Virus record (IMG/VR): IMGVR_UViG_3300027842_000093
Span: 1-64,000 of that record
Source of the DNA: a virus
Taxonomy: Duplodnaviria; Caudoviricetes
Length of the DNA: 64,000 nucleotides
Strand: one strand, 5' to 3'
This document shows positions 1 to 64,000 of the stretch, piece after piece; position 1 is the first letter of the stretch; every line of letters begins with the position of its first letter. The position numbers and the translations under genes are program-made. The notes beneath the pieces were generated by a model. The model saw only the letters and a list, made by a program, of their open reading frames with translations. It was not told where the DNA came from and did not search any database.

Positions 1-2
1 TT

Positions 3-659
3 ACCGAACAACTTGATGGGTATTTAAAATCGACCCAAGCTCCATACCCAAACACAAAAGTTATTCGTCCCTCCCAAATTCATCTTTGCTCCCGTTGGAT
101 TGTTGGAGATATTTTAGGGGTAGTTCCTTTCGAACCAAAGAGTGCTGTTCAGCAGCGTGTTCTGGATAATGGTTCTTACGTCCACAAGCGAATCCTTCAG
201 AAGTATTTGCCGAGGATGGGTATTGTTTCGCACATCCTGGATATCAAGAAAGGTGAAGTAAAACCGTTTATCGAAGTTAGTTTGCGTGATGATTCTTTAT
301 GGATGAAGGGAAGCCCAGACGCAATTATTTTAAATCCAAACGATGGACTTGCCTACGTCTTTGAATTGAAAAGTATGCGGGATGGAGAATTTAGAATTTT
401 AGAAGAAGCGAAGTGGGAACACATCCTTCAGTTGCATTGTTATTTTTATTTGACGAACCTCTCCCAAGGAATTTTATTTTACGAGAACAAAGACAACCAG
501 CAGACAAAAGAGTTTGTGATTCAGAAGAGCGACTTGGTAATGAATGATATTTTAAATAAAATTAGTTTGGTTCAGAAGGCTGTGATGGAAAAGAATTTAA
601 ATATTCCGTGCGATAATACAGGCACAAACGCTTGTAAATGTTCCTCATTACTGATATAG
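3..659 (+). CDS. Cas4-like PD-(D/E)XK exonuclease, 5'-truncated by the window edge
   Basis: Frame is open from position 3: RPSQIHLC...NGSYVH...GSPD...ELKS...QLHCY, with C-terminal C..C.C completing a 4-Cys Fe-S-type pattern. No CRISPR array or other cas genes nearby. Confidence 0.75.
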   Translation, partial: TEQLDGYLKSTQAPYPNTKVIRPSQIHLCSRWIVGDILGVVPFEPKSAVQQRVLDNGSYVHKRILQKYLPRMGIVSHILDIKKGEVKPFIEVSLRDDSLWMKGSPDAIILNPNDGLAYVFELKSMRDGEFRILEEAKWEHILQLHCYFYLTNLSQGILFYENKDNQQTKEFVIQKSDLVMNDILNKISLVQKAVMEKNLNIPCDNTGTNACKCSSLLI

Positions 660-943
660 TTGATGATATGAAACTCTTCCACCATTCTCGCAAGCTCGTA
701 TACGATACAGAGACCGGAGAACTTCTAACATTTGAAGAGTTTGAATATAAAAAGACAATGAAAGAATTGGAAGAGAATAACAAGAATTTAGTTTGCGTTT
801 TGTGTGGTGAATTGTGGGAACCTGGATACAAGAATCTTTGTGAATGCGGTGGATTTTGTACATGGGGAGAATCTAAAGGGGCACAACCACTTTCTTGGAA
901 TGAAGATGGCACTGCCAAAGCTCCGCCGAAAGGAATTTCATGA
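638..943 (+). CDS. hypothetical protein with CxxC/CxC zinc-ribbon
   Basis: CVLCG...CECGGFC; overlaps both neighbours. Confidence 0.5.
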   Translation: MFLITDIVDDMKLFHHSRKLVYDTETGELLTFEEFEYKKTMKELEENNKNLVCVLCGELWEPGYKNLCECGGFCTWGESKGAQPLSWNEDGTAKAPPKGIS

Positions 944-1371
944 ATAAGAAAATTTCAAAGTTGTATCTTGATTGGCCGACCTACCTGCAACTCATCGACC
1001 AGTTATCAGAGAAGATAAATTGGAAGGAAGAAAAGTTTGAAAGTATTGTTGCTATCAGCCGTGGCGGAAATATTCCAGCTACGATTCTTTCACATAAAGC
1101 GGGAATCCCTTTGGTCGTCTTGAACAAAACTGGGATGATTTATGAACGCGGAAAGTTTTTAGTTGTGGATGAAATTGCCCATACAGGTTCGACATTGGCG
1201 AACATCAATTACATGTCCCAAGGGGCAAGTAGAAAGTACCATCCCCTGCAATACGCAAGCAAGGATTTCAAAACTGCTACGCTGCATTATAGGAAGGAAT
1301 CGAAAGTGAAGCCGGATTATTTTGTCGAAACAACTGATAAGTGGATTGTGTACCCTTATGAGCAAGCCTGA
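940..1371 (+). CDS. purine phosphoribosyltransferase (xanthine-guanine PRT-like)
   Basis: AISRGG, PRPP-binding loop LVVDEIAHTGST, C-terminal WIVYPYE. Confidence 0.85.
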   Translation: MNKKISKLYLDWPTYLQLIDQLSEKINWKEEKFESIVAISRGGNIPATILSHKAGIPLVVLNKTGMIYERGKFLVVDEIAHTGSTLANINYMSQGASRKYHPLQYASKDFKTATLHYRKESKVKPDYFVETTDKWIVYPYEQA

Positions 1372-1531
1372 TATTATTTGTAAGTGTGGACACCTTCAAC
1401 ATTATGATAAATATTATCCTTTTGCACTTCTTGCTGGGACTTGTAGCACGGCTCCATGTAATTGCCGAGAATATACACCCGACAATCTTACCCACATCGA
1501 ACAATTAGCGAAGCAGAAAGGACTTGTATGA
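1358..1531 (+). CDS. DNL-tag family small CxCGH protein
   Basis: MSKPDIICKCGH...CNCREYTPDNLTHIEQLAKQKGLV. Confidence 0.8.
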   Translation: MSKPDIICKCGHLQHYDKYYPFALLAGTCSTAPCNCREYTPDNLTHIEQLAKQKGLV

Positions 1532-1866
1532 AAAAAATCTATAATACGACGGTAAAGACCAAAGCGAAACACTATAAGAAATTTTCAGATTTGGTTGGGA
1601 AGCAATTCATCCACGGCGGAGATAAATACAAATTGAATGGATTTTCTGACCGCGAAGCCACGGATGTTATTAGTTCGGTGTTCGGAGGGGAGCTTGGGGA
1701 TCAGTGGATTTTGGGTACAATTTTAAAATATTTGTTTCGATGGAATAATTTTCATCGAGAGAAGGATATTTTAAAGATGGCGACTTATTTGTATCTCCTT
1801 TGGGTCAAGCAAGGATTTCATTTACAAAAAGCACACGATGAAGATACTAAAAGGATAAGTAAGTGA
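1528..1866 (+). CDS. DUF3310-like protein (T7 gp1.7 nucleotide kinase-like)
   Basis: GTILKYLFRW...KDILKMATYL resembles the DUF3310 signature; start overlaps the upstream stop (ATGA). Confidence 0.55.
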   Translation: MKKIYNTTVKTKAKHYKKFSDLVGKQFIHGGDKYKLNGFSDREATDVISSVFGGELGDQWILGTILKYLFRWNNFHREKDILKMATYLYLLWVKQGFHLQKAHDEDTKRISK

Positions 1867-2165
1867 GAAATCCATCCAAGCGCGAAATAGAAAGATTTCG
1901 AGATATTGAAAATCAAGGCGCTTGGAGTCTACCCTCCGAAGCATTACACAAAGCTCTTCCTTGTGATGGTTGTGGGAGAATGCCTGTAGTTAATCCGCGT
2001 TGGTTGATACGGGACAACCCCCGTTATGGTGCAGGAAGAAAATACATTCTTGGTTGTCCCTCTGCTATGTGGGGAGGGGCTGAAGTATACGAAACTTTAA
2101 TGGAAGCAATTGAGAACTGGAATTACCACGTTGAGTTTGGAGGACATAATTGTGTCGCAAGATAA
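1863..2165 (+). CDS. hypothetical protein (CxxC)
   Basis: LPCDGCG...AIENWN; chained overlaps with neighbours. Confidence 0.45.
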   Translation: MRNPSKREIERFRDIENQGAWSLPSEALHKALPCDGCGRMPVVNPRWLIRDNPRYGAGRKYILGCPSAMWGGAEVYETLMEAIENWNYHVEFGGHNCVAR

Positions 2166-3150
2166 ACTCTTAGATTTTGATTCGGTGTTGATCGAACCGC
2201 AGTTTTCTATGGTGCGAAGTAGAAAGGATGTTGACGTTTCCACAGACTTTCTAGGGATGAAGCTTTCGCTTCCTGTAATGAATTCGAACATGGATACGGT
2301 CGCCAGCCCATCTTTATGCAGAGCTTTATCCGATTATGGAACAGTTGGAACCCTTCACAGATTCTGGAGTATTGAAGAGAATGTTAAAGCTTTTGTAGAA
2401 TCGATAAGCCCTGAAGGTAAGGGGGTTTGTCCAATTGTTTCAATTGGAATTGGGGATAAAGAATTTGAAAGGGCGCAAGCTCTGTACGATGTAGGCGCAA
2501 GCCGATTTATGTTGGATGTTGCTCATGCCGCCAACATTTCCGCTGTAGAAATGTACAACAGGCTAGTTAAAGAATTTCCGTATTGTTATTTTATTGTAGG
2601 GGATTTTGGAACGGGTAAAGAAATATTGGAGTTTCTTACGAAAGTTTCCAAATTTCCAGATGCTGTTAAAGTGGGAATTGGAGTAGGAAGTGTCTGCCAT
2701 ACAAAACTTGTCACTGGCGTAGGAAGTGCGGCATTGAGTTGTTTGTTTGATTGTGCCGATGCGTTGGATGATTCCGATCTGTTTGATAAAAAAATTCAAC
2801 TCGTTCTTGACGGAGGCGTTCAACATTATGGCGACATCGCCAAAGCGCTGGTAGCTGGGGCAGATGTTGTAATAAGCGGTTCGATGTTCGCAGGATGTTT
2901 AGAAGCGGGTGGAAAACAATTTAATGGAGTAAAAGAATATCGTGGATCAGCTTCATTACCGTCTTATGAGGTTCAGGGAAAGGTTGCAACGTGGAGAGCC
3001 CCAGAAGGAACTTCCACAATGATACAAATTACAGGGACTGCCTCAGAAGTGTTGAACAACATAAACGGCGGATTAAGAAGTTCCTTGAGTTATGTAGGAG
3101 CATTTAATTTGGATGAATTCAAAGCAAAGGCGAAGTTTCAATACAAATGA
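2152..3150 (+). CDS. GMP reductase / IMP dehydrogenase family enzyme (no CBS domains)
   Basis: SNMDTV, LDVAHA, KVGIGVGSVCHT (catalytic Cys), DGG, GDIAKAL, YRGSAS, APEG, GGLRSSLSYVGA. GTG start at 2152 follows GGAGG. Confidence 0.9.
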   Translation: MSQDKLLDFDSVLIEPQFSMVRSRKDVDVSTDFLGMKLSLPVMNSNMDTVASPSLCRALSDYGTVGTLHRFWSIEENVKAFVESISPEGKGVCPIVSIGIGDKEFERAQALYDVGASRFMLDVAHAANISAVEMYNRLVKEFPYCYFIVGDFGTGKEILEFLTKVSKFPDAVKVGIGVGSVCHTKLVTGVGSAALSCLFDCADALDDSDLFDKKIQLVLDGGVQHYGDIAKALVAGADVVISGSMFAGCLEAGGKQFNGVKEYRGSASLPSYEVQGKVATWRAPEGTSTMIQITGTASEVLNNINGGLRSSLSYVGAFNLDEFKAKAKFQYK

Positions 3151-3341
3151 AAAATAAAGAAGTTAGGCCGTGTGGATATTGTGGTAAAGAATGGGCCGAC
3201 CACGAAGGTGCTGAATATTATTTAGAAGGGGATGCTGCATTTTGCTTTCATGTGAAATCAAATAATCCCACAGCTACGTATGTTCCGATGGACAATTTAA
3301 CGTACATCGAATATTTAGCAAAGAAAAAGAACTTGGTATGA
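3147..3341 (+). CDS. DNL-tag family small Cys/His protein
   Basis: CGYCG...H...YVPMDNLTYIEYLAKKKNLV. Confidence 0.8.
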   Translation: MKNKEVRPCGYCGKEWADHEGAEYYLEGDAAFCFHVKSNNPTATYVPMDNLTYIEYLAKKKNLV

Positions 3342-3997
3342 AAACCCTTCCCGCTTACAAATATTTGATTGAAGAACGACAGCTTACAGAAGAAACTATT
3401 AGGGCGTTTCATCTCGCTCACCGCGACGCTAAGGGAATGATGTACGTAGATGCCGATTGTACAGAACCTTTTCCAGAGCTTGACTTTCGATTCAACAATG
3501 CTGTGTTGTTTCCCGTTTTCGATTTGTATGGAAAGTGTATTGGAGTTTCAGCCCGACCTTTAACTCCAGGACCTGACTTGCCAAAGTACGTAAATACCAG
3601 TTACGAGAAGGCGGATCATTTATTTGGGTTGAATGTCGCTTACCCGTTTTGTATTAAAGAGAAAACAGCTTTCGTAGTAGAGGGAAATATCGATGTGGCG
3701 CAAATGCACCAGAAAGGAATTAAAAATGTCGTGGGTATGTTGGGTAGTAATTTTAGTGTTGTTCAGCTTGGCTTGCTTCTTGGTTTTGTAGAGCGAGTGA
3801 TTTTTGTGCCGGATGGAGATATGGCAGGACTTAATTTTATGGAAAAAACAAAGAACACTTTATTGAAGCGGTACAAAGATGTTCCGATGTCTTTTTCATT
3901 TCTGATGTTGCCAACGGGGTTTGACCCCGATTCGTATTTAAAGAAGTTTTCGAAAGAAGAGTTTCTAGCATTGCCGCAGGTTGAGGTAAAATCGTAA
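3338..3997 (+). CDS. DnaG-type DNA primase catalytic/TOPRIM domain
   Basis: FPVFD...SAR...PKYVNT...LFGL...VVEGNID...PDGDMAG...LPTGFDPD; no N-terminal CHC2 zinc domain. Confidence 0.85.
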   Translation: MKTLPAYKYLIEERQLTEETIRAFHLAHRDAKGMMYVDADCTEPFPELDFRFNNAVLFPVFDLYGKCIGVSARPLTPGPDLPKYVNTSYEKADHLFGLNVAYPFCIKEKTAFVVEGNIDVAQMHQKGIKNVVGMLGSNFSVVQLGLLLGFVERVIFVPDGDMAGLNFMEKTKNTLLKRYKDVPMSFSFLMLPTGFDPDSYLKKFSKEEFLALPQVEVKS

Positions 3998-4566
3998 TGA
4001 ATTTCTACGTCATTTACACACCGCTAACGCATGGGTTGACAAGCACACATCTAATCCAAGAAGCTTTTGAGACTCGCCATATCCACGCGAAACTTTGGAT
4101 TCCTATGCAGTGCATTAAGCGTTTACGTTACAATACAGAAATCGAGGCTCAAGTGCCCCTCTTTCCCAACTACGTACTTATTCAAACAACATTCCCAGAG
4201 GGTATGGAGCAGGAGATGGAGTTGGCGTTGTTGGAACTTAAAGCGGGTTACTTCTTGAAGTACCCTGGAAGCGACTTGCCAGCTATTATTACGACAGAAG
4301 AAATTGAAAGAATACAAGCTCACGAAGCCAAGGAGGTTCTGGAAACGCAAAAAGAAGAAACTTACACACCAGTCGAGATTGGTACTTATGTTGAAGTGGC
4401 TACAAGTCCACTCATGGGACTAAAAGGAATCGTTGTAGATACAACCAAAGAAACTGTTACAATCGAAACCTTTGTATTTGGCAGGAGTGCTCCTGTCGAA
4501 GTTCCCATATCCGTACTTTCACGTTCAACGCCAGTTCCCGTTTTGCAATCCAAAAATGTGTCATGA
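3997..4566 (+). CDS. NusG/RfaH/LoaP-like transcription antiterminator
   Basis: NGN motif PLFPNYVLI and KOW-like GTYVEVATSPLMGLKGIV...VFGRSAPVEV. Confidence 0.8.
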   Translation: MNFYVIYTPLTHGLTSTHLIQEAFETRHIHAKLWIPMQCIKRLRYNTEIEAQVPLFPNYVLIQTTFPEGMEQEMELALLELKAGYFLKYPGSDLPAIITTEEIERIQAHEAKEVLETQKEETYTPVEIGTYVEVATSPLMGLKGIVVDTTKETVTIETFVFGRSAPVEVPISVLSRSTPVPVLQSKNVS

Positions 4567-4976
4567 AAAAAAAGAAACAAGTTTCAAAGCGTAAAGAGTA
4601 CGTAAGAGATAACGCGGTACGAGCAAACAATTCTAAAATGGAGTTCGTGGAAATTTCCATGGACCCGGAAGCACTTGAAAAGGCGGCTCACGCCCATGCA
4701 ACATGGCAGCAGTTGATTAAGGATGACCCTGCCAACGATTACAATGAATTGGAAGTGAGAATGATCCAAGCCGAAAGGATTAATAAAATATTCCAAACGG
4801 CATCCCAAGTGTTGACAGAGGTACAGTTCAAGATTTTCGTAATGCGCTACGCTTACGACTTGAAGCAGAAGGATATTGCGAAGCAGATTCACTGCAACCA
4901 ATCTTACGTTCCTTCAGTGTTGAAAGCGTCGGTTAAGAAGATTCAGAAGAGGCTGAAGACGGAAGGGATTCTGTGA
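4563..4976 (+). CDS. sigma70 region-4-like HTH protein
   Basis: LTEVQFKIFVMRYAYDLKQKDIAKQIHCNQSYV...SVKKIQKRL. Confidence 0.7.
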   Translation: MKKKKQVSKRKEYVRDNAVRANNSKMEFVEISMDPEALEKAAHAHATWQQLIKDDPANDYNELEVRMIQAERINKIFQTASQVLTEVQFKIFVMRYAYDLKQKDIAKQIHCNQSYVPSVLKASVKKIQKRLKTEGIL

Positions 4977-5140
4977 TCGACATTCTTTGTTCTTGTGGGC
5001 ACGGTAAATCTCAGCATATAGTTGTAGGATGTATGAAATGTGCTGCCCTAGCAACCCGCTCTTTTGATATGTGCAATTATTACGTACCAGATAACCTTTC
5101 TACAATAGAAGTTCTTGCCCAACAAAAAGGACTCGTATGA
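4973..5140 (+). CDS. DNL-tag family small CxCGH protein (not in the ORF track)
   Basis: Manual translation: MIDILCSCGHGKSQHIVVGCMKCAALATRSFDMCNYYVPDNLSTIEVLAQQKGLV; GTGA and ATGA overlaps on the two sides. Confidence 0.8.
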   Translation: MIDILCSCGHGKSQHIVVGCMKCAALATRSFDMCNYYVPDNLSTIEVLAQQKGLV

Positions 5141-5712
5141 CAAACCTCGTGTTCATCGAACACAAAAAGGTTCCCAAGGACCAAGCCAGAGCGATTAAAG
5201 AGGATTTGAAATCTTACGCAATTTCGGTTGCTCTGAAGTTCCCCACACAAACCATTTCCGAAGAGGAGAAGGTGAAAGTGGCGAAGCATTCTGTCAGGAG
5301 TCTTTTTAAACGTTTCGACCTTTCCACAAAGAACCTTGGAACTTTGATTCACGATGAAGTGATTGGCAACCTCCAGAAGGTGTATTTCAAAATTAAGAAA
5401 ACCACTTTGAATTACCACTTCCTTTCCAAATCGAATAAAGAGCTTTTGGAAATGATTAGGATTGTTAAATTGCTTCGCAGGAATCATCCGAAGAAGTACA
5501 ACACACTTTCCAAATCCTTACAGAAACAATTGAACAAAAGGCAGCAGAAGATTTTCAACATTTATTTGAGATTCAAGCCAAGGGGCAAGAGACGGCTCAC
5601 ATACCAAACGGTCAGCAGATTATCGAACATTCCTGCTGGGACAATCAACCATCAAGTGAAGCAGGTTGTACAGAGTTTGGGGAAACTTATGAGACAGCAA
5701 AAACTAAAATGA
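5137..5712 (+). CDS. basic protein with C-terminal sigma region-4-like HTH
   Basis: LNKRQQKIFNIY...LTYQTVSRLSNIPAGTINHQVKQVVQSL. Confidence 0.5.
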   Translation: MTNLVFIEHKKVPKDQARAIKEDLKSYAISVALKFPTQTISEEEKVKVAKHSVRSLFKRFDLSTKNLGTLIHDEVIGNLQKVYFKIKKTTLNYHFLSKSNKELLEMIRIVKLLRRNHPKKYNTLSKSLQKQLNKRQQKIFNIYLRFKPRGKRRLTYQTVSRLSNIPAGTINHQVKQVVQSLGKLMRQQKLK

Positions 5713-6458
5713 CAGACGAAAATCAAAAACCTGAAGAACCAATAGAAGCTGAAGTGGTACCAACGCCAGTTCCGCCCAAGCATCTTTCCATGAAAGTGGG
5801 GAGGCTGGACTTGCTGCCCCCAGAACTTAAAGAGGAAATGGATACCCGCATTTTAAGTGGGGAAGCGCTCACCACTCTCCGGGAAGACATGATAAAAAAG
5901 TATCCGTCAGTGGAAGAACTCAAAGTGAGTTATTTGACTTGGGCCAAACGAGCCAGGAAGCTAAAGGGCGGAACGCAGAAAGAGCTTAAAGACGGTACAG
6001 TAGTGAAGAAAGAAATGGTTGCCGCTTTGCCCACAGCGGAGGATATCCAGAAGACAGTATCCAAAGTGATTGACCCAGCCGTTAGTTTGGAAGATAAACA
6101 AGCCGTTCTAGCGGCCCTTTACGCCAAGGAAATGCAGCGCCTTACAATCCTTGAATCAAAGCAGCAATCATTCATAAACCCCGATCTTGAGATGCTGATG
6201 CTGGGCTACGTAAAAGAAATCCGCGCCCTACTAGAGACAGTCAGCAAACTACAAGAAACTCTTCAAAAAGACACTCTCTCTGCGTTCAAGGGAGAACTGG
6301 ACGAACTTATCAGAACGATCCTAACGACCGTTTATGCTTCGTATCGTTTGGAACACCCAGACGTAGACCCCACCTCAAAATTCGATGGATTCAGAGCCAC
6401 CTTAGAAAGCCATTTGAGCAAGACCCTCCAACAGTATAAGCAGCAAAAACCAGCCTAG
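5709..6458 (+). CDS. DUF3486 / Mu gp27-like protein (putative terminase small subunit)
   Basis: N-terminal GRLDLLPPELKEEMDTRILSG resembles the start of DUF3486 proteins; the rest is helical. Confidence 0.4.
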   Translation: MTDENQKPEEPIEAEVVPTPVPPKHLSMKVGRLDLLPPELKEEMDTRILSGEALTTLREDMIKKYPSVEELKVSYLTWAKRARKLKGGTQKELKDGTVVKKEMVAALPTAEDIQKTVSKVIDPAVSLEDKQAVLAALYAKEMQRLTILESKQQSFINPDLEMLMLGYVKEIRALLETVSKLQETLQKDTLSAFKGELDELIRTILTTVYASYRLEHPDVDPTSKFDGFRATLESHLSKTLQQYKQQKPA

Positions 6459-6490
6459 AAATTAACACGTTTTTACATTCAAATTAGCCC

Positions 6491-6519
6491 TTGACAGGCC
6501 ACTGTTTTTCTGTTACACT
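6491..6519 (+). promoter_or_regulatory. sigma70-type promoter (leaderless gene follows)
   Basis: CCC-TTGACA-N17-TACACT with extended TG; ATG at 6525. Confidence 0.8.
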
Positions 6520-6524
6520 AAAGT

Positions 6525-7799
6525 ATGGAAAACAACGAATTCAAAGTGCCGGAAGGAAACCTGGGCTGGTTTAAGGGACAGATTGAAAAGCTCAATCGAC
6601 GGGCAGTGAAGTTGAACATGCCACTGATTGAGTTTTCTGTTTTGGGTGAAGAGATTGTCGCTATCCAACCCCACTTTGGTGGAACTACTGAAGCAGAATG
6701 TGGAGCCCTTCCGCAGGAAGTAAAATACCGCAAATATTTCAAAGTGGAAATCAAGGGGCAAGCCCCCTCCGTTGATGGTTGGGATTTCATTGGAACCATC
6801 GACCACATTGATGGCGGAAATATCCTTCGCTTGCTTCCCGGCCAAACCATTCCAGAACATTATCGTCAGGACCCTCAGAATTGCGACCACTGCCATGTGA
6901 ATCGAAAGCGCACCTCCACTTACATTCTCGTTAACGCGAAGGACGAATACAAGCAGGTGGGAAAACAATGCTTGCAGGATTTCTTTAAGCAGGACGTTGC
7001 GAATGTTGTTGCTCGTGCAGAACTCTTGGCGGCGGCTGGTGGATTGAAAGAAGCTTCTGAACATGAAGGGGTAAGCGGAATCTCTGGCAAGCAGTATTAC
7101 AAGCTTTCCGATTATTTAGCGAATGTTTTAGCCGTGGTGGAAAAGTACGGTTTTGTTAGCCGAACCAAAGCTGGCGAAGTCAACAAACCCGCTACCGCTA
7201 ATGTAGCTGCTGAGTTGATGATTCACCCCGGCAGCATGGAATCGTACAATTTAGGCGTTCGTGTATCCAAAGAGCACGAAGCAAAAGCGGCTGAAATTAT
7301 CGTTTGGATTGAAACGTATTTGGATAAACCGACTCTGAGCGATTACGAGCATAATTTGAAGGTGGTTGTGGATTCCGGTTATTGTGAGTGGAAGACCTTT
7401 GGTTTGGCAGCTTCGATAACCGCCCTACACTACCGTGAGACGACCGCTAAGGCCGAAAAGGAAGCCAAAAAGCCCTCTGAGTATGTTGGGGAGGTTGGGA
7501 AGCGTTTGAAGGGTTTAACCCTCACTTTGGTTAAAATAACCAGCCTTGGAAAGGGCGAATTTGGAATGCGTTATTTGTATCGATTTGTAGATATTAATGA
7601 GAACGTTTTGGTTTGGTTCACTGGAAACGTGGTGGATGCTGACACACGAGAATGGTTCGAAAACACCGTATATACTGGAGCTGTTAGCGTCAAAGAACAT
7701 TCAGAATACAAAGGAACCAAACAAACGGTTGTAACACGCTGCAAGCTGTTTTCTCCTGAATTACGGGCTAAGTTTGATGTGAAGGAAGAAGTGAAATGA
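6525..7799 (+). CDS. phage protein with CxxC...C metal site and C-terminal OB-like region
   Basis: 424 aa; CDHCHVNRKR...VGKQCL; ends SVKEHSEYKGTKQTVVTRC. Confidence 0.55.
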   Translation: MENNEFKVPEGNLGWFKGQIEKLNRRAVKLNMPLIEFSVLGEEIVAIQPHFGGTTEAECGALPQEVKYRKYFKVEIKGQAPSVDGWDFIGTIDHIDGGNILRLLPGQTIPEHYRQDPQNCDHCHVNRKRTSTYILVNAKDEYKQVGKQCLQDFFKQDVANVVARAELLAAAGGLKEASEHEGVSGISGKQYYKLSDYLANVLAVVEKYGFVSRTKAGEVNKPATANVAAELMIHPGSMESYNLGVRVSKEHEAKAAEIIVWIETYLDKPTLSDYEHNLKVVVDSGYCEWKTFGLAASITALHYRETTAKAEKEAKKPSEYVGEVGKRLKGLTLTLVKITSLGKGEFGMRYLYRFVDINENVLVWFTGNVVDADTREWFENTVYTGAVSVKEHSEYKGTKQTVVTRCKLFSPELRAKFDVKEEVK

Positions 7800-7977
7800 A
7801 AAAGGGTTATAAATTTGGCGTTCAATGGATTGCTCAGAACGATGAGTCAGGAACGTGTGATTCTTTAGATGTTGAGGCAGTAAGTGGGTATCCTACTACA
7901 ATGCTTTTGGCTGATCTCTTTGGAAAAGAAACTTTGGTTGTAGCAAACGACATAGTAAAATGGCGTAAAAATAACCC

Positions 7978-8006
7978 TTGACTTTTGCCCAAATACCTGT
8001 TACACT
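7978..8006 (+). promoter_or_regulatory. sigma70-type promoter
   Basis: AACCC-TTGACT-N17-TACACT with TG; followed by GGAGG and ATG 8027. Confidence 0.75.
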
Positions 8007-8026
8007 TTAGCATGGAGGAAACAATC

Positions 8027-8449
8027 ATGAAAACCAACGCAATGAACCTTTTGAACGAGCTAAATGCGACGGGATTAGTTTTCACCAAAACTTTGGAAAT
8101 GACTGCCGCCCTTTCCAAGTATCTTGACGCGATACGAGCCGACTATAGCAAAAATAACCAGGACCGGAATAAGCTGAACGATATTCAGCTTCAAGTGCAA
8201 ACCGAAATGACGGAAACATTCAATAAGGGTTTGTCAGTCGAAGAGGGAAAAGCGTATTACAAAATCGTTACCCGAAGCGGCTCCAGCCGCTCGGTTCACT
8301 CTTTTATCGTTAAAGAGAATGGCCCGAAGTTTAAGCGCGGGGATATTCTGAAAGCAGCTTCCTGGAACGCCCCTGCTAAGAATCAAGCGCGTGGGAATAT
8401 CTTTGGTGCGTACAAGACCCTTTGGACTGGTGCTTGGTATTTGCGATGA
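8027..8449 (+). CDS. phage hypothetical protein
   Basis: YYKIV...SVHSFI...GDILKAASWNAPAKNQARGNI; start moved to the ATG after the RBS. Confidence 0.6.
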   Translation: MKTNAMNLLNELNATGLVFTKTLEMTAALSKYLDAIRADYSKNNQDRNKLNDIQLQVQTEMTETFNKGLSVEEGKAYYKIVTRSGSSRSVHSFIVKENGPKFKRGDILKAASWNAPAKNQARGNIFGAYKTLWTGAWYLR

Positions 8450-8782
8450 AAGTATATTTGGTTTGGGAAAATGAAGAGGGCTGTGAATGCGGAAATTCTT
8501 ACCCCAGGACCCTCGTGAGAATTTACGCAGATAAAGCGGTTGCTGAAGCGGAAGCTAAAATGTTGTGGGGTGGCAGAGTGACTGAAGAGGAAGTGAAATG
8601 ATCGTTAAACTCGTCAGAGTATTTAAGTGCGATCACCAATATTGCTGCGCTGTGGCGCGGGTTGAGACAAGCTCAACGGAATGTGGAACCAATTCCCGTA
8701 AAGAAGAAGAGGGTTTAAGAAAGCGTGGTTGGGTAGTTTGGGGAACAAAAGAATTTTGTAAAGAACATAAGGGGGATGCGAA

Positions 8783-9223
8783 ATGAGAACCGCTACCAGC
8801 TTGGCTGCTTATAACACGCTAAAAACCAATGGGTTTCTTACTGGGCTGCAAAGCAAAGTGTATGACGTGCTGTTCAATAATGGCCCGTTAACTCAAGGGG
8901 AAACGTGGGATGAACACCTCCCTGAGAATCAGAGGCACTCAATTGCGCCCCGGTTCGCAGAGCTTGAAAGGATGGGTGTAATTCGAACGGTAGGGGAGCG
9001 CCCTTGCAGGTTAACCGGGGTTGCGGCACTCGAATGGGACGTAACCGACCATGTGCCAGAATCGAAGCCTGTGAAGGTTCCTGTTAAACGGCTCCAGGAT
9101 GAAATACCCGTTATAATCGGTCTTTTGGTTAAACTGGAGCTTTATTTTAACGATTTACCAGAAGGCAGCAAACAAGAGCTTTTGCATTACGAAGTTAGCC
9201 AGTTAAGGGAGCGACTGAAATAA
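8783..9223 (+). CDS. winged-HTH protein
   Basis: GPLTQGE...SIAPRFAELERMGVIRTVGERPCRLTG. Confidence 0.55.
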   Translation: MRTATSLAAYNTLKTNGFLTGLQSKVYDVLFNNGPLTQGETWDEHLPENQRHSIAPRFAELERMGVIRTVGERPCRLTGVAALEWDVTDHVPESKPVKVPVKRLQDEIPVIIGLLVKLELYFNDLPEGSKQELLHYEVSQLRERLK

Positions 9224-9227
9224 ACCC

Positions 9228-9256
9228 TTGACAATTTTATAAAAATCTGTTATACT
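9228..9256 (+). promoter_or_regulatory. sigma70-type promoter
   Basis: AACCC-TTGACA-N17-TATACT with TG; GGAGG before ATG 9274. Confidence 0.85.
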
Positions 9257-9492
9257 AAATTGGGAGGACAAAAATGGCAAAGAAAACAAAACGCTTTGTG
9301 TTGGGTGAAGGGTACCCTTGGTACAAGCTTGAGCAGGGACTGCCAGGGCAGAATGAGTCGGGGTATTACGGGTTGACCCTTTACAGCAAACCTTTAAATT
9401 TTGGATACGCCAAAGGCACCAAGAAAGTTCCTTTAAAGATTCAATGGGGAGCTTGGAAGAAAGTAAGAATTTTGATTGAGGAGGTAAAGTAA

Positions 9493-9858
9493 ATGTCCGA
9501 TAGAGACTGGCTACAAAATTTGAAGGTAGGCGACCAAGTTGTTGAGGATAGACATTTTCAAGGAAGAGATATTTCCATTGTTAGTAGAATTACAAATACG
9601 TTGATTATTGTTAAAAATCCTAAAGGCTTTGAATCTCGTTATCGCAAAACCGATGGATTCAATCCTGGTACTGACCGAGTGGCTATTCACATGCTGAGAC
9701 AGGCAACCCCCGAAGCCTTAGCTAAACTTGAAGAGGAACGCTACCGCCAAGTGTTTCAAAACAAACTTTCCCACCTCTCCTGGGCCGATGTACCACTGGA
9801 CCGGATTAAAGAGATTCGGGAATTGATTGAACCGTATATCAAGAGAAAGGAAAACTAA
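9493..9858 (+). CDS. hypothetical protein (KOW/SH3-like N-terminus)
   Basis: LKVGDQVV...VSRITNTLIIV; GAGG RBS. Confidence 0.5.
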   Translation: MSDRDWLQNLKVGDQVVEDRHFQGRDISIVSRITNTLIIVKNPKGFESRYRKTDGFNPGTDRVAIHMLRQATPEALAKLEEERYRQVFQNKLSHLSWADVPLDRIKEIRELIEPYIKRKEN

Positions 9859-10456
9859 AATGGCCATTTTCTTTGGCGTTTTGTTAATCCTTTCTGTAGT
9901 GGGAAATGTTGTACGAGATAGACGCTTGAAACGTCTGCAAGATAAAATTGATCGTTTAGGAGAAAACTAAAATGGCATGTGTTAACGCAAAAGCAATTCG
10001 TAACGCAATCAAAACTTTCTTCAAAGAGAATGCTCGGGACCCCGACTTCAAGGAATTTGCAAAGCTTGTTACGGGTAAAATGGGCAAAGAAGAGAAAAAG
10101 GCCGATGAAGAGCAAGAGAAAAGCGCATAAGCATTTTTGCTACATTTGCAACCAACCAGTTACTTGTTATTTGGTACACTGGAAAGATGAAATGGTTGTA
10201 GGGCAGCTTTGCGATCCCTGCGTTAGGAAAGCTTGCGAAGGGATGAAAGGGATATGAAAAAGCCAAAGGTAGAAATCGGACAGTGCTACGAAGATAAATA
10301 TAAAAATATTTGGATGGTTATGAAAGGGCCTCTTTTTGGATGGGGTAAAAGATATTGGGAAATAGAAAATACATTAACGGGAGCAAAAGGATCTGTAGCT
10401 GAATCAGCAATTATTAAATGGCGTAGACCGTTTGAAAACTATGGGTAAAATAACCC

Positions 10457-10485
10457 TTGACACGGATTCGAATTTCTGCTATACT
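10457..10485 (+). promoter_or_regulatory. sigma70-type promoter
   Basis: AACCC-TTGACA-N17-TATACT with TG. Confidence 0.85.
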
Positions 10486-11333
10486 GTAGGTAAGGATTAA
10501 AATTATGAAGAAGCCTGTTTATACAATTGGAGGAGATGCAGGAAAACAGTATTGGCTGGAAGAAGATGGACTAGCCGTTACTGGGGATTTGTATGGAATC
10601 TTTGCTCTGATGGATTTAAAAAAGTTTGTAACTGCATATAACACGTTAGAAAAAATTAAAGAAGAACTTCCTGAAAATCCTAAGTTGCCTTTGACAACAA
10701 AAATCAAAAAGTTAGTAGAAGAAGGGTTGGGAGTTTAAAGTGGACCCGCAATATCCAACAAACAGGCAAGATTCTTTATACGACCAGCTTAAGACAGTTT
10801 ATCGCCTTGCTAATGAATCTGGATGTTATGACGCGGCTGATTACATTAAGATGGAAATTGAAGCAATTGATGAGATGCTTGAAAAGTGGGGAATAAATAA
10901 TGGACCGCGATCTCGATAAGATGGTTGACGCTGCAATCGAAGAAGCCGTTATACAAAAGCATCAATACAATTTCGATGAAGAGGTTGCAAATGCTGAGGA
11001 TGCTTGTTGCACCGAATGCCAGGGACAAGCAGCTTATTATTTGCGAAAGGGGAACGTATGAATCTTTTGATGTTGGCAGGGCTTGTTTGCTTGGTGGTAG
11101 GACTTATTAAATTAGCAGGATGGCTGGGCGGCGGGTTAATTTTGGTAATCCTGGCCGTCCTTGTTGAATTAAGTTGAGAAAGGGGAACTAAATGACAATC
11201 GTTAATGCTGAAGGCTGCATCGTACATCAAATTGTTAGTTTTGATAGGTACGAGCATTCACAGTCAGTTTTTAAATGTCAGGAATGTGGAGCGGAGTTTG
11301 TTGAATTCGAGGACTGCGGTTCAGGCTGTTAAG

Positions 11334-11684
11334 ATGAAAGTTTTAATCGCCGGATCACGCTCCATTACTGATTACGAAACCGTTAAGACAGCAATTAAGA
11401 AGAGCGGTTTCTTCATTCATGAGTTGGTATCCGGCGGGGCCGCTGGAGTTGACAAACTTGGAGAGAAATGGGCAAACGAGAATTTAATTCCAGTAAAACG
11501 ATTCTTGCCAGATTGGAAAACCCATGGTAAGAAAGCAGGACCCATTAGGAACAGTGAAATGGTGAAGGTGGCTGAGGCCGCGATAATTATTTGGGACGGC
11601 TCCTCCAGGGGAACCAAAGACACGCTGGACAAGATACAGAAAGCTGGCAAGCAGGTGTTTATTTATGTCCCGGATGCCAAGTGA
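11334..11684 (+). CDS. SLOG / DUF2493 (YspA-like) protein
   Basis: MKVLIAGSR...VSGGAAGVDKLGEKWA...GKKAGPIRNSEM...WDGSSRGT. Confidence 0.85.
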   Translation: MKVLIAGSRSITDYETVKTAIKKSGFFIHELVSGGAAGVDKLGEKWANENLIPVKRFLPDWKTHGKKAGPIRNSEMVKVAEAAIIIWDGSSRGTKDTLDKIQKAGKQVFIYVPDAK

Positions 11685-11694
11685 AATTTACCTA

Positions 11695-11723
11695 TTGACA
11701 AACCTTCATTTTTCTGCTACACT
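11695..11723 (+). promoter_or_regulatory. sigma70-type promoter
   Basis: TTGACA-N17-TACACT with TG. Confidence 0.8.
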
Positions 11724-11734
11724 AGAGGAACGAA

Positions 11735-11944
11735 GTGAGCAGCAAGAAGAAGCATTTGAGGGGGACGAGGAATAAGATGCCAAAGGGTAAAAGAGGTGGA
11801 TCTAAACCCCGACCAGTTTGTAAGAACGGACATGAGATAGCTGAGGTTGGCCGTGATTCCAGTGGACATTGCAAAAAATGCCAAGCTGACTATTACAAAG
11901 AACGTTGGGAGTTTGTTAAAAATAATTTTAAAAAAGCTTCTTAA
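11735..11944 (+). CDS. small basic protein with a CxxGH...CxxC module
   Basis: CKNGHEIAEVGRDSSGHCKKC; the same module occurs twice in HNH 53626..54282. Confidence 0.6.
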   Translation: MSSKKKHLRGTRNKMPKGKRGGSKPRPVCKNGHEIAEVGRDSSGHCKKCQADYYKERWEFVKNNFKKAS

Positions 11945-11969
11945 AAATATAATAAATTGTGGTATTATT
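11941..11969 (+). promoter_or_regulatory. second-class (non-sigma70) promoter-like motif
   Basis: TTAAAAATATAATAAA-N4-GGTATTATT; near-identical copy at 58999, looser copy at 51366. Confidence 0.55.
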
Positions 11970-12014
11970 GAGACGTATTATGCAACTGATATTATAATTT
12001 TAAGGAGAATTTAA

Positions 12015-12698
12015 ATGAAGCGGAAGAAGATGACAAAAAAAGAAAAGAAACTCAAAAAGAAAGAATCTGATCACAAATATTATGAAAGAACTAAACGTAC
12101 ACGTCATCGTAAGCAAAAGAATAGAAAGAACCAACGTACATATTATTGGCGACATCGCACAAAAATATTACGAAAGAAAAAACAAACAGACAAAAAGAAT
12201 AGGGCGAAACTTAAAATTTATATGCGGCCCTATTTAAAAAAATATCGAGCAACTCATAAGTGTAAAATAAAAAAGATGCAGCAGCTACATTACCAACACA
12301 ATAAGAAACGCATAAGTAAAAAAGCTACAAAATATGTTAGAGAACGAACAAAGATTGATTTGCGATTTAAACTTATGAGAGCTTTACGAAGTCGATTATG
12401 GCACGCGATAAATACAAAGCAAAAAACTGGTTCAGCTATTAGCGATTTAGGCTGTTCTGTTAATTTTCTTAAAAATTACATTGCTGCCAAGTTTACTGGA
12501 AAAATGTCCTGGAGTAACTGGGGTAAGATTTGGGAGTTGGACCACATCATTGCGCTTCATAAGTTTGATTTGACTGATAGAAAGCAGTTTCTAAAAGCCT
12601 GTAACTATAAAAATCTTCAGCCCTTGACTGTAAAGGCGCATTTAAAGAAAACGGCAAAAGAGTTAAAAGAACTTCGTGAATTGAGAGGAAACTGGTAA
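12015..12698 (+). CDS. HNH-type endonuclease with Lys/Arg-rich N-terminus
   Basis: LGCS...MSWSNWGKIWELDHIIALHKFDLTD...NYKNLQPL. Confidence 0.75.
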   Translation: MKRKKMTKKEKKLKKKESDHKYYERTKRTRHRKQKNRKNQRTYYWRHRTKILRKKKQTDKKNRAKLKIYMRPYLKKYRATHKCKIKKMQQLHYQHNKKRISKKATKYVRERTKIDLRFKLMRALRSRLWHAINTKQKTGSAISDLGCSVNFLKNYIAAKFTGKMSWSNWGKIWELDHIIALHKFDLTDRKQFLKACNYKNLQPLTVKAHLKKTAKELKELRELRGNW

Positions 12699-13915
12699 TG
12701 GCCGATAACAGCATTATAGAAAAGTGCATCATTCGCTTGCTCCGCACCAATGGCGTGTTCTACGCCAGCCTGTTGCAGCAGATGCACCGCATTCCTTTAG
12801 AGGGTAAAGAAGCTAAAGCGCTTAATACCTGCGGTGTCACAATCAAGAATGGTAGAATCCTCCTTTACTGGAATCCCAAATTTTTTGAAACCCTCACGAT
12901 GGATGAAGCCAGATCCGTATTGGAGCATGAGTGCCAGCACATCGTCCGGGCCCATGTTGAACGCTTCAAAGATAAAGACCAGCACATCGGCAACCTTGCC
13001 ACCGATCTTGCTCAGAATCAATTTATCACTGGGCTCCCCAAAGATTGTGTCACCCTCGACAAATTCCCCAAAGAATGGAAGTTGAAAGAGAAAGAATCCG
13101 CTGAGTATTATTACGATGAAATGATGAAACACTCTAATAAAATTACAGTTTCCAAAAACCCCGATGGGTCCTACCACGTTAAAATTACCGATCCTAAAGG
13201 CAAAACAATTTCCGAATTTGATGTGAACGACATGGATGGTAGTGAGTGGAAAGATGCCGACTCCTCAGAGTTTTCCAAAGAGGTGGTTCGACAGGCCGTT
13301 AAAGAAGCTGTTGACCAAATGAAACGCAGTCAGGGCTCTCTCCCAGCCGGACTTGAAATGTCTGTTAATGAAATTCTTCAACCTCCCAAGATTTCCTGGA
13401 ACCAACTCCTCAGACAGTATGTTGCCGCTTCGATTAAGTCCGGGAGTAGGCAGAGTTGGAAAAAACCTAACAGGCGATTTGGGGCAACACAGAAGGGTCG
13501 CATTGCCGACCACATAATTGCCATTTCAGTTGGGTTGGATACGAGCGGTTCAATTGGGCCGGAAGATTACAAGATATTTTTCTCGGAGTTAAAGAGTATC
13601 CAGGAATGCTATAAAGCGGATATCAACGTGATTGAGTGTGATGCTGATGTGCAACGGCACTACAAACTGAATCGGTACAAGAAGGGGAACCGTAACGTTA
13701 AGGGCGGAGGCGGGACGGATTTTCGACCAGTCTTCGATTACATTAAAAATAAAAAGATTCGTACCGATGTGCTTGTATTTTTCACTGACATGTGGGGGAG
13801 TTTTCCTAAAGAGAAATACGCATTCAAAACGATTTGGGTTTCGACGAGTGATGTGAAAGACGCACCGTTCGGGCGCGTGATTCGAATCAGCGATTATCCG
13901 AACAAGGGAAAATAA
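12698..13915 (+). CDS. DUF2201-type metallopeptidase + VWA domain protein
   Basis: LEHECQH (HExxH), MIDAS motif LDTSGSI, GGGGTDF, FFTD. Confidence 0.85.
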   Translation: MADNSIIEKCIIRLLRTNGVFYASLLQQMHRIPLEGKEAKALNTCGVTIKNGRILLYWNPKFFETLTMDEARSVLEHECQHIVRAHVERFKDKDQHIGNLATDLAQNQFITGLPKDCVTLDKFPKEWKLKEKESAEYYYDEMMKHSNKITVSKNPDGSYHVKITDPKGKTISEFDVNDMDGSEWKDADSSEFSKEVVRQAVKEAVDQMKRSQGSLPAGLEMSVNEILQPPKISWNQLLRQYVAASIKSGSRQSWKKPNRRFGATQKGRIADHIIAISVGLDTSGSIGPEDYKIFFSELKSIQECYKADINVIECDADVQRHYKLNRYKKGNRNVKGGGGTDFRPVFDYIKNKKIRTDVLVFFTDMWGSFPKEKYAFKTIWVSTSDVKDAPFGRVIRISDYPNKGK

Positions 13916-13920
13916 AACCC

Positions 13921-13949
13921 TTGACAAATAATTTTAAAGCTGTTACACT
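13921..13949 (+). promoter_or_regulatory. sigma70-type promoter
   Basis: AACCC-TTGACA-N17-TACACT with TG. Confidence 0.8.
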
Positions 13950-13987
13950 AAAGCGAAGTTCAATAAAAACGAAAGAGAGAATCTAAA

Positions 13988-15055
13988 ATGAAAGTTCCAG
14001 AAGCTAAAATCTTCATCCGTGCATTGGTCGAGCATAACGTTCCACTCACCCCTTGCCTTGTGGGAGCTATGGGTATTGGGAAGTCCCAAATTGTCGCCCA
14101 GGTAGCTAAAGAGCTTGGGATTGGGCTGATTGACTTGCGTTTAGCCCAGATGGAAACCGGGGACCTTGTGGGTATCCCGTATCTTAATGGGAAAAAGACT
14201 TTCTGGGGACAGCCTGGATGGTGGCCGGAAGAGGGAACCAAAGGAATTTTGCTGATGGATGAAATTAATCGTGCTCCTAACGATGTGCGTCAGGCCGTTT
14301 TCCAATTGATTTTGGCCGACCATCATGGGAATCGAAAGCTGCATACCCATGTCCTGCCTAGAGGGTGGGCTGTGGTTGCCGCTATGAACCCGGACAATGG
14401 AGAGTATCAAGTTGAGACGTTGGACAAAGCGATGGTACGACGGTTCATTATGTTGACGGTGCAGCCGGATGTTGAATCGTGGCTCTTGTGGGCCAAGGAG
14501 AATGTTGGAGAGAAGGGTGCCCCAAAGGTTGATCCGGCCATTACTGCGTTCATTGCCGCCAATAAGAACCTGTTGAACTTGACAGAGAACTTCGATGTTG
14601 AGGTGAAACCCTCCTCCGATGCTTGGACGATGTTGAGCGCTCTTCGAGCGGCTAACGTCATTCCGTATGAAGCTGAGTTCGAAATTATGGCTGGGCTGGT
14701 TGGCAAGGAATCCGCTACAGCATTCCGCAAATGGTTGGATGCCAACTACAAGCGGCCAGTGAATGGGGAAGAAATCCTTAACAAGTATGACGATGTAGTT
14801 GACAAGTTGATGGAGCAGGGAAATGCGGAGTGGTACGCAACGAAGCTGGACCTTCTCACGCACCTTGCAACGAACAAAGACCTGAACAAGAAGCAGACGG
14901 AGAACCTTAAGCGGTTCATTAAGGACAGCCCTGCGGATATCCAAGCTGCCTTTGTCCAGGGGCTACCTCCAGAGTTGATGCACAAACTTACGAAAGACGA
15001 TGACATGCTGATTAAAATTGCAAAGAACCTGCACCGAGCGAACGAGGGTAAGTAG
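13988..15055 (+). CDS. MoxR-like AAA+ ATPase
   Basis: Walker A GAMGIGKS, Walker B LLMDEINRA, AAMNP, LDKAMVRRF; adjacent to the VWA gene. Confidence 0.9.
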   Translation: MKVPEAKIFIRALVEHNVPLTPCLVGAMGIGKSQIVAQVAKELGIGLIDLRLAQMETGDLVGIPYLNGKKTFWGQPGWWPEEGTKGILLMDEINRAPNDVRQAVFQLILADHHGNRKLHTHVLPRGWAVVAAMNPDNGEYQVETLDKAMVRRFIMLTVQPDVESWLLWAKENVGEKGAPKVDPAITAFIAANKNLLNLTENFDVEVKPSSDAWTMLSALRAANVIPYEAEFEIMAGLVGKESATAFRKWLDANYKRPVNGEEILNKYDDVVDKLMEQGNAEWYATKLDLLTHLATNKDLNKKQTENLKRFIKDSPADIQAAFVQGLPPELMHKLTKDDDMLIKIAKNLHRANEGK

Positions 15056-16260
15056 ATGAAAAATAATACAGTTAAATTCGTTTGCTCTGAGCACGGTGTG
15101 CAGCAATTCTCCGCCTTTTCAGGTCACGCACAGTTAACATTAAAATGTGGGTGTACGTGGTATGCGAACGGGGAAGGGTTAAAATTCAAAGAAATTCTTC
15201 CATACCGTGAGATGTGGTGGGAACAAACGGAAGCGGAACGCATTAAGTACGCAGATTGTGCAACGAATAGATGCAAACGAAAAGTTGTGGCAAATTTTAA
15301 TTTGGATTATTGGTGTGCTGTTGATTTGAAAAGAGTTAAGAACCTACGTAAAGAAAGAGCGTGGAAGTAACATGGATGACTCTTCAGAATTGAAGCGCTT
15401 AATGAAAAAGAACGAGCGAGAAATCCTTCAGCTTCGTATTGAGAAAGAGTTGATTCACTTATCTACGGAAGTGGCTCTCCACACAATACGATCCATTAAT
15501 GAGTCTGGGTACACTGCCCCGGATGTGACTCCGTGGGCTACGAAGATAGTTGCAATTGTGAAAGAACACACGTTATGAATGAATGGATTGATATTACAGA
15601 CATGTATGCAGAGACACGAAGACTCCAACAAATAGCGTTAGAAAAGCTACGCAAAGAATACCACCAAGAACTTCGACAATGCTGGTGGTTTGAGGAGAAA
15701 GTGTCTTGAACTGGCTCCTCCACGATACGTACAAGACAGAGAAAGAAGCTAAGCGAGATGGGCACACAATAGTTAAAGTGGGGTTGTCCAAGGGAGTAAA
15801 GATTAAGCCGAATAAGAAGAACAAGAAAAGGCCGTTTGAGTTGTACATTCGAGCAAGTACGGAGAAATAAAATGGCTGATGAAGTGAAGAAGTGTTTGGT
15901 TTGCGCGATGTCAACCAACCATCGATTTCGGGAATGCGATTCGATTAATTGCGAGTGCTTGTGCCTTGAGGAGATTCATGGTTCGGTACCGCTGGCGTTT
16001 GACGATTACCCCAGATGGTTCCGTGTTGTGACAAGAAAAGAAGCTGAACGATTTACTAAAATACACAGTAAGAAAGGACACTAAAATGCAATATCTCGAA
16101 CACCCAAATTCAAAGAACACGCCCAGCAGAAAAGCAAGAAAGTCAGCCCGTAATAAAGTGTTTGTCACCAACGCTGACTTGGCCGCTAAGAAACGAAGAG
16201 AGAAGAAGGCCGCTAAACGAGCAGCGCGATTAGCTGAAGAGGAAGGTACGGAGGAATAAT

Positions 16261-17322
16261 TTGGAGCGCAAACTTGCATCGATACAGAAAGTAGCCGACA
16301 TTCTTTCACACGAGAATGCAGACAAGCTTGAGATTTGTAAAATTCTTGGTTGGAATGCCGTTGTATTAAAGGGACAATTCAAGAAGGACGAGCTTGTAGT
16401 GTACGTAGAGACGGATGCAGTTCTTCCTGAAGGCCGACCTGAATGGGAATTTATGCGGGAAAGACATTTCAGAGTGAAGACAATCCGCTTGCGCGGGGTT
16501 GTTTCGCAAGGGTTGGTATTTCCACTTACGATTCTACCACCACCTGTTTATGGACCAGAAGAAGTTTTGGGAAGTTCCACTGGTATTACAACTTCCATTA
16601 GACAAATTTCTGGGTATTTTCAAGGGCAGGATGTTACCGAACTCCTGGGGATAACGAAGTACGAACCCTACGTACCTGCCCAACTTGCTGGAAAGGTGAA
16701 AGGTTCCTTCCCAGGTTTCCTACGCAAGACAGATGAAACTCGGATTCAAACTGTGCCGGACGTTCTCATTCGCCATGCTGGAAAGTTGTTTTACATTACG
16801 GAAAAGCTTGATGGAACCTCAGCCACCTATTTCCTGAACAACGGAACCTTTGGTGTTTGCTCCAGGAACTTGGAACTTTCAGAGGACGATTCCAACATTT
16901 ACTGGAAGGTAGCAAAGTCCTTAAACTTGCAAGAGCGCCTGGCTAAATTGGGTGGCAACTTCGCAATTCAAGGGGAGCTTGTTGGAAATGGAATTCAAAA
17001 GAACAAATACAATTTGCCGGATGTGAAGTTTTTTCTGTTCAACATCTTCGATATCGACAAGCAAGCTTATTTGAATTATGACGATTTCAGACAGGCAGCT
17101 AAAGTTTTGGAATTAGAAACGGTTCCCGTTGTTTCAATAATGGCACTGCGACATACAGTTGAGGAGTTGGTTGAACTTTCTAAGGGACAGAGCGCATTGA
17201 ATAAAAATACACAGCGAGAAGGAATTATTTGGCGAACGATGGTAGAAGATACGGATGTTGAGTTGGGTCGTTTATCTTTTAAAATTATCAACCCTGAATT
17301 TCTTTTAAAATTCGATGAATAA
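16261..17322 (+). CDS. ATP-dependent RNA ligase (DRB0094 / Rnl2-like)
   Basis: N-terminal HENADKLE OB region, FPGFLRKTDETRIQ, motif I TEKLDGTS, QGELVG, FNIF, REGII, SFKII. Confidence 0.9.
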   Translation: MERKLASIQKVADILSHENADKLEICKILGWNAVVLKGQFKKDELVVYVETDAVLPEGRPEWEFMRERHFRVKTIRLRGVVSQGLVFPLTILPPPVYGPEEVLGSSTGITTSIRQISGYFQGQDVTELLGITKYEPYVPAQLAGKVKGSFPGFLRKTDETRIQTVPDVLIRHAGKLFYITEKLDGTSATYFLNNGTFGVCSRNLELSEDDSNIYWKVAKSLNLQERLAKLGGNFAIQGELVGNGIQKNKYNLPDVKFFLFNIFDIDKQAYLNYDDFRQAAKVLELETVPVVSIMALRHTVEELVELSKGQSALNKNTQREGIIWRTMVEDTDVELGRLSFKIINPEFLLKFDE

Positions 17323-17644
17323 CGGCCCAGTAAAAACAGTTGTTGTACAACAAGGGTTTCCTCATACTGGCCCTCTTACAATTTATCCTGCTTATTCTTA
17401 CAGCACTGTTACAGTAACTGAAATAGTACCAGTATCTAGTGAGAAATATTTATACAACATTATTTCGTGGTGGAACATTCGGCCTTGTAAATACTGTAAA
17501 AAAGTATTTTCCAAGCACAATGAATATACAAGGGGATGTGGGGAATTCGAAGAGAACTCAAATTTGTTTTGGAAAACTTCTTATGAACCGATGGATGCGT
17601 TGAGCTTCATAGAGCACTTAGCCAAGGAAAAGGGTCTTGTATGA
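17315..17644 (+). CDS. DNL-tag family protein
   Basis: CKYC...H...YEPMDALSFIEHLAKEKGLV. Confidence 0.7.
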   Translation: MNNGPVKTVVVQQGFPHTGPLTIYPAYSYSTVTVTEIVPVSSEKYLYNIISWWNIRPCKYCKKVFSKHNEYTRGCGEFEENSNLFWKTSYEPMDALSFIEHLAKEKGLV

Positions 17645-17946
17645 ACTGGGCCGAACTAGAAAACTTTGCGGAGTATGACAGGGAGCTTCCTTGTTTCATT
17701 TGTAAGCAGCCAGCCAAGCCGACGGTTGCTGGCGGTAACTGGAAATGCCATTCGTGCAATCATTTATTCAGAGAGGATGGAACCAAACCAGAAATGGAAT
17801 GTTTCTGTAAAGTTTGCGCTTCAGCGCACGACCCTTTAAAAGGCAAGACAAAAGGCAAGAAAGCCGAATTGCAATTGCCAGAAAAGAATAAAAAATCTCA
17901 GCTTCGGAAGGCGAAGGTACGAAAGAATAAACGTTCAGGTAACTGA
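17641..17946 (+). CDS. zinc-finger protein with basic tail
   Basis: CFIC, CHSC, CFCKVC. Confidence 0.55.
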   Translation: MNWAELENFAEYDRELPCFICKQPAKPTVAGGNWKCHSCNHLFREDGTKPEMECFCKVCASAHDPLKGKTKGKKAELQLPEKNKKSQLRKAKVRKNKRSGN

Positions 17947-17989
17947 ACGTACTCAGCTAGAGGGTTGAACCCTCCCTCGCCCTCTAGCT
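17931..17989 (+). other. two adjacent perfect hairpins
   Basis: ACGTTCAG-GTAA-CTGAACGT (17931-17950) and AGCTAGAGGG...CCCTCTAGCT (17955-17989). Confidence 0.6.
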
Positions 17990-17997
17990 ACAATTTT

Positions 17998-18243
17998 ATG
18001 AAACGACCAGATTCAGTTAAGTGTGAGAATTGTATGTTTTCCAGACCTGAAGACGGCGAAATCCTACGTTGTAAAAGATTTCCCCCTGTTATGTTTCCAG
18101 AAGGCCAAAATTTTAGTTGGAAACATCCATGGGTGAATCCAAATAGTTATTGTGGAGAATATCTTCCAGCTAACAATCTAGACGGTATCGAATGGGTAAC
18201 ATGGAAGAAAGGACTGCTTGAAGATGGACAAGTGCAAAAGTAA
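17998..18243 (+). CDS. Cys-rich protein with DNL-tag variant
   Basis: CENC...CKRFPP...YCGEYLPANNLDGIEWVTWKKGLL. Confidence 0.6.
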   Translation: MKRPDSVKCENCMFSRPEDGEILRCKRFPPVMFPEGQNFSWKHPWVNPNSYCGEYLPANNLDGIEWVTWKKGLLEDGQVQK

Positions 18244-18482
18244 TATCGTTTGGAAATTTGGACCCCTCTTCAAAGCTTACGGGGATCATTTTTATTTGAT
18301 TGAAGAAGTTTATCAAGTTTTGGCGCACATAATTAGTTTGGAGAGTCCGTTCATTTTAGTGAAACGTTGCCAGAATTGTAGAGAGAGAAAAGATATCGTA
18401 AACGTAAGTGGGGATGAATTGGAAGAGTTGGTTAAGGAATTCCCAATGGCTTTTAATCGAGATACGCTGAGAGTGTTGAAAA

Positions 18483-18662
18483 ATGAATTACCCGAGTGAT
18501 TGGCTGTGTATCTGTGGGCACAAGCAAAAACATCATGCAGGATGCCCTGATGGGCGTTATTATGGTTGTTTCTTTCTTTTTGATGGGTGTACCCAGTTCA
18601 AACCAATAGACAACCTCACTTACGTGGAGAAATTAGCCGATGCTAGAACAGCCGATTTGTAA
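18483..18662 (+). CDS. DNL-tag family small CxCGH protein (not in the ORF track)
   Basis: Manual translation: MNYPSDWLCICGHKQKHH...FKPIDNLTYVEKLADARTADL. Confidence 0.75.
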   Translation: MNYPSDWLCICGHKQKHHAGCPDGRYYGCFFLFDGCTQFKPIDNLTYVEKLADARTADL

Positions 18663-18930
18663 ACTGTGTGGGCATACTTTCAGGGAACATCAATGTGATG
18701 AACTTGGAATCTGGTGGTGTGAAGCATATGGGGATTGCGCCTGTGATAATTTTTACCCAGACAGCGACAATAGAAGTGAGCAGTTTGACAAGTTCAACTT
18801 GAATTAAAAGAGGATAAAATGACAAAGAAACAATTGACACTTGAAGACTTGGAACCCCAGTACCGCGCATTCTGCGAGAATGTAAAAGCCGTGAAGCAGA
18901 ATACGTATTGGCGCACTGCATTTAATAAAA

Positions 18931-19404
18931 TTGGTAAGGATGCCCATGGCAAAGAAGAAAAAGAAAATCAATAAAATTCACATTCCTGTTATCGGGAAGT
19001 ACATCGACACCCCCACCAAAGCTGAGGTGGGAGTGATATTTTTTATCGATGATATTAGGGAATACAAATTGTCCGGTGGTGGCCTTCCATCCGTAACGTT
19101 AAAAAGCTGTCGATTTCAATTACGGGTTGCGGAAGTGAAACGTAAGAAAAAATTTTACAATAAACTGCAACCCCTTATCGCTTTATCCGATGCCAGAGAC
19201 TTGGACCAGCCCCAGTCTGCCTATCAAATTCCTCTTTCGTTTGGACTACTCAAGCTGCGTAAAAATAAGAAACGACAATTCGTGTTGATTCAGTCGGCCA
19301 ACCAATTTTACGCAAGCGATTTAATTAACGTGTTGGCAGTGGTAGTTGACAATTTGTTGTACGTTGACTTGGTAAATAAATTAAAGAACAGCCTTGAAAA
19401 GTAA
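18931..19404 (+). CDS. hypothetical protein with DNL-tag variant
   Basis: Ends VVDNLLYVDLVNKLKNSLEK. Confidence 0.55.
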   Translation: MVRMPMAKKKKKINKIHIPVIGKYIDTPTKAEVGVIFFIDDIREYKLSGGGLPSVTLKSCRFQLRVAEVKRKKKFYNKLQPLIALSDARDLDQPQSAYQIPLSFGLLKLRKNKKRQFVLIQSANQFYASDLINVLAVVVDNLLYVDLVNKLKNSLEK

Positions 19405-19422
19405 GGGAACTTGTAGTATAAT
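19394..19422 (+). promoter_or_regulatory. sigma70-type promoter
   Basis: CC-TTGAAA-N17-TATAAT; GGAGG before ATG 19443. Confidence 0.7.
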
Positions 19423-20568
19423 TGTAACAAAGGGGAGGCACAATGAAACGCTTTTTGCTTGGAATTATAGTGGGGTTGGTTTTGGGATGGGTGACAGTGC
19501 CATTCCTCGTAGCTTCTTTTTCAATTTCCCAAAGTGATGGAGCAACAGGTGGTTTTGTAAGCGATGATGAACCAAACATTCGCACGTACAAAGATTATTT
19601 GAAACAGATGTTGAAAGAGATTCGAGAAGTGAACACCCACCTCAAGAACGTTGAAGCAAACACATTTGCGGTGAAAGAAAAACTGAAAGCCTAAAAGGAG
19701 ACACATGACAGATTCTAAATGGAATTTTATTGCAGTAGGTGTGGCAGGGTTAGGCGCTTTTCTTTCCGCTCTTTCACATGCTGGGATTCCTCTCCTTCTT
19801 AATTTGTTTTTCGTTGTGCTTAACTGGTATGCAGGAGCAGATAAAAGAAAGATGGAAGAGGTGGCATTGATAGCGGAGTACGAGATAGCGAAGGCTGAAG
19901 CAGACAAAGATACAAATGAAGAGACTGATGCCCACTAAGAAGAAAAAGTACCAGGGGCGTATTACAATCGAACCTGTCGAGCCAAACAATATTTGCCTGA
20001 CCTGCAATCATAGTTGGGAAAGTCACGACCATCACGGAAGTAGAATGTGTTGTGAGGCGGATATAAATGACGCAGGGTACCTCATCGCCATGTGCCATTG
20101 TAAAGCGTTTAAGGAGAAATAAAATGACGAAAGAAGAGTTGTTTGCCCAAGGCTGGGAACTTATTTATTCAGACCCAAGTAGTGTAGCTGGATGGGGGAA
20201 GTGGGTTGTACATTTGCAGCATCAATCGGGCCGCAGGGTGAATGGGTACGGTACAGACGAAAGTGCGGCCATGAGTGAAGCTATGGAAACGATTAACAAA
20301 CCGTTGGAGGATACAAAGAAATGAAATTCTTAAAAACATATTGGGCACAAATTACTGGAATCCTTACAATCCTCGCTTTGCTGTTCGGATGGTGCTGGCG
20401 GTTGGCAAGCAAGTTTGATTCTATCGTTTCGACCGTTAATCAAAATTCTGCACGGTTGGACGACCACGATAAAATGTTGGAAGAACATGATGCCGCTTTG
20501 GATGAGCACGACCACAGGTTGATACCGCTGGAGACGAAAGAAGAATTGCGTGAGCGAGGATTAATGAA

Positions 20569-21012
20569 ATGAGCCCAGATAAAGACGCGGCACTTGTAAA
20601 AGACTTCCCCCACTTGTTTGGGGATAGAAGTGCTCCAATGAACCAGACGGCGATGTGTTGGGGCTTTGAGTGCTCCGATGGTTGGGAGCCATTAATACGT
20701 AGGGCGGCTGAGAAGTTAGAGCCCTTGATTGTTCAATGGATAGACGAGCGGATTAAAAACGGAGAAACAGAACAGCTAGAAATGTATGGATTTCCAAGAG
20801 CAAGTCAAATCAAAGAAAAGTTTGGGACACTAAGATTCTACTTAACAGTTGGAACTGATGAAATGCACAAGATTGTTTCCAAAGCTGAAAAAAAATCTGC
20901 AAAGATTTGTGAACAATGCGGAGCTAAAGGCAAGTTGAGAGGAACTGGTTGGGTTTTCACGATGTGCAACAAGTGTTGGAAGAAACATAAGGTTGAACGT
21001 GGAATCAAATAA
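20569..21012 (+). CDS. phage hypothetical protein (QIKEKFG motif, zinc ribbon)
   Basis: WGFECSDGW...QIKEKFGTLRFY...ICEQCG...MCNKC. Confidence 0.65.
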   Translation: MSPDKDAALVKDFPHLFGDRSAPMNQTAMCWGFECSDGWEPLIRRAAEKLEPLIVQWIDERIKNGETEQLEMYGFPRASQIKEKFGTLRFYLTVGTDEMHKIVSKAEKKSAKICEQCGAKGKLRGTGWVFTMCNKCWKKHKVERGIK

Positions 21013-21187
21013 TCCAAAATGTATTTGTGGGCACGAAAAGGCCATACACACATCTTGGGTTGAGAGATGTGTTGCTTATGACGAAGCATCTGGATTTTTT
21101 GAGCCCAAAGATTGTGAGTGCAAAAGTTTCAAACTCGACAACCTCTCTTACATTGAAGCGTTGGCTAAAGAGAGGAACTTGGTATGA
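20993..21187 (+). CDS. DNL-tag family small CxCGH protein
   Basis: CICGHEKAIH...CECKSFKLDNLSYIEALAKERNLV. Confidence 0.8.
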   Translation: MNVESNNPKCICGHEKAIHTSWVERCVAYDEASGFFEPKDCECKSFKLDNLSYIEALAKERNLV

Positions 21188-21552
21188 ACGAACCTGTTGA
21201 ACCCAAATTTCAATTGGGGGATTTTGCACGTAACACGATTCATGGGCACATTTCTTTCCTGTACAAACGTGATTCGAATACCCCCATTTATTTTGATGGG
21301 TTGGTAATTGACGTTTCTAAAATTACTGATGAGTGGCCAAAAGGATACAGACAGGTTGGAATGGTAAGAGTAGAAGTTGACGGCGAATTAGAAAAGGTAG
21401 AACCAACCCTTCCGCTGATAACCTGGGCTAAGGGATTTTTAAACAATTTGAATTTACAGCAGTACCAACAACTGGACAACCTTTCGTATATTGAGTTGTT
21501 GTACAAACTAAATGAGCAAGAAAAGGCACTGAAAAATGAAAACCCCGTATAA
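21184..21552 (+). CDS. SH3/KOW-like protein with DNL tag
   Basis: KFQLGD...QLDNLSYIELLYKL. Confidence 0.65.
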   Translation: MNEPVEPKFQLGDFARNTIHGHISFLYKRDSNTPIYFDGLVIDVSKITDEWPKGYRQVGMVRVEVDGELEKVEPTLPLITWAKGFLNNLNLQQYQQLDNLSYIELLYKLNEQEKALKNENPV

Positions 21553-21826
21553 CGCGATAAGAAACATTTTTATTCAAAGCAGTTTAACTGACGTATTGAT
21601 GGAACAAAAAGTCCAGTCTTTAGGGAAGAATTTTATGTACGCAGGAGAGTTGCGTTATTGGTTTTGGCGGTACGTTTACATGAAAGACATTACAAAGAAA
21701 ACCCTCACCCACCATTTGCTCAAAGGGGGATTTGACAATTTAACGGTGATAGAGATTGTCAACGCTTTAAATGGTACTCGTGAGATTGTAAAAGAGCTTT
21801 TAAAAGATGCTGAAGGGGCAAAATGA
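21536..21826 (+). CDS. hypothetical protein with DNL tag
   Basis: GFDNLTVIEIVNAL. Confidence 0.55.
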   Translation: MKTPYNAIRNIFIQSSLTDVLMEQKVQSLGKNFMYAGELRYWFWRYVYMKDITKKTLTHHLLKGGFDNLTVIEIVNALNGTREIVKELLKDAEGAK

Positions 21827-22173
21827 AACAAGCAATTTTAATCCGTAAGGATTTAAAATTAAAAATTGGGAAAGCTTGTAGTCAAGCGGCGCATTCTAGT
21901 GTGGGGGCATCCTTGGTCGCTTTCACGCGATTTAAGGGGGTATTTAGTGAATGGGAGTCCCAGGGTCAAAAGAAGGTAGTTCTGGGCTGTAAGAGTGAGC
22001 AGGAGCTTTTAAATGCCTACAATCAGGCGGTTCAGAAGAACATCCCAGCTTATTTGGTCAGGGATGCAGGTTTGACCACTTTCCATGGACAACCAACTAT
22101 TACGTGTTGTGCCATTGGACCCATTGATAACTGGCAAATCGACCCAATTGTTGGGCATTTGAAATTGCTATGA
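21823..22173 (+). CDS. pth2: peptidyl-tRNA hydrolase, PTH2 family
   Basis: KQAILIRKDL, GKACSQAAH, GQKKVVL, DAGLT, AIGP, LKLL. Confidence 0.92.
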   Translation: MKQAILIRKDLKLKIGKACSQAAHSSVGASLVAFTRFKGVFSEWESQGQKKVVLGCKSEQELLNAYNQAVQKNIPAYLVRDAGLTTFHGQPTITCCAIGPIDNWQIDPIVGHLKLL

Positions 22174-22373
22174 TTGCCGAAATTTGTATTTCGTGCAGTC
22201 ACAAAAGACAGAACCATTTGCCTTACGGAGGTAAGCGTAACATTCTTGTAATGCCATCGCTTGGGGAACATTGGTGCGAACATTGCGTAGGCACTGTAAA
22301 TTCTTTTCACACTTTTAAGTTGGACAACCTTTCATATATCGAAGAGGTAGCGAAAGAAAGAAAACTCGTATGA
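22170..22373 (+). CDS. DNL-tag family small Cys/His protein
   Basis: CISCSHKRQNH...FKLDNLSYIEEVAKERKLV. Confidence 0.8.
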   Translation: MIAEICISCSHKRQNHLPYGGKRNILVMPSLGEHWCEHCVGTVNSFHTFKLDNLSYIEEVAKERKLV

Positions 22374-22699
22374 AGAAACGAACAGCAAAAGTTGGCGATT
22401 TTGTAAAATGGATTGGAAGAATACCAGATAATTCTGGGCGATACGGTGTAGTATGCAAAGCTGACCCAGAAGACGACGCCTTTTATAAATACACGATACT
22501 ATGGCTTGGAAATGGAGAAGGCCTCGTAGAATTTAATTCCAGCGGATTCTCTGAGGAATGTAAAAAGATTTCAAAAATGCCAAAGAAGTATTTAAAACGG
22601 ATAGAGAAAGCTTTATTGTTCGCGCTTAACAGTTCACCAGCAACAATTACAAATCTCGATTTTGTAGAGACATTGGCAAAAATAAAAAAATTCATATGA
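22370..22699 (+). CDS. SH3/KOW-like protein with DNL-tag variant
   Basis: KVGDFVKW...ITNLDFVETLAKIKKFI. Confidence 0.65.
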   Translation: MKKRTAKVGDFVKWIGRIPDNSGRYGVVCKADPEDDAFYKYTILWLGNGEGLVEFNSSGFSEECKKISKMPKKYLKRIEKALLFALNSSPATITNLDFVETLAKIKKFI

Positions 22700-23181
22700 A
22701 CTTTGATGCCGTTGTAGAGATTCCGAAAGGTAGTAGAGTGAAATACGAATTTGATGAAAAGGCTCACCGCTTTCGAATCAACCGAGTTTTGCCAAATTCT
22801 GTTTCTTATCCGATCAATTACGGATTTATGCCCAACTCCCTTTCAACCGATGGCGACCCATCTGATATTTTGATTCCTTCTGTTGATGCGCTTGAACAAG
22901 GCTGCATCGTTGAGGTGAGGCCCGTTGGAGTGTTGTACATGATTGATGGAGGAGAAGAGGACCATAAGGTTTTCGCCGTTCCCACATTCGACACGTATTG
23001 GAAAAACATCCACAACATCCACCAAGTACCACCAGATTTGTTGATCGAAATTAAACACTTCTTCAAAATTTATAAACAGCTAGGCGGTAAGAAAGTTAAA
23101 GTGAAGCATTGGGGAAACAGAAGGGAAGCAATTAAACTGCTTAAAAAATCCATCAAGAAGTACAAGAAAGCAAATGGCTAG
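22696..23181 (+). CDS. ppa: inorganic pyrophosphatase (family I)
   Basis: EIPKGSRVKYE, YPINYGF, DGDPSD, DHKV, HFFKIYK. Confidence 0.92.
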   Translation: MNFDAVVEIPKGSRVKYEFDEKAHRFRINRVLPNSVSYPINYGFMPNSLSTDGDPSDILIPSVDALEQGCIVEVRPVGVLYMIDGGEEDHKVFAVPTFDTYWKNIHNIHQVPPDLLIEIKHFFKIYKQLGGKKVKVKHWGNRREAIKLLKKSIKKYKKANG

Positions 23182-23417
23182 ACTCTCCCGCGATTCATAC
23201 ATTCAACTCTTCGATGCCCTTCTTAGTGAAGAGCTTTATTTCAGTTCCGCCTTTGCATCCGAAGCAAACATCCTTGCGGCCACCAAGAGAATGCTGGGCC
23301 GTGCAATAAAGAACGATTGTATTCTTGGGTATTCGGACCTTGTAATTGATCCTGGGCTTAATGTCCATTTTAAAATAACTGATCCTGACAAAGACATAAT
23401 TCAAATTACCCTTCTTT

Positions 23418-23693
23418 ATGGACCTTAACGAGCATTTAGAAAAACGTAATAAGGATTTTTCACGATGGATTGAGGATGTCTGCCGTGACTGTAAGCACAA
23501 AAGATTGTTTCACTTATTTAATGAAAGCGATATTACCGACAAGAAATACCTTCACAGCAATTGCAATTTTGTTTTGGAAGTTGGTGGATTTTGTATGTGT
23601 CTAGAATACATGCCATCGGACAATCTCGACTACATAGAAATTCTTGCAAAGAAAAAAGGTTTGATTCCAGACGAAGAGGGGAAAAATGAATAG
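23418..23693 (+). CDS. DNL-tag family Cys/His protein
   Basis: CRDCKHKRLFH...CMCLEYMPSDNLDYIEILAKKKGLI. Confidence 0.8.
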   Translation: MDLNEHLEKRNKDFSRWIEDVCRDCKHKRLFHLFNESDITDKKYLHSNCNFVLEVGGFCMCLEYMPSDNLDYIEILAKKKGLIPDEEGKNE

Positions 23694-24183
23694 TGGAACA
23701 TCAACTTCTGGCCCAAGTGTAAAAATAGGCGAGGGGAGACGGTGGTTTTCTTTGAGAGAACGTTTAGATACTGTAGGTCGTTATTTCGGTTTGGGATATT
23801 TCTTTGCGTTGCCAATTGTTGTTGCATTTCTTTCCATAAAATCCGCGCTGGCTATTTTAGCTGTAGAAGCATTGGGGTATTACATTGGAATGATGATTTA
23901 CGAATTCGATAAGTGGTATAATTATAGGACGATGGGAGAGAAGCTAGAAGGCGAAGAAGAATGGTGTGAACCTTTAACGGAATCACGAAGAATTTTGAAA
24001 CGGTTTAATTACTTCAGATACAAATACGGTATTTCCCTCGACGATGTTTTTTTATTTTTGGACCGCCCTGAAATACCAATCAGAGATAATTTGGATTGGA
24101 TAGAACTCGTAAGTATTGTAAACGACCTTAGCTTGCACGTTGGGCAGCGATTTGATGAAGATGACACGAAAGGGAACGAATAA
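23686..24183 (+). CDS. two-TM membrane protein with DNL tag
   Basis: Two hydrophobic segments; RYKYGIS...RDNLDWIELVSIVNDL, similar to 41937..42347. Confidence 0.6.
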   Translation: MNSGTSTSGPSVKIGEGRRWFSLRERLDTVGRYFGLGYFFALPIVVAFLSIKSALAILAVEALGYYIGMMIYEFDKWYNYRTMGEKLEGEEEWCEPLTESRRILKRFNYFRYKYGISLDDVFLFLDRPEIPIRDNLDWIELVSIVNDLSLHVGQRFDEDDTKGNE

Positions 24184-25085
24184 TGAAAATTGGATTGATT
24201 ACCGTCGGAGGTAGCGCAAAAGGCGTAGCTATTCACTTTGCCACGATAGCAGCAATGAGAAATTTGGATCTTAAACCAGATGTTATTTTAGGAGCAAGTG
24301 CCGGGTCTATTATGGCGTCCTTCATGGCGACTGGGATGAGTTCAGAATTTATGAAGTACCACATGTCCACTTTGCGAACAAAAGATTTTTTAGACCCGCT
24401 CCCTAAATTTGAATTGCTCAAAGAATTGATTTGGAATCATGGAAGTAAATTGTACGGCTTTATTAAAGGGGATAAGTTGGCTGAGTACGTAAGTAAGAGA
24501 ATCGCTCCCAAAGATGATTTTTCAAAAACGGATATTCCATTGTACGTATCAGTAACCAATTTAAAAACATACAAGCTGACACTCTTTAATACGGGTTCGA
24601 TTTCTGAAAAAGTGCAAGCCTCATGCGCCATTCCAATGATGTTTTGCCCAAAGAAAATCGACAACCAGTATTACATTGATGGAGCGATTCAAAAGGACCG
24701 TCTTCCCAGAGCGCTATTATCCGTTCAACCGGACCTCGACTACGTAATTGTCAGCAACGCTTCCTACGATGATGAGACGGATGACAACTCTTATTTGGAA
24801 GGGGCAAAGCTGCCAATGGTAGAGATTGTGCGACGCACAATGTCGATGCACGAAAAGTTTGTGTGGCCAAAAAAGATTGGGAAAACAAAGCTCATTTATT
24901 TATCGCCTGGAACTACGGTGCCCATTGATATTTTCAACATCGACCCAACCATCATGAATTCAGTGTACCAGGACTCTCTTAAATATTCCACTTTCCACCT
25001 GGAGAAGTATTTCAAAAGGATGAAGGCAAGACAGCTACGTAAAGAACAGCAGAAACCTCCAGAGCCCCCAACACTTACTGTATGA
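24183..25085 (+). CDS. patatin-like phospholipase
   Basis: GGSAKG, GASAG nucleophile motif, ASCAIP, YIDGA. Confidence 0.88.
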   Translation: MKIGLITVGGSAKGVAIHFATIAAMRNLDLKPDVILGASAGSIMASFMATGMSSEFMKYHMSTLRTKDFLDPLPKFELLKELIWNHGSKLYGFIKGDKLAEYVSKRIAPKDDFSKTDIPLYVSVTNLKTYKLTLFNTGSISEKVQASCAIPMMFCPKKIDNQYYIDGAIQKDRLPRALLSVQPDLDYVIVSNASYDDETDDNSYLEGAKLPMVEIVRRTMSMHEKFVWPKKIGKTKLIYLSPGTTVPIDIFNIDPTIMNSVYQDSLKYSTFHLEKYFKRMKARQLRKEQQKPPEPPTLTV

Positions 25086-25414
25086 AAAATCTCTATTTGC
25101 CGGGAACTAATAAGAACGTCGGATATTTGGACAAAGATGTGTTGTATCTTTACGAACGTCATATGAAGTATTTTCCATTAACGATGGCCTCTTATATAGG
25201 GGTTGGAAGTGACATCGTAGCCCCAGTTATTTTCTCCAAAAGGGATAAGAAGGTTGAAGAAAACATTCAACTTAAAGGACACAGTGGATTTTTCTACAAT
25301 GTAGATACAAAGATGTGGATTTTTTCCAATTGCACTTTCAAAACCCCGGATAACTTGGACGTAATTGAAATGGCGTACCTTTACAAGAATTGGAACAAAA
25401 AGAAACATGAGTGA
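25082..25414 (+). CDS. hypothetical protein with DNL tag
   Basis: TPDNLDVIEMAYLYK. Confidence 0.6.
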   Translation: MKNLYLPGTNKNVGYLDKDVLYLYERHMKYFPLTMASYIGVGSDIVAPVIFSKRDKKVEENIQLKGHSGFFYNVDTKMWIFSNCTFKTPDNLDVIEMAYLYKNWNKKKHE

Positions 25415-25634
25415 TTCAGAAGGCGCAGAAGTATTAAGACAGTGGATTAAAGAGGTTGAAGAAAAATGTCGAGAGTGCAATCACATGAAAATGAGTCATT
25501 CGTATTTAGGTAAAAAATGCAACGAATTATTAAGAACAGAGTCGCCATTTCTCTGCAATTGTCAAGAGTTCGTTCCATCAGACAATCTGGATTACGTTGA
25601 ATGGTTGGCAAAGAAAAAAGGGTTGGTCCAATGA
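25407..25634 (+). CDS. DNL-tag family Cys/His protein
   Basis: CRECNHMKMSH...CNCQEFVPSDNLDYVEWLAKKKGLVQ. Confidence 0.8.
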   Translation: MSDSEGAEVLRQWIKEVEEKCRECNHMKMSHSYLGKKCNELLRTESPFLCNCQEFVPSDNLDYVEWLAKKKGLVQ

Positions 25635-25801
25635 TTGAGCCGACAATCGTGAACGTCATTTGCCCGAAATGCGAGAAAACGTGGTTGAATAAAGATTCGG
25701 AAAGTGGGGAATATTTCTGCTGCCATTGTGGGTATGCGATTACGGAAGAAGAGGCGAAGGCGGAAGCTTGGAGAAGCAAGTCGCCGTATTACGGGGAATA
25801 G

Positions 25802-26053
25802 ATGGTTGACGAAAACAATTTGAAGAAGGAAATGTCTCAGTGGATTCAAGAGAAACTTGAAAAGAACAAATTCCCTTGTGCCAAGTGTAAACATTTTGAG
25901 TCCTCGCACATTAAAGGGTTGTGCATTGGGTGCCACGATATTGAAAATGATTGGCATGGAGAAAATAGGGTGAGTTGTTACCACGTATACGAACAAATTG
26001 ACAACCTGAGTTTGATAGAATGGGTGGCAGAACAGAAAGAGGAGAAAAAGTAA
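25802..26053 (+). CDS. DNL-tag family Cys/His protein
   Basis: CAKCKHFESSH...YEQIDNLSLIEWVAEQK. Confidence 0.75.
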   Translation: MVDENNLKKEMSQWIQEKLEKNKFPCAKCKHFESSHIKGLCIGCHDIENDWHGENRVSCYHVYEQIDNLSLIEWVAEQKEEKK

Positions 26054-26371
26054 GTGGGACTGTTTGATTCACTTTATTATTTTTGTCCGTTGTGCGGTGC
26101 GGAAAATGAAACACAAAGTAAATCCGGGCCGTGCTTGTTGGATACTTTTAAATTTAAAGACGACCTTCCTCTTTGGTTGATGGAGGACTTGAATGGTTCT
26201 GAGGAGACATGCGCCAAATGTAAGAAGAAGCTGAAGCTGATTTTTGATTTGAAAGTGACGATTAAAAAGAAAGCAATTGAGCCGATTGATAATTTGGATT
26301 TCGTTGAGTTTACGTATCGAAAGCGATTAAAGGCAAAGCATAAAAGTAGAAGAAAAAATAAAGGGTTGTAA
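26054..26371 (+). CDS. zinc-ribbon protein with DNL tag
   Basis: MGLFDS...CPLCG...QSKSGPC...EPIDNLDFVEFTYRKR. Confidence 0.65.
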   Translation: MGLFDSLYYFCPLCGAENETQSKSGPCLLDTFKFKDDLPLWLMEDLNGSEETCAKCKKKLKLIFDLKVTIKKKAIEPIDNLDFVEFTYRKRLKAKHKSRRKNKGL

Positions 26372-26394
26372 AATTAAGCTGGGTGTGGTATAAT
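26366..26394 (+). promoter_or_regulatory. sigma70-type promoter
   Basis: TTGTAA-N17-TATAAT with extended TG. Confidence 0.7.
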
Positions 26395-26635
26395 TGTAAA
26401 GAGGAGAGAAAAACAATGGATGAAAAAGAATTACGACAATATTTTAACGATTTGTACGGTATCTTTTTGGGGTCAGCCCAGAAGAATGGACACGCATTGA
26501 ATCCTGATGCGATTTTGAAAGATACGGAAACACACTGGAAAGCGTTGGTAAAGCATTTGAAGGAAATTAAGGCAGAAGAAATTTAGAAGTACGGTGTACA
26601 CCAACAAAACTAAAAAACAAAGGAGAAATACTAAG

Positions 26636-26893
26636 ATGGCAAGACGCACTCTGAGCAATGAAGTAAAGCAGGGAATTCTAGATGGATTGAAGAACGGCCT
26701 TCGTCCGGCAGATTTAGCCGTGACGTTTGGCGTTAGTATCCCCACGGTCTACAATTTTAAGAACCGTGCTGCCGCTGCCGAAGCTAACACAAACGTTGCA
26801 CTGTCAGGGTTTGCTACTCCTGCGGAAGTGGGAACAGTTACGGTTCCTGTTGCAACTCGTACCGCTCGTAAGAGCACAAAAGCTTCTCGCTAA
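26636..26893 (+). CDS. small HTH DNA-binding protein
   Basis: GLRPADLAVTFGVSIPTVYNFK; AAGGAG RBS. Confidence 0.7.
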   Translation: MARRTLSNEVKQGILDGLKNGLRPADLAVTFGVSIPTVYNFKNRAAAAEANTNVALSGFATPAEVGTVTVPVATRTARKSTKASR

Positions 26894-26905
26894 GAAGCAA
26901 CAAAA

Positions 26906-26933
26906 GTGGGGTCGCTCGTGGCAAGGACCCCAC
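26906..26933. terminator. GC-rich hairpin, possible terminator
   Basis: GTGGGGTC...GACCCCAC stem directly after the stop codon; no clear U-tract on the + strand. Confidence 0.45.
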
Positions 26934-27480
26934 CAAAGATTTGGAAAGGATAAGAGAAAATGACGAGTCATCTAATCTACGTTTGTGAGAACTGCGATCA
27001 ACACTACTGCGGTAATTGTACAGATGCCGATGAATACAACAAGTTCTGTTCCAATAGATGTCAGCAAGAGTTTGAAAGCGAACACGAGCTTTTAAATAAC
27101 GAGGGTTGCTAATGGACCTGCATTACTCGATTAAGGATTTGGAGGATATTGAAATTAGAGTGCTGCGTTCTATTGGAGCATTGCAAACTAATGGAACAAT
27201 CCTGGGTGAAGAACATTCCCTCACAGTAATTAAAAAGCTCATTGAAGAAAATCGCGCTTTAAGAGATGAATTGATTCTGAGATATGGAGGGGCTAAATAG
27301 CGTGGATATTTTGAGAATCGTATGTGCTTTGATACTTACTCCCTTTGTCCTGATAAGTGTGTTACTTATGGGAACCATTTTCCTTGGATTTGTGGAAGAA
27401 TATGGAGATGACATTTTGGGCTGGGGTTTTATTCTGGGATGGCTGGCTTTAACATTCGCTGTTATTTATAAAATACTTTA

Positions 27481-27846
27481 ATGAACGTTAAATTCTTCGA
27501 TCTTGCCAAGAAGATTGCAAAGCTTTCGGATCACCCAAAATTTAAATTAGGTTGCGTAATCGTTAAAAAACGAAAAATATTGGGGAAAGGGTGTAATATG
27601 ATAAAAACTTCACCCCACTCCAATCACCCATTTAATATGATTCACGCAGAACTGTCGGCCATTTTAAATGCCGATAAACAAAGCGAAATTCGGAATGCGG
27701 ATTTTTATATTTACAGAGAAACAAAGACAGGAAAATTGGCACAAAGTTTTCCATGTTCGTATTGTTTAACTCTTTTAGAAAATTGCGGTATTAAAAATTT
27801 GTATCATACAGGAGACGGGTGTTATGTATATAGCAAACTTGTATAG
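27481..27846 (+). CDS. cytidine/dCMP deaminase-family protein
   Basis: IHAELSAI...PCSYC zinc-deaminase motifs. Confidence 0.85.
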   Translation: MNVKFFDLAKKIAKLSDHPKFKLGCVIVKKRKILGKGCNMIKTSPHSNHPFNMIHAELSAILNADKQSEIRNADFYIYRETKTGKLAQSFPCSYCLTLLENCGIKNLYHTGDGCYVYSKLV

Positions 27847-28459
27847 TCCCAGACCAACAAAACTTATCCGTACTAAAGTGCGTGAAAATGAAAATGGAAT
27901 TTTAGTAAATTCAAGAAATAAAAGAATAACCGATATTCGAGGTAAAACATTTAACAGGCTAACCGCAATTTCTTGGTTTGGAACTTCGGAAGATGCTCAA
28001 CGTGCATATTGGGTTTTTAAATGTATGTGTGGAACTGTAAAAGTTTTAAATAGCCTTTTAGTAAAACGAGGAACAACTAAAAGTTGTGGATGTTTAAAGA
28101 AAGAACAAATAAAAGAATCTGCTTTTAAGTTATTGATGAGAATGTATACCCAACATGCAGATAAAAGGCAACTTGAATTTACTTTAGCGTTTGAGGATTT
28201 TAAGAATATAATTTTACAAAAGTGTTATTATTGTGGAACCCCTCCGTCTACCCGCAGAACAAATAAAGCAAAATTAACAAAAAAGTTTGTAGTATTTTAT
28301 TCAGGCATTGATAGAGTGGATAGTGACAAGGGATACGTTAAAGGAAATGTGGTTCCATGCTGTATTGTTTGCAATCGTGGTAAAGGAGATTTGCCCGAAA
28401 AGCAATGGCTAAAGCATTTAGATAATTTAATAGAATTTAGGATGAAATCTCATGCGTGA
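27824..28459 (+). CDS. HNH-type homing endonuclease
   Basis: WVFKCMCG...TKSCGCL, CYYCG, GIDRVDSDKGYVKGNVVPCCIVCNRGK. Confidence 0.85.
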   Translation: MYIANLYSPRPTKLIRTKVRENENGILVNSRNKRITDIRGKTFNRLTAISWFGTSEDAQRAYWVFKCMCGTVKVLNSLLVKRGTTKSCGCLKKEQIKESAFKLLMRMYTQHADKRQLEFTLAFEDFKNIILQKCYYCGTPPSTRRTNKAKLTKKFVVFYSGIDRVDSDKGYVKGNVVPCCIVCNRGKGDLPEKQWLKHLDNLIEFRMKSHA

Positions 28460-28901
28460 AGTGAAGGGCAACCTCTTCGACCAAAATGTTGATGTCGTTT
28501 GTATTACGACGAATGGCAGCGTAAAAGCTGACGGCAGAGCCGTTATGGGCCGAGGGTGTGCAAAAGAAGCTGCTGAATTGTTCCCAGAGCTTCCTTTGCT
28601 TTTGGGAACCTGGATTCAATCGGTTGGGAATCACCTCCATTATCTGAAGTACTACGAAGATCGCGGATACACCGTAGCCAGTTTTCCAGTGAAACATGCT
28701 TGGAGTGAAAAGGCCGACCTTAAATTGATCGAACAATCTTGCAAGGATTTGGCTGAATCAACTGTTGAAGGTTTGAAGGTTGCTCTTCCCAGGCCGGGAT
28801 GCGGCAACGGTGGGAGAGACTGGGCGACAGAAGTAAAACCGATACTTGAGCGTTATTTGGATGACCGTTTCATTGTGGTAAGTTTCGAAAATGAATTGTA
28901 A
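28452..28901 (+). CDS. macrodomain (ADP-ribose processing) protein
   Basis: GNLFD, ITTNG, VMGRGCA, FPVK, LPRPGCGNGG. Confidence 0.85.
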   Translation: MREVKGNLFDQNVDVVCITTNGSVKADGRAVMGRGCAKEAAELFPELPLLLGTWIQSVGNHLHYLKYYEDRGYTVASFPVKHAWSEKADLKLIEQSCKDLAESTVEGLKVALPRPGCGNGGRDWATEVKPILERYLDDRFIVVSFENEL

Positions 28902-30067
28902 ACACCCACATACAAAGTTGGAAACCCTTGAACTTGAGAAACCGAGTGGAGAAGGCTGGTATCAAGTATTGAGCGAGAGTTGTTTGATTTGTGGGGAAAA
29001 ATTAAACGTGGAGGGAAAGTATGGAAACTAAGGCGAAGAAAGAAAAGAAGTTAAAGAAACTCGAATTGAAGGCTAAAAAACTTCTTGAACCCCATTTGCA
29101 TAATTTGATAGAGATACTTAAAGAAAAAGAAGAATTGCTTAAAGATAAAGAAAGGTACCCACTTGGATGAAAAAGCTAATTTGTTTGGTCCTACTTTTAA
29201 CTGGTTGTGCCACTTTCAATTTTCGAATCGTTGGATGGTACAATGAAGATACTGAAGTGTTGACAAGCAATGGAACCTTTGTTCGTATCATTGGCAACCC
29301 CCGTATTACGTGTTTCACAAAGGCTGGCACTAAACTGGCCGATGGGATTTTTGTCACGGTTCACGACAACGATTTGATCGTAGATGAATGGGGAAAAGAC
29401 TACGTGCATGTAAAAAACGATGGAAATAATTATTGTAAACTTTGGGAGCAGAAATAATGTACTGCCCACGCTGCGGCATTCTGTTACATTTGGATGAACA
29501 AAGCAAAAGGATTGACAATGCTATTACCGATAATAAAGAAGCAGAACTGTTTGTTTACAAAGGATGTGGATTTAGAAGGTCGGAAGCTTGGTGGGAATCG
29601 TTGCAGCTTGACGTTAACACGGAAATAGATTGGGGTAAGGCTGAGGAAGAGAAGTTGATAAAAGAAGATGCAGACGAGTTACCAGAAGAGTTGGCTGGAT
29701 ATTGCGAAAGTCCATGGGGAGATTGAATGGTTGAGATTCTATTCCCCAAAGCTAAAGGGCGTTTATACTGGGCCGGAATGAATATTGTTGGGCACGATAG
29801 ACGTTGGCATTTGAATGAGTTGGGAGAACAACTTACCGCACATTTTATGAGGTGGGCTTAAGTGAGAGAACGACCTTTATTTGTAACTTGCCCAAATTGT
29901 TCTGGCCACAAAGGGGTGGCCGGGAAAAGTGCTGGACCTTGGATTGGAGCACCAGCTACTTTGCTTTGCCCCAGGTGTGATGGTATGGGTGAAATTCCTT
30001 TAAACTCATTGACCGAAGAAGAGAAGAATCCCAAACCTCCTGTACGATTTGAAAGGGATGATAACCC

Positions 30068-30649
30068 TTGAGCAAGAAACAAAAATACTCTGACAATTGT
30101 ATCTTGGTAGTTGACGTGGAGAGTACCTGCCAAGAGAACAAAGATGGCCAACCACAAGAAACATTTGTCAGCGAAATTATTGAAGTTGGGTATGCCGTTC
30201 TGGATTATAAAACGAATGAAATTAAAGAGGATGGGTCCATTATTGTAAAACCCATTCAGTCAGTTGTAACCCCATATTGTACAAACCTCACGTCCCTTAC
30301 GCAGGAGATTGTTGACCGTGGAATCTCGTTCCAGGAAGCATGTGAAACACTGCAACGCGATTTAATATCCGGGGGCCGTTTGTGGGGGTCCTTTGGAAAC
30401 TACGATGTTGAAATGTTCAGAAAAGAATGCGAACGCAAAAACGTCAAGTACCCCTTTACTCCACAACACGCCAACATTAAATCGTTTTGTACTTTGATGA
30501 ACGGTGAGGTTAACGGTTTAGGCCGTGCTCTTTCCAAGATAGGGCTTAATTTTGAAGGTCGCCACCACAGTGGGAAAGATGATGCTAGAAACGCCGCTAG
30601 AATACTCCAATACTACAAAGCTAAACTTGGAGCAACAGTCCTTATTTAG
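30068..30649 (+). CDS. DEDDh 3'-5' exonuclease (ERI-1/KapD-like)
   Basis: VVDVESTC, EIIEVG, CTNLTSLTQ, FGNYD, GRHHSGKDDARN. Confidence 0.88.
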   Translation: MSKKQKYSDNCILVVDVESTCQENKDGQPQETFVSEIIEVGYAVLDYKTNEIKEDGSIIVKPIQSVVTPYCTNLTSLTQEIVDRGISFQEACETLQRDLISGGRLWGSFGNYDVEMFRKECERKNVKYPFTPQHANIKSFCTLMNGEVNGLGRALSKIGLNFEGRHHSGKDDARNAARILQYYKAKLGATVLI

Positions 30650-30674
30650 CTGATTTTTAGCATCAAAATAACTA

Positions 30675-30703
30675 TTGACAAACTCCCAAAAACCTGTTAT
30701 ACT
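30675..30703 (+). promoter_or_regulatory. sigma70-type promoter
   Basis: TTGACA-N17-TATACT with TG; GGGAGG before ATG 30726. Confidence 0.85.
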
Positions 30704-30725
30704 TAAACATAGGGAGGTAACAAAA

Positions 30726-31310
30726 ATGCATAATACCAAAGTCGTATTATTGGCAGTTATCATTTCCTCAATCTTGACTTTTGGGATTGAAAAAATCATC
30801 AGCCTCTCTTACATAGCGAAAGAGTATTCTGCTACTCTTAAAGACCTTCGCTATTACAAAGAAGCGACGCTCCTTACGGACTGCCTTTACCGGGAGGGGA
30901 CACCAGTAAGCGCGAAAACTATTAAAGAAACGTTGGAAACTATTGACAAAACGTTGCCGAAGTATTTCCCCAACGGTCCTTACACTCGTGAAGATTTTGT
31001 AGCTATTGCGTGGCTTGAGTCAGGGTTCAATCAATTTGAAACGGGAACCCATGGAGAGAAGGGCATCTTCCAAATCATGCCGGATGAGTTTGAAGAGAAC
31101 AACATAAAGTTGAATAAGTACGACATCAGCACAAATGCTGAGCTTTGTATGACAGTATTGAAAGCAAAGTGGCAGAGGTACCCGGATTATAAAAGAGCGA
31201 TTATTGCGTACAATGGAGTCGTAAGGAATAAGAGAGGCAAGTGGTCTGAGAAGTATTGGAAGAGCTTTGAAAAGCGCAGGTCAGTTGTTGGAACGTTGTT
31301 TAACTCGTGA
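30726..31310 (+). CDS. membrane-anchored lytic transglycosylase (SLT domain)
   Basis: N-terminal TM segment; AIAWLESGF, GIFQIMP, AIIAYNG. Confidence 0.8.
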   Translation: MHNTKVVLLAVIISSILTFGIEKIISLSYIAKEYSATLKDLRYYKEATLLTDCLYREGTPVSAKTIKETLETIDKTLPKYFPNGPYTREDFVAIAWLESGFNQFETGTHGEKGIFQIMPDEFEENNIKLNKYDISTNAELCMTVLKAKWQRYPDYKRAIIAYNGVVRNKRGKWSEKYWKSFEKRRSVVGTLFNS

Positions 31311-31558
31311 TGCAATACCCAAAGTGCAAACATTGTAAGCACAGCAAAACGAAGCACGTTAATTTCTATAATGGTATGAAACTCTCTCTTACTTTATGTT
31401 TGGACTGCTATAATTATTTTAATAATGGGCCGACGTATGAGTGGGAATACGAAGATGGTCCAGAAGTAAATTCTGAAACGTTCAATTACTACCACAACTA
31501 TCATCCAGACAACCTTACGTACATTGAGAAGCTGGCAGAGCGTAGAGGGTTAGTGTGA
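31307..31558 (+). CDS. DNL-tag family Cys/His protein
   Basis: CKHCKHSKTKH...YHPDNLTYIEKLAERRGLV. Confidence 0.8.
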   Translation: MMQYPKCKHCKHSKTKHVNFYNGMKLSLTLCLDCYNYFNNGPTYEWEYEDGPEVNSETFNYYHNYHPDNLTYIEKLAERRGLV

Positions 31559-31764
31559 ACGACATTATTTGCAGGTGTGGGCATGAAAGAGAAAACCATC
31601 CGGGGGAACACCCCACAATTAAGTTTCAAGTTTGCAACGACTGTTTTATGAGGAATTTAAGGGCAAATCAGGGATTGAACGGCATTAAAAATTCTTGTCC
31701 CAAATATATCCCGGACAATTTGACGCACATTGAGATGTTGGCAGCGCAAAGAGGATTGGTATGA
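31555..31764 (+). CDS. DNL-tag family small CxCGH protein
   Basis: MNDIICRCGHERENH...YIPDNLTHIEMLAAQRGLV. Confidence 0.8.
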   Translation: MNDIICRCGHERENHPGEHPTIKFQVCNDCFMRNLRANQGLNGIKNSCPKYIPDNLTHIEMLAAQRGLV

Positions 31765-32312
31765 GTACATTTTGGCTTTCTGTTTTATTCTTCGCCATCG
31801 GTTTAATTGAGTTTGCCGTGGACCAGTATGAGAAGCTGGTATCGGTACGTCTTAAGATTTTCCCTACGCTTTTGTACAGCATCATAAACAACTCAATTGA
31901 CTTTCTTATGTATGTTTTTCTTTTCAGCATCTTAATTCAGTTCTGGGAAAATTGGCACCAAGGCGTTCACAACTACTACAAACTCATTCCTTTCGTTTTC
32001 TACACAATAGGAAAAATAGCTGGCACTGTGTTGGCCCTGTATATTTATTCCGAAACAAAGAAGCAGCGCGACAGAGAGAAAGCCTTTAAGTTGGCTGATA
32101 AGAAAGAGAAAAAGCCCAAAGGAAAGAAGAGAACAAAGAAGCAAAAGGCCAAAGATGACAAACACAACTCCGACGTAGCGGCTACGATGCTTGATGCGGT
32201 TGAGATTGAAGATTTAAAAAGCGAAGTTAGAGAAAGGGTTATTGAAAAAGCTACACAGCAAATCACTGAACGTGTAGATGAAGTATTCAATAGTGAGGGA
32301 GAATCAAAATGA
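31761..32312 (+). CDS. multi-pass membrane protein with charged tail
   Basis: About three hydrophobic segments, then a Lys/Glu-rich tail. Confidence 0.55.
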   Translation: MSTFWLSVLFFAIGLIEFAVDQYEKLVSVRLKIFPTLLYSIINNSIDFLMYVFLFSILIQFWENWHQGVHNYYKLIPFVFYTIGKIAGTVLALYIYSETKKQRDREKAFKLADKKEKKPKGKKRTKKQKAKDDKHNSDVAATMLDAVEIEDLKSEVRERVIEKATQQITERVDEVFNSEGESK

Positions 32313-32675
32313 GAACGATTAAAGCGTCTTTGAGAATCAATAAGAACGGCAGGTTGTATTGTACAGCCCACCAAACTTACAAGGTAGCCAGCCCTCCAAG
32401 GAACGGCTGTAAAATCTGTTGGGAACTATTTGATAAAAATATTGTGCAGCCCTCTCTGGATGCAATGATTGAAGATTTGGAAAAGGAATTAAAGAGAAGG
32501 AATACAAATGAATAAACCCAGAGGATATCGCCACATTCTTTCCGGCATCCTAAGAAATCCACCTTTCGTCAAACTTTATGTAAGTAAGAGACTAAAAGGG
32601 ACTATTTATTTTAAAAAAAGTGAATACCAATCTCTTCGTGAACAGCTATCAGCGTGGCTTCACAGGTACATTTAA

Positions 32676-33224
32676 ATGAACCCAATTAGAGCGCAGAGGA
32701 CGTGGAACGCACTGGCATCCAAATGGATAAGCGCCGTACCCTTTGGGAGGGGAACGCCACTTAGAAACTCAAGACGCAAGCAAGCTGGTGGTATAAAGAA
32801 AGGCGTACTTACTAATTTTATTCCAGTTGAGGTGGTGAACGCTATTACAGGTGAGGTAGCAAAGGGATACATGCGCGACCTCTCCATCAGGCGCTTAAGG
32901 AAATGGCTTTCCTATCACAACTATCGAGCCCAGGTGGAGCAGGTATTCTTTTCAAATAAAAATACGCTGCATCATCTCTCACCCAAAGAGATTGAAAACT
33001 TTCCAATCCTAGTTAAGCTTGGGAAGTATCAGGTGCCTTATTTAATTTCTTCCACTCGTTCCTCTTTGATTGTACGTGGCAGACAAACAATTACGCTTGA
33101 CTTGAGTGCGGTGGATAATTTAAAATACCTCGAAACCGTTGCAGATAGAAAGAGTATGATGATGTCCCTTCTTAATAAAATTAAGAGGACAAAGAAGCGC
33201 AAGAAAGCAAAGAATAAGAGATGA
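32676..33224 (+). CDS. basic protein with DNL tag
   Basis: AVDNLKYLETVADRK. Confidence 0.55.
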   Translation: MNPIRAQRTWNALASKWISAVPFGRGTPLRNSRRKQAGGIKKGVLTNFIPVEVVNAITGEVAKGYMRDLSIRRLRKWLSYHNYRAQVEQVFFSNKNTLHHLSPKEIENFPILVKLGKYQVPYLISSTRSSLIVRGRQTITLDLSAVDNLKYLETVADRKSMMMSLLNKIKRTKKRKKAKNKR

Positions 33225-33493
33225 CCGAATACCCAGAAGAATGGATTTGTAAAACGTGTGGGAACCAATTAAAAAACCACATAAAAAAAGGTTCTCCTGA
33301 TAAGGTTCCTGGTACTGGTGCTTTCGTGCCAGCCAAAAATGACTGGTGTTTTCCAAATTATGAACCAGGAGGAATTAGACAGACCTGGGCTTTTATTCCC
33401 CTAGATAATTTAACTTTAATTGAAACCCTGGCAAAAGAGGTGGGTATAACAGAAGAAATACCACAAGGCAACACCCCTAAAATAAACGAGTAG
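33221..33493 (+). CDS. DNL-tag family Cys/His protein
   Basis: YPEEWICKTCG...WCF...FIPLDNLTLIETLAKEVGI. Confidence 0.75.
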   Translation: MTEYPEEWICKTCGNQLKNHIKKGSPDKVPGTGAFVPAKNDWCFPNYEPGGIRQTWAFIPLDNLTLIETLAKEVGITEEIPQGNTPKINE

Positions 33494-33547
33494 GGTGGGC
33501 ATTTAAATAAGAGTTGGACAGTATAGATAGGCAGCAGGATTAAAATA

Positions 33548-33817
33548 ATGGGTAAAGGTAAGGCGCTAATAGGAGGAACCGAACGAAGTGAGGAGATTGT
33601 TTACCCTCCAGACTGGCCTTGCGTTCGTTGTAAGCGGCCCTTCTCTGAGCATGTTAAAATTGGTACGCCAGGGCAACAAATGGGTGGCGAACAAACCGCT
33701 ACCTACAATTGGTGCTTTACAGCGGATAATCCAAAAGCCGCAAATAGTTGGGATTTTAAACCAGTTGACAACCTCACTTACGTGGAGATGAAAGCAAATG
33801 GAAAAATATCCATCTGA
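33548..33817 (+). CDS. DNL-tag family Cys/His protein (paralog of 33221)
   Basis: YPPDWPCVRC...WCF...FKPVDNLTYVEMKANGKISI. Confidence 0.75.
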   Translation: MGKGKALIGGTERSEEIVYPPDWPCVRCKRPFSEHVKIGTPGQQMGGEQTATYNWCFTADNPKAANSWDFKPVDNLTYVEMKANGKISI

Positions 33818-33947
33818 TTGGCCGTGTAAGTGTGGGCATATTTCTCATATCCATTTCCTGGGTGAAGAATTATGCCGCTGCGTTTGGTACGAACCGATTG
33901 ACAATCTTTCTTATGTTGAATTGATGGCGAAGAAGAAATTAAAATGA
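33798..33947 (+). CDS. DNL-tag family small CxCGH protein (not in the ORF track)
   Basis: Manual translation: MEKYPSDWPCKCGHISHIHFLGEELCRCVWYEPIDNLSYVELMAKKKLK. Confidence 0.75.
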   Translation: MEKYPSDWPCKCGHISHIHFLGEELCRCVWYEPIDNLSYVELMAKKKLK

Positions 33948-34732
33948 TTAAAGGCACAATTGACAACACTCCTATTCTTAAAGTGTATTCTGTAGGGCTT
34001 ACCATTGGATTCTTTGTTGGGCTTGTTTTTGGGTACGCAATTTGGGGGTTGCGATGAATAAAGAAACTGTTATTAAAATTATTTTGATTGTTCTTGTGTC
34101 CCTTTGTTTCTACCAAGCTTGTAGGTGTTTGGCGTTTCACCCCAAGATTGAATACATCGATGACGGTGCTACTGTAAATTTAAAGTAGGACGTGTTATAA
34201 TAAAATAAAGGAGAAATAAAATGAAATTGGGATTCAAAGTAGGATTCATGACAACGCTGGGTGTGTTGACCGCATACGCTTTGTTTCAGCTTGGAGCGCA
34301 AGCATTGGTTACGTTTGTGTTGGCACCGTTAGTTAACTTGTTGGGACTGTAATGGAACGAATCATCCTTACCAAATCTGTTCAGCATATGTTCAAACCTC
34401 CGTATACTGGAACTTTAATTAGGCGGCAAGGTGGAGAACGCATTACGGTAATCAGGGATGGACGCAAGAGTAGAGAGACGTGGAGTTATAGATTGTGGAG
34501 GAAATTACCCAAATGAGATTCCATTTCATTTATCATGACGGTAGCGAACTTTTATTCGAAGCAAGCGAAGCGAGACATTTTACCGGGCACGTAGTTTTGA
34601 CCGATGCCAAACTTATAGAAAAAGTTGCAGGTAATTACGGTATGGACCTCATCCCAGAAGGGAAAGTATTCCCACGATTTAATCTCGCCCTCAATGGCAA
34701 TCTCTTGGGCATGTGGCCGGAGGAAGAAGATA

Positions 34733-35080
34733 ATGTCCAATAAACTTTATCGTGGTGTTCGTAAAGAGCATGTACCCAAAGTGTATGTGGATGCTGAAGA
34801 GCTTTCTTTAGATGCCGCTAAGAAATTGCGTCCATCTGAAGCTACCGTCGAATTTGGATATTTCGGCGATGGACCTTCGCAGACAAGTTTGGCAATCCTC
34901 TTAGATGCAACAGAAGACGAACAGAATTCATTAAAATACATGCACGAATTCAAAGCGGAGTTTATTGCCCCGGCAGATTACCAACTCGGTTTCACCATCC
35001 TCCAGTCCCAAATAAAATCGTGGATGGAAAAGAAGATTGCGGGTTCCAGTGGCTCTACTGGTTGGGCTTGGGGTATTTAA
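34733..35080 (+). CDS. DUF6166-like protein
   Basis: FGYFGDGPSQTSLAILLD...FKAEFIA. Confidence 0.6.
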   Translation: MSNKLYRGVRKEHVPKVYVDAEELSLDAAKKLRPSEATVEFGYFGDGPSQTSLAILLDATEDEQNSLKYMHEFKAEFIAPADYQLGFTILQSQIKSWMEKKIAGSSGSTGWAWGI

Positions 35081-35379
35081 TGCTGCGTGAGGTTGGAGTT
35101 GTGCTTGCAACTGGCGCTGTACTATTTGATTTTGCAAACTGGCAGAAACAAATCAGCAAGATACTAAGAACCAAACACAGCAGCCAGATTTCTTCTTCCG
35201 CTTTGATGGCAAAGATTGGGCATTACCTTTGTTCTGTTTCATCGCTTTTAATTTTTGCAAATTGGTTGGGTGCAGGAATGGAATGCGTAGCATTGCTGTG
35301 TTGTTTAATAACTTTTTCACTCGTCGTCAAATTTAAACCGAAGAATTGGAAATTGATAAATTTTAAAGGAGGACGGTAA
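35080..35379 (+). CDS. PQ-loop/SemiSWEET-like small membrane protein
   Basis: Three hydrophobic segments; QISKILRTKHSSQIS. Confidence 0.5.
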   Translation: MLREVGVVLATGAVLFDFANWQKQISKILRTKHSSQISSSALMAKIGHYLCSVSSLLIFANWLGAGMECVALLCCLITFSLVVKFKPKNWKLINFKGGR

Positions 35380-35524
35380 ATATGAAAAACATTGGTGCAG
35401 CGGTACTTATTATCTTGGGATTGGCAGTGGTTGGGTTGTTAACCTTTGGAGCAGTGAAAGCAACAGCAGAATTGAGTAGGGTGATTGCTGAAGGTATCAG
35501 CAACATTTACGCAGTGGGAGAATA

Positions 35525-36046
35525 ATGAATATTTTGTTTCTCGATTTTGATGGTGTTTTAAATTCCAAGCAACACTTTCTTATGGACGAGGAGAAAGAAC
35601 TTCCTGGGCAAGAGACACTTATTATGGCTGACTTCGAATTTATGAAATCTGGAATCAACGCAAACAACATGTGGTGCTTGAAGTACATCCTAAATAACGT
35701 TCCAGATTTGAAGATTGTTCTTTCTACTTCCTGGCGCACTCATTTTGAGATTGAACAATTCAAGGAGTTGTTCAAACATTATGGGTTGGATGGAGAACGG
35801 ATTATTGGTAAGACACCAAAGAAATTCTCATCTGAAAGAATGCATGAGATTCATTTGTGGCTTGAAGACAATAAAGATGTAAAGAAATGGATAGCTTTGG
35901 ACGACCATGCGGTGTTCAACCTGGAAGACCCTGACAAACAGAATGAAGTGTTGACGGATAGCTGGAATGGGTTGACGATGAATGAAGCATTCAAAATCAT
36001 TAAGCATTTTAAGCCTGATTTTGAAGAGCCAGTCCTTTACATTTAA
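35525..36046 (+). CDS. HAD-family phosphatase (RNA-repair-associated type)
   Basis: ILFLDFDGVLN, IVLSTSWR, RMHEIHLWL, IALDD, GLT. Confidence 0.85.
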   Translation: MNILFLDFDGVLNSKQHFLMDEEKELPGQETLIMADFEFMKSGINANNMWCLKYILNNVPDLKIVLSTSWRTHFEIEQFKELFKHYGLDGERIIGKTPKKFSSERMHEIHLWLEDNKDVKKWIALDDHAVFNLEDPDKQNEVLTDSWNGLTMNEAFKIIKHFKPDFEEPVLYI

Positions 36047-36049
36047 CCC

Positions 36050-36078
36050 TTGATTTCGTCCCCTTTTTCTGCTACACT
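36050..36078 (+). promoter_or_regulatory. sigma70-type promoter (leaderless gene follows)
   Basis: AACCC-TTGATT-N17-TACACT with TG; ATG at 36084. Confidence 0.7.
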
Positions 36079-36083
36079 GTATT

Positions 36084-36794
36084 ATGAGAATTGTTAAAAT
36101 GCTTTCATTTCTAACCCTTTTATCTGCCTTATTTGGATGCGAAAAAACCACTCCAAACATCCCTATTGTGATTGTGGCGGGACAGAGTAATGCGGTAGGT
36201 TTTGGGCAGCACACTCCATCACCTGCCAATCCTAAAATTATCTGGCGTGGGTTGGATTTCCCAAGAGGTATCGGAGTTTCCTTCGCTGAAGCTTATTTGC
36301 AAAGGACTCTTCAATCTAAAATAATTGTGGTTCAATGTGCGGTAGGCGGAACAAGTATTGAGCAATGGCAACCAGGGAGTGTCTTGTACGAGCAGTGCTT
36401 ACAAATAGTTGGGCAGGTTAAGAAAGAGTATCCGACCTCCTACATCGCCACAATCCTTTTCTGGCAGGGAGAAGCGGATACCCAATTCCTTAACATTCCG
36501 TGGGCGGATAAGTTTACGAATGTCGTAAGGGCATTTCGATACGACTTACAGATTAAAAATCTACCAGTGGTTTTCTGTCAGATTCACAACCACGCTGAAG
36601 AATCTACTTACCCCTCTTGGGCTGAAATTCAAAAGGAACAAGCTTCTGTATCACTGCCTTTCGTTACGATGGTAGGGACCTCTGATACTCAGATGGCAGA
36701 TTCATTGCACGTAGGACCGCAGGGTTTGGTTGTGGTGGGGCGTAGAATGGCCGCTGCTTATTTCAGGCTGTTTACTAATTTGTGCGGTTGTTAA
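36084..36794 (+). CDS. SASA-family carbohydrate O-acetylesterase, predicted lipoprotein
   Basis: Signal peptide with lipobox-like LFGC; AGQSNA, AVGGTSI, FWQGEAD, DSLH. Confidence 0.85.
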   Translation: MRIVKMLSFLTLLSALFGCEKTTPNIPIVIVAGQSNAVGFGQHTPSPANPKIIWRGLDFPRGIGVSFAEAYLQRTLQSKIIVVQCAVGGTSIEQWQPGSVLYEQCLQIVGQVKKEYPTSYIATILFWQGEADTQFLNIPWADKFTNVVRAFRYDLQIKNLPVVFCQIHNHAEESTYPSWAEIQKEQASVSLPFVTMVGTSDTQMADSLHVGPQGLVVVGRRMAAAYFRLFTNLCGC

Positions 36795-36802
36795 AATAAC
36801 CC

Positions 36803-36831
36803 TTGACAAGAATGGGTTCTCCTGCTATACT
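36803..36831 (+). promoter_or_regulatory. sigma70-type promoter driving the non-coding locus
   Basis: AACCC-TTGACA-N17-TATACT with TG; no ORF of 60 aa or more in the next 620 nt. Confidence 0.85.
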
Positions 36832-36836
36832 AAGTT

Positions 36837-36920
36837 TGAGGGACGGTTAGCTGGTTCGAGTCCAGCCTTGGGGCCTTTGGGAACCAAAAGTAATCTTAGA
36901 AGGTAAAGATGGCCCTCACA
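36837..36920 (+). ncRNA. circularly permuted tRNA-like RNA (Y RNA/YrlA-like topology)
   Basis: Closing stem TGAGGG/CCCTCA; T-arm GCTGG-TTCGAGT-CCAGC comes first, then an imperfect closed hairpin, then TA plus D-arm ATCTT-AGAAGGTA-AAGAT. Confidence 0.6.
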
Positions 36921-36939
36921 AATTTAGAAGTTCTTTGAA

Positions 36940-37430
36940 AGATTTGGCTCAGCGTTTGCGGTGGAGATAACTTCATACTTGCGCTGCTAAAAGGGTTTGA
37001 TCAACCCATCCTGAAAGAAGAACCGCTAGGGTTAGCTTTAGAGCCAGCAAATCTACCAGTAGGTAGACACCAGCGTAATATGCGTGTAAGTGGGCCACTC
37101 TTATAATTGAAGGCCCATTGAAAGGGATGAACTAGTTAAATTCCACAGGTGATATATCAATTTGATTCTGCGGTAGGAGTACGATCCATATACCGTTGCT
37201 AGACGTGTAAAACAGGGAACTTTCGTACAAAGCAAAGACGTTTAATAAGCAGACGACCTGTTCAGAATCATTAATTCTCGACCAACTCAAAAGGGTCGTT
37301 CAGGGGCATAGCTCACCCCGCCTATCAGTAATGGTAACGCATGATGAGCTACAATATCTGGTGAAGATGCGGCCTAATGACCCGCCCCTCGTCCATGACT
37401 TGGGTAGTTCAAGAATCATAGAACGTCACT
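36940..37430 (+). ncRNA. large structured non-coding RNA, class unknown
   Basis: ORF-free, with at least 10 nested complementary segments (listed in findings). Confidence 0.6.
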
Positions 37431-37452
37431 AACAATTTAGAAAGGATTACAA

Positions 37453-37794
37453 ATGAATAAATTTATTCGAATAGCTATCTGGGCATTCATCGTAAGTATC
37501 TTGGCTTCTGGCATTGCTCTAACTAAAAGGGCATTTGCTGAGGATGTCAACGTTCTGTCACGTCAGTACAATCTTCTATTCACTGAGCTTCTTGTTAAGA
37601 AAGTAAAAACCATTGACAAGGGTTCTCCGGTTGTGATATATTTTAAAGATGGTTCAGAGGTAGCTGGCATTTACAAGGGTTACAGTGGATACGATGATTC
37701 TCTTTGGATAAAAGTTTATGGGGACTGGTTGCAGAGTGGATACGATTTGAATGAGTTGCAGGATGTAAGAGTGAAAGCAAAGGAGCCAGTGTGA
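37453..37794 (+). CDS. secreted/membrane hypothetical protein
   Basis: Signal-peptide-like N-terminus; AAGGA RBS. Confidence 0.5.
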   Translation: MNKFIRIAIWAFIVSILASGIALTKRAFAEDVNVLSRQYNLLFTELLVKKVKTIDKGSPVVIYFKDGSEVAGIYKGYSGYDDSLWIKVYGDWLQSGYDLNELQDVRVKAKEPV

Positions 37795-38105
37795 TAAATT
37801 TTTTAATTGTTATTAATCTATTTTTTGGATGCTTGGATATTTATTTTCATAATTACAGTTTAGCCGCATTTAATCTTGGTGCATTCCTGTGGTTAATTTC
37901 ATGAACAACCCTTGCGAATTCATTAAAGGTATTCACGACGACCCTTTCAGGCTTGTTAAGAATTTGACAGTGAAAGAGTATTACGCTTTGAAGGAACATG
38001 TAACTGGCTGTTCCGAATGCACAAGGCTCCTGGATGATTTGGATGAGAAGTACAAAGACACTGCTCCAGGTAGCAGTGAATGGGACCAAACGAGGTACAA
38101 TTAAA

Positions 38106-38321
38106 ATGGCTGACATGCAAAAGGTGGCAAGCTCAAACATCGGGTCAATTGGTTACGACAAATCCTCTTGTACCCTTTACGTTCAATTCACATCTGGTGG
38201 ATTATACAAAGTGGCTGATGTCGATGAGGGTGTGTTCGACCGATTTAAGTTGGCTAAGAGTAAGGGAAAGTTTTTCAACCAAGAAATAAAGCCGAGCTAT
38301 AAAGTAGAAAAGGTATCGTGA
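38106..38321 (+). CDS. KTSC domain protein
   Basis: VASSNIGSIGYD...LYVQFTSGGLY...AKSKGKFFNQEIK. Confidence 0.9.
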   Translation: MADMQKVASSNIGSIGYDKSSCTLYVQFTSGGLYKVADVDEGVFDRFKLAKSKGKFFNQEIKPSYKVEKVS

Positions 38322-38675
38322 ACACGGAACTCGCTTGTACAAAAAAGCGCAAGTATAAAACTAAAGAACTTGCTACAATCGCTGGAGCATACCAGGAACT
38401 AAGGACGCCAAACAAGCTAAGGGTATATCAGTGCCCACGTTGCAATCAGTGGCACTTGACAAAGACTGATCACGCATTTAAGAAGGCAGGTATATTGTGA
38501 CGCCCTGCATAATGTGCCACAAAGAATTTGAAAAAGCTCAATTAGATTTTCTGGAACGCTGTGATGATTGTTTTAAATTGTACATGACGATGCCCGAAGC
38601 AGACAGACCAAAGCTGGGCGTTCCATTCGTGCCTATTTATAACGGTAAAGACAAATACGGATTTTAGAGAATAAC

Positions 38676-39806
38676 ATGCAAGATCCTCGCAGCTATTTTT
38701 CAGACAATCAATTATTTGATTTGGAAACGCTTAAGCAACATTGTGAACATCATGGTGTTTGGTCCAACACGTCCGAACGATTTCCCAATCTTACTCTGCT
38801 CAAGTATAAAGACGAAGTGCAATGGGGGGACAAACCCTGGACCTCGTTTGCCAGAATGTCCAGGGGGCTTGTAGTTGATATGAAGAATCAAACTATTTTA
38901 GCGCATGGATTTAACAAATTCTTCAATATAAATCAGCAGCCAGAAACCAATTACGAAATCCTGAAAGACCAGAAGGGATTCGAAGTGTCAGAAAAGCTAG
39001 ATGGTTCGTGTCTTGTATCATTTTTGAATCCGAATGACAACCAGTTTTACCTCACCACAACTGGTTCTTTTGATTCTGAGCATGGGAAGGTAGGCACCGA
39101 GCTTTTCAGGCAAATGCTGTGTTGCCCTAAAATAGCCGCTTATGCGGCCATGGGAACGTTCATCTTTGAATTAATCGATGCGAGATTTCGTATCGTTATT
39201 AATTATCGAGCCAAAGGATACGAAGACGGCCTGTATCTCATTGGGTACAGGACCAGGGAAGGTCGCTTGCTTACCTACGCTGAGGTGCAGGAATTAGCCA
39301 CCCAGCTTGCCCTACCTTGCATGAACACCTACGCTTTCGAGTCCTTGGACCAACTCATAGAAAAGACGAAGGAATTGCCTTTATCGGAGGAGGGTTACGT
39401 TTTGCGTTATCCTGATGGGTTAATGGTTAAAATTAAGGGAACTGCCTACCTCCAGGCTCACAGGTTTGTTAGCCAACTCTCTGACAAGCACCTTCTTGAA
39501 TCTTTGATAGAGGGCGTTGAAGACCCCTTAATTGAAATCTGCCCAGATGAATTCCGCCAGGAAGTAGTTGAGAAGATCACTTATTTTAAATTACGCAAGC
39601 TCGACATTTTGAATCAGTGTTACAAATACTTTGCTGAAGCTCCAAAAGAAGATAGAAAGACATTTGCCCTGTGGGTAATTAAAAATGTGAAGCCGAGTTT
39701 GAAGGGCTGCTTATTTCAATTGATTGATTGCAAGCCGTTGAAAGATAAGGACTTGTATGGTATAATTGAAAGAACGGAGAAGCCGAGTACGGTGACAAGA
39801 ATATGA
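38676..39806 (+). CDS. T4 Rnl1-like RNA ligase
   Basis: SRGLV, FNKFFN, motif I SEKLDGS, FIFEL, EEGYVL, MVKIKG. Confidence 0.88.
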   Translation: MQDPRSYFSDNQLFDLETLKQHCEHHGVWSNTSERFPNLTLLKYKDEVQWGDKPWTSFARMSRGLVVDMKNQTILAHGFNKFFNINQQPETNYEILKDQKGFEVSEKLDGSCLVSFLNPNDNQFYLTTTGSFDSEHGKVGTELFRQMLCCPKIAAYAAMGTFIFELIDARFRIVINYRAKGYEDGLYLIGYRTREGRLLTYAEVQELATQLALPCMNTYAFESLDQLIEKTKELPLSEEGYVLRYPDGLMVKIKGTAYLQAHRFVSQLSDKHLLESLIEGVEDPLIEICPDEFRQEVVEKITYFKLRKLDILNQCYKYFAEAPKEDRKTFALWVIKNVKPSLKGCLFQLIDCKPLKDKDLYGIIERTEKPSTVTRI

Positions 39807-40524
39807 AAAAACAATTATTGTTGGGGTTGGTTTTAATTCAGATAAGCAGCAATGCTTTTCCTTTTTGTCTGCGGTCCCCCGAAGGAAGAGAAGAATGTAC
39901 TCCAGAGCCAGTTACCGTTTTGCCCGCTAAAAAAGCAAGGGACATTATAATGAACACTGTGTACAAGAAACACGAAAAGGCAATTGATTGGTGGGTTACA
40001 GAAATAAATAAGAAAATTATACATGAGTCCGATTTCCCAAGTGCCAGTGTTACAGTTGATATCACAGCAGCAAGCGATGAAGTTCAGAGATATTTACAGA
40101 TGGCGTATGAACGTGAAGGGTACACTGCCCAAATAATGGGAAACCATTGGCGTCACCATCCATACTACGATAAGAATGTGGAGCCGCACTATTATTTGGG
40201 ATTGTCGTGGTAATATGAAAGCGATAAATAAAAAACAATTTTCCCACAAAGATATGAATTCTGCCAGGAAGCGCGGTGTTGTGGCTGGATTGGTATTGGC
40301 AACCGACCTTGTGTATGCAGAACAAAAGAAAGCTGCGAGGAAAGGATTGCAAACAAACGCTTTAGATATTTTGGACGCTATTCAAAAAGCTCTGGATGAA
40401 ACACGAGGACCGATAAAGTTATGAAAATAGTTCCAGAGATAGCTTGTCCAGACCACGGTAGGAAATGGAAGCCGGAGATTTGTGAAAATTGTGCTGTGAT
40501 CGTTAAATATTTTAGGGAGAGTAG

Positions 40525-41010
40525 ATGACAACAGCTTGGGGACAGTTTAGAAATTTTATAAACTCCAAAGAGGTTGGATACACTTTTACCCGTCAGAAGT
40601 TGTTTGATTCCCTTCGCGCACTCAATCCCGCAACAATAGATGGGTACCGCTGTCTAGCACAGCAAGCCAAGTTTGTTGAGCGCGTTGGCCGTGGGCGATA
40701 TAAAATTGCAAATCATTTACCTGAAGGTTTAACAATGGGTTCCTTGTTTGCATTGTTGAGAGGTGACAATCTCACGTACATAGAAGAGATTCAAAAGCAA
40801 AAAGAGTTAAACGTAATTAAACAACAATTTAATAAAGACCGTAGAGAAGTGTTGAAGCATTTAATTGTTCAAATCTCACAGCACATTCCATATGCCGAAG
40901 CCATAGAATCTTCTGCGTTTGGTTTGAAACAACTAATCCGTAGCTGGAAATGGGAATTGAGTAAAGAAAAGAATCCAACAAAAAATTGGAGTGAAAGGAG
41001 AAATAAATGA
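40525..41010 (+). CDS. winged-helix-like protein with internal DNL tag
   Basis: TIDGYRC...VERVGRGRYK...RGDNLTYIEEIQKQKEL. Confidence 0.55.
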   Translation: MTTAWGQFRNFINSKEVGYTFTRQKLFDSLRALNPATIDGYRCLAQQAKFVERVGRGRYKIANHLPEGLTMGSLFALLRGDNLTYIEEIQKQKELNVIKQQFNKDRREVLKHLIVQISQHIPYAEAIESSAFGLKQLIRSWKWELSKEKNPTKNWSERRNK

Positions 41011-41463
41011 TAAACTTGTTACTGTCTTCTAATGTGCTCTTGCTGCTCTCTACCCTCGTATTGTTGAGGCGCGATAGATTGGTAAGGGTAGCGCGTAAAC
41101 AACACAAACGATTGCCGAGATAAATAATGGAAACATCTGCGATCAATTTAACTGGAACTCCGGGTTTCTGGACATTTGTTTTTGTTCACCCCTGTCTATC
41201 ATTCTTCGCTTTTTGTTTTTTAGTATGGGCTTTCTTTGGCACCATCACAGATATTTTAATTGCATGGAGCAAAAGGAAATAATGGACAAAGTAGAAAGAG
41301 CAATTTTTCTTAAGTTTTTGAATTACAGTATTGTTACAATGAACTGGTTTGTTAGGCGCGTTGAAAAGAAATACGCCAGTGAGCTTGACCCCGAACAAGT
41401 TGCAGAGGTTAAAGAATTATTGAAAAAGTTAGAGGTAGAAAGAGACGGACTGGAGCACGAAGA

Positions 41464-41898
41464 GTGAAGCTTTTCATTGACGACTATCGCTCCGAACCAG
41501 AAGGTTGGCACTTAGCCAAGACGATTACGGAAGCAGTTCGTATTCTTTCTGGGCCTATTTATGCCGAGGCGATATCTTTGGACCACGACATCATATTTCG
41601 TGAAGGCAAGCACGGCTTTTCTGAAGAGACCTTTGCCACAGTTGCTCGTTATATTGCTGTCATGCCAAAAGAAAAATTACCTAAGATTGTGTATGTACAC
41701 ACAGCAAATCCGAAAGGTGCAAACAACATTTTGGAAATTCTTAAGGATGTTGTTCCCACTGTGAATATTGAAAATGATGGACATTTCAATACAACTGGCG
41801 ACTACTCTGGTGATATTAATTACAAGGGGATATTGATAAAATTAGAGCAGGAACGTGAGAAGCAAGAACAGGAACATAAATTTGAAGGGGAGTTTTAA
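41464..41898 (+). CDS. cyclic-phosphate processing receiver-like domain protein
   Basis: KLFIDDYR, ISLDHD, VHTANPKG. Confidence 0.7.
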   Translation: MKLFIDDYRSEPEGWHLAKTITEAVRILSGPIYAEAISLDHDIIFREGKHGFSEETFATVARYIAVMPKEKLPKIVYVHTANPKGANNILEILKDVVPTVNIENDGHFNTTGDYSGDINYKGILIKLEQEREKQEQEHKFEGEF

Positions 41899-41936
41899 AA
41901 GTAGCTGAAGTCTGGTATACTTAATATTGGAGAATC

Positions 41937-42347
41937 ATGAGCCTGTTCGAAACACTATTTGAAACATTTATTTGGGGAGTGTTTGGAACAACCTTTATTG
42001 TGGGAATTGGGGCAGCTATTTTTACTTTGTTTAAATACCCACTCATCTTCTTGGGTCTGGTTGGGTTCTTCACATTCGTTTTATTTGTAGGTTGGTGCAT
42101 CCTTCACTACAATAACTTTTGCGAGTTGTTCAGCAGGAGAGCGGATAAAAATGCTCCCGTTCCGTCTTATGGGAATACAACGCTCGGTAAGTTGAGCAGA
42201 CTCGAAAACAAATATCGAATAACCACCGTAGAATTTATGAGCTTTGCTTCGCGGGATTTGATGCCGTATGGGATGGACAACTTGGATTACTTGGAATGGG
42301 TTTCGCTCGTAAACGAATTGCCCTCTATAATCCAATGGGAGGCGTAA
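41937..42347 (+). CDS. two-TM membrane protein with DNL tag
   Basis: Two TM segments; LENKYRITTVEF...GMDNLDYLEWVSLVNEL. Extended -10 TGGTATACT lies just upstream. Confidence 0.6.
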   Translation: MSLFETLFETFIWGVFGTTFIVGIGAAIFTLFKYPLIFLGLVGFFTFVLFVGWCILHYNNFCELFSRRADKNAPVPSYGNTTLGKLSRLENKYRITTVEFMSFASRDLMPYGMDNLDYLEWVSLVNELPSIIQWEA

Positions 42348-43018
42348 TGAATAAAATTACGGTATTTGTTCTCGGTGCTATGTTTGGTGAAATTACAATG
42401 CTTCCCGCTATCGCACACATTATAAACACGCCAGTGGTAAGAGCAGAAATAGTACCCAATTGTTATGAGCTTGTACAGCAAACGTTTGTACACGAAATTA
42501 AGAACGTCAAGAATTTTCAGGGGAAGGTCAGCACTTTAAAGATTCATTTAGTTAATCCACAATCCCTTCAAAAGATTTACGAGGATAGGTTTGGAGAAGA
42601 TGATAGTGTTGGTACAATTATGGGTTTCTACGATGACAAAACAAACGAGATATTTTGCGTCTACGACGCTAATGTCCTTTCACACGAGTTGAAACACGTA
42701 TTCGAAGGTTCTTGGCACAGATAGGAGAAAACGATGAGTGAAGATACAGACCAGGATTTGGCTTGCGCTGGAATTGACGACGGTTATGAAAGTGTATTCG
42801 AAGAACGGTTTAAACCCAGGCAGCAGTTCTTTTATGTTGTGTTGCAAGACAACACAGGAAAGATTGTAGATATTGGACACTACAACGATTATGAAGTAGC
42901 TTTGATGCGCGGAATGGACAAAGCTAAAGAGACTGGAACTCAGTGGAGTATATTTTCACTGGCAGGGAAATTTGTTGATGGAAATTTTGTTGGAAAATAA
43001 AAATAAAGGAGAATTAAA

Positions 43019-43366
43019 ATGCCTGAAAGACCGTTAGGACCAGCAGACTGGCTAAAGAAAACAGTTACAGACTTTGACAAAGCAAACGCACCAGCAGTTG
43101 AAGAAGTAAAGAAAGAGTTGGTTGAGGAAGTTGTAAGGCTTGACCCAGCAGCACCAAAGGTTGAAGAGCCAGTTAAGGTTGAAGAGCCAGTTAAGGTTGA
43201 AGAAAAAGCTACGCCTGTTCCTCCAGCCGCTGAGGTTGCCCCAGAACTTAACAACGCTCCCACTTCAACAGTGCCGCCAGCCGTTGCTTCACCAGCACCA
43301 GTTGTGACGCCAGCACCAACAGTTCCACCAGTTGCTTCAGTTTCACCGACAACGCCACTGAAGTAA
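43019..43366 (+). CDS. Pro/Ala/Val/Glu-rich low-complexity protein
   Basis: KVEEPV repeats and PAV/PAPT tail; AAGGAG RBS. Confidence 0.65.
   Translation: MPERPLGPADWLKKTVTDFDKANAPAVEEVKKELVEEVVRLDPAAPKVEEPVKVEEPVKVEEKATPVPPAAEVAPELNNAPTSTVPPAVASPAPVVTPAPTVPPVASVSPTTPLK
43157..43203 (+). repeat. 18-nt in-frame tandem repeat (about 2.6 copies)
   Basis: AAGGTTGAAGAGCCAGTT twice, plus AAGGTTGAAGA. Confidence 0.85.
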
Positions 43367-43489
43367 GGGAAGTAAACATGCATGATGTGTGGTTGGCTGT
43401 TTGGGACCTGCTTAAAACAACCCTCATAGCTACGCCATTAATTATCGTAGGTGCTTTGGTAATGACTGCCATTTGTTCGTGGCCGCTCG

Positions 43490-43681
43490 ATGATTGATAT
43501 TATTTGTAGGTGTGGACATAGTAAAAATGTTCATCAGCGCTTAGGTAATGAAGAGTATGGTGCCACAATGTGTCTTGCGGCAGGACCTGATACATTGGTT
43601 CAAGATTGTCCATGTTATGAATATACACCAGACAATCTTCTTCACATTGAGCAAATGGCAAAGGAACGAAAGTTGACATGA
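43490..43681 (+). CDS. DNL-tag family small CxCGH protein
   Basis: MIDIICRCGHSKNVH...CPCYEYTPDNLLHIEQMAKERKLT. Confidence 0.8.
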   Translation: MIDIICRCGHSKNVHQRLGNEEYGATMCLAAGPDTLVQDCPCYEYTPDNLLHIEQMAKERKLT

Positions 43682-43854
43682 TTGATATTCCTTGCACATG
43701 TAAGCACAAAAATACGGAGCATTATAAACCGCCAAAAGCTACAACTTATTCGTCTTGTTGGTTTTGTGCGTTAGCGGGTAACTGGTGTGCTCAGTATGTA
43801 CCAGACAACTTATCTTACGTAGAACAACTGGCAAAGGAGAAGAATTTGATATGA
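43678..43854 (+). CDS. DNL-tag family small protein (not in the ORF track)
   Basis: Manual translation: MIDIPCTCKHKNTEH...CWFC...CAQYVPDNLSYVEQLAKEKNLI. Confidence 0.8.
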   Translation: MIDIPCTCKHKNTEHYKPPKATTYSSCWFCALAGNWCAQYVPDNLSYVEQLAKEKNLI

Positions 43855-44150
43855 AGATTGATTATTCAAAATGGTATTTTACCCCAACATCAAATGGGCA
43901 GTATTTTTCTGGGCTACTTAAAATATTCAACCCGGCAGAAAATATTGAACTGAGCCACTACGTTTATGGAAGTAAGGGCTCTTTGGACCCAACTGATGAC
44001 CCATTAAAACATATCAAAGAAGTATGTAAGCTAGAAATAAGAAACTGGTACCTTAATCGAGAATACGATAAACTGGTTGACCAAAAGATACCAATTGAAG
44101 ATAATCTGGATTACGTTGAGAATGAAGCAGAGAAACGAGGGTTGATTTGA
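43851..44150 (+). CDS. hypothetical protein with DNL tag
   Basis: Ends PIEDNLDYVENEAEKRGLI. Confidence 0.7.
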   Translation: MKIDYSKWYFTPTSNGQYFSGLLKIFNPAENIELSHYVYGSKGSLDPTDDPLKHIKEVCKLEIRNWYLNREYDKLVDQKIPIEDNLDYVENEAEKRGLI

Positions 44151-44319
44151 CAGAACCTTTCCATCTCGACCTTAAAGGTTGTGTGAAAAGCAAAGGAGTT
44201 ATTTGCATTCCTTTGCCAGAGCTTATTAAATTGTTTGAGAAGTTCCCGTATCACATGGGCAAACAATACAAAGAGTTTCTGGAACAGGCGAACGTATCGG
44301 ATAAAATTGAGGAGACAAA

Positions 44320-44628
44320 ATGAAAAGATTAATTTTAATATTGGCGATGTTTGGACTACCTACATTGGTACACGCAAATATGACAGGACAAGAATTACAT
44401 TGGCAACTTTCTGTGCCTCTGGACGGGATGCCGTGGGTTATTGGACATGCAGAAGGATACATTGATGGAGTAATTTCTGCTGCTTTAGGATGTCCTTCTG
44501 GAAAACATTTAACATCAGGACAAGCATGGCAGATAGTTCAAAACTATTTGGAAGCACATCCAGAAGAGTGGCATAAAGAAGCAGCCCTTCTTATTAAAGA
44601 AGCTTTAGATCCACTATGTAAATATTAG
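44320..44628 (+). CDS. Rap1a/Tai-like immunity-fold secreted protein
   Basis: Signal peptide; MTGQEL...GYIDGV...CP...TSGQAWQIVQNYLEAHPEEWHKEAALLIKEAL...C. Confidence 0.65.
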   Translation: MKRLILILAMFGLPTLVHANMTGQELHWQLSVPLDGMPWVIGHAEGYIDGVISAALGCPSGKHLTSGQAWQIVQNYLEAHPEEWHKEAALLIKEALDPLCKY

Positions 44629-44640
44629 GAGGTAATTAGA

Positions 44641-45171
44641 ATGCGAGCATATCTTTCGGGCAGTATGGCCGGACGATTTACCCAGGAAGTCCAGGCAGAA
44701 CGCGCTGAAGCTTCTGCTGCCTTGGCAAAGATTGGTGTACGCGCTGCCGATCCTGCTGCGGCTGAATCACAGCTTTGGGGCCGACACGTAAAGTCTCGTG
44801 TCTCCACAAAGTTCAAATATAAAATTATAGAAGCAATGGTGAAACGCGATCTTTGGTTGATTCGCCGTTGCGATATTGTGTTGGTTCTTACTGGCGATCA
44901 AGTAAGTGATGGAACGTGGCAAGAATGGTGTTACGCTAACATGATGGGCATCCCTGTTGTTATGATTGCCCCCAAACGGCACAAAGGAGAGCTTTCGGGT
45001 TGGGCCAATGTTACGATACCAAGGGGAAATATTGTACCGAATCTCAAAGCTGCTTGCAACCTGATTAAACGCAGGTATCTAAAAGAAGATGCACAATTCA
45101 AAGCGTATTTCAATGCTTCAATCAAAAACGCCAACAGAAACATTAAGAACGGGAAGCGAAAAAAGCATTGA
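44641..45171 (+). CDS. nucleoside 2-deoxyribosyltransferase-like / nucleotide N-hydrolase
   Basis: AYLSGSM, RDLWLIRRCDIVLV, SDGTWQE, GIPVV. Confidence 0.75.
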   Translation: MRAYLSGSMAGRFTQEVQAERAEASAALAKIGVRAADPAAAESQLWGRHVKSRVSTKFKYKIIEAMVKRDLWLIRRCDIVLVLTGDQVSDGTWQEWCYANMMGIPVVMIAPKRHKGELSGWANVTIPRGNIVPNLKAACNLIKRRYLKEDAQFKAYFNASIKNANRNIKNGKRKKH

Positions 45172-45196
45172 CAATTGGCAGCAAATCTGTTATAAT
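45168..45196 (+). promoter_or_regulatory. consensus sigma70 promoter
   Basis: TTGACA-N17-TATAAT with TG; ATG at 45205. Confidence 0.85.
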
Positions 45197-45204
45197 TAAA
45201 GTGT

Positions 45205-45426
45205 ATGAAGATTAAAGCCACACACCTCTGTCGTTGTGGACACGCTGCGTGGAACCATACCCATGGGGTTTTTAATGGGGAAGAGTGCGTTGCTGATTTT
45301 AGAAAAGTTAGAAATAACGATAAAAATCCAAAAGGTTGTAGCAAATGTTATATAAGCTGTAAAAAGTTTCAATTGCCCAACTTCGACCTTGTTGAATATT
45401 TAGCTGAGAAGAGGGGATTAGTGTGA
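45205..45426 (+). CDS. DNL-tag family small CxCGH protein (variant)
   Basis: CRCGHAAWNH...FQLPNFDLVEYLAEKRGLV. Confidence 0.75.
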   Translation: MKIKATHLCRCGHAAWNHTHGVFNGEECVADFRKVRNNDKNPKGCSKCYISCKKFQLPNFDLVEYLAEKRGLV

Positions 45427-45880
45427 GTGACGATAAAGATAACATTCGCGTTGACCTCTTAAAATTCCGCCGCAAGGCGTACCTCACTTATCCTGTGGGA
45501 AGTGAGGAACGGAAGATTTTCTTGAAAGCCGTCCTCAAACACGAATTGATGTTAACGGAAAGGGACGTTCCCCAGGACCTCATCAACCTTATTATCGAAG
45601 GTGGACAGGTTGTGTTCTGGGATTCAATGAAGCATTTTCTTCTTTGGCTTGGAGCATCTACTGTGTGTGGCGGTATTTTTGCTTGGCTGTATACTCTGCG
45701 TATATTTATGGGGTTCGGCTTTCTTTTTTTCGGAGTGGGGTGCCTCACTATCGCAGTCCAATACCTTTACGAGTATTGGCGGTATTGCAAGAGTTTAAAG
45801 ACAGTCAAAAAGTATTCGAATGATATGCAACAATATATAAATAAAATATCGAATGACATTAAGAGATTGGAAGGACCACG

Positions 45881-47098
45881 ATGAATACCGTTGAACAGTT
45901 TACGCAACTCATACTTGATTGTCAACCAATTGACCTTTACGACTTTAAAGAAGTCGTAGGCGAACTTTTACCGTTAGAAGATTGTCAACAAGATCCGCAG
46001 TGGCACGGAGAAAAATCGGTCCTGGCACATACCAATCTTGTGATGAAAGAGACGCTTGAGCAGATGCAAAACCTCCGCCAAGGTTTCCCAAGGATTGCTT
46101 TGTATATTGCAGCTTTGTTACACGATGTGGGGAAACCAGATACGGCCAAGTTAAAAACCAATGGACATAATTCGTTCCATGGGCACGAGAAAGCGGGTGT
46201 GTGGAGAGCAAAAGAATTCCTGAAGAAATATTTCCCACAATTTAATTTTAGACAGCGGGACTTGATTCTGAATCTCGTTGAGTATCACGGCCACCCCAAG
46301 AGAATGATTGAGGATGGTTCACAGGATGATAGGTTCAAGCGCCTGTCCCTTGAAGTGCCAACTCATCTTGTTTACAACCTGGAGATTGCCGACTTCAAAG
46401 GTCGAATCGCCAACGATATTCCAAAGTCCTTGATTGTCCTTGACCAATTCAAGAAAAAGTGTGAGGACCTTGATATTTATGGGAAAGCGTACCAGATTCC
46501 CAATTCGAAGGAATTAACAAACCTCCAGTATTCTATTTTCAGATGGAACATTCTAATGCACCACGATGAAGATACTAATCAAAAAGAGATTGACAGAGTT
46601 ATCAAATTGACTGATAGACCGAATCCTTTGGAGCTTACTTTATTGGTTGGTTGCCCCGGTTCCGGGAAGACAACCTATCGAAACACATTGACAAATAGCA
46701 ACGTTATTTCTATGGATGACGAAAGGCAACGTCTTTGTGGCACCCCCAACGATATGTCTAGAAATCAAGAGGTTTTTAATAACTGCTTCAGAGAACTTAA
46801 CAAGAATATGAAGGCAGGTGAAAATGTCGTTTGGGACGCAACCTCTTACAGCCGCAAAGCCCGTAAACCCCTCCTAGAATCGGCTAGGAACCACGGAGCC
46901 AAGGTCAACCTCATCTACTGGGACCTCGCCATAGAAACCCTCTTAAAACGAAACGCTGAGCGTGAGAAGGTGGTTCCAGAGGACATTGTGTGGCGGTTTT
47001 ATAAAACAATTGAAACCCCGGCATCTTACGAGTACGATCAGCTTTTCGTATTTGATGACAAAGAGCAGGATTATGAAAAAGGAGAAAAAGCAACCTGA
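45881..47098 (+). CDS. HD-domain + P-loop polynucleotide kinase (AAA_33) fusion
   Basis: QDPQWHGE..V..HT, ALLHDVGKP, FHGHE; LVGCPGSGKTT, VVWDATS...RK, RNAERE. Confidence 0.85.
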   Translation: MNTVEQFTQLILDCQPIDLYDFKEVVGELLPLEDCQQDPQWHGEKSVLAHTNLVMKETLEQMQNLRQGFPRIALYIAALLHDVGKPDTAKLKTNGHNSFHGHEKAGVWRAKEFLKKYFPQFNFRQRDLILNLVEYHGHPKRMIEDGSQDDRFKRLSLEVPTHLVYNLEIADFKGRIANDIPKSLIVLDQFKKKCEDLDIYGKAYQIPNSKELTNLQYSIFRWNILMHHDEDTNQKEIDRVIKLTDRPNPLELTLLVGCPGSGKTTYRNTLTNSNVISMDDERQRLCGTPNDMSRNQEVFNNCFRELNKNMKAGENVVWDATSYSRKARKPLLESARNHGAKVNLIYWDLAIETLLKRNAEREKVVPEDIVWRFYKTIETPASYEYDQLFVFDDKEQDYEKGEKAT

Positions 47099-47393
47099 AG
47101 TAGTCGAGTGGAGCGATTTGAAGGTGGGAGATTTTATTGAAAGCAACTTCAATAGAATGTTTTGCTTTACACGAAATAGTTCAGGGCCTTCTTGTTTGGG
47201 TAACAGCAAATGGAGAGAAGAAAAGCCTCCAATTGCTTATGTAGGTAGTGGCATTGTAGAATATACACGAATGAAACCCACTAAACCTTTTATAAAATTG
47301 TGCAAACGGCTGTTGGATTTGAATCTGAAAGAATACCATTTGGACAATCTCTCTTACGTTGAAGCTCTTGCAGCGCTAAAGAAATATGATTGA
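47073..47393 (+). CDS. SH3/KOW-like protein with DNL tag
   Basis: DLKVGDFI...YHLDNLSYVEALAALKKYD. Confidence 0.7.
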   Translation: MKKEKKQPEVVEWSDLKVGDFIESNFNRMFCFTRNSSGPSCLGNSKWREEKPPIAYVGSGIVEYTRMKPTKPFIKLCKRLLDLNLKEYHLDNLSYVEALAALKKYD

Positions 47394-47568
47394 GTATTGT
47401 TATTGTGGGCACAACATAAATGAACATGACGGGTGGGAGGGAGAACCAACGGGTTGTACGTATAGTGTTGAGATTGCTCACGGTACTCAATGTTGTTATT
47501 GCTCAGAATTCAAATTAGATAATCTTAAATTCGTAGAAGACCTTGCCAAACAAAAGCATCTATTATGA
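47386..47568 (+). CDS. DNL-tag family small CxCGH protein
   Basis: CYCGHNINEH...CYCSEFKLDNLKFVEDLAKQKHLL. Confidence 0.8.
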   Translation: MIEYCYCGHNINEHDGWEGEPTGCTYSVEIAHGTQCCYCSEFKLDNLKFVEDLAKQKHLL

Positions 47569-47852
47569 CACCAATCAATGAAGTGCCAGTAGGAAAGTTT
47601 TGTAGATTTGACGGGAATGTTGTTTATGTCCACAAGAATAATTTTAAGGATACTTACGCATTGATTCCCATAGTAGGATCAGTCCCACGAGATAAAAATT
47701 GGGATCATCGTGTGTATGTTTACAAACGGATACAGAAGTCATGGGTAGAAGATGCAAAGAAATGGATGGATGAGTTACTTGAATATGGGCAAAGAATAGA
47801 CAACCTCACCTACATCGAGAACCTAGCTATTTTAAAATCGTATGGAATTTAA
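47565..47852 (+). CDS. hypothetical protein with DNL tag
   Basis: RIDNLTYIENLAILKSYGI. Confidence 0.7.
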   Translation: MTPINEVPVGKFCRFDGNVVYVHKNNFKDTYALIPIVGSVPRDKNWDHRVYVYKRIQKSWVEDAKKWMDELLEYGQRIDNLTYIENLAILKSYGI

Positions 47853-48225
47853 ACCAGGAGATATTTTATACCGTAAGTATTCAGATAAGAACGATTTGTA
47901 TTGCGTTCTTGCGATTACGAAAGGGCCGTTTAACATCGGTCCCAATGTTAAATTAATTCGCATGGTTGGATATTATTCAATTACTCGCACACCTACCGTC
48001 ATTGACAGTGAAGTAAGCACCTCTATTGAAGAATGGTACATAAAGGCGGATTTGAATAATTACGACATTAAAGATAAATTTTTGAAGAAGATAAAAGAGT
48101 ACTTAATCGATAACCTTGGCAAGACAATTCATTACGATTTAATACTGGACAACTTGTTGTACATTGAAATCCTAGTAGCGTTGAAAAAGTACGAAACAAG
48201 TGATATAGTTGAATCTGAAGAGTAA
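47842..48225 (+). CDS. SH3/KOW-like protein with DNL tag
   Basis: FKPGDIL...ILDNLLYIEILVALKKYE. Confidence 0.7.
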   Translation: MEFKPGDILYRKYSDKNDLYCVLAITKGPFNIGPNVKLIRMVGYYSITRTPTVIDSEVSTSIEEWYIKADLNNYDIKDKFLKKIKEYLIDNLGKTIHYDLILDNLLYIEILVALKKYETSDIVESEE

Positions 48226-48330
48226 TTTGTCCTTAACCGTAAGCCGTTGACGTTTCTTATACACTACTTAAGTTTCTTTTCTTTAAATTATTTTAGGGTA
48301 GATTACGGTCAAGACTAGCAGGAGACAATT

Positions 48331-48825
48331 TTGTTTCACAAGCCGTCTTACATGAAATCGTACAACAATTTTTATTACAAGAACAACAAAAGACGAATTT
48401 TGGTTAACAAACAGTTGAAACGAATGCAAGGGTATTTTACCTTAAATGGGCACCTGGAACCTATCCATGATGCTATCAGGCGTTATGCTTCCCAGTGGAA
48501 GATTCCAATTGATACGCTCAAAAAGTTTAGGCGTTGGGCTTTGATGGATTCTGCATACGAAGAATTATTTAAAGCTTGGGAAGAGGCTTCCTTTCCCAAG
48601 GAGCTTACCCCAATCGTAATGCGTCGAGTTAAGAAGCAAGGGTTTGTAATTGATAATTTGTATTGGTCCACGAAGAAGCAACATAGTTGGTGGTCTGGTG
48701 AAATTGATAAGCTGAATGTTTTGCGTAAAGAGATGGAGAAGAGACAGATTAAAAATAACGAAGCAGATGAAGATGAACAGCAAGAGATGCTTGGCAGGTT
48801 GAAGGCCAAGAGGAAAAGTAAGTGA
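48331..48825 (+). CDS. hypothetical protein
   Basis: 164-aa ORF with AGGAG RBS, upstream of the DnaC-like gene. Confidence 0.55.
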   Translation: MFHKPSYMKSYNNFYYKNNKRRILVNKQLKRMQGYFTLNGHLEPIHDAIRRYASQWKIPIDTLKKFRRWALMDSAYEELFKAWEEASFPKELTPIVMRRVKKQGFVIDNLYWSTKKQHSWWSGEIDKLNVLRKEMEKRQIKNNEADEDEQQEMLGRLKAKRKSK

Positions 48826-49022
48826 ACATCCCGCTCGATACAAAGTGTGGAAAATGTTTACATACAAAATCATGCCATCAATTTTCTCTTGGAGGGAAAA
48901 TAATTATTTCAAGTTGCTACAAATGTGTAAATCCACATACACTATTTGAAAATTGCCCAAAATTTATTTTAGATAATTTAACTTTAGTAGAACTTTTAGC
49001 AAAAGAAAAGAACCTTATATGA
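48822..49022 (+). CDS. DNL-tag family Cys/His protein
   Basis: CGKCLHTKSCH...CPKFILDNLTLVELLAKEKNLI. Confidence 0.8.
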   Translation: MNIPLDTKCGKCLHTKSCHQFSLGGKIIISSCYKCVNPHTLFENCPKFILDNLTLVELLAKEKNLI

Positions 49023-49648
49023 TCCGCGCTAGAATCAACGAAGAGCCATTTGAATATAAAAATGCTTCTTTAAATTCCTACGCTTTCTCTCAAGAATCTG
49101 TAAAGATTTTACCAGTACTTAAGACCTTCTCCAATCGTGTAGAATCGATGTCCAAGGGCCTTAATATCTTCCTTTGGTCGTCTAATAACGGAGCGGGTAA
49201 GACATACCTCTCTTATGCAATTCTCAGGCAGGTTAGAGAATTCGATCAACCCCTATGGCAAAGAGAGAATGGAAACATCCTACCCTTTGGCAATGTCAAA
49301 ACTATGGCGATTAATTTCAAACATTTCGTAGATCTCTGCAAGACATTCGACGACGGTGCAAAGAAATACCAGGAAGCTCTTTACAATGCCGACTATCTTT
49401 TGATTGATGAAGTATCCTCGAATATGCTTTCACAGAATCCCCATGAGGATAAACGGCAACTATTGGTCGTATTGGATGATAGGTTGTCTGAGTTTCGTCC
49501 AACGATTATCACAAGCAACAATTCACCTGAAGAGTTTCTAAATGCTTTTGGTCCTAATATTTATTCCAGGCTGCAATCCCGAACAGAATTTATTGAGGTT
49601 CCAGGAAAGGATATGAGGCCAATTTTAAAGATGGTAGAAGATGAATAA
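49019..49648 (+). CDS. DnaC/IstB-like ATPase (helicase loader)
   Basis: SNNGAGKTYL, LLIDEV, PTIITSN, IYSRL, GKDMR. Confidence 0.85.
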   Translation: MIRARINEEPFEYKNASLNSYAFSQESVKILPVLKTFSNRVESMSKGLNIFLWSSNNGAGKTYLSYAILRQVREFDQPLWQRENGNILPFGNVKTMAINFKHFVDLCKTFDDGAKKYQEALYNADYLLIDEVSSNMLSQNPHEDKRQLLVVLDDRLSEFRPTIITSNNSPEEFLNAFGPNIYSRLQSRTEFIEVPGKDMRPILKMVEDE

Positions 49649-49832
49649 TGCAGATATTTTGTGTAAGTGTGGTCATGTACAACGCATTCATACGCATTGG
49701 AATATGAATAATCTTGAGTGCGATGGTTGGATTAACGATGGGTTAGAAATGTGTGAATGTGAATGTAAGGAATTTGATCAGGACAATCTCTCCTATATTG
49801 AAGCTCTGGCAAAACAAAAAGATTTAGTGTGA
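49641..49832 (+). CDS. DNL-tag family small CxCGH protein
   Basis: DILCKCGHVQRIH...CECKEFDQDNLSYIEALAKQKDLV. Confidence 0.8.
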   Translation: MNNADILCKCGHVQRIHTHWNMNNLECDGWINDGLEMCECECKEFDQDNLSYIEALAKQKDLV

Positions 49833-50029
49833 AGAACGATATTATTTGTCAATGTGGACACGAAAAGAAATACCATGGTAAAGTGGATGCACCGATATGG
49901 GATGAATGGTGTAATGGTGGTAGAGTAAATGCAAGTCCGACGGATGATGGCGTATGTGTTTGTTGTTCGTACATTCCAGACAACCTCCTACACATTGAAA
50001 TGATGGCAAAGAAAAAAGGACTGGTATGA
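49829..50029 (+). CDS. DNL-tag family small CxCGH protein
   Basis: DIICQCGHEKKYH...CVCCSYIPDNLLHIEMMAKKKGLV. Confidence 0.8.
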   Translation: MKNDIICQCGHEKKYHGKVDAPIWDEWCNGGRVNASPTDDGVCVCCSYIPDNLLHIEMMAKKKGLV

Positions 50030-50328
50030 ACCTACATAAGCTTTTCCGTCAATTATTTGAACTCCCAGATAAAGATAGCTACGAAGTTTTTGAATTCCTT
50101 GAGAAAGTAAGGGATGCTCGAACTGAGTTTGAAAACACAGGTACAGAATTTACATACGAACGATTCAAGCAATGGTTCCAAAAAGTGTACATAAATCGTT
50201 ACAATCCACCTCATCCTCCATACGTTAAATTGTTGAAGATTATTGAGGGCGACAATTTGGATATTATCGAAGATGCTGCTGAAGAGAAAGGACTGATTCC
50301 AAAGGAACAGGATGAAGAACCCAAGTAA
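50026..50328 (+). CDS. helical protein with DNL tag
   Basis: MNLHKLF...IIEGDNLDIIEDAAEEKGLI. Confidence 0.7.
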   Translation: MNLHKLFRQLFELPDKDSYEVFEFLEKVRDARTEFENTGTEFTYERFKQWFQKVYINRYNPPHPPYVKLLKIIEGDNLDIIEDAAEEKGLIPKEQDEEPK

Positions 50329-50749
50329 TTACGGGGAACTTATCGCAAGCTACCTGTGTGGAACCTTGTGGTCGTATGCTGAATACGGAGACTACCAGGG
50401 CGATTACGTAGCTTTGATTTACAAAGATTCCAACCTTCTAATTTATAAAGGTTCGTTTGGTTCTTGTAGCGGGTGTGATTGGCTGTCGGATTATTACGAT
50501 AAAGAAATCCCGGATAAAGACGCGCAGGAATACATGAAAGATATGAAACCCTTTCTAACCATTCCATCCGACTCCCTCCCAAAGACAGAAGGGGATTTAA
50601 TCGCTTTGCTGCCAGCTAATACACGAGTTTGGCTGGACGACGAATGGACTGAATTTAAAGTGCATGATATTTTAAAGCAGATAAGTAGCCCGACGTGCGA
50701 CAACCTGGATATTATAGAAACAGAAGCTAAAAGCAAAGGATTTATATGA
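50312..50749 (+). CDS. phage protein (GSCSGCD motif) with DNL tag
   Basis: GDYQGD...FGSCSGCD...CDNLDIIETEAKSKGFI. Confidence 0.7.
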   Translation: MKNPSNYGELIASYLCGTLWSYAEYGDYQGDYVALIYKDSNLLIYKGSFGSCSGCDWLSDYYDKEIPDKDAQEYMKDMKPFLTIPSDSLPKTEGDLIALLPANTRVWLDDEWTEFKVHDILKQISSPTCDNLDIIETEAKSKGFI

Positions 50750-51369
50750 AGCGTATTTTAATTTCTGGCTACATCAAGAAGATTGATTCAAATGGTACGG
50801 ACAATATTCTTGTAGAAACGATTAAGGACCTTCATCCAACATACCGAGATTTGAAGTTGCCCCTACAACAATTCTTTAACGATGGTATGATTGATGCTTT
50901 CGAACACTACAATTTTACATTTAAGCTGAAAATCCCAAGCTCTCTTCTTTATATTTTCAGGTATTACCGCATTGCCGTTCTTACAGAACTCCCAGAGATT
51001 GAACAGCTTGCCTACGTTCCACCTACGTTTCTTAAAGGTGGGCAGAAAATGCCAGATGCTGAAAGCAGTGAGATGAATACCAAATACCAGAACTTCTACA
51101 AATTCCTATTTAACTTTTTTAACAAACTGATTAAGCAAAACGTATCGGTTCATCAACTCGAATTCATCTTACCAGGGGGAAGATTCACTGAATTGTACCT
51201 CACCATGAATTTGAATGATTTGATGCCCTTTTTAAATACAAATTTAAGAAGTGAAATGCCAGAAGTGAAAGAGATAGCGCAAGCGATGCTAGAATATTTT
51301 AAAGAGGAATTTCCGTTGACGGCTTCAGTGTTTTTGGCTCACAATTTTCCTCGTCAGAGCCCGACGTAA
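50746..51369 (+). CDS. degenerate ThyX-like protein
   Basis: AFEHYNFTF, FILPGGRFTELYLTMNLNDLMPFL, EVKEIAQAMLEYFKEEFP follow the ThyX layout; the RHRxxS...SxR signature is missing. Confidence 0.6.
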   Translation: MKRILISGYIKKIDSNGTDNILVETIKDLHPTYRDLKLPLQQFFNDGMIDAFEHYNFTFKLKIPSSLLYIFRYYRIAVLTELPEIEQLAYVPPTFLKGGQKMPDAESSEMNTKYQNFYKFLFNFFNKLIKQNVSVHQLEFILPGGRFTELYLTMNLNDLMPFLNTNLRSEMPEVKEIAQAMLEYFKEEFPLTASVFLAHNFPRQSPT

Positions 51370-51394
51370 AAACGTAATAAAATCAGGTATTAGT
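51366..51394 (+). promoter_or_regulatory. second-class promoter-like motif
   Basis: TAAAAACGTAATAAA-N4-GGTATTAGT. Confidence 0.45.
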
Positions 51395-51414
51395 AAGGGA
51401 CAACTAAAAATTTT

Positions 51415-52032
51415 ATGAATAATGTAACCATAGCTTCAAATACTTCTTTCACAAGTATAGGCACAAATCCATGCCCAATTCATGGATGGCAACCTTGTAA
51501 CTGTGCTGGGATTTACCAATCTTGTTGTTCCTCATGTGGACAATATTATAATGGACTTTCCCATATTTGTGGAACCTCTTACAATTACATTCAATGTAGT
51601 TTTTGTAATCAATTTTATACTCCACAGGCTGGGCATTATTGTCCAAATGTAATTGCCCCCCAGACTTGGAGCACCACTGGAACATTTCAGTTAACGGGAG
51701 TCTCTTTGAAAGAAGTGAAAGAGATTACTACTGATAATGAGTTAACATACGAATGGAATGGCGGTTCGTTTGATATGAAACTCCCATCAAAATTTAATGA
51801 TTGTTTTCTTAAAGTTGGATATACATGGGCTCCTTTGTACCCTTTAATTTTCTCCGCTTTAGAGAATGACGAGAAAACTATTTCATTTCATATGGTTGTG
51901 GGAATTACTGATAAAGTATTTGAGGGAGAGAAAGTAATTTTGAAAGCGGTTACAACGACTAAGATTGAAGACAATTTAACATTGGTGCAACTTTTGGAAC
52001 GCGCTAGAGCATATTTAAAAAAGGACGCATGA
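51415..52032 (+). CDS. Cys-repeat protein with DNL tag
   Basis: CSSCGQYYNGLSHIC and CSFCNQFYTPQAGHYC repeats; ends IEDNLTLVQLLERAR. Confidence 0.6.
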   Translation: MNNVTIASNTSFTSIGTNPCPIHGWQPCNCAGIYQSCCSSCGQYYNGLSHICGTSYNYIQCSFCNQFYTPQAGHYCPNVIAPQTWSTTGTFQLTGVSLKEVKEITTDNELTYEWNGGSFDMKLPSKFNDCFLKVGYTWAPLYPLIFSALENDEKTISFHMVVGITDKVFEGEKVILKAVTTTKIEDNLTLVQLLERARAYLKKDA

Positions 52033-52493
52033 TTCTTCCCGTTAGACTTTACACCGAAGCCGTCCTCAATGCGCCTTGTAAGCCAGTAACTGACTTCAAC
52101 GACCCGGTGCTTGAACAATTGATTCAGGATCTTTTAGAATCTTGTGCTGCTTACAATGGGGTTGGGCTTGCAGCAAACCAAGTTGGAATAGATAAATCCA
52201 TTTGTGTTTTGGATGTTGAAGAACGAACAAAGAAAATGGTTTTGATTAATCCCACTATTGCAATGTATAGTAAAAAGAAGCTTGTTATGCTAGAAGCTTG
52301 CTTGTCGTGTCCAGGGCTTACAGTCCAAATGAAACGTCCAGAGACTCTAGTTGTAGACGCGAATTTGCTTACTGGAGAAAAAGTTAGGTACCAGTTTACA
52401 GGATATGACGCGAAAATAGCAGGACATGAAATCGACCATTTGTTTGGAAAAACGATTGGCAGCACTGTTAAATCTTTGCGCCCCATGGTATAG
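52029..52493 (+). CDS. def: peptide deformylase
   Basis: GVGLAANQVG, EACLS, HEIDH. Confidence 0.92.
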   Translation: MILPVRLYTEAVLNAPCKPVTDFNDPVLEQLIQDLLESCAAYNGVGLAANQVGIDKSICVLDVEERTKKMVLINPTIAMYSKKKLVMLEACLSCPGLTVQMKRPETLVVDANLLTGEKVRYQFTGYDAKIAGHEIDHLFGKTIGSTVKSLRPMV

Positions 52494-52495
52494 TT

Positions 52496-52657
52496 ATGGA
52501 AGAGTATTGTATTTGTGGACATAGTAAATGGATTCATGAATACTTGAACGTAAGAGATATTCCAATTCATGATTTTAGTTGTTCATGTGAAATCTTCAAA
52601 CTCGATAATTTACGATTGGTAGAAGATATTGCAAAGCAAAGAAACTTAACAAACTAA
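52496..52657 (+). CDS. DNL-tag family small CxCGH protein (not in the ORF track)
   Basis: Manual translation: MEEYCICGHSKWIH...CSCEIFKLDNLRLVEDIAKQRNLTN. Confidence 0.8.
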   Translation: MEEYCICGHSKWIHEYLNVRDIPIHDFSCSCEIFKLDNLRLVEDIAKQRNLTN

Positions 52658-53625
52658 GAGGAGATAAGACATGCGTGATACAACATTGTGGGGTCATTTA
52701 CAAACTTTAGGAAGCTATATTCAACAGGTTGAGCAGTCAGCACGATTGGGAATTACAGGCGAAGCAGTTAGGAACGCGGCTCTGCAAGCCCTGATGATTA
52801 AAAAAGGTTTGATTACAGAAGCTGAATTAACCGAAGCTATTGGCGAAGTGATTAAAAAAGCAAACGAACCTAAGCCAGCAGAGGAAGCTCCAAAGGTTGA
52901 GCTTGCAACGCCGTCACCGGAACAAGTTCAGGCAGTAGAGAAGAGTGTCACTGAGGAACCAAAGTAATGGATGAACATCCGTTAGTAATTACAGTTGATG
53001 ATGCATGTTCACGATTGTATATCAACCTTTCTGATGAACAGTTAAAAGAAGTAGCACGACAAGTTGCTGAAATTTTAAAGGGGTCAAAGAAATGAACTGG
53101 AACCCAGAATGCTACCGTTGCCAAAATGAAGGTTGGGTAATTAATACCCTTGGAGTTTATATAGATTGCCCAGTTTGCCGCGACAGCAGGTTAGTTAGAA
53201 TTTTAAAGCAAACTACCTTCAATTTAATTTTAAAGCTTTTTAAAATTTCTTCCGACTATTTGAAAAAACTCAATTGGGCTTCAGAACAAGAAATCCGGTT
53301 CGCACGACTCTATAACGTAGAATTGGAAGGAAAGATAGAAAAAGCACAGAAGCCGCCGTTTGAAAGTTATGAAACCGTCTTTGAAACTGGTAACACGGTA
53401 TTTAAAAATAAGGTGGCGTACAAGCTCATCGGTGACTACCTTGTTGGCTACACAGTTAACTTGGACCTACTACGACTTGCGATAAAAGAGCTTGTAATTC
53501 CTGAAAAGATTGAGGCTGTGTGTGTTTCACTAGAACAGGCACATGGAGCAGCGTTAATGGGAAAAGATAGGTCAGAAGATTTTTACAAAGAGTTGAACAA
53601 TAATTTAAAGAATTAGGATTATTTT

Positions 53626-54282
53626 ATGTTATTTAAAAATCTAAAAAAACAAATTTGTAAGCATGGCCACGATACTTTTGTTTGTGGACGAAACAAATGG
53701 CGTGAGTGCAATGAATGTAAAAAATCTAAAAATCGTATTGATCCCAATAAAGATTCTAGAAGTAGACCCATCTGTATAAATGGTCACGACATTTCTGTTG
53801 TTGGTAGAGATGAGTGGGGAAATTGCAACACTTGTGTTATTATTCGAAAAAATATATGGGATGAAAATAACAGACATAAAATTTCTGAGGATAACAAGAA
53901 ATGGAAAGAAGCACACCCAGATTATTTTAAGCAGTGGAGGGCTAAACACAGGCCCGAAAGTAATGAAAAACATAAAGAATGGATAAAAAAGCATCCAGAA
54001 GTTTTACGAATTGCTAGGATGAAATGTAAAACAAATCGTAATATCCGCATTGTTGCTTGGACGGATTGGAAAAGTATATTAGAATTTGAAAAGAAGAAAC
54101 CAACTGGCATGACAACGGACCATATTATTCCGCTTCAAAATGAGTTAGTTTGGGGTTTGCATGTTTCTTGGAATATGCAGTATTTAACTAAATCAGAAAA
54201 TTCTAAGAAACATAATAAAGTAAATTTAATTGAAGTATCAGAATGGTACGGTAAGATTTTAGAAAAGGAAGGATTAAAATAA
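53626..54282 (+). CDS. HNH endonuclease with two CxxGH modules
   Basis: CKHGH...CNEC, CINGH...CNTC; DHIIPLQ...GLHVSWNMQYLT...N..K.N. Confidence 0.85.
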   Translation: MLFKNLKKQICKHGHDTFVCGRNKWRECNECKKSKNRIDPNKDSRSRPICINGHDISVVGRDEWGNCNTCVIIRKNIWDENNRHKISEDNKKWKEAHPDYFKQWRAKHRPESNEKHKEWIKKHPEVLRIARMKCKTNRNIRIVAWTDWKSILEFEKKKPTGMTTDHIIPLQNELVWGLHVSWNMQYLTKSENSKKHNKVNLIEVSEWYGKILEKEGLK

Positions 54283-54294
54283 AGGAGCTTTTAA

Positions 54295-54822
54295 ATGAAT
54301 GAAGACTTATCAAAGGGCGTAGATATTAGAGAAGAGGTAGAACAAGTTACGATCTCAAAGGCCGACTTGCAAAAAATGCAAGAAACAATAACGCTTCTTT
54401 CTCAACAGTTTCAGAAAGAAGTGGTTCATCCAGCCGCGCCAGCCATCCAGCCAGCCCAAGCTGTTATCACAGCAGATTCCAATGCTGCCAAACCAGAAGC
54501 AGCCAAAGAAGTTATTTTAGAAGAGGTTGATGCCGCTACGCTGTTTAACCAGAATCCTTGGAGAATTGGTGCTAAAGTGCGCGTATCTGAAAAGTACCCG
54601 CAGATTCAAGGTGGAGTAAATTGGAAAGGCCGTGTGGGAACTGTTACAAAGATTACCAAAGCACCTTCAGGCGTTAAGGTTGTGGAAGTAGCTTTCGGTG
54701 ATGTTCAGATTCCATTCCAGAAAGCCCACCCAACAAAGCCTGGGATTATTCAAAAGGGTTATCGCATTCAGAAAGCTATTCAGACATTCGATGACAGTTG
54801 CTTGGAACCAGTGTACGAATAA
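54295..54822 (+). CDS. protein with C-terminal SH3/KOW-like domain
   Basis: WRIGAKVRV...KGRVGTVTKI...VEVAF; AAGGAG RBS. Confidence 0.5.
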   Translation: MNEDLSKGVDIREEVEQVTISKADLQKMQETITLLSQQFQKEVVHPAAPAIQPAQAVITADSNAAKPEAAKEVILEEVDAATLFNQNPWRIGAKVRVSEKYPQIQGGVNWKGRVGTVTKITKAPSGVKVVEVAFGDVQIPFQKAHPTKPGIIQKGYRIQKAIQTFDDSCLEPVYE

Positions 54823-55024
54823 GCCGTGGAAAGTACGTCCAGATAGTGCGGAAGATCTTTATTTTTGCATTTGTGGACACGAATTAATTCACCATTATTT
54901 AACTGGTGATGGTTGTAATTCTTGCTTTTTTGAAAGCAAGCCACAAGATAAATGGCAACACAGGTTTCAACTGGACAACTTATTTTACATCGAAGAACTT
55001 GCCAAAAAACGAGGATTGGTGTGA
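54791..55024 (+). CDS. DNL-tag family small CxCGH protein
   Basis: CICGHELIHH...FQLDNLFYIEELAKKRGLV; start uncertain. Confidence 0.75.
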   Translation: MTVAWNQCTNKPWKVRPDSAEDLYFCICGHELIHHYLTGDGCNSCFFESKPQDKWQHRFQLDNLFYIEELAKKRGLV

Positions 55025-55200
55025 GACTGGATTTGGATAACGTATGCATCTGTTCACACAAATTACGTTTTCATGTTGACCACGAAATTATTGGTATTGT
55101 AAAGTATTGCGTAGGCGATGATATTTGTGTATGTCAGGATTTTAAATTGGACAATTTATCCTACATTGAAGACTTGGCGGAAGAACGAGGACTTGTGTGA
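55021..55200 (+). CDS. DNL-tag family small CxCxH protein
   Basis: CICSHKLRFH...CVCQDFKLDNLSYIEDLAEERGLV. Confidence 0.8.
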   Translation: MRLDLDNVCICSHKLRFHVDHEIIGIVKYCVGDDICVCQDFKLDNLSYIEDLAEERGLV

Positions 55201-55379
55201 TGGATGTTCTTTGTAAATGCGGGCACACACAATCCATTCATTTTCCCGAACTCAAACACTACAAGTGTGCCGGATCTTTTAATGACGGTCTAGAAATGTT
55301 AGATTGTGAATGTAAGGAATTTGATCAGGACAATTTAAGTTACGTTGAGCAGCTTGCAAAGAAAAGGAATTTGATATGA
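55197..55379 (+). CDS. DNL-tag family small CxCGH protein (close paralog of 49641)
   Basis: DVLCKCGHTQSIH...CECKEFDQDNLSYVEQLAKKRNLI. Confidence 0.8.
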   Translation: MMDVLCKCGHTQSIHFPELKHYKCAGSFNDGLEMLDCECKEFDQDNLSYVEQLAKKRNLI

Positions 55380-55850
55380 TACAATGGAAACGAGAGAATA
55401 TTTTTAATTTGCTTTGTCTTTTTGGTGACGACAAACCCCATGGTTGGATGGAGTCGGTGAACTTAGGCACTCGCCTTTTCGTTCACATCCCAATTCAAAA
55501 CTGCAAATTTAAAACCCATCAAGCCAAGTTTGAAGCCTTCTTTCAAAAAGCCATTGAGTATGGTATAATTGAAATGGTCCCCACTGAATACATCGTAAAA
55601 GCGAGGACAAAGAACAACTACATGATTTCCAAAGAGGATTACAATTACAAGCTTTCAGAAAAGGGTGATGGACTTCTTCGACAGGAACAAGCTGAAAGAG
55701 AAGAAGACCGCGCTTTCTACTATAACATGTTCGACCGCTCTGTTGATGGAAAGTTTGGTGTTGACGCATTTGCTCCACTGACGCCAACAAACCTGAACAT
55801 AAAAGACAAGCAAGTTTATAAAGCAAAAGATTTGAAAAGGGGAATTTGAC

Positions 55851-56162
55851 ATGAGCAACCTACATAAGTTGTTTAAAGAGTTACAAAAGTTGGATTACGA
55901 TGATTTTGATTTGTTGTGTGATGCTTGGCGTGAATCTACACAAGTAAAAAACCAGTGTAAAAATATGGGAATTAAGTACAACGATAAATATTTAATTAAT
56001 GCCGTGACGAAGAGAGCAACTTCCAAATTAAATTACCCAGGAGCGGCACCCCCAATAAATCCCCCCGGACAAAATAATCGGGATAAAAAGATTCATCAGA
56101 TAATTGTGGGTGACAATCTGGACATTATTGAAGAGGCCGCAAAAAAGAAAGGATTGATATGA
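55851..56162 (+). CDS. helical protein with DNL tag (paralog of 50026)
   Basis: MSNLHKLF...IIVGDNLDIIEEAAKKKGLI. Confidence 0.7.
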   Translation: MSNLHKLFKELQKLDYDDFDLLCDAWRESTQVKNQCKNMGIKYNDKYLINAVTKRATSKLNYPGAAPPINPPGQNNRDKKIHQIIVGDNLDIIEEAAKKKGLI

Positions 56163-56917
56163 TTTTAAATATACTTGCTGTCATCTTAGGAATTGCTGCG
56201 GTTATTGGAATCCACGAAGCTTCCCACATGCTTGTTTCCAAACTGTTTGGTGTAAAGGTTTTAAAATTCTCCCTGGGGTTTGGTCCAGTTATTTTCTCCA
56301 AAAAGATTGGAGATACGCAGTACCAACTCTCCGCTCTCCCTTTGGGTGGGTACGTCCAGTGCGCTGGCGAGGACCCAGAAAGTAACGTACAGAATGGGTT
56401 TTTCAGTCTACCATGGTACAAACGTTCCCTGATAGCCCTAGCTGGCCCTGTGGCTAACCTTATCCTTGGATTTGGACTAATCTTTGCCCTCCTCGTTTTG
56501 TTCAAAGGATGGCCTATTTTAGCGGGACTGGGACAAGCGTTTAAATTGTGCTCGTTCGTTATTACAACCAGCTTAAAATGGATATTTGGAATGTTACCAG
56601 CAGCCAAAGATGCAGCACAAGGGTCTGGATTATCGGGCCCGATAATGGTGACAAAAATTCTGATGTCCTCAGCCAAAGAGGGAGCGGCACAATTTTTATT
56701 TGTCTTGTCTCTTATTTCTTTAAGCTTGGGGTTGTTTAATCTTTTCCCCATACCTGCACTTGATGGAGGCCACGTCTTTCTGTACACGCTTGAAGGTATT
56801 AGGGGCAAAAAGTTTTCGAACAAAGTGTATTTGGTATGGAATTTTGTAGGGATGCTTTTGCTGGCCAGCTTAATGTTGTACACTTGTTTTTCCGACATAA
56901 CTACCCTGCTTAAATAA
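56159..56917 (+). CDS. RseP/M50 site-2 intramembrane metalloprotease (no PDZ)
   Basis: IHEASH, FSLGFGP, LPLGGYV, AGPVAN, LSGPI, NLFPIPALDGG. Confidence 0.92.
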   Translation: MILNILAVILGIAAVIGIHEASHMLVSKLFGVKVLKFSLGFGPVIFSKKIGDTQYQLSALPLGGYVQCAGEDPESNVQNGFFSLPWYKRSLIALAGPVANLILGFGLIFALLVLFKGWPILAGLGQAFKLCSFVITTSLKWIFGMLPAAKDAAQGSGLSGPIMVTKILMSSAKEGAAQFLFVLSLISLSLGLFNLFPIPALDGGHVFLYTLEGIRGKKFSNKVYLVWNFVGMLLLASLMLYTCFSDITTLLK

Positions 56918-57223
56918 TGGACCCAAAGATTATAAACGACACATTCGAAAAAGATCCACATATTTGTTCGATGTGCGAATGTGGGTCTGGAAATCATTTA
57001 ATTTTCTATTCATGCCCGTTATTCAGTGGACACCCAATCTGCCAGGATTGTTGCATGGTGGATATGATGAAAGACGATATAGATACAAAAGTATCCGCGA
57101 AGTTGGGCAACCCAATAGATAAAGCAACAATCAATTCCATTTGTCGTAGCTGTGGTATGAATAACGCCTGTCAAAATCAAAAGTTGGCTGAGGATTTAGA
57201 ACGAGGAGCACTAGGAGAACCCA

Positions 57224-57886
57224 ATGGCCCAGAACAAGACGGACCTAGAAAAACGCGCTGACGAGGGAGAAGAAAACGCAACACCTCCTTCACCATCTCA
57301 TCCTTTCGATGAGTATGCCCACAGCACGTATGAAGAACTTCTCGAAGAGAGAATCATATTGCTCAATGGTGACATTCGAGAGAATGTAATCGAGAAGGCC
57401 GCAATTCCCCTTATGAAATTGGCTCAAGAAAAAGGCCCAATACAGATTTACGTTAACAGTTATGGCGGTTCAATCAATGACAGCCAAGCCGTTGTGGACA
57501 TCATTTCCACAATAGATAACCCAGTAATCACAATGGCTTTTGGGAAGGCTATGAGTGCGGCGTTTGATATTTTCGTCGCAGGGGATTATAGAATCTCATA
57601 TCCCAATACTGTATTCATGTGTCACAGTGGTGCAGCTTCTTTAGGGCTTCAAACTCTCTCCGCTATCAATGTTGAAGCGAAGCTTCATCTCCAATATTTC
57701 GAGCGTTGGGCAAAATTTTACGCTTCCCGAACCAAAGTGTCTGAGAAAGAATGGATGGAAATTCTTAATAATTCATTAAATCGATATTACTTCCCGGACG
57801 AGGCGTTGGCTAAAGGAATAGTTCACCACATAGTTAGTCCAGGAAACAAACCTCCTATGAAAAGCATTTTAAAAATGAAGTGGTAA
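57224..57886 (+). CDS. ClpP-like protease subunit
   Basis: ERIILLNG, IYVNSYGG, GKAMSAA (catalytic Ser), FMCH, EALAKGIVHHI. Confidence 0.85.
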   Translation: MAQNKTDLEKRADEGEENATPPSPSHPFDEYAHSTYEELLEERIILLNGDIRENVIEKAAIPLMKLAQEKGPIQIYVNSYGGSINDSQAVVDIISTIDNPVITMAFGKAMSAAFDIFVAGDYRISYPNTVFMCHSGAASLGLQTLSAINVEAKLHLQYFERWAKFYASRTKVSEKEWMEILNNSLNRYYFPDEALAKGIVHHIVSPGNKPPMKSILKMKW

Positions 57887-57892
57887 AAAATT

Positions 57893-58714
57893 ATGCGAAA
57901 GCCCTTAGAATTAATAAACAAAAGATTTGGTAGAATTTTAATTACTAAAAGAGTGGGTACGGATAAATGGAATCAATCTATTTGGTTGGGACAATGCGAC
58001 TGTGGAAATTCTAAGATTTTTATAGGAAATAATTTAGTAAAAGGCAGATCCAACTCATGTGGGTGTTTACGAAAAGAATTAATAACTACGCACGGCATGT
58101 CCCACACTAAATTTTATACGACATGGGAAGGTATTATTAATAGATGCACCAATCCGCGAAGCAAATGGTTTAATGATTACGGAGGTAGAAACATTCTAGT
58201 GTGCGGATCTTGGCTTAAGTTTGAAAATTTTATGAAAGATATGTATGAATCCTATCTTTCCCACATTAAAGAGTTTGGTGAAAATAACACTTCCATTGAT
58301 CGTATTGATGTTGATGGTAACTACGAGCCAAATAATTGTAAATGGTCCACTAATAGAGAGCAACAACGTAACAAAAGAGATTCTGCTAAAACCTTTAACT
58401 ATGATCTTCATCTCAAGAATAAAAATAAATTAGCCTCTTTTCTGACATTATGTGTCCGGCGGATACGAAATTATCCAAGCTTTGAAATTAAGTTTGGTAT
58501 TGATGTTATTGGGTTTCGAAAATATATTGAATCCCAATTTGAATCCTGGATGAATTGGGATAATTATGGAAGTGGGAAAGGTAAGTGGAACCTAGGGCAT
58601 AAAGTTCCAGTTTTTAAATTCGATTTGTCCGATCCCGATGATTGTAAAAGATGCTATCATTATACAAATTTCAAACCACAGAAATGGGAAGAAAATATTC
58701 GATGGAAGAATTAA
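57893..58714 (+). CDS. composite HNH-type endonuclease
   Basis: WLGQCDCG...SCGCL; YGGRNI...SIDRIDVDGNYEPNNCKW; second domain MNWDNYG...WNLGH...FDLSD. Confidence 0.8.
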   Translation: MRKPLELINKRFGRILITKRVGTDKWNQSIWLGQCDCGNSKIFIGNNLVKGRSNSCGCLRKELITTHGMSHTKFYTTWEGIINRCTNPRSKWFNDYGGRNILVCGSWLKFENFMKDMYESYLSHIKEFGENNTSIDRIDVDGNYEPNNCKWSTNREQQRNKRDSAKTFNYDLHLKNKNKLASFLTLCVRRIRNYPSFEIKFGIDVIGFRKYIESQFESWMNWDNYGSGKGKWNLGHKVPVFKFDLSDPDDCKRCYHYTNFKPQKWEENIRWKN

Positions 58715-58726
58715 AATGGTAATTTT

Positions 58727-58984
58727 ATGAAGCTCTACATTGTAACCCTCTTTGACCCTAACGGACTTTCAGATAAAATTATTAAAGTATTTTCCACAAA
58801 AGAAAATACAGAGAAGTGGATGCGTTCTGCCAAACTAATGCACCAGGAATTGTTTGGGGATAAGACCTTTGATATTACCCAGCAATACAAGGTTAAAGAG
58901 GCAGATTTGGACAATCTTGATTTTGTGGACCTCCTTGCCGAAGCAAGGGGTCTTGGTGCTCAAGTTAAACCTTCCCAGCCCTAG
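58727..58984 (+). CDS. hypothetical protein with DNL tag
   Basis: DLDNLDFVDLLAEARGLG. Confidence 0.7.
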   Translation: MKLYIVTLFDPNGLSDKIIKVFSTKENTEKWMRSAKLMHQELFGDKTFDITQQYKVKEADLDNLDFVDLLAEARGLGAQVKPSQP

Positions 58985-58998
58985 TGACGAAAAACCCC

Positions 58999-59027
58999 TT
59001 AAAAATATAATAAAAACTGGTATTATT
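58999..59027 (+). promoter_or_regulatory. second-class promoter-like motif
   Basis: TTAAAAATATAATAAA-AACT-GGTATTATT; matches 11941 outside the 4-nt spacer. Confidence 0.55.
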
Positions 59028-59252
59028 AGGATGTATGCTGCGTTTATATATTTTAATTTAATTTTAGGAGAACAAGAAGAGAAACAATATGGGTAAAGAA
59101 GAAATAAAGATTCGGCTAACTTGGCCGTCCGATATGGACCCGTCTACAAAAGTCCACAGAGTTAAGACAGGCTACAACAAAAAGCATGTCAAGAAAGAAA
59201 TCGAAGACGCTTTGCTAGAAGCGGAAGACGAAAACGCAGACTTGGATTGGCC

Positions 59253-59927
59253 ATGAAAAAACGCAAGTGCAGAACATGCGAAACGTTCAAAAATATTATT
59301 GAATTTGGAAAATTAAAAGCGTCTTCAGATGGTCTTAATACAATTTGTAAGTCCTGTAATGCTGCGGCGGCTCTTGCAAGTTATTACAGGCACCTCAAAC
59401 GAAATAGAATTACTCACAAGAAAAGTGCCATACGATGGAGAAAAAATAACAAATCTCATATTTCAAAACACATGAAAGAATATTATGGGACAAATTCTAA
59501 TAGAATAAAAAGACGACAAAAGAGGCGTATTAAAGCCAAGCCAGAAAATAGAAAACGATCCTTACAAAAATACTATAATAAAAATAAAGAGAAGTGCAGA
59601 CGTAATCTTCGAGATTGGAGAAGAAAAAATCCTAAAAAAGCGAAAGCGCAGTCAAATGTTAGAAGGCATAAAGTACGAAAAGCAACTCCAAAGTGGTTAT
59701 CCAAAAAATTATTTGTTAAAGTTGTTAACTTTTATGAAAGATGCCCGACAAAATTAACCGTTGATCATATCGTACCCATAAATGGAGAAAAAGTTTCTGG
59801 TTTAAATGTTCCGTGGAATCTTCAATATTTAACTCCATCAAGGAACAGCAGTAAAGGCAATAGAATAAATCTTTTAGAAGCTTCCGAACAATACGGGAAA
59901 ATATTGAAAAAAGTTGGATTAAAGTAG
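59253..59927 (+). CDS. HNH endonuclease
   Basis: CRTC...DGLNTICKSC; ATPKWL...VDHIVPING..VSGLNVPWNLQYLT. Confidence 0.85.
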   Translation: MKKRKCRTCETFKNIIEFGKLKASSDGLNTICKSCNAAAALASYYRHLKRNRITHKKSAIRWRKNNKSHISKHMKEYYGTNSNRIKRRQKRRIKAKPENRKRSLQKYYNKNKEKCRRNLRDWRRKNPKKAKAQSNVRRHKVRKATPKWLSKKLFVKVVNFYERCPTKLTVDHIVPINGEKVSGLNVPWNLQYLTPSRNSSKGNRINLLEASEQYGKILKKVGLK

Positions 59928-59949
59928 ATTTTATTTAAGGAGAATTACA

Positions 59950-61122
59950 ATGGCAAAATGGATTGACCAGTTGTTCAGTTTGAACAAAGAAGCATCCACG
60001 GATGCCCAACAGGAATTTACGAAGAAAGTAAAAGCTTCTGGATGGGTTGATGGAGTGATGGGAATTGACGAACCAGCTTTAGTTAAAGAAGCTGACCAGA
60101 AGATAGAAGCCGAGCTTGCTGTTCGTGATGAAATTACGAAGGAAGCGGCTTATGAACCATTTCAGACAACTGAAGAAACTCTTAAGCATGACTACCGCAG
60201 AGACGTTTCTATCCTCAGTGACTTTACGCTTGCTTCAATGATTGCTGAAATGCGCGGCCATGCTAAGCAGGATTTTCCTGAGAACGCTACCGAATATTTT
60301 GAAGCCGCAAAGAAAGACGTTAAATCTGACCGTAAAGCAGTTGAAAAGGAACTCTTGGAAGGTACTGGAATGTCAGCACAACTTGATACATTTAAAGCTT
60401 TTGCTGACTACAAGAAAGATGAAACTCCTAAACAAGCTACGGAGAAAGAGCTTTACAAGCCGCAGCTAAAAGATGTCAACGATGACCTTTCCAAAGGTGG
60501 AAAGGTTGACGCTTACGCCGAGACTGATGAACAACATGCGAAAACTATGTTGGGTGTTGGCCGCGAAGAGTCTGAAAGAACAGATGTAACCGCGCAGCCT
60601 GGGGAAGTTCATAAAAATGCCGCTTTGGTTCGTGATCCAGACACCGAGCTTCATATTGGTACGATTGTTCGTTTAGCGCGAACCATAATGACAAAAGAAG
60701 GCTTTCTACTTCCAGAAGGTTCTAGTTGGGAAGTGACTGAATTGGACGGATACCATTACACAATTAGCGCCAATGGCAAGAGCCACACAATCAGTGGACA
60801 CGACAGCCCAAAGTTCAATAAGCTTGCATCACAGAAAGAAGCTGGATCTCCTCCATGTGCAAAATGTGGAAACAGCAAATACGAACATCCCACAGATGAT
60901 GGGCATTGTTCACAATACGTTCCTCCCACATCTGAGGAGCCTAAAAAGGCTTCACAAGAGATTGAGAACCGAGCAACCAAGGAGCAGATTTTTATTAAAA
61001 TTGCAGAAATTAAATCTCCGTGGGCTGTAGTAGAAAAAGACGGACAAGAAGTAATTGCCAGGATTTCAGACGAACAAGTTTCCAAAGAATCAGTAGAGGA
61101 AAAAGAGAATTTAAATAAGTAA
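59950..61122 (+). CDS. acidic protein with recurring K-x-A motifs, probable virion/inner-head protein
   Basis: KEAS, KEAD, KEAA, KNAA, KLAS, KEAG, KKAS, KIAE; AAGGAG RBS. Confidence 0.55.
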   Translation: MAKWIDQLFSLNKEASTDAQQEFTKKVKASGWVDGVMGIDEPALVKEADQKIEAELAVRDEITKEAAYEPFQTTEETLKHDYRRDVSILSDFTLASMIAEMRGHAKQDFPENATEYFEAAKKDVKSDRKAVEKELLEGTGMSAQLDTFKAFADYKKDETPKQATEKELYKPQLKDVNDDLSKGGKVDAYAETDEQHAKTMLGVGREESERTDVTAQPGEVHKNAALVRDPDTELHIGTIVRLARTIMTKEGFLLPEGSSWEVTELDGYHYTISANGKSHTISGHDSPKFNKLASQKEAGSPPCAKCGNSKYEHPTDDGHCSQYVPPTSEEPKKASQEIENRATKEQIFIKIAEIKSPWAVVEKDGQEVIARISDEQVSKESVEEKENLNK

Positions 61123-61333
61123 TAGAGGTCGTCAGCCATGTTTAAAGATGCCTATGAAATCCCTATAAACGTGGGAGACACGGTGCTTCTTAAAGATGGC
61201 TGTATTTGTTTCATAAGAGATTTTGTTGTATACGAAATGGCCGTTGAGACACTTTTAGAGGACAAACTTACACACAATTTTAGGACAGAGCAACCAAGAA
61301 ACATAATGAAAATTTCGTAACGAGGACACCACT

Positions 61334-64000
61334 ATGCTAGAAAAATTCGCAGGATACAAAACCCAGATTCGTGTACTTGAGAAAAAACTCAAGGAGATGG
61401 ACCATTCTAAACTTTCACCAGCTAAAGTTAAAGAGGTGACGGAAGCTATCCAAAATCTCAAGAGTCTTGTCAAAGAGAAAGAAGATAAGAGAATTGAGCG
61501 CAAAAAGAAGAAAGAAGAAGCTGCTGCATCTAAACCCGTCGAAACTCCCAAAGTGGAAGCTGTTGCACAACCAGCCGAAGTTGTCAAGGAATCTTCCCCA
61601 GCACCCACCGAAGTAACCAAAGAATCTACCGTCGAGAAATTTGCAGTTGATAGTAAAGTGGAACCCATTCGTGGTACTCCTGGAAGTTGGGGTACTGTTA
61701 TCCGCGAAGCTGGAGTTAATGGTGATCCTTTAATTTACGTTAAGTGGAATGAAGGACATTTGAAAACCGCCCATGGCGATTACGGTGCGTATTATCCTTC
61801 CGATTTGCGTCTCAAAGTGGAAGCAAAGTCTCCAACCGATTATGTTCCCCGCGAACAGGTGTACAACCTCGAAGCTGATTACAAAGGTAAACTTTCAGCG
61901 ATGATTAAGGATTTGGAAGAGGAAATTAAAACGGCTTATGATAAAGGTGAGGCAGTTTGGGCCCATCGTTTAGAACAGAAATTGTCTGATGCAAAGAAAG
62001 CCCTTGAAGAAAAATCTGAGAAAGAAGCTGCTGGTGTCCACGAGGGCTGGGATGTTATTCTTAACGGTAAAGTTATAAATAAAGTTTTTTATGTTCCAGG
62101 CGTATCGGCTGATGAAGTTAAAAGAGGTTTGGTTGAGCATGATGGATTTGACCCAGGAATTACAGTACGCAAAGAAAAACGCGCAGAAGATGAAAATGGA
62201 AGTGGTGGAACCAATAAACTTAAAGTGATTGATTTAACGCCAGCGCATGATAAAGACCCACAGGAGAAAGCCACAGGCTATGGTGGAGATCGTTCTATGG
62301 GAGCTTTGGTAGCACCTAACAGCGATGAGAATTCTTTGCCTTTAGAATCTTCTTTGGATAAAGATGCGAAGCACACTTTGAAGATTAAAAGCCTTGACGA
62401 TGCTATGGCAGATTGTTCAGAAGGTGACTGGCATTTTAGCGGTACCGGAGCCAGAACAAAAGAAGAAATTGAAGAACAATTTAAAAAGCATGTTCACGCC
62501 TCCCTCAATAAAAATTCCATAAATATTACAGTAGCTGAAAAGCTTTTCGTTGTTAATCCTTTAGCCAAGACAGCAGAGAATGAATACGTTTACGATGTAT
62601 CTTTGTCCAATGGCGATAAGTTTTGTAAAATTACCTCCGAAGCCGAAATGGGTCAGGAGCATCTTTCTTATGCCATTGAGAAAGCTATTTTGAATCACAA
62701 AGAAGCATCAAACAAGTGTGCAATCTGCAATATGGAATTTAAATCGTGGGAAGAATATGACGCACATAAAAAAGAAAAACACGGCCCCAAAATGGCCAAG
62801 CTTGTAAGCAACCTCGCCTTCTTGAAGAAAGGCTCGTTTGTCTCTATTTTAAATGTTGATAAAACAAAGAAACAAGTTAAGTTTGCATCATTAGATGGAA
62901 CTCTTCGAGGTTGGGCACCAATACAGAAGTTTGCAGCATTTGCCGCTCCAGAAACCAATCTCGTTCCACATGAAAATCATCAAGATGAAGTGTTGGCTGA
63001 AAGTGGGCATGAGCTTCTAGTATCCTGTCCGGCCAACAGCACAAACGTTATTTGGAGAGCGGTTGAAGCTCCTCCGGCCACACCAGAAAGTTTGAATGAT
63101 TTAGAAAGTAAGAAAATAGTTCCACACACGAAAGAATGTAATGAAGCAAATGACAGACATGTTGGGCCAACTGAAATTTGTATTTGTGATAGTAAGAAAG
63201 AAGCAGCCAAAGATTGTCCAGACTGTCATGGAAACTTTGTAGGGAAAGAAGATGAGAAATGCCCTACATGTGGAAGGTTTGCTGTAGAAGCACATTGTGG
63301 AATGCCTCATGGAGAGAAAAAAGAAGCTCGTGGATGCGATCAATGCAATGCAGCTATGATTAACGGTGTGTTTTGTCATGAAACTGGTTGTCCCAATAAA
63401 CGCAAAGAACGTGAGCAGGAAGATATGGAGATGGAAAGCTCTTTAAATAAAGATTCCCACATTCGCCACGAAGATGGGAAATGGGTTATTTACAGTCACG
63501 ATTACAAAAAGAAGCTTGGAACTTATGACACTGAAGAAGAAGCTAAAAAGCGTTTGGGACAAATTGAATATTTTAAGCATCAAGGTTCATTGCATCCATT
63601 ATCCAAGAAAGAGGCTGCTGAAAAACTTAAACGTTGTGATTGCGGAAATTTAGTTTACCCAAATCATAAAGAACGATATGGGCATGAGTATATTACCCCA
63701 ACAGAATCCAAGAAAGAAGCTGGTGCAATGGATACAAAATGTGAAGAATGTGGTGAACCTTTGGGTCCTGAAGCATTCCTTTCCAAATGGCCAGTTTGTG
63801 GTAAATGCACAAAGAAACGCCATGAGAAAGCAGTAGGAAAGAGAGCAGACCAGAATATTTCTCTAGAGCAACAGATACAAGGGTTTAAAGATCGCATGAG
63901 CGCAGTGACTGAAAGACTTTCAAATCCTCCAGTTAAAACAGCCGCTGAAACTTCAGAGCAAGCTCAAGAAGGTGAGAAGGTTATCGCCACTCCAGAGCTT
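61334..64000 (+). CDS. large multi-module protein (at least 889 aa, runs off the window edge), probable processed virion protein
   Basis: ATG 61334 after GAGG; frame stays open to 64000 (absent from the ORF track because it has no stop). Small modules are separated by K-x-A / SLxKx(A/S) linkers. Confidence 0.7.
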   Translation, partial: MLEKFAGYKTQIRVLEKKLKEMDHSKLSPAKVKEVTEAIQNLKSLVKEKEDKRIERKKKKEEAAASKPVETPKVEAVAQPAEVVKESSPAPTEVTKESTVEKFAVDSKVEPIRGTPGSWGTVIREAGVNGDPLIYVKWNEGHLKTAHGDYGAYYPSDLRLKVEAKSPTDYVPREQVYNLEADYKGKLSAMIKDLEEEIKTAYDKGEAVWAHRLEQKLSDAKKALEEKSEKEAAGVHEGWDVILNGKVINKVFYVPGVSADEVKRGLVEHDGFDPGITVRKEKRAEDENGSGGTNKLKVIDLTPAHDKDPQEKATGYGGDRSMGALVAPNSDENSLPLESSLDKDAKHTLKIKSLDDAMADCSEGDWHFSGTGARTKEEIEEQFKKHVHASLNKNSINITVAEKLFVVNPLAKTAENEYVYDVSLSNGDKFCKITSEAEMGQEHLSYAIEKAILNHKEASNKCAICNMEFKSWEEYDAHKKEKHGPKMAKLVSNLAFLKKGSFVSILNVDKTKKQVKFASLDGTLRGWAPIQKFAAFAAPETNLVPHENHQDEVLAESGHELLVSCPANSTNVIWRAVEAPPATPESLNDLESKKIVPHTKECNEANDRHVGPTEICICDSKKEAAKDCPDCHGNFVGKEDEKCPTCGRFAVEAHCGMPHGEKKEARGCDQCNAAMINGVFCHETGCPNKRKEREQEDMEMESSLNKDSHIRHEDGKWVIYSHDYKKKLGTYDTEEEAKKRLGQIEYFKHQGSLHPLSKKEAAEKLKRCDCGNLVYPNHKERYGHEYITPTESKKEAGAMDTKCEECGEPLGPEAFLSKWPVCGKCTKKRHEKAVGKRADQNISLEQQIQGFKDRMSAVTERLSNPPVKTAAETSEQAQEGEKVIATPEL

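What the first reader, a model, noticed from the sequence alone, without database searches (positions are those of the whole stretch)
36940..37430. ~490-nt ORF-free, highly base-paired region: candidate large structured ncRNA
Seen in sequence: this is the longest non-coding gap in a gene-dense window and it contains nested complementary segments. These are TGGCTC 36945/GAGCCA 37041, GCGGT 36958/ACCGC 37022, GGGTT 36993/AACCC 37003, TCTACC 37052/GGTAGA 37062, TGGGCC 37091/GGCCCA 37112, long-range TGAACTA 37128/TAGTTCA 37405, TGATTCTG 37163/CAGAATCA 37263, CGGTA 37171/TACCG 37191, CGACC 37279/GGTCG 37294, AGGGGC 37302/GCCCCT 37384 and TAGCTCA 37309/TGAGCTA 37345. ACAGGT 37145/ACCTGT 37256 would cross one of these, a possible pseudoknot. 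Established: phages carry large structured RNAs such as GOLLD and ROOL, often beside tRNAs. I cannot assign this one to a class.
Basis: partly seen in the sequence, partly recalled or inferred. Interest (0 to 1): 0.75.

Follow-up and report, generated by a model that had tools for sequence, protein, structure and literature searches.

The report
Long phage leader with tRNA mimic
The flagged stretch is a real non-coding gap in an uncultivated soil phage that most likely is a patchwork RNA leader starting with a tRNA look-alike and holding one sharply conserved 105-base element, not a proven single large folded RNA.

Summary
The ORF-free gap is real, but it spans 36795-37452, not 36940-37430. 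It is the longest such gap in the 117-kb virus record. They are no more than chance gives: k-mer complementarity equals shuffles and fold z-scores run from -0.2 to -2.6.

No Rfam family reaches threshold. That includes GOLLD, ROOL and tRNA.

They hold a near-consensus phage promoter (36803-36831, one of 9 copies). After it comes a circularly permuted tRNA-like module (36838-36917). Two related phages have the same module, and covariation supports it. It resembles the tRNA-like domain of YrlA Y RNAs but fails YrlA membership.

Inside the flagged region, only block A (36940-37046) and block B (37269-37317) recur in other metagenomes. Both are nearly identical there, while their flanks differ. 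Another contig lacks 37045-37268 altogether.

Best reading: a transcribed mosaic leader or ncRNA, not one ornate fold. No RNA data were available, and covariation could not be tested for the flagged part.

The parts
36803..36831 (+). Sigma-70-type promoter: TTGACA, 17-nt spacer, TATACT, with TG before the -10 hexamer. The inferred transcription start is near 36838.
   Evidence: 11 of 12 consensus matches; one of 9 + strand copies of the same extended motif between 6.4 and 45 kb of the record. The other 8 are followed by a ribosome-binding site and ATG within about 10-45 nt. A similar promoter precedes the o113 homologue in L050 and the tRNA-like modules in L137 and L138. The start site is inferred, not measured.
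36838..36917 (+). Circularly permuted tRNA-like module. Closing stem 36838-36844 with 36911-36917; T-arm 36850-36866 (loop UUCGAGU); acceptor-like hairpin 36867-36890; UA; D-arm 36893-36910 (loop AGAAGGUA).
   Evidence: Rfam YrlA gives a full-length but sub-threshold match: 18 bits against a gathering score of 69, E 0.67. Model R1, built only from L137 and L138, finds it at 35.7 bits, E about 1e-8. In the 3-sequence alignment A5, 54 of 54 cells pair and 9 of 18 pairs change on both sides. 0 of 500 shuffles reach this, and slid controls pair 37-59%. ARAGORN calls no tRNA here.
36917..36930 (+). Motif CACAAAUUUAGAAG directly after the module. A near copy lies at 37429-37443, just before the ribosome-binding site of the next gene.
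   Evidence: The motif follows the module in all 3 phages. In L137 it runs straight into the ribosome-binding site and ATG. The repeat within the window scores 10, reached by 1.7% of 5000 shuffles and 1.6% of 1238 other windows. This is weak evidence.
36940..37046 (+). Block A: a 105-107-nt non-coding element that is nearly identical in contigs of three other metagenome runs. The predicted fold is a four-way junction closed by UGGCUC/GAGCCA.
   Evidence: run X2 has 0 differences over 36940-37044. X3 has 2 differences plus a 1-nt insertion over 36938-37046. X7 has 3 differences over 36940-37016. In X3 and X7 the flanks run on unlike the window. C37007T turns a G-C pair of the hairpin 36993-37007 into G-U; the insertion lies in that hairpin's loop; A36992G is unpaired in the predicted fold. 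Fold z-score is -1.10. No homologue in G001-G009 or L004-L048.
37047..37268 (+). Variable segment of about 224 nt, absent from one relative. It holds the local hairpins at 37052-37067 and 37091-37117.
   Evidence: table 5: an X2 contig joins 37044 directly to 37269. Fold z-scores: -2.63 for 37049-37127 and -0.19 for 37128-37268.
37269..37317 (+). Block B: a second recurring element, with the hairpin CGACC...GGUCG at 37279-37298.
   Evidence: X2 covers 37269-37307 with 1 difference; X3 record 3 covers 37270-37302 with 1 difference; X3 record 4 covers 37278-37317 with 5 differences. In X3 record 4 the block is preceded by a T-arm-like sequence. In X3 record 3 it is followed, 214 nt later, by an o113 homologue with 20 differences in 103 nt.
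37302..37389 (+). It is unsupported.
   Evidence: Fold z-score -0.50 on +, -1.60 on -. No tRNA by ARAGORN, even at lowered thresholds, nor by Rfam at E up to 10. The X2 and X3 contigs diverge strongly right after 37307/37317.
37441..37794 (+). Ribosome-binding site AAAGGA (37441-37446) and ORF o113 (37453-37794, 113 aa, hydrophobic N-terminus). This is the first gene downstream of the promoter.
   Evidence: Homologues in L004, L006 and L050 at 41-54% identity. No Pfam or PHROG family.

Best explanation
The gap 36795-37452 is a transcribed, non-coding leader of about 615 nt, possibly processed into small RNAs. It belongs to the operon that starts with o113 and is driven by the phage promoter at 36803-36831.

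The transcript begins, at or next to its first base, with a circularly permuted tRNA mimic (36838-36917). This has a T-arm, an acceptor stem closed by a loop, a D-arm, and a closing stem in place of the anticodon stem. It is built like the tRNA-like domain of bacterial YrlA Y RNAs.

The flagged 36940-37430 is a mosaic lying between that module and the ribosome-binding site. It is probably an acquired insert. It consists of one sharply conserved element of about 105 nt (block A), a dispensable segment of 224 nt, a second conserved element (block B), and a divergent tail. It is not one conserved ornate fold.

Inferred mechanism: the 5' tRNA mimic is recognised by tRNA-handling enzymes, or simply buries the 5' end and so stabilises or marks the transcript. 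Block A is a self-contained RNA element under strong sequence constraint, with an unknown ligand or partner.

Shown: the promoter motif class, the absence of ORFs, the module and its covariation, and the block-wise conservation with an indel. Inferred: transcription, the start site, processing, and any function.
For: Promoter: 11 of 12 consensus matches. It is one of 9 copies of one motif, and the only one with a long leader. Similar promoters stand before the o113 homologue of L050 and before the modules of L137 and L138. No + strand terminator-like site in 36000-38500.

Module: a model built from other phages finds it at E about 1e-8. 54 of 54 cells pair, 9 of 18 pairs are compensatory, and 0 of 500 shuffles reach this. 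The YrlA model aligns full length in the same arm order.

Mosaic: only 36940-37046 and 37269-37317 recur in other runs, at 0-3 differences for block A. A protein-coding stretch in one of the same runs shows 20 differences in 103 nt. One contig skips 224 nt.

Non-coding: a 1-nt insertion inside block A, no tblastx hit, and no repeats or iterons.

Insert model: the motif after the module recurs before the ribosome-binding site, and in L137 it runs straight into it.
Against: No RNA data: the run search listed no holder on record as RNA. The promoter and start site are consensus matches only.

The tRNA-like module has only 3 members, and the alignment counted was fitted to the structure. The same model scores other elements in unrelated phage tRNA clusters up to 32 bits, so 35.7 bits is not far above background.

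The other-run evidence rests on 5 short contigs (151-460 nt, depth 2-4) from 3 runs. Unlike flanks could be assembly branch points. High identity could reflect recent exchange rather than selection.

Block A's fold is not thermodynamically distinctive (z -1.10). The 3 variants seen are too few to test it.

The direct-repeat and end-complementarity signals for an insert are weak (1.7% and 5.5% of shuffles).
Confidence: 0.5

Rival explanations
1. One reading: 36940-37430 is a single large structured ncRNA, a new class comparable to GOLLD or ROOL, with nested long-range helices.
For: It is the longest ORF-free stretch of the record, sits behind a strong promoter, and directly follows a tRNA-like element. 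An unrelated phage shows a YrlA-like mimic, a tRNA and then GOLLD near its RNA ligase. GOLLD itself has a poorly conserved 5' half and a linker that can hold tRNAs (passages of bioRxiv 10.1101/2024.12.08.627333). A weak 12-nt complementary match joins the two ends of the region.
Against: Complementarity and folding energy are at chance level. 224 nt, including arms of three proposed helices, are missing in a relative that keeps blocks A and B almost unchanged. Neither the 9 related phage records nor the 45 metagenome loci beside Rnl1 homologues hold a homologue. No Rfam family matches at E up to 10, apart from three weak matches (E 0.67-7.8) far below their thresholds.
Confidence: 0.12
2. A functionless spacer: debris of an insertion or recombination event in a hypervariable part of the early region. 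Blocks A and B look conserved only because they were exchanged recently between co-occurring phages.
For: The closest syntenic relative (L050/L006) lacks the two upstream genes, the module and everything alignable in the leader. The indel and the unlike flanks fit frequent recombination. Direct-repeat-like motifs lie at both ends. Folding energy is unremarkable.
Against: Block A keeps the same sharp borders (36938/36940 to 37044/37046) in two contigs, of two runs filed under different studies; a third contig starts at 36940 and ends inside the block. Its differences fall in a loop, in an unpaired base and as G-C to G-U. It is far better conserved than the coding stretch seen in one of the same runs.
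Confidence: 0.25
3. A DNA-level element, such as a replication origin, a packaging site or a cluster of protein-binding sites.
For: It is a long ORF-free stretch with a near-palindrome around a GATC at 36993-37007.
Against: There are no direct repeats or iterons, no AT-rich stretch and no turn in GC skew. The X3 variant inserts a base in the centre of the near-palindrome. That spoils a symmetric DNA site but not an RNA hairpin loop.
Confidence: 0.05
4. The gap hides one or more small protein genes, or a decayed gene.
For: Short ORFs exist: 33 aa on + (37331-37432) and 39-52 aa on -.
Against: No ribosome-binding site precedes the + strand ORF. The - strand ORFs run against every other gene of the window. 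There is no tblastx similarity to related loci or to the rest of the genome at E below 0.3. A 1-nt insertion lies in the best-conserved block.
Confidence: 0.03

Closest known systems
YrlA, bacterial Y RNA-like (Rfam RF02553; Chen et al. 2014, PMC4201824, passages read)
   Same: The order of elements matches: 5' strand of a closing stem, variable region, T-arm, acceptor-like stem-loop, D-arm, 3' strand of the closing stem. The Rfam model aligns over its full length. In L137 and L138 the acceptor stem has 7 pairs. According to the paper, this is the feature that let M. smegmatis YrlA be cut by RNase P and receive CCA.
   Different: The score is 18 bits against a gathering score of 69. There is no extended Ro60-binding helix, because the transcript appears to start at the closing stem. 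No TROVE/Ro60 gene was found in the record or in 9 relatives. The module heads an mRNA leader rather than being a free RNA of about 100 nt.
GOLLD (RF02032) and ROOL (RF03087), large phage ncRNAs near tRNA islands
   Same: Phage-borne, several hundred nt, ORF-free, and next to a tRNA-like element. In L064 and L065 a YrlA-like mimic and a tRNA precede GOLLD within 5 kb of an Rnl1-type ligase.
   Different: Neither model matches in the window, the whole record or 9 relatives. There is no comparative support for an ornate fold, and half of the region is dispensable in a relative.
Circularly permuted tRNA genes of algae and archaea; tRNA-like processing signals such as mascRNA at the MALAT1 3' end
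   Same: A T-arm lies upstream of a D-arm with the acceptor ends joined by a loop. The tRNA-shaped element is embedded in a longer transcript.
   Different: No anticodon loop can form: the would-be anticodon stem is the open end that continues into the leader. No maturation to a functional tRNA is implied, and ARAGORN finds no tRNA.

Membership tests
YrlA / bacterial Y RNA (RF02553) | Score at or above the Rfam gathering threshold (69 bits) | tested here: not met
   18 bits, E 0.67, for 36827-36936. No match in the gathering-threshold scan of the window.
YrlA / bacterial Y RNA (RF02553) | tRNA-like domain with T-arm, acceptor-like stem-loop and D-arm in that order, inside a closing stem | tested here: met
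   Full-length alignments to RF02553 and to model R1. All 18 modelled pairs form in the 3 sequences, and 9 pairs show compensatory changes.
YrlA / bacterial Y RNA (RF02553) | Long terminal helix that binds Ro60, with its conserved motif (as described in PMC4201824) | tested here: not met
   The closing stem has only 6-7 pairs. Its 5' strand starts 7 nt after the -10 hexamer, so an extended helix would have to include promoter DNA.
YrlA / bacterial Y RNA (RF02553) | Encoded beside a Ro60 (TROVE, PF05731) gene | tested here: not met
   0 of 1 (own record, 59% complete) and 0 of 9 related records. The control genomes gave matches. The missing 41% of the genome was not seen.
GOLLD (RF02032) | Match to the conserved 3' domain model | tested here: not met
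   No match at E up to 10 in 36700-37500. 0 of 10 records over threshold. The same library scored 288-306 bits in L064 and L065.
ROOL (RF03087) | Match to the family model | tested here: not met
   No match. In one search no control genome matched either, so that call alone is weak.
tRNA / tmRNA | Cloverleaf with an anticodon arm, recognised by ARAGORN or RF00005 | tested here: not met
   0 genes in the window. Only implausible calls at lowered thresholds. No RF00005 match at E up to 10 in the gap.
Miniature transposable element (MITE-like insert) | Target-site duplication plus terminal inverted repeats, and multiple copies | tested here: inconclusive
   The flanking repeat is reached by 1.7% of shuffles and the terminal complementarity by 5.5%. 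There is no second copy in the record, in 9 relatives, or as exact words in three collections.

The most novel reading that the evidence does not exclude
The promoter-proximal tRNA mimic and the 500 nt behind it form one new kind of modular phage RNA. It would be a Ro60-independent Y-RNA-like cap joined to exchangeable structured cassettes, with block A the most constrained. It sits in a tRNA-repair island (HAD_SAK_2, KTSC, Rnl1-type ligase, kinase) at the position where lake phages carry a YrlA-like mimic followed by GOLLD. It would act with, or as a decoy for, tRNA-directed repair or defence enzymes.
Probability: 0.12. Interest if true: 0.75.

Novelty: new variant of a known kind. Interest (0 to 1): 0.42.

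Why it matters
If the tRNA mimic is real, Y-RNA-like tRNA mimicry occurs in phages without Ro60 and at the very 5' end of messages. That would give a simple, testable model of how phages use tRNA shape to stabilise, mark or process transcripts in genomes rich in tRNA-repair genes.

Block A is a compact, sharply bounded non-coding element of 105 nt. It is conserved across soil, wetland and lake-water samples, and no family accounts for it.

The negative result also matters. Hand-picked complementary segments in a long gap were at chance level here, so a list of this kind is not evidence of a large fold.

Tried and rejected
Rfam at gathering threshold on the window gave 0 matches. At E up to 10 on the gap it gave only YrlA at 18 bits, Zeta-pan at 16 bits and sR41 at 11 bits, all far below threshold.

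blastn of the gap found nothing in the 50,697 phage records, in loci L004-L128 (blastn and nhmmer), or in 9 whole related records (best E 0.1). The one 15-nt match I inspected lies in coding DNA.

Single-protein locus searches with two window proteins found nothing.

Exact words of block A and block B gave 0 hits in viral contigs, metagenome contigs and genome contigs.

A single-sequence model of block A found only itself.

A second R1 hit at 41213-41309 (17 bits) was rejected. It matches only the D-loop insert of L138 and has no T-arm.

A pairwise alignment of our leader with the L050 leader showed that only the promoter aligns convincingly.

The run search listed no RNA holder. Run X4 laid no contig.

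Relaxed ARAGORN gave only implausible calls. There were no direct repeats or iterons.

Linkage of the module to the Rnl1 ligase was rejected as a rule. In G003 and G005 the module and the ligase are tens of kb apart, and the neighbouring genes differ.

Literature searches found no description of promoter-proximal permuted tRNA mimics in phages. The supplements of PMC4201824 (list of phage YrlA RNAs) and PMC10690425 (about 10,000 viral candidate RNAs) were closed and may hold relatives.

Full report
**What the window is.** The window is the first 64 kb of a 117,490-bp IMG/VR virus record that CheckV rates 59% complete. All long ORFs lie on the + strand. Few proteins match Pfam or PHROGs, and the flagged region has no DNA match among 50,697 phage records. 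The one run that holds the whole stretch is labelled a soil metagenome and may be its source.

The neighbourhood is rich in RNA-repair genes:
- HAD_SAK_2 (35525-36046) and a KTSC-domain protein (38034-38321).
- An Rnl1-type RNA ligase (38676-39806).
- A second ligase (16261-17322) and a kinase-like protein (45881-47098).

**Checking the observation.** The gap really runs from 36795 (end of a SASA-type esterase ORF) to 37452 (start of a 113-aa ORF, o113). With a 40-aa cut-off it is the longest + strand ORF-free stretch of the whole record: 546 nt, against 206 nt for the next.

They are what chance gives:
- Perfect complementary k-mer pairs in 36940-37430 number 113, 25, 6 and 1 for k = 5-8. Dinucleotide shuffles give 114, 27.8, 7.1 and 1.8.
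- 85-94% of 239 other windows of this genome have as many or more.
- The whole gap folds at z = -1.95 on + and -1.50 on - (20 shuffles each).
- With 200 shuffles the sub-blocks give -1.10 (36940-37048), -2.63 (37049-37127), -0.19 (37128-37268) and -0.50 (37296-37395).

So 'ORF-free and longest' is confirmed, and 'highly base-paired' is not.

**Known families.**
- Rfam at gathering threshold finds nothing in the window.
- At E up to 10 the gap gives only three weak matches.
- ARAGORN finds no tRNA or tmRNA in the window, and only implausible calls at lowered thresholds.
- GOLLD and ROOL models find nothing in this record or in 9 related records.
- There is no tblastx similarity to related loci, and there are no iterons or direct repeats.

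At 36803-36831 lies TTGACA, a 17-nt spacer and TATACT, with a TG before the -10 hexamer (11 of 12 matches). The same extended motif occurs 9 times on the + strand between 6.4 and 45 kb. In the other 8 cases a ribosome-binding site and ATG follow within about 10-45 nt. Only this copy is followed by about 615 nt without a gene. No + strand terminator-like site lies between it and o113.

The weak YrlA match (36827-36936, 18 bits, full model length) pointed to a T-arm (loop UUCGAGU), a hairpin, and a D-arm-like hairpin (loop AGAAGGUA), all enclosed by a 6-7-bp stem. This is a circularly permuted tRNA shape.

I collected Rnl1 relatives and scanned 9 related phage records with the YrlA model. This gave two full-length sub-threshold matches: G005 at 31 bits and G003 at 29 bits. 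Both show the same layout:
- a consensus promoter;
- the first strand of the closing stem 7 nt after the -10 hexamer;
- a variable loop and a T-arm;
- a 7-bp acceptor stem capped by a small loop;
- UA and a D-arm;
- the second strand of the closing stem, then the motif CACAAAUUU.

A covariance model built from those two alone recovers the window's element at 35.7 bits, E about 1e-8. In the three-way alignment all 54 cells pair and 9 of 18 pairs change on both sides. No shuffle out of 500 reaches this, and slid controls pair 37-59%.

Caveats:
- There are only three sequences.
- The alignment is fitted to the model.
- The model also scores elements in unrelated phage tRNA clusters up to 32 bits.
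- The window's acceptor-like hairpin is more degenerate than the other two.

**The flagged 36940-37430.** No full-length homologue could be fetched. Related loci and whole related records hold nothing alignable. In the closest syntenic relative (L050/L006, ligase 58% identical) the promoter is conserved. However, a different 225-nt leader precedes the o113 homologue, and the module, HAD_SAK_2 and the esterase are absent.

The only comparative data come from contigs of other public runs:
- Block A (36940-37046) recurs with 0 differences in 105 nt (X2), 2 differences plus a 1-nt insertion in 109 nt (X3), and 3 differences in 77 nt (X7).
- The flanks run on unlike the window. In X2 the upstream flank is recognisably the diverged end of a tRNA-like module.
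- Block B (37269-37317) recurs in three contigs.
- One X2 contig joins 37044 directly to 37269, so 224 nt are absent there.
- In X3 a stretch of the o113 homologue shows 20 differences in 103 nt, so block A is far better conserved than coding sequence in that run.
- The three variants in block A are a loop insertion, a G-C to G-U change in the hairpin 36993-37007, and a base that is unpaired in the predicted fold.

These variants fit an RNA hairpin and argue against a reading frame or a symmetric DNA site. They are too few for a test. The contigs are short (151-460 nt) and shallow, so unlike flanks may partly be assembly artefacts.

**A possible history.** The motif that follows the module (36917-36930) recurs just before the ribosome-binding site of o113 (37429-37443). 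In L137 the same motif runs straight into the ribosome-binding site and ATG. The repeat is reached by 1.7% of shuffles, and a 12-nt complementary match at the two ends by 5.5%. This weakly suggests that the flagged 500 nt were inserted into an originally short leader.

**Context from other phages.**
- In an unrelated group of phages with a distant Rnl1, the model found similar permuted tRNA mimics in 13 of 100 loci.
- In L064 and L065 the order is ligase, YrlA-like mimic (40-41 bits), tRNA-Pro, then GOLLD at 288-306 bits.
- One of those records is rated 100% complete and has no TROVE gene.
- A pattern scan found 118 matches in 145 loci. In 27 of them ARAGORN sees no tRNA, yet a T-arm, a closed acceptor hairpin and a D-arm follow each other.
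- In 12 such loci Rfam calls only tRNAs at gathering threshold.

So permuted tRNA mimics below the YrlA threshold look common in large phages, sometimes without Ro60. At least once, one precedes a giant ncRNA.

**Verdict.** The gap is most likely a transcribed mosaic leader or ncRNA. The tRNA-mimic cap is the part with real comparative support (about 0.8 that it is a true structured element). Block A is a credible but uncharacterised conserved RNA element. The claim of one large, highly paired RNA is not supported (about 0.12).

The module works like the tRNA-like domain of YrlA (Chen et al. 2014, passages read) but fails three of four membership features. Its function, whether 5'-end protection, processing by RNase P, or binding or decoying tRNA-directed enzymes of the repair island, is inference.

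Noticed in passing
L064:9665-10891 and L065:8301-9441: Within 5 kb downstream of a distant Rnl1-type ligase in an unrelated phage group lie a YrlA-like permuted tRNA mimic (40-41 bits, below threshold), a tRNA-Pro and then a GOLLD RNA (288-306 bits). The record holding L064 (322 kb, rated 100% complete) has no TROVE gene.
   Followed up: partly
L182-L295 (for example L184:9188-9232, L186:5004-5050, L212:6696-6738, L217:4058-4100): 27 of 118 pattern matches in 145 loci from IMG/VR phage contigs show a T-arm, a closed 7-bp acceptor hairpin, UA and a D-arm with no ARAGORN tRNA. They often lie inside tRNA clusters. Rfam at gathering threshold calls only tRNAs in the 12 loci tested.
   Followed up: partly
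L151:2200-3110 (- strand), also L163: A 405-kb phage contig carries tandem units of about 150-200 nt. At least two of the four units hold a T-arm, a closed acceptor-like stem and a D-arm, and the units share start and end motifs. ARAGORN calls none of them.
   Followed up: no
window 6491-45196: A conserved promoter class (AACCCTTGACA, 13 nt, CTGYTAYACT) occurs 9 times on the + strand of the early region.
   Followed up: partly
window 16261-17322, 35525-36046, 38034-38321, 38676-39806, 45881-47098; L001:10926-15761: The phage has a large RNA-repair gene set: two RNA ligases, a kinase-like protein, HAD_SAK_2, a KTSC-domain protein, and a 2H phosphoesterase (also weakly Acb1-like) domain inside a 1611-aa protein.
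   Followed up: no
L001:4358-8797; L002:12534-13514; L003:13534-16464; L003:9278-11791: Unusual large proteins: a 1479-aa protein with a low-molecular-weight phosphotyrosine phosphatase domain, two proteins with ice-binding-like domains, and an 837-aa Kelch-repeat protein.
   Followed up: no
window 33818-34494: This is the second-longest stretch without a + strand ORF of 60 aa or more (677 nt). It holds only small ORFs.
   Followed up: no
L297 (G014:283459-284490): The 350-kb phage that carries the permuted element of L184 encodes a TROVE (Ro60-like) protein (105 bits). That phage may therefore have a true Ro60/Y RNA pair.
   Followed up: no
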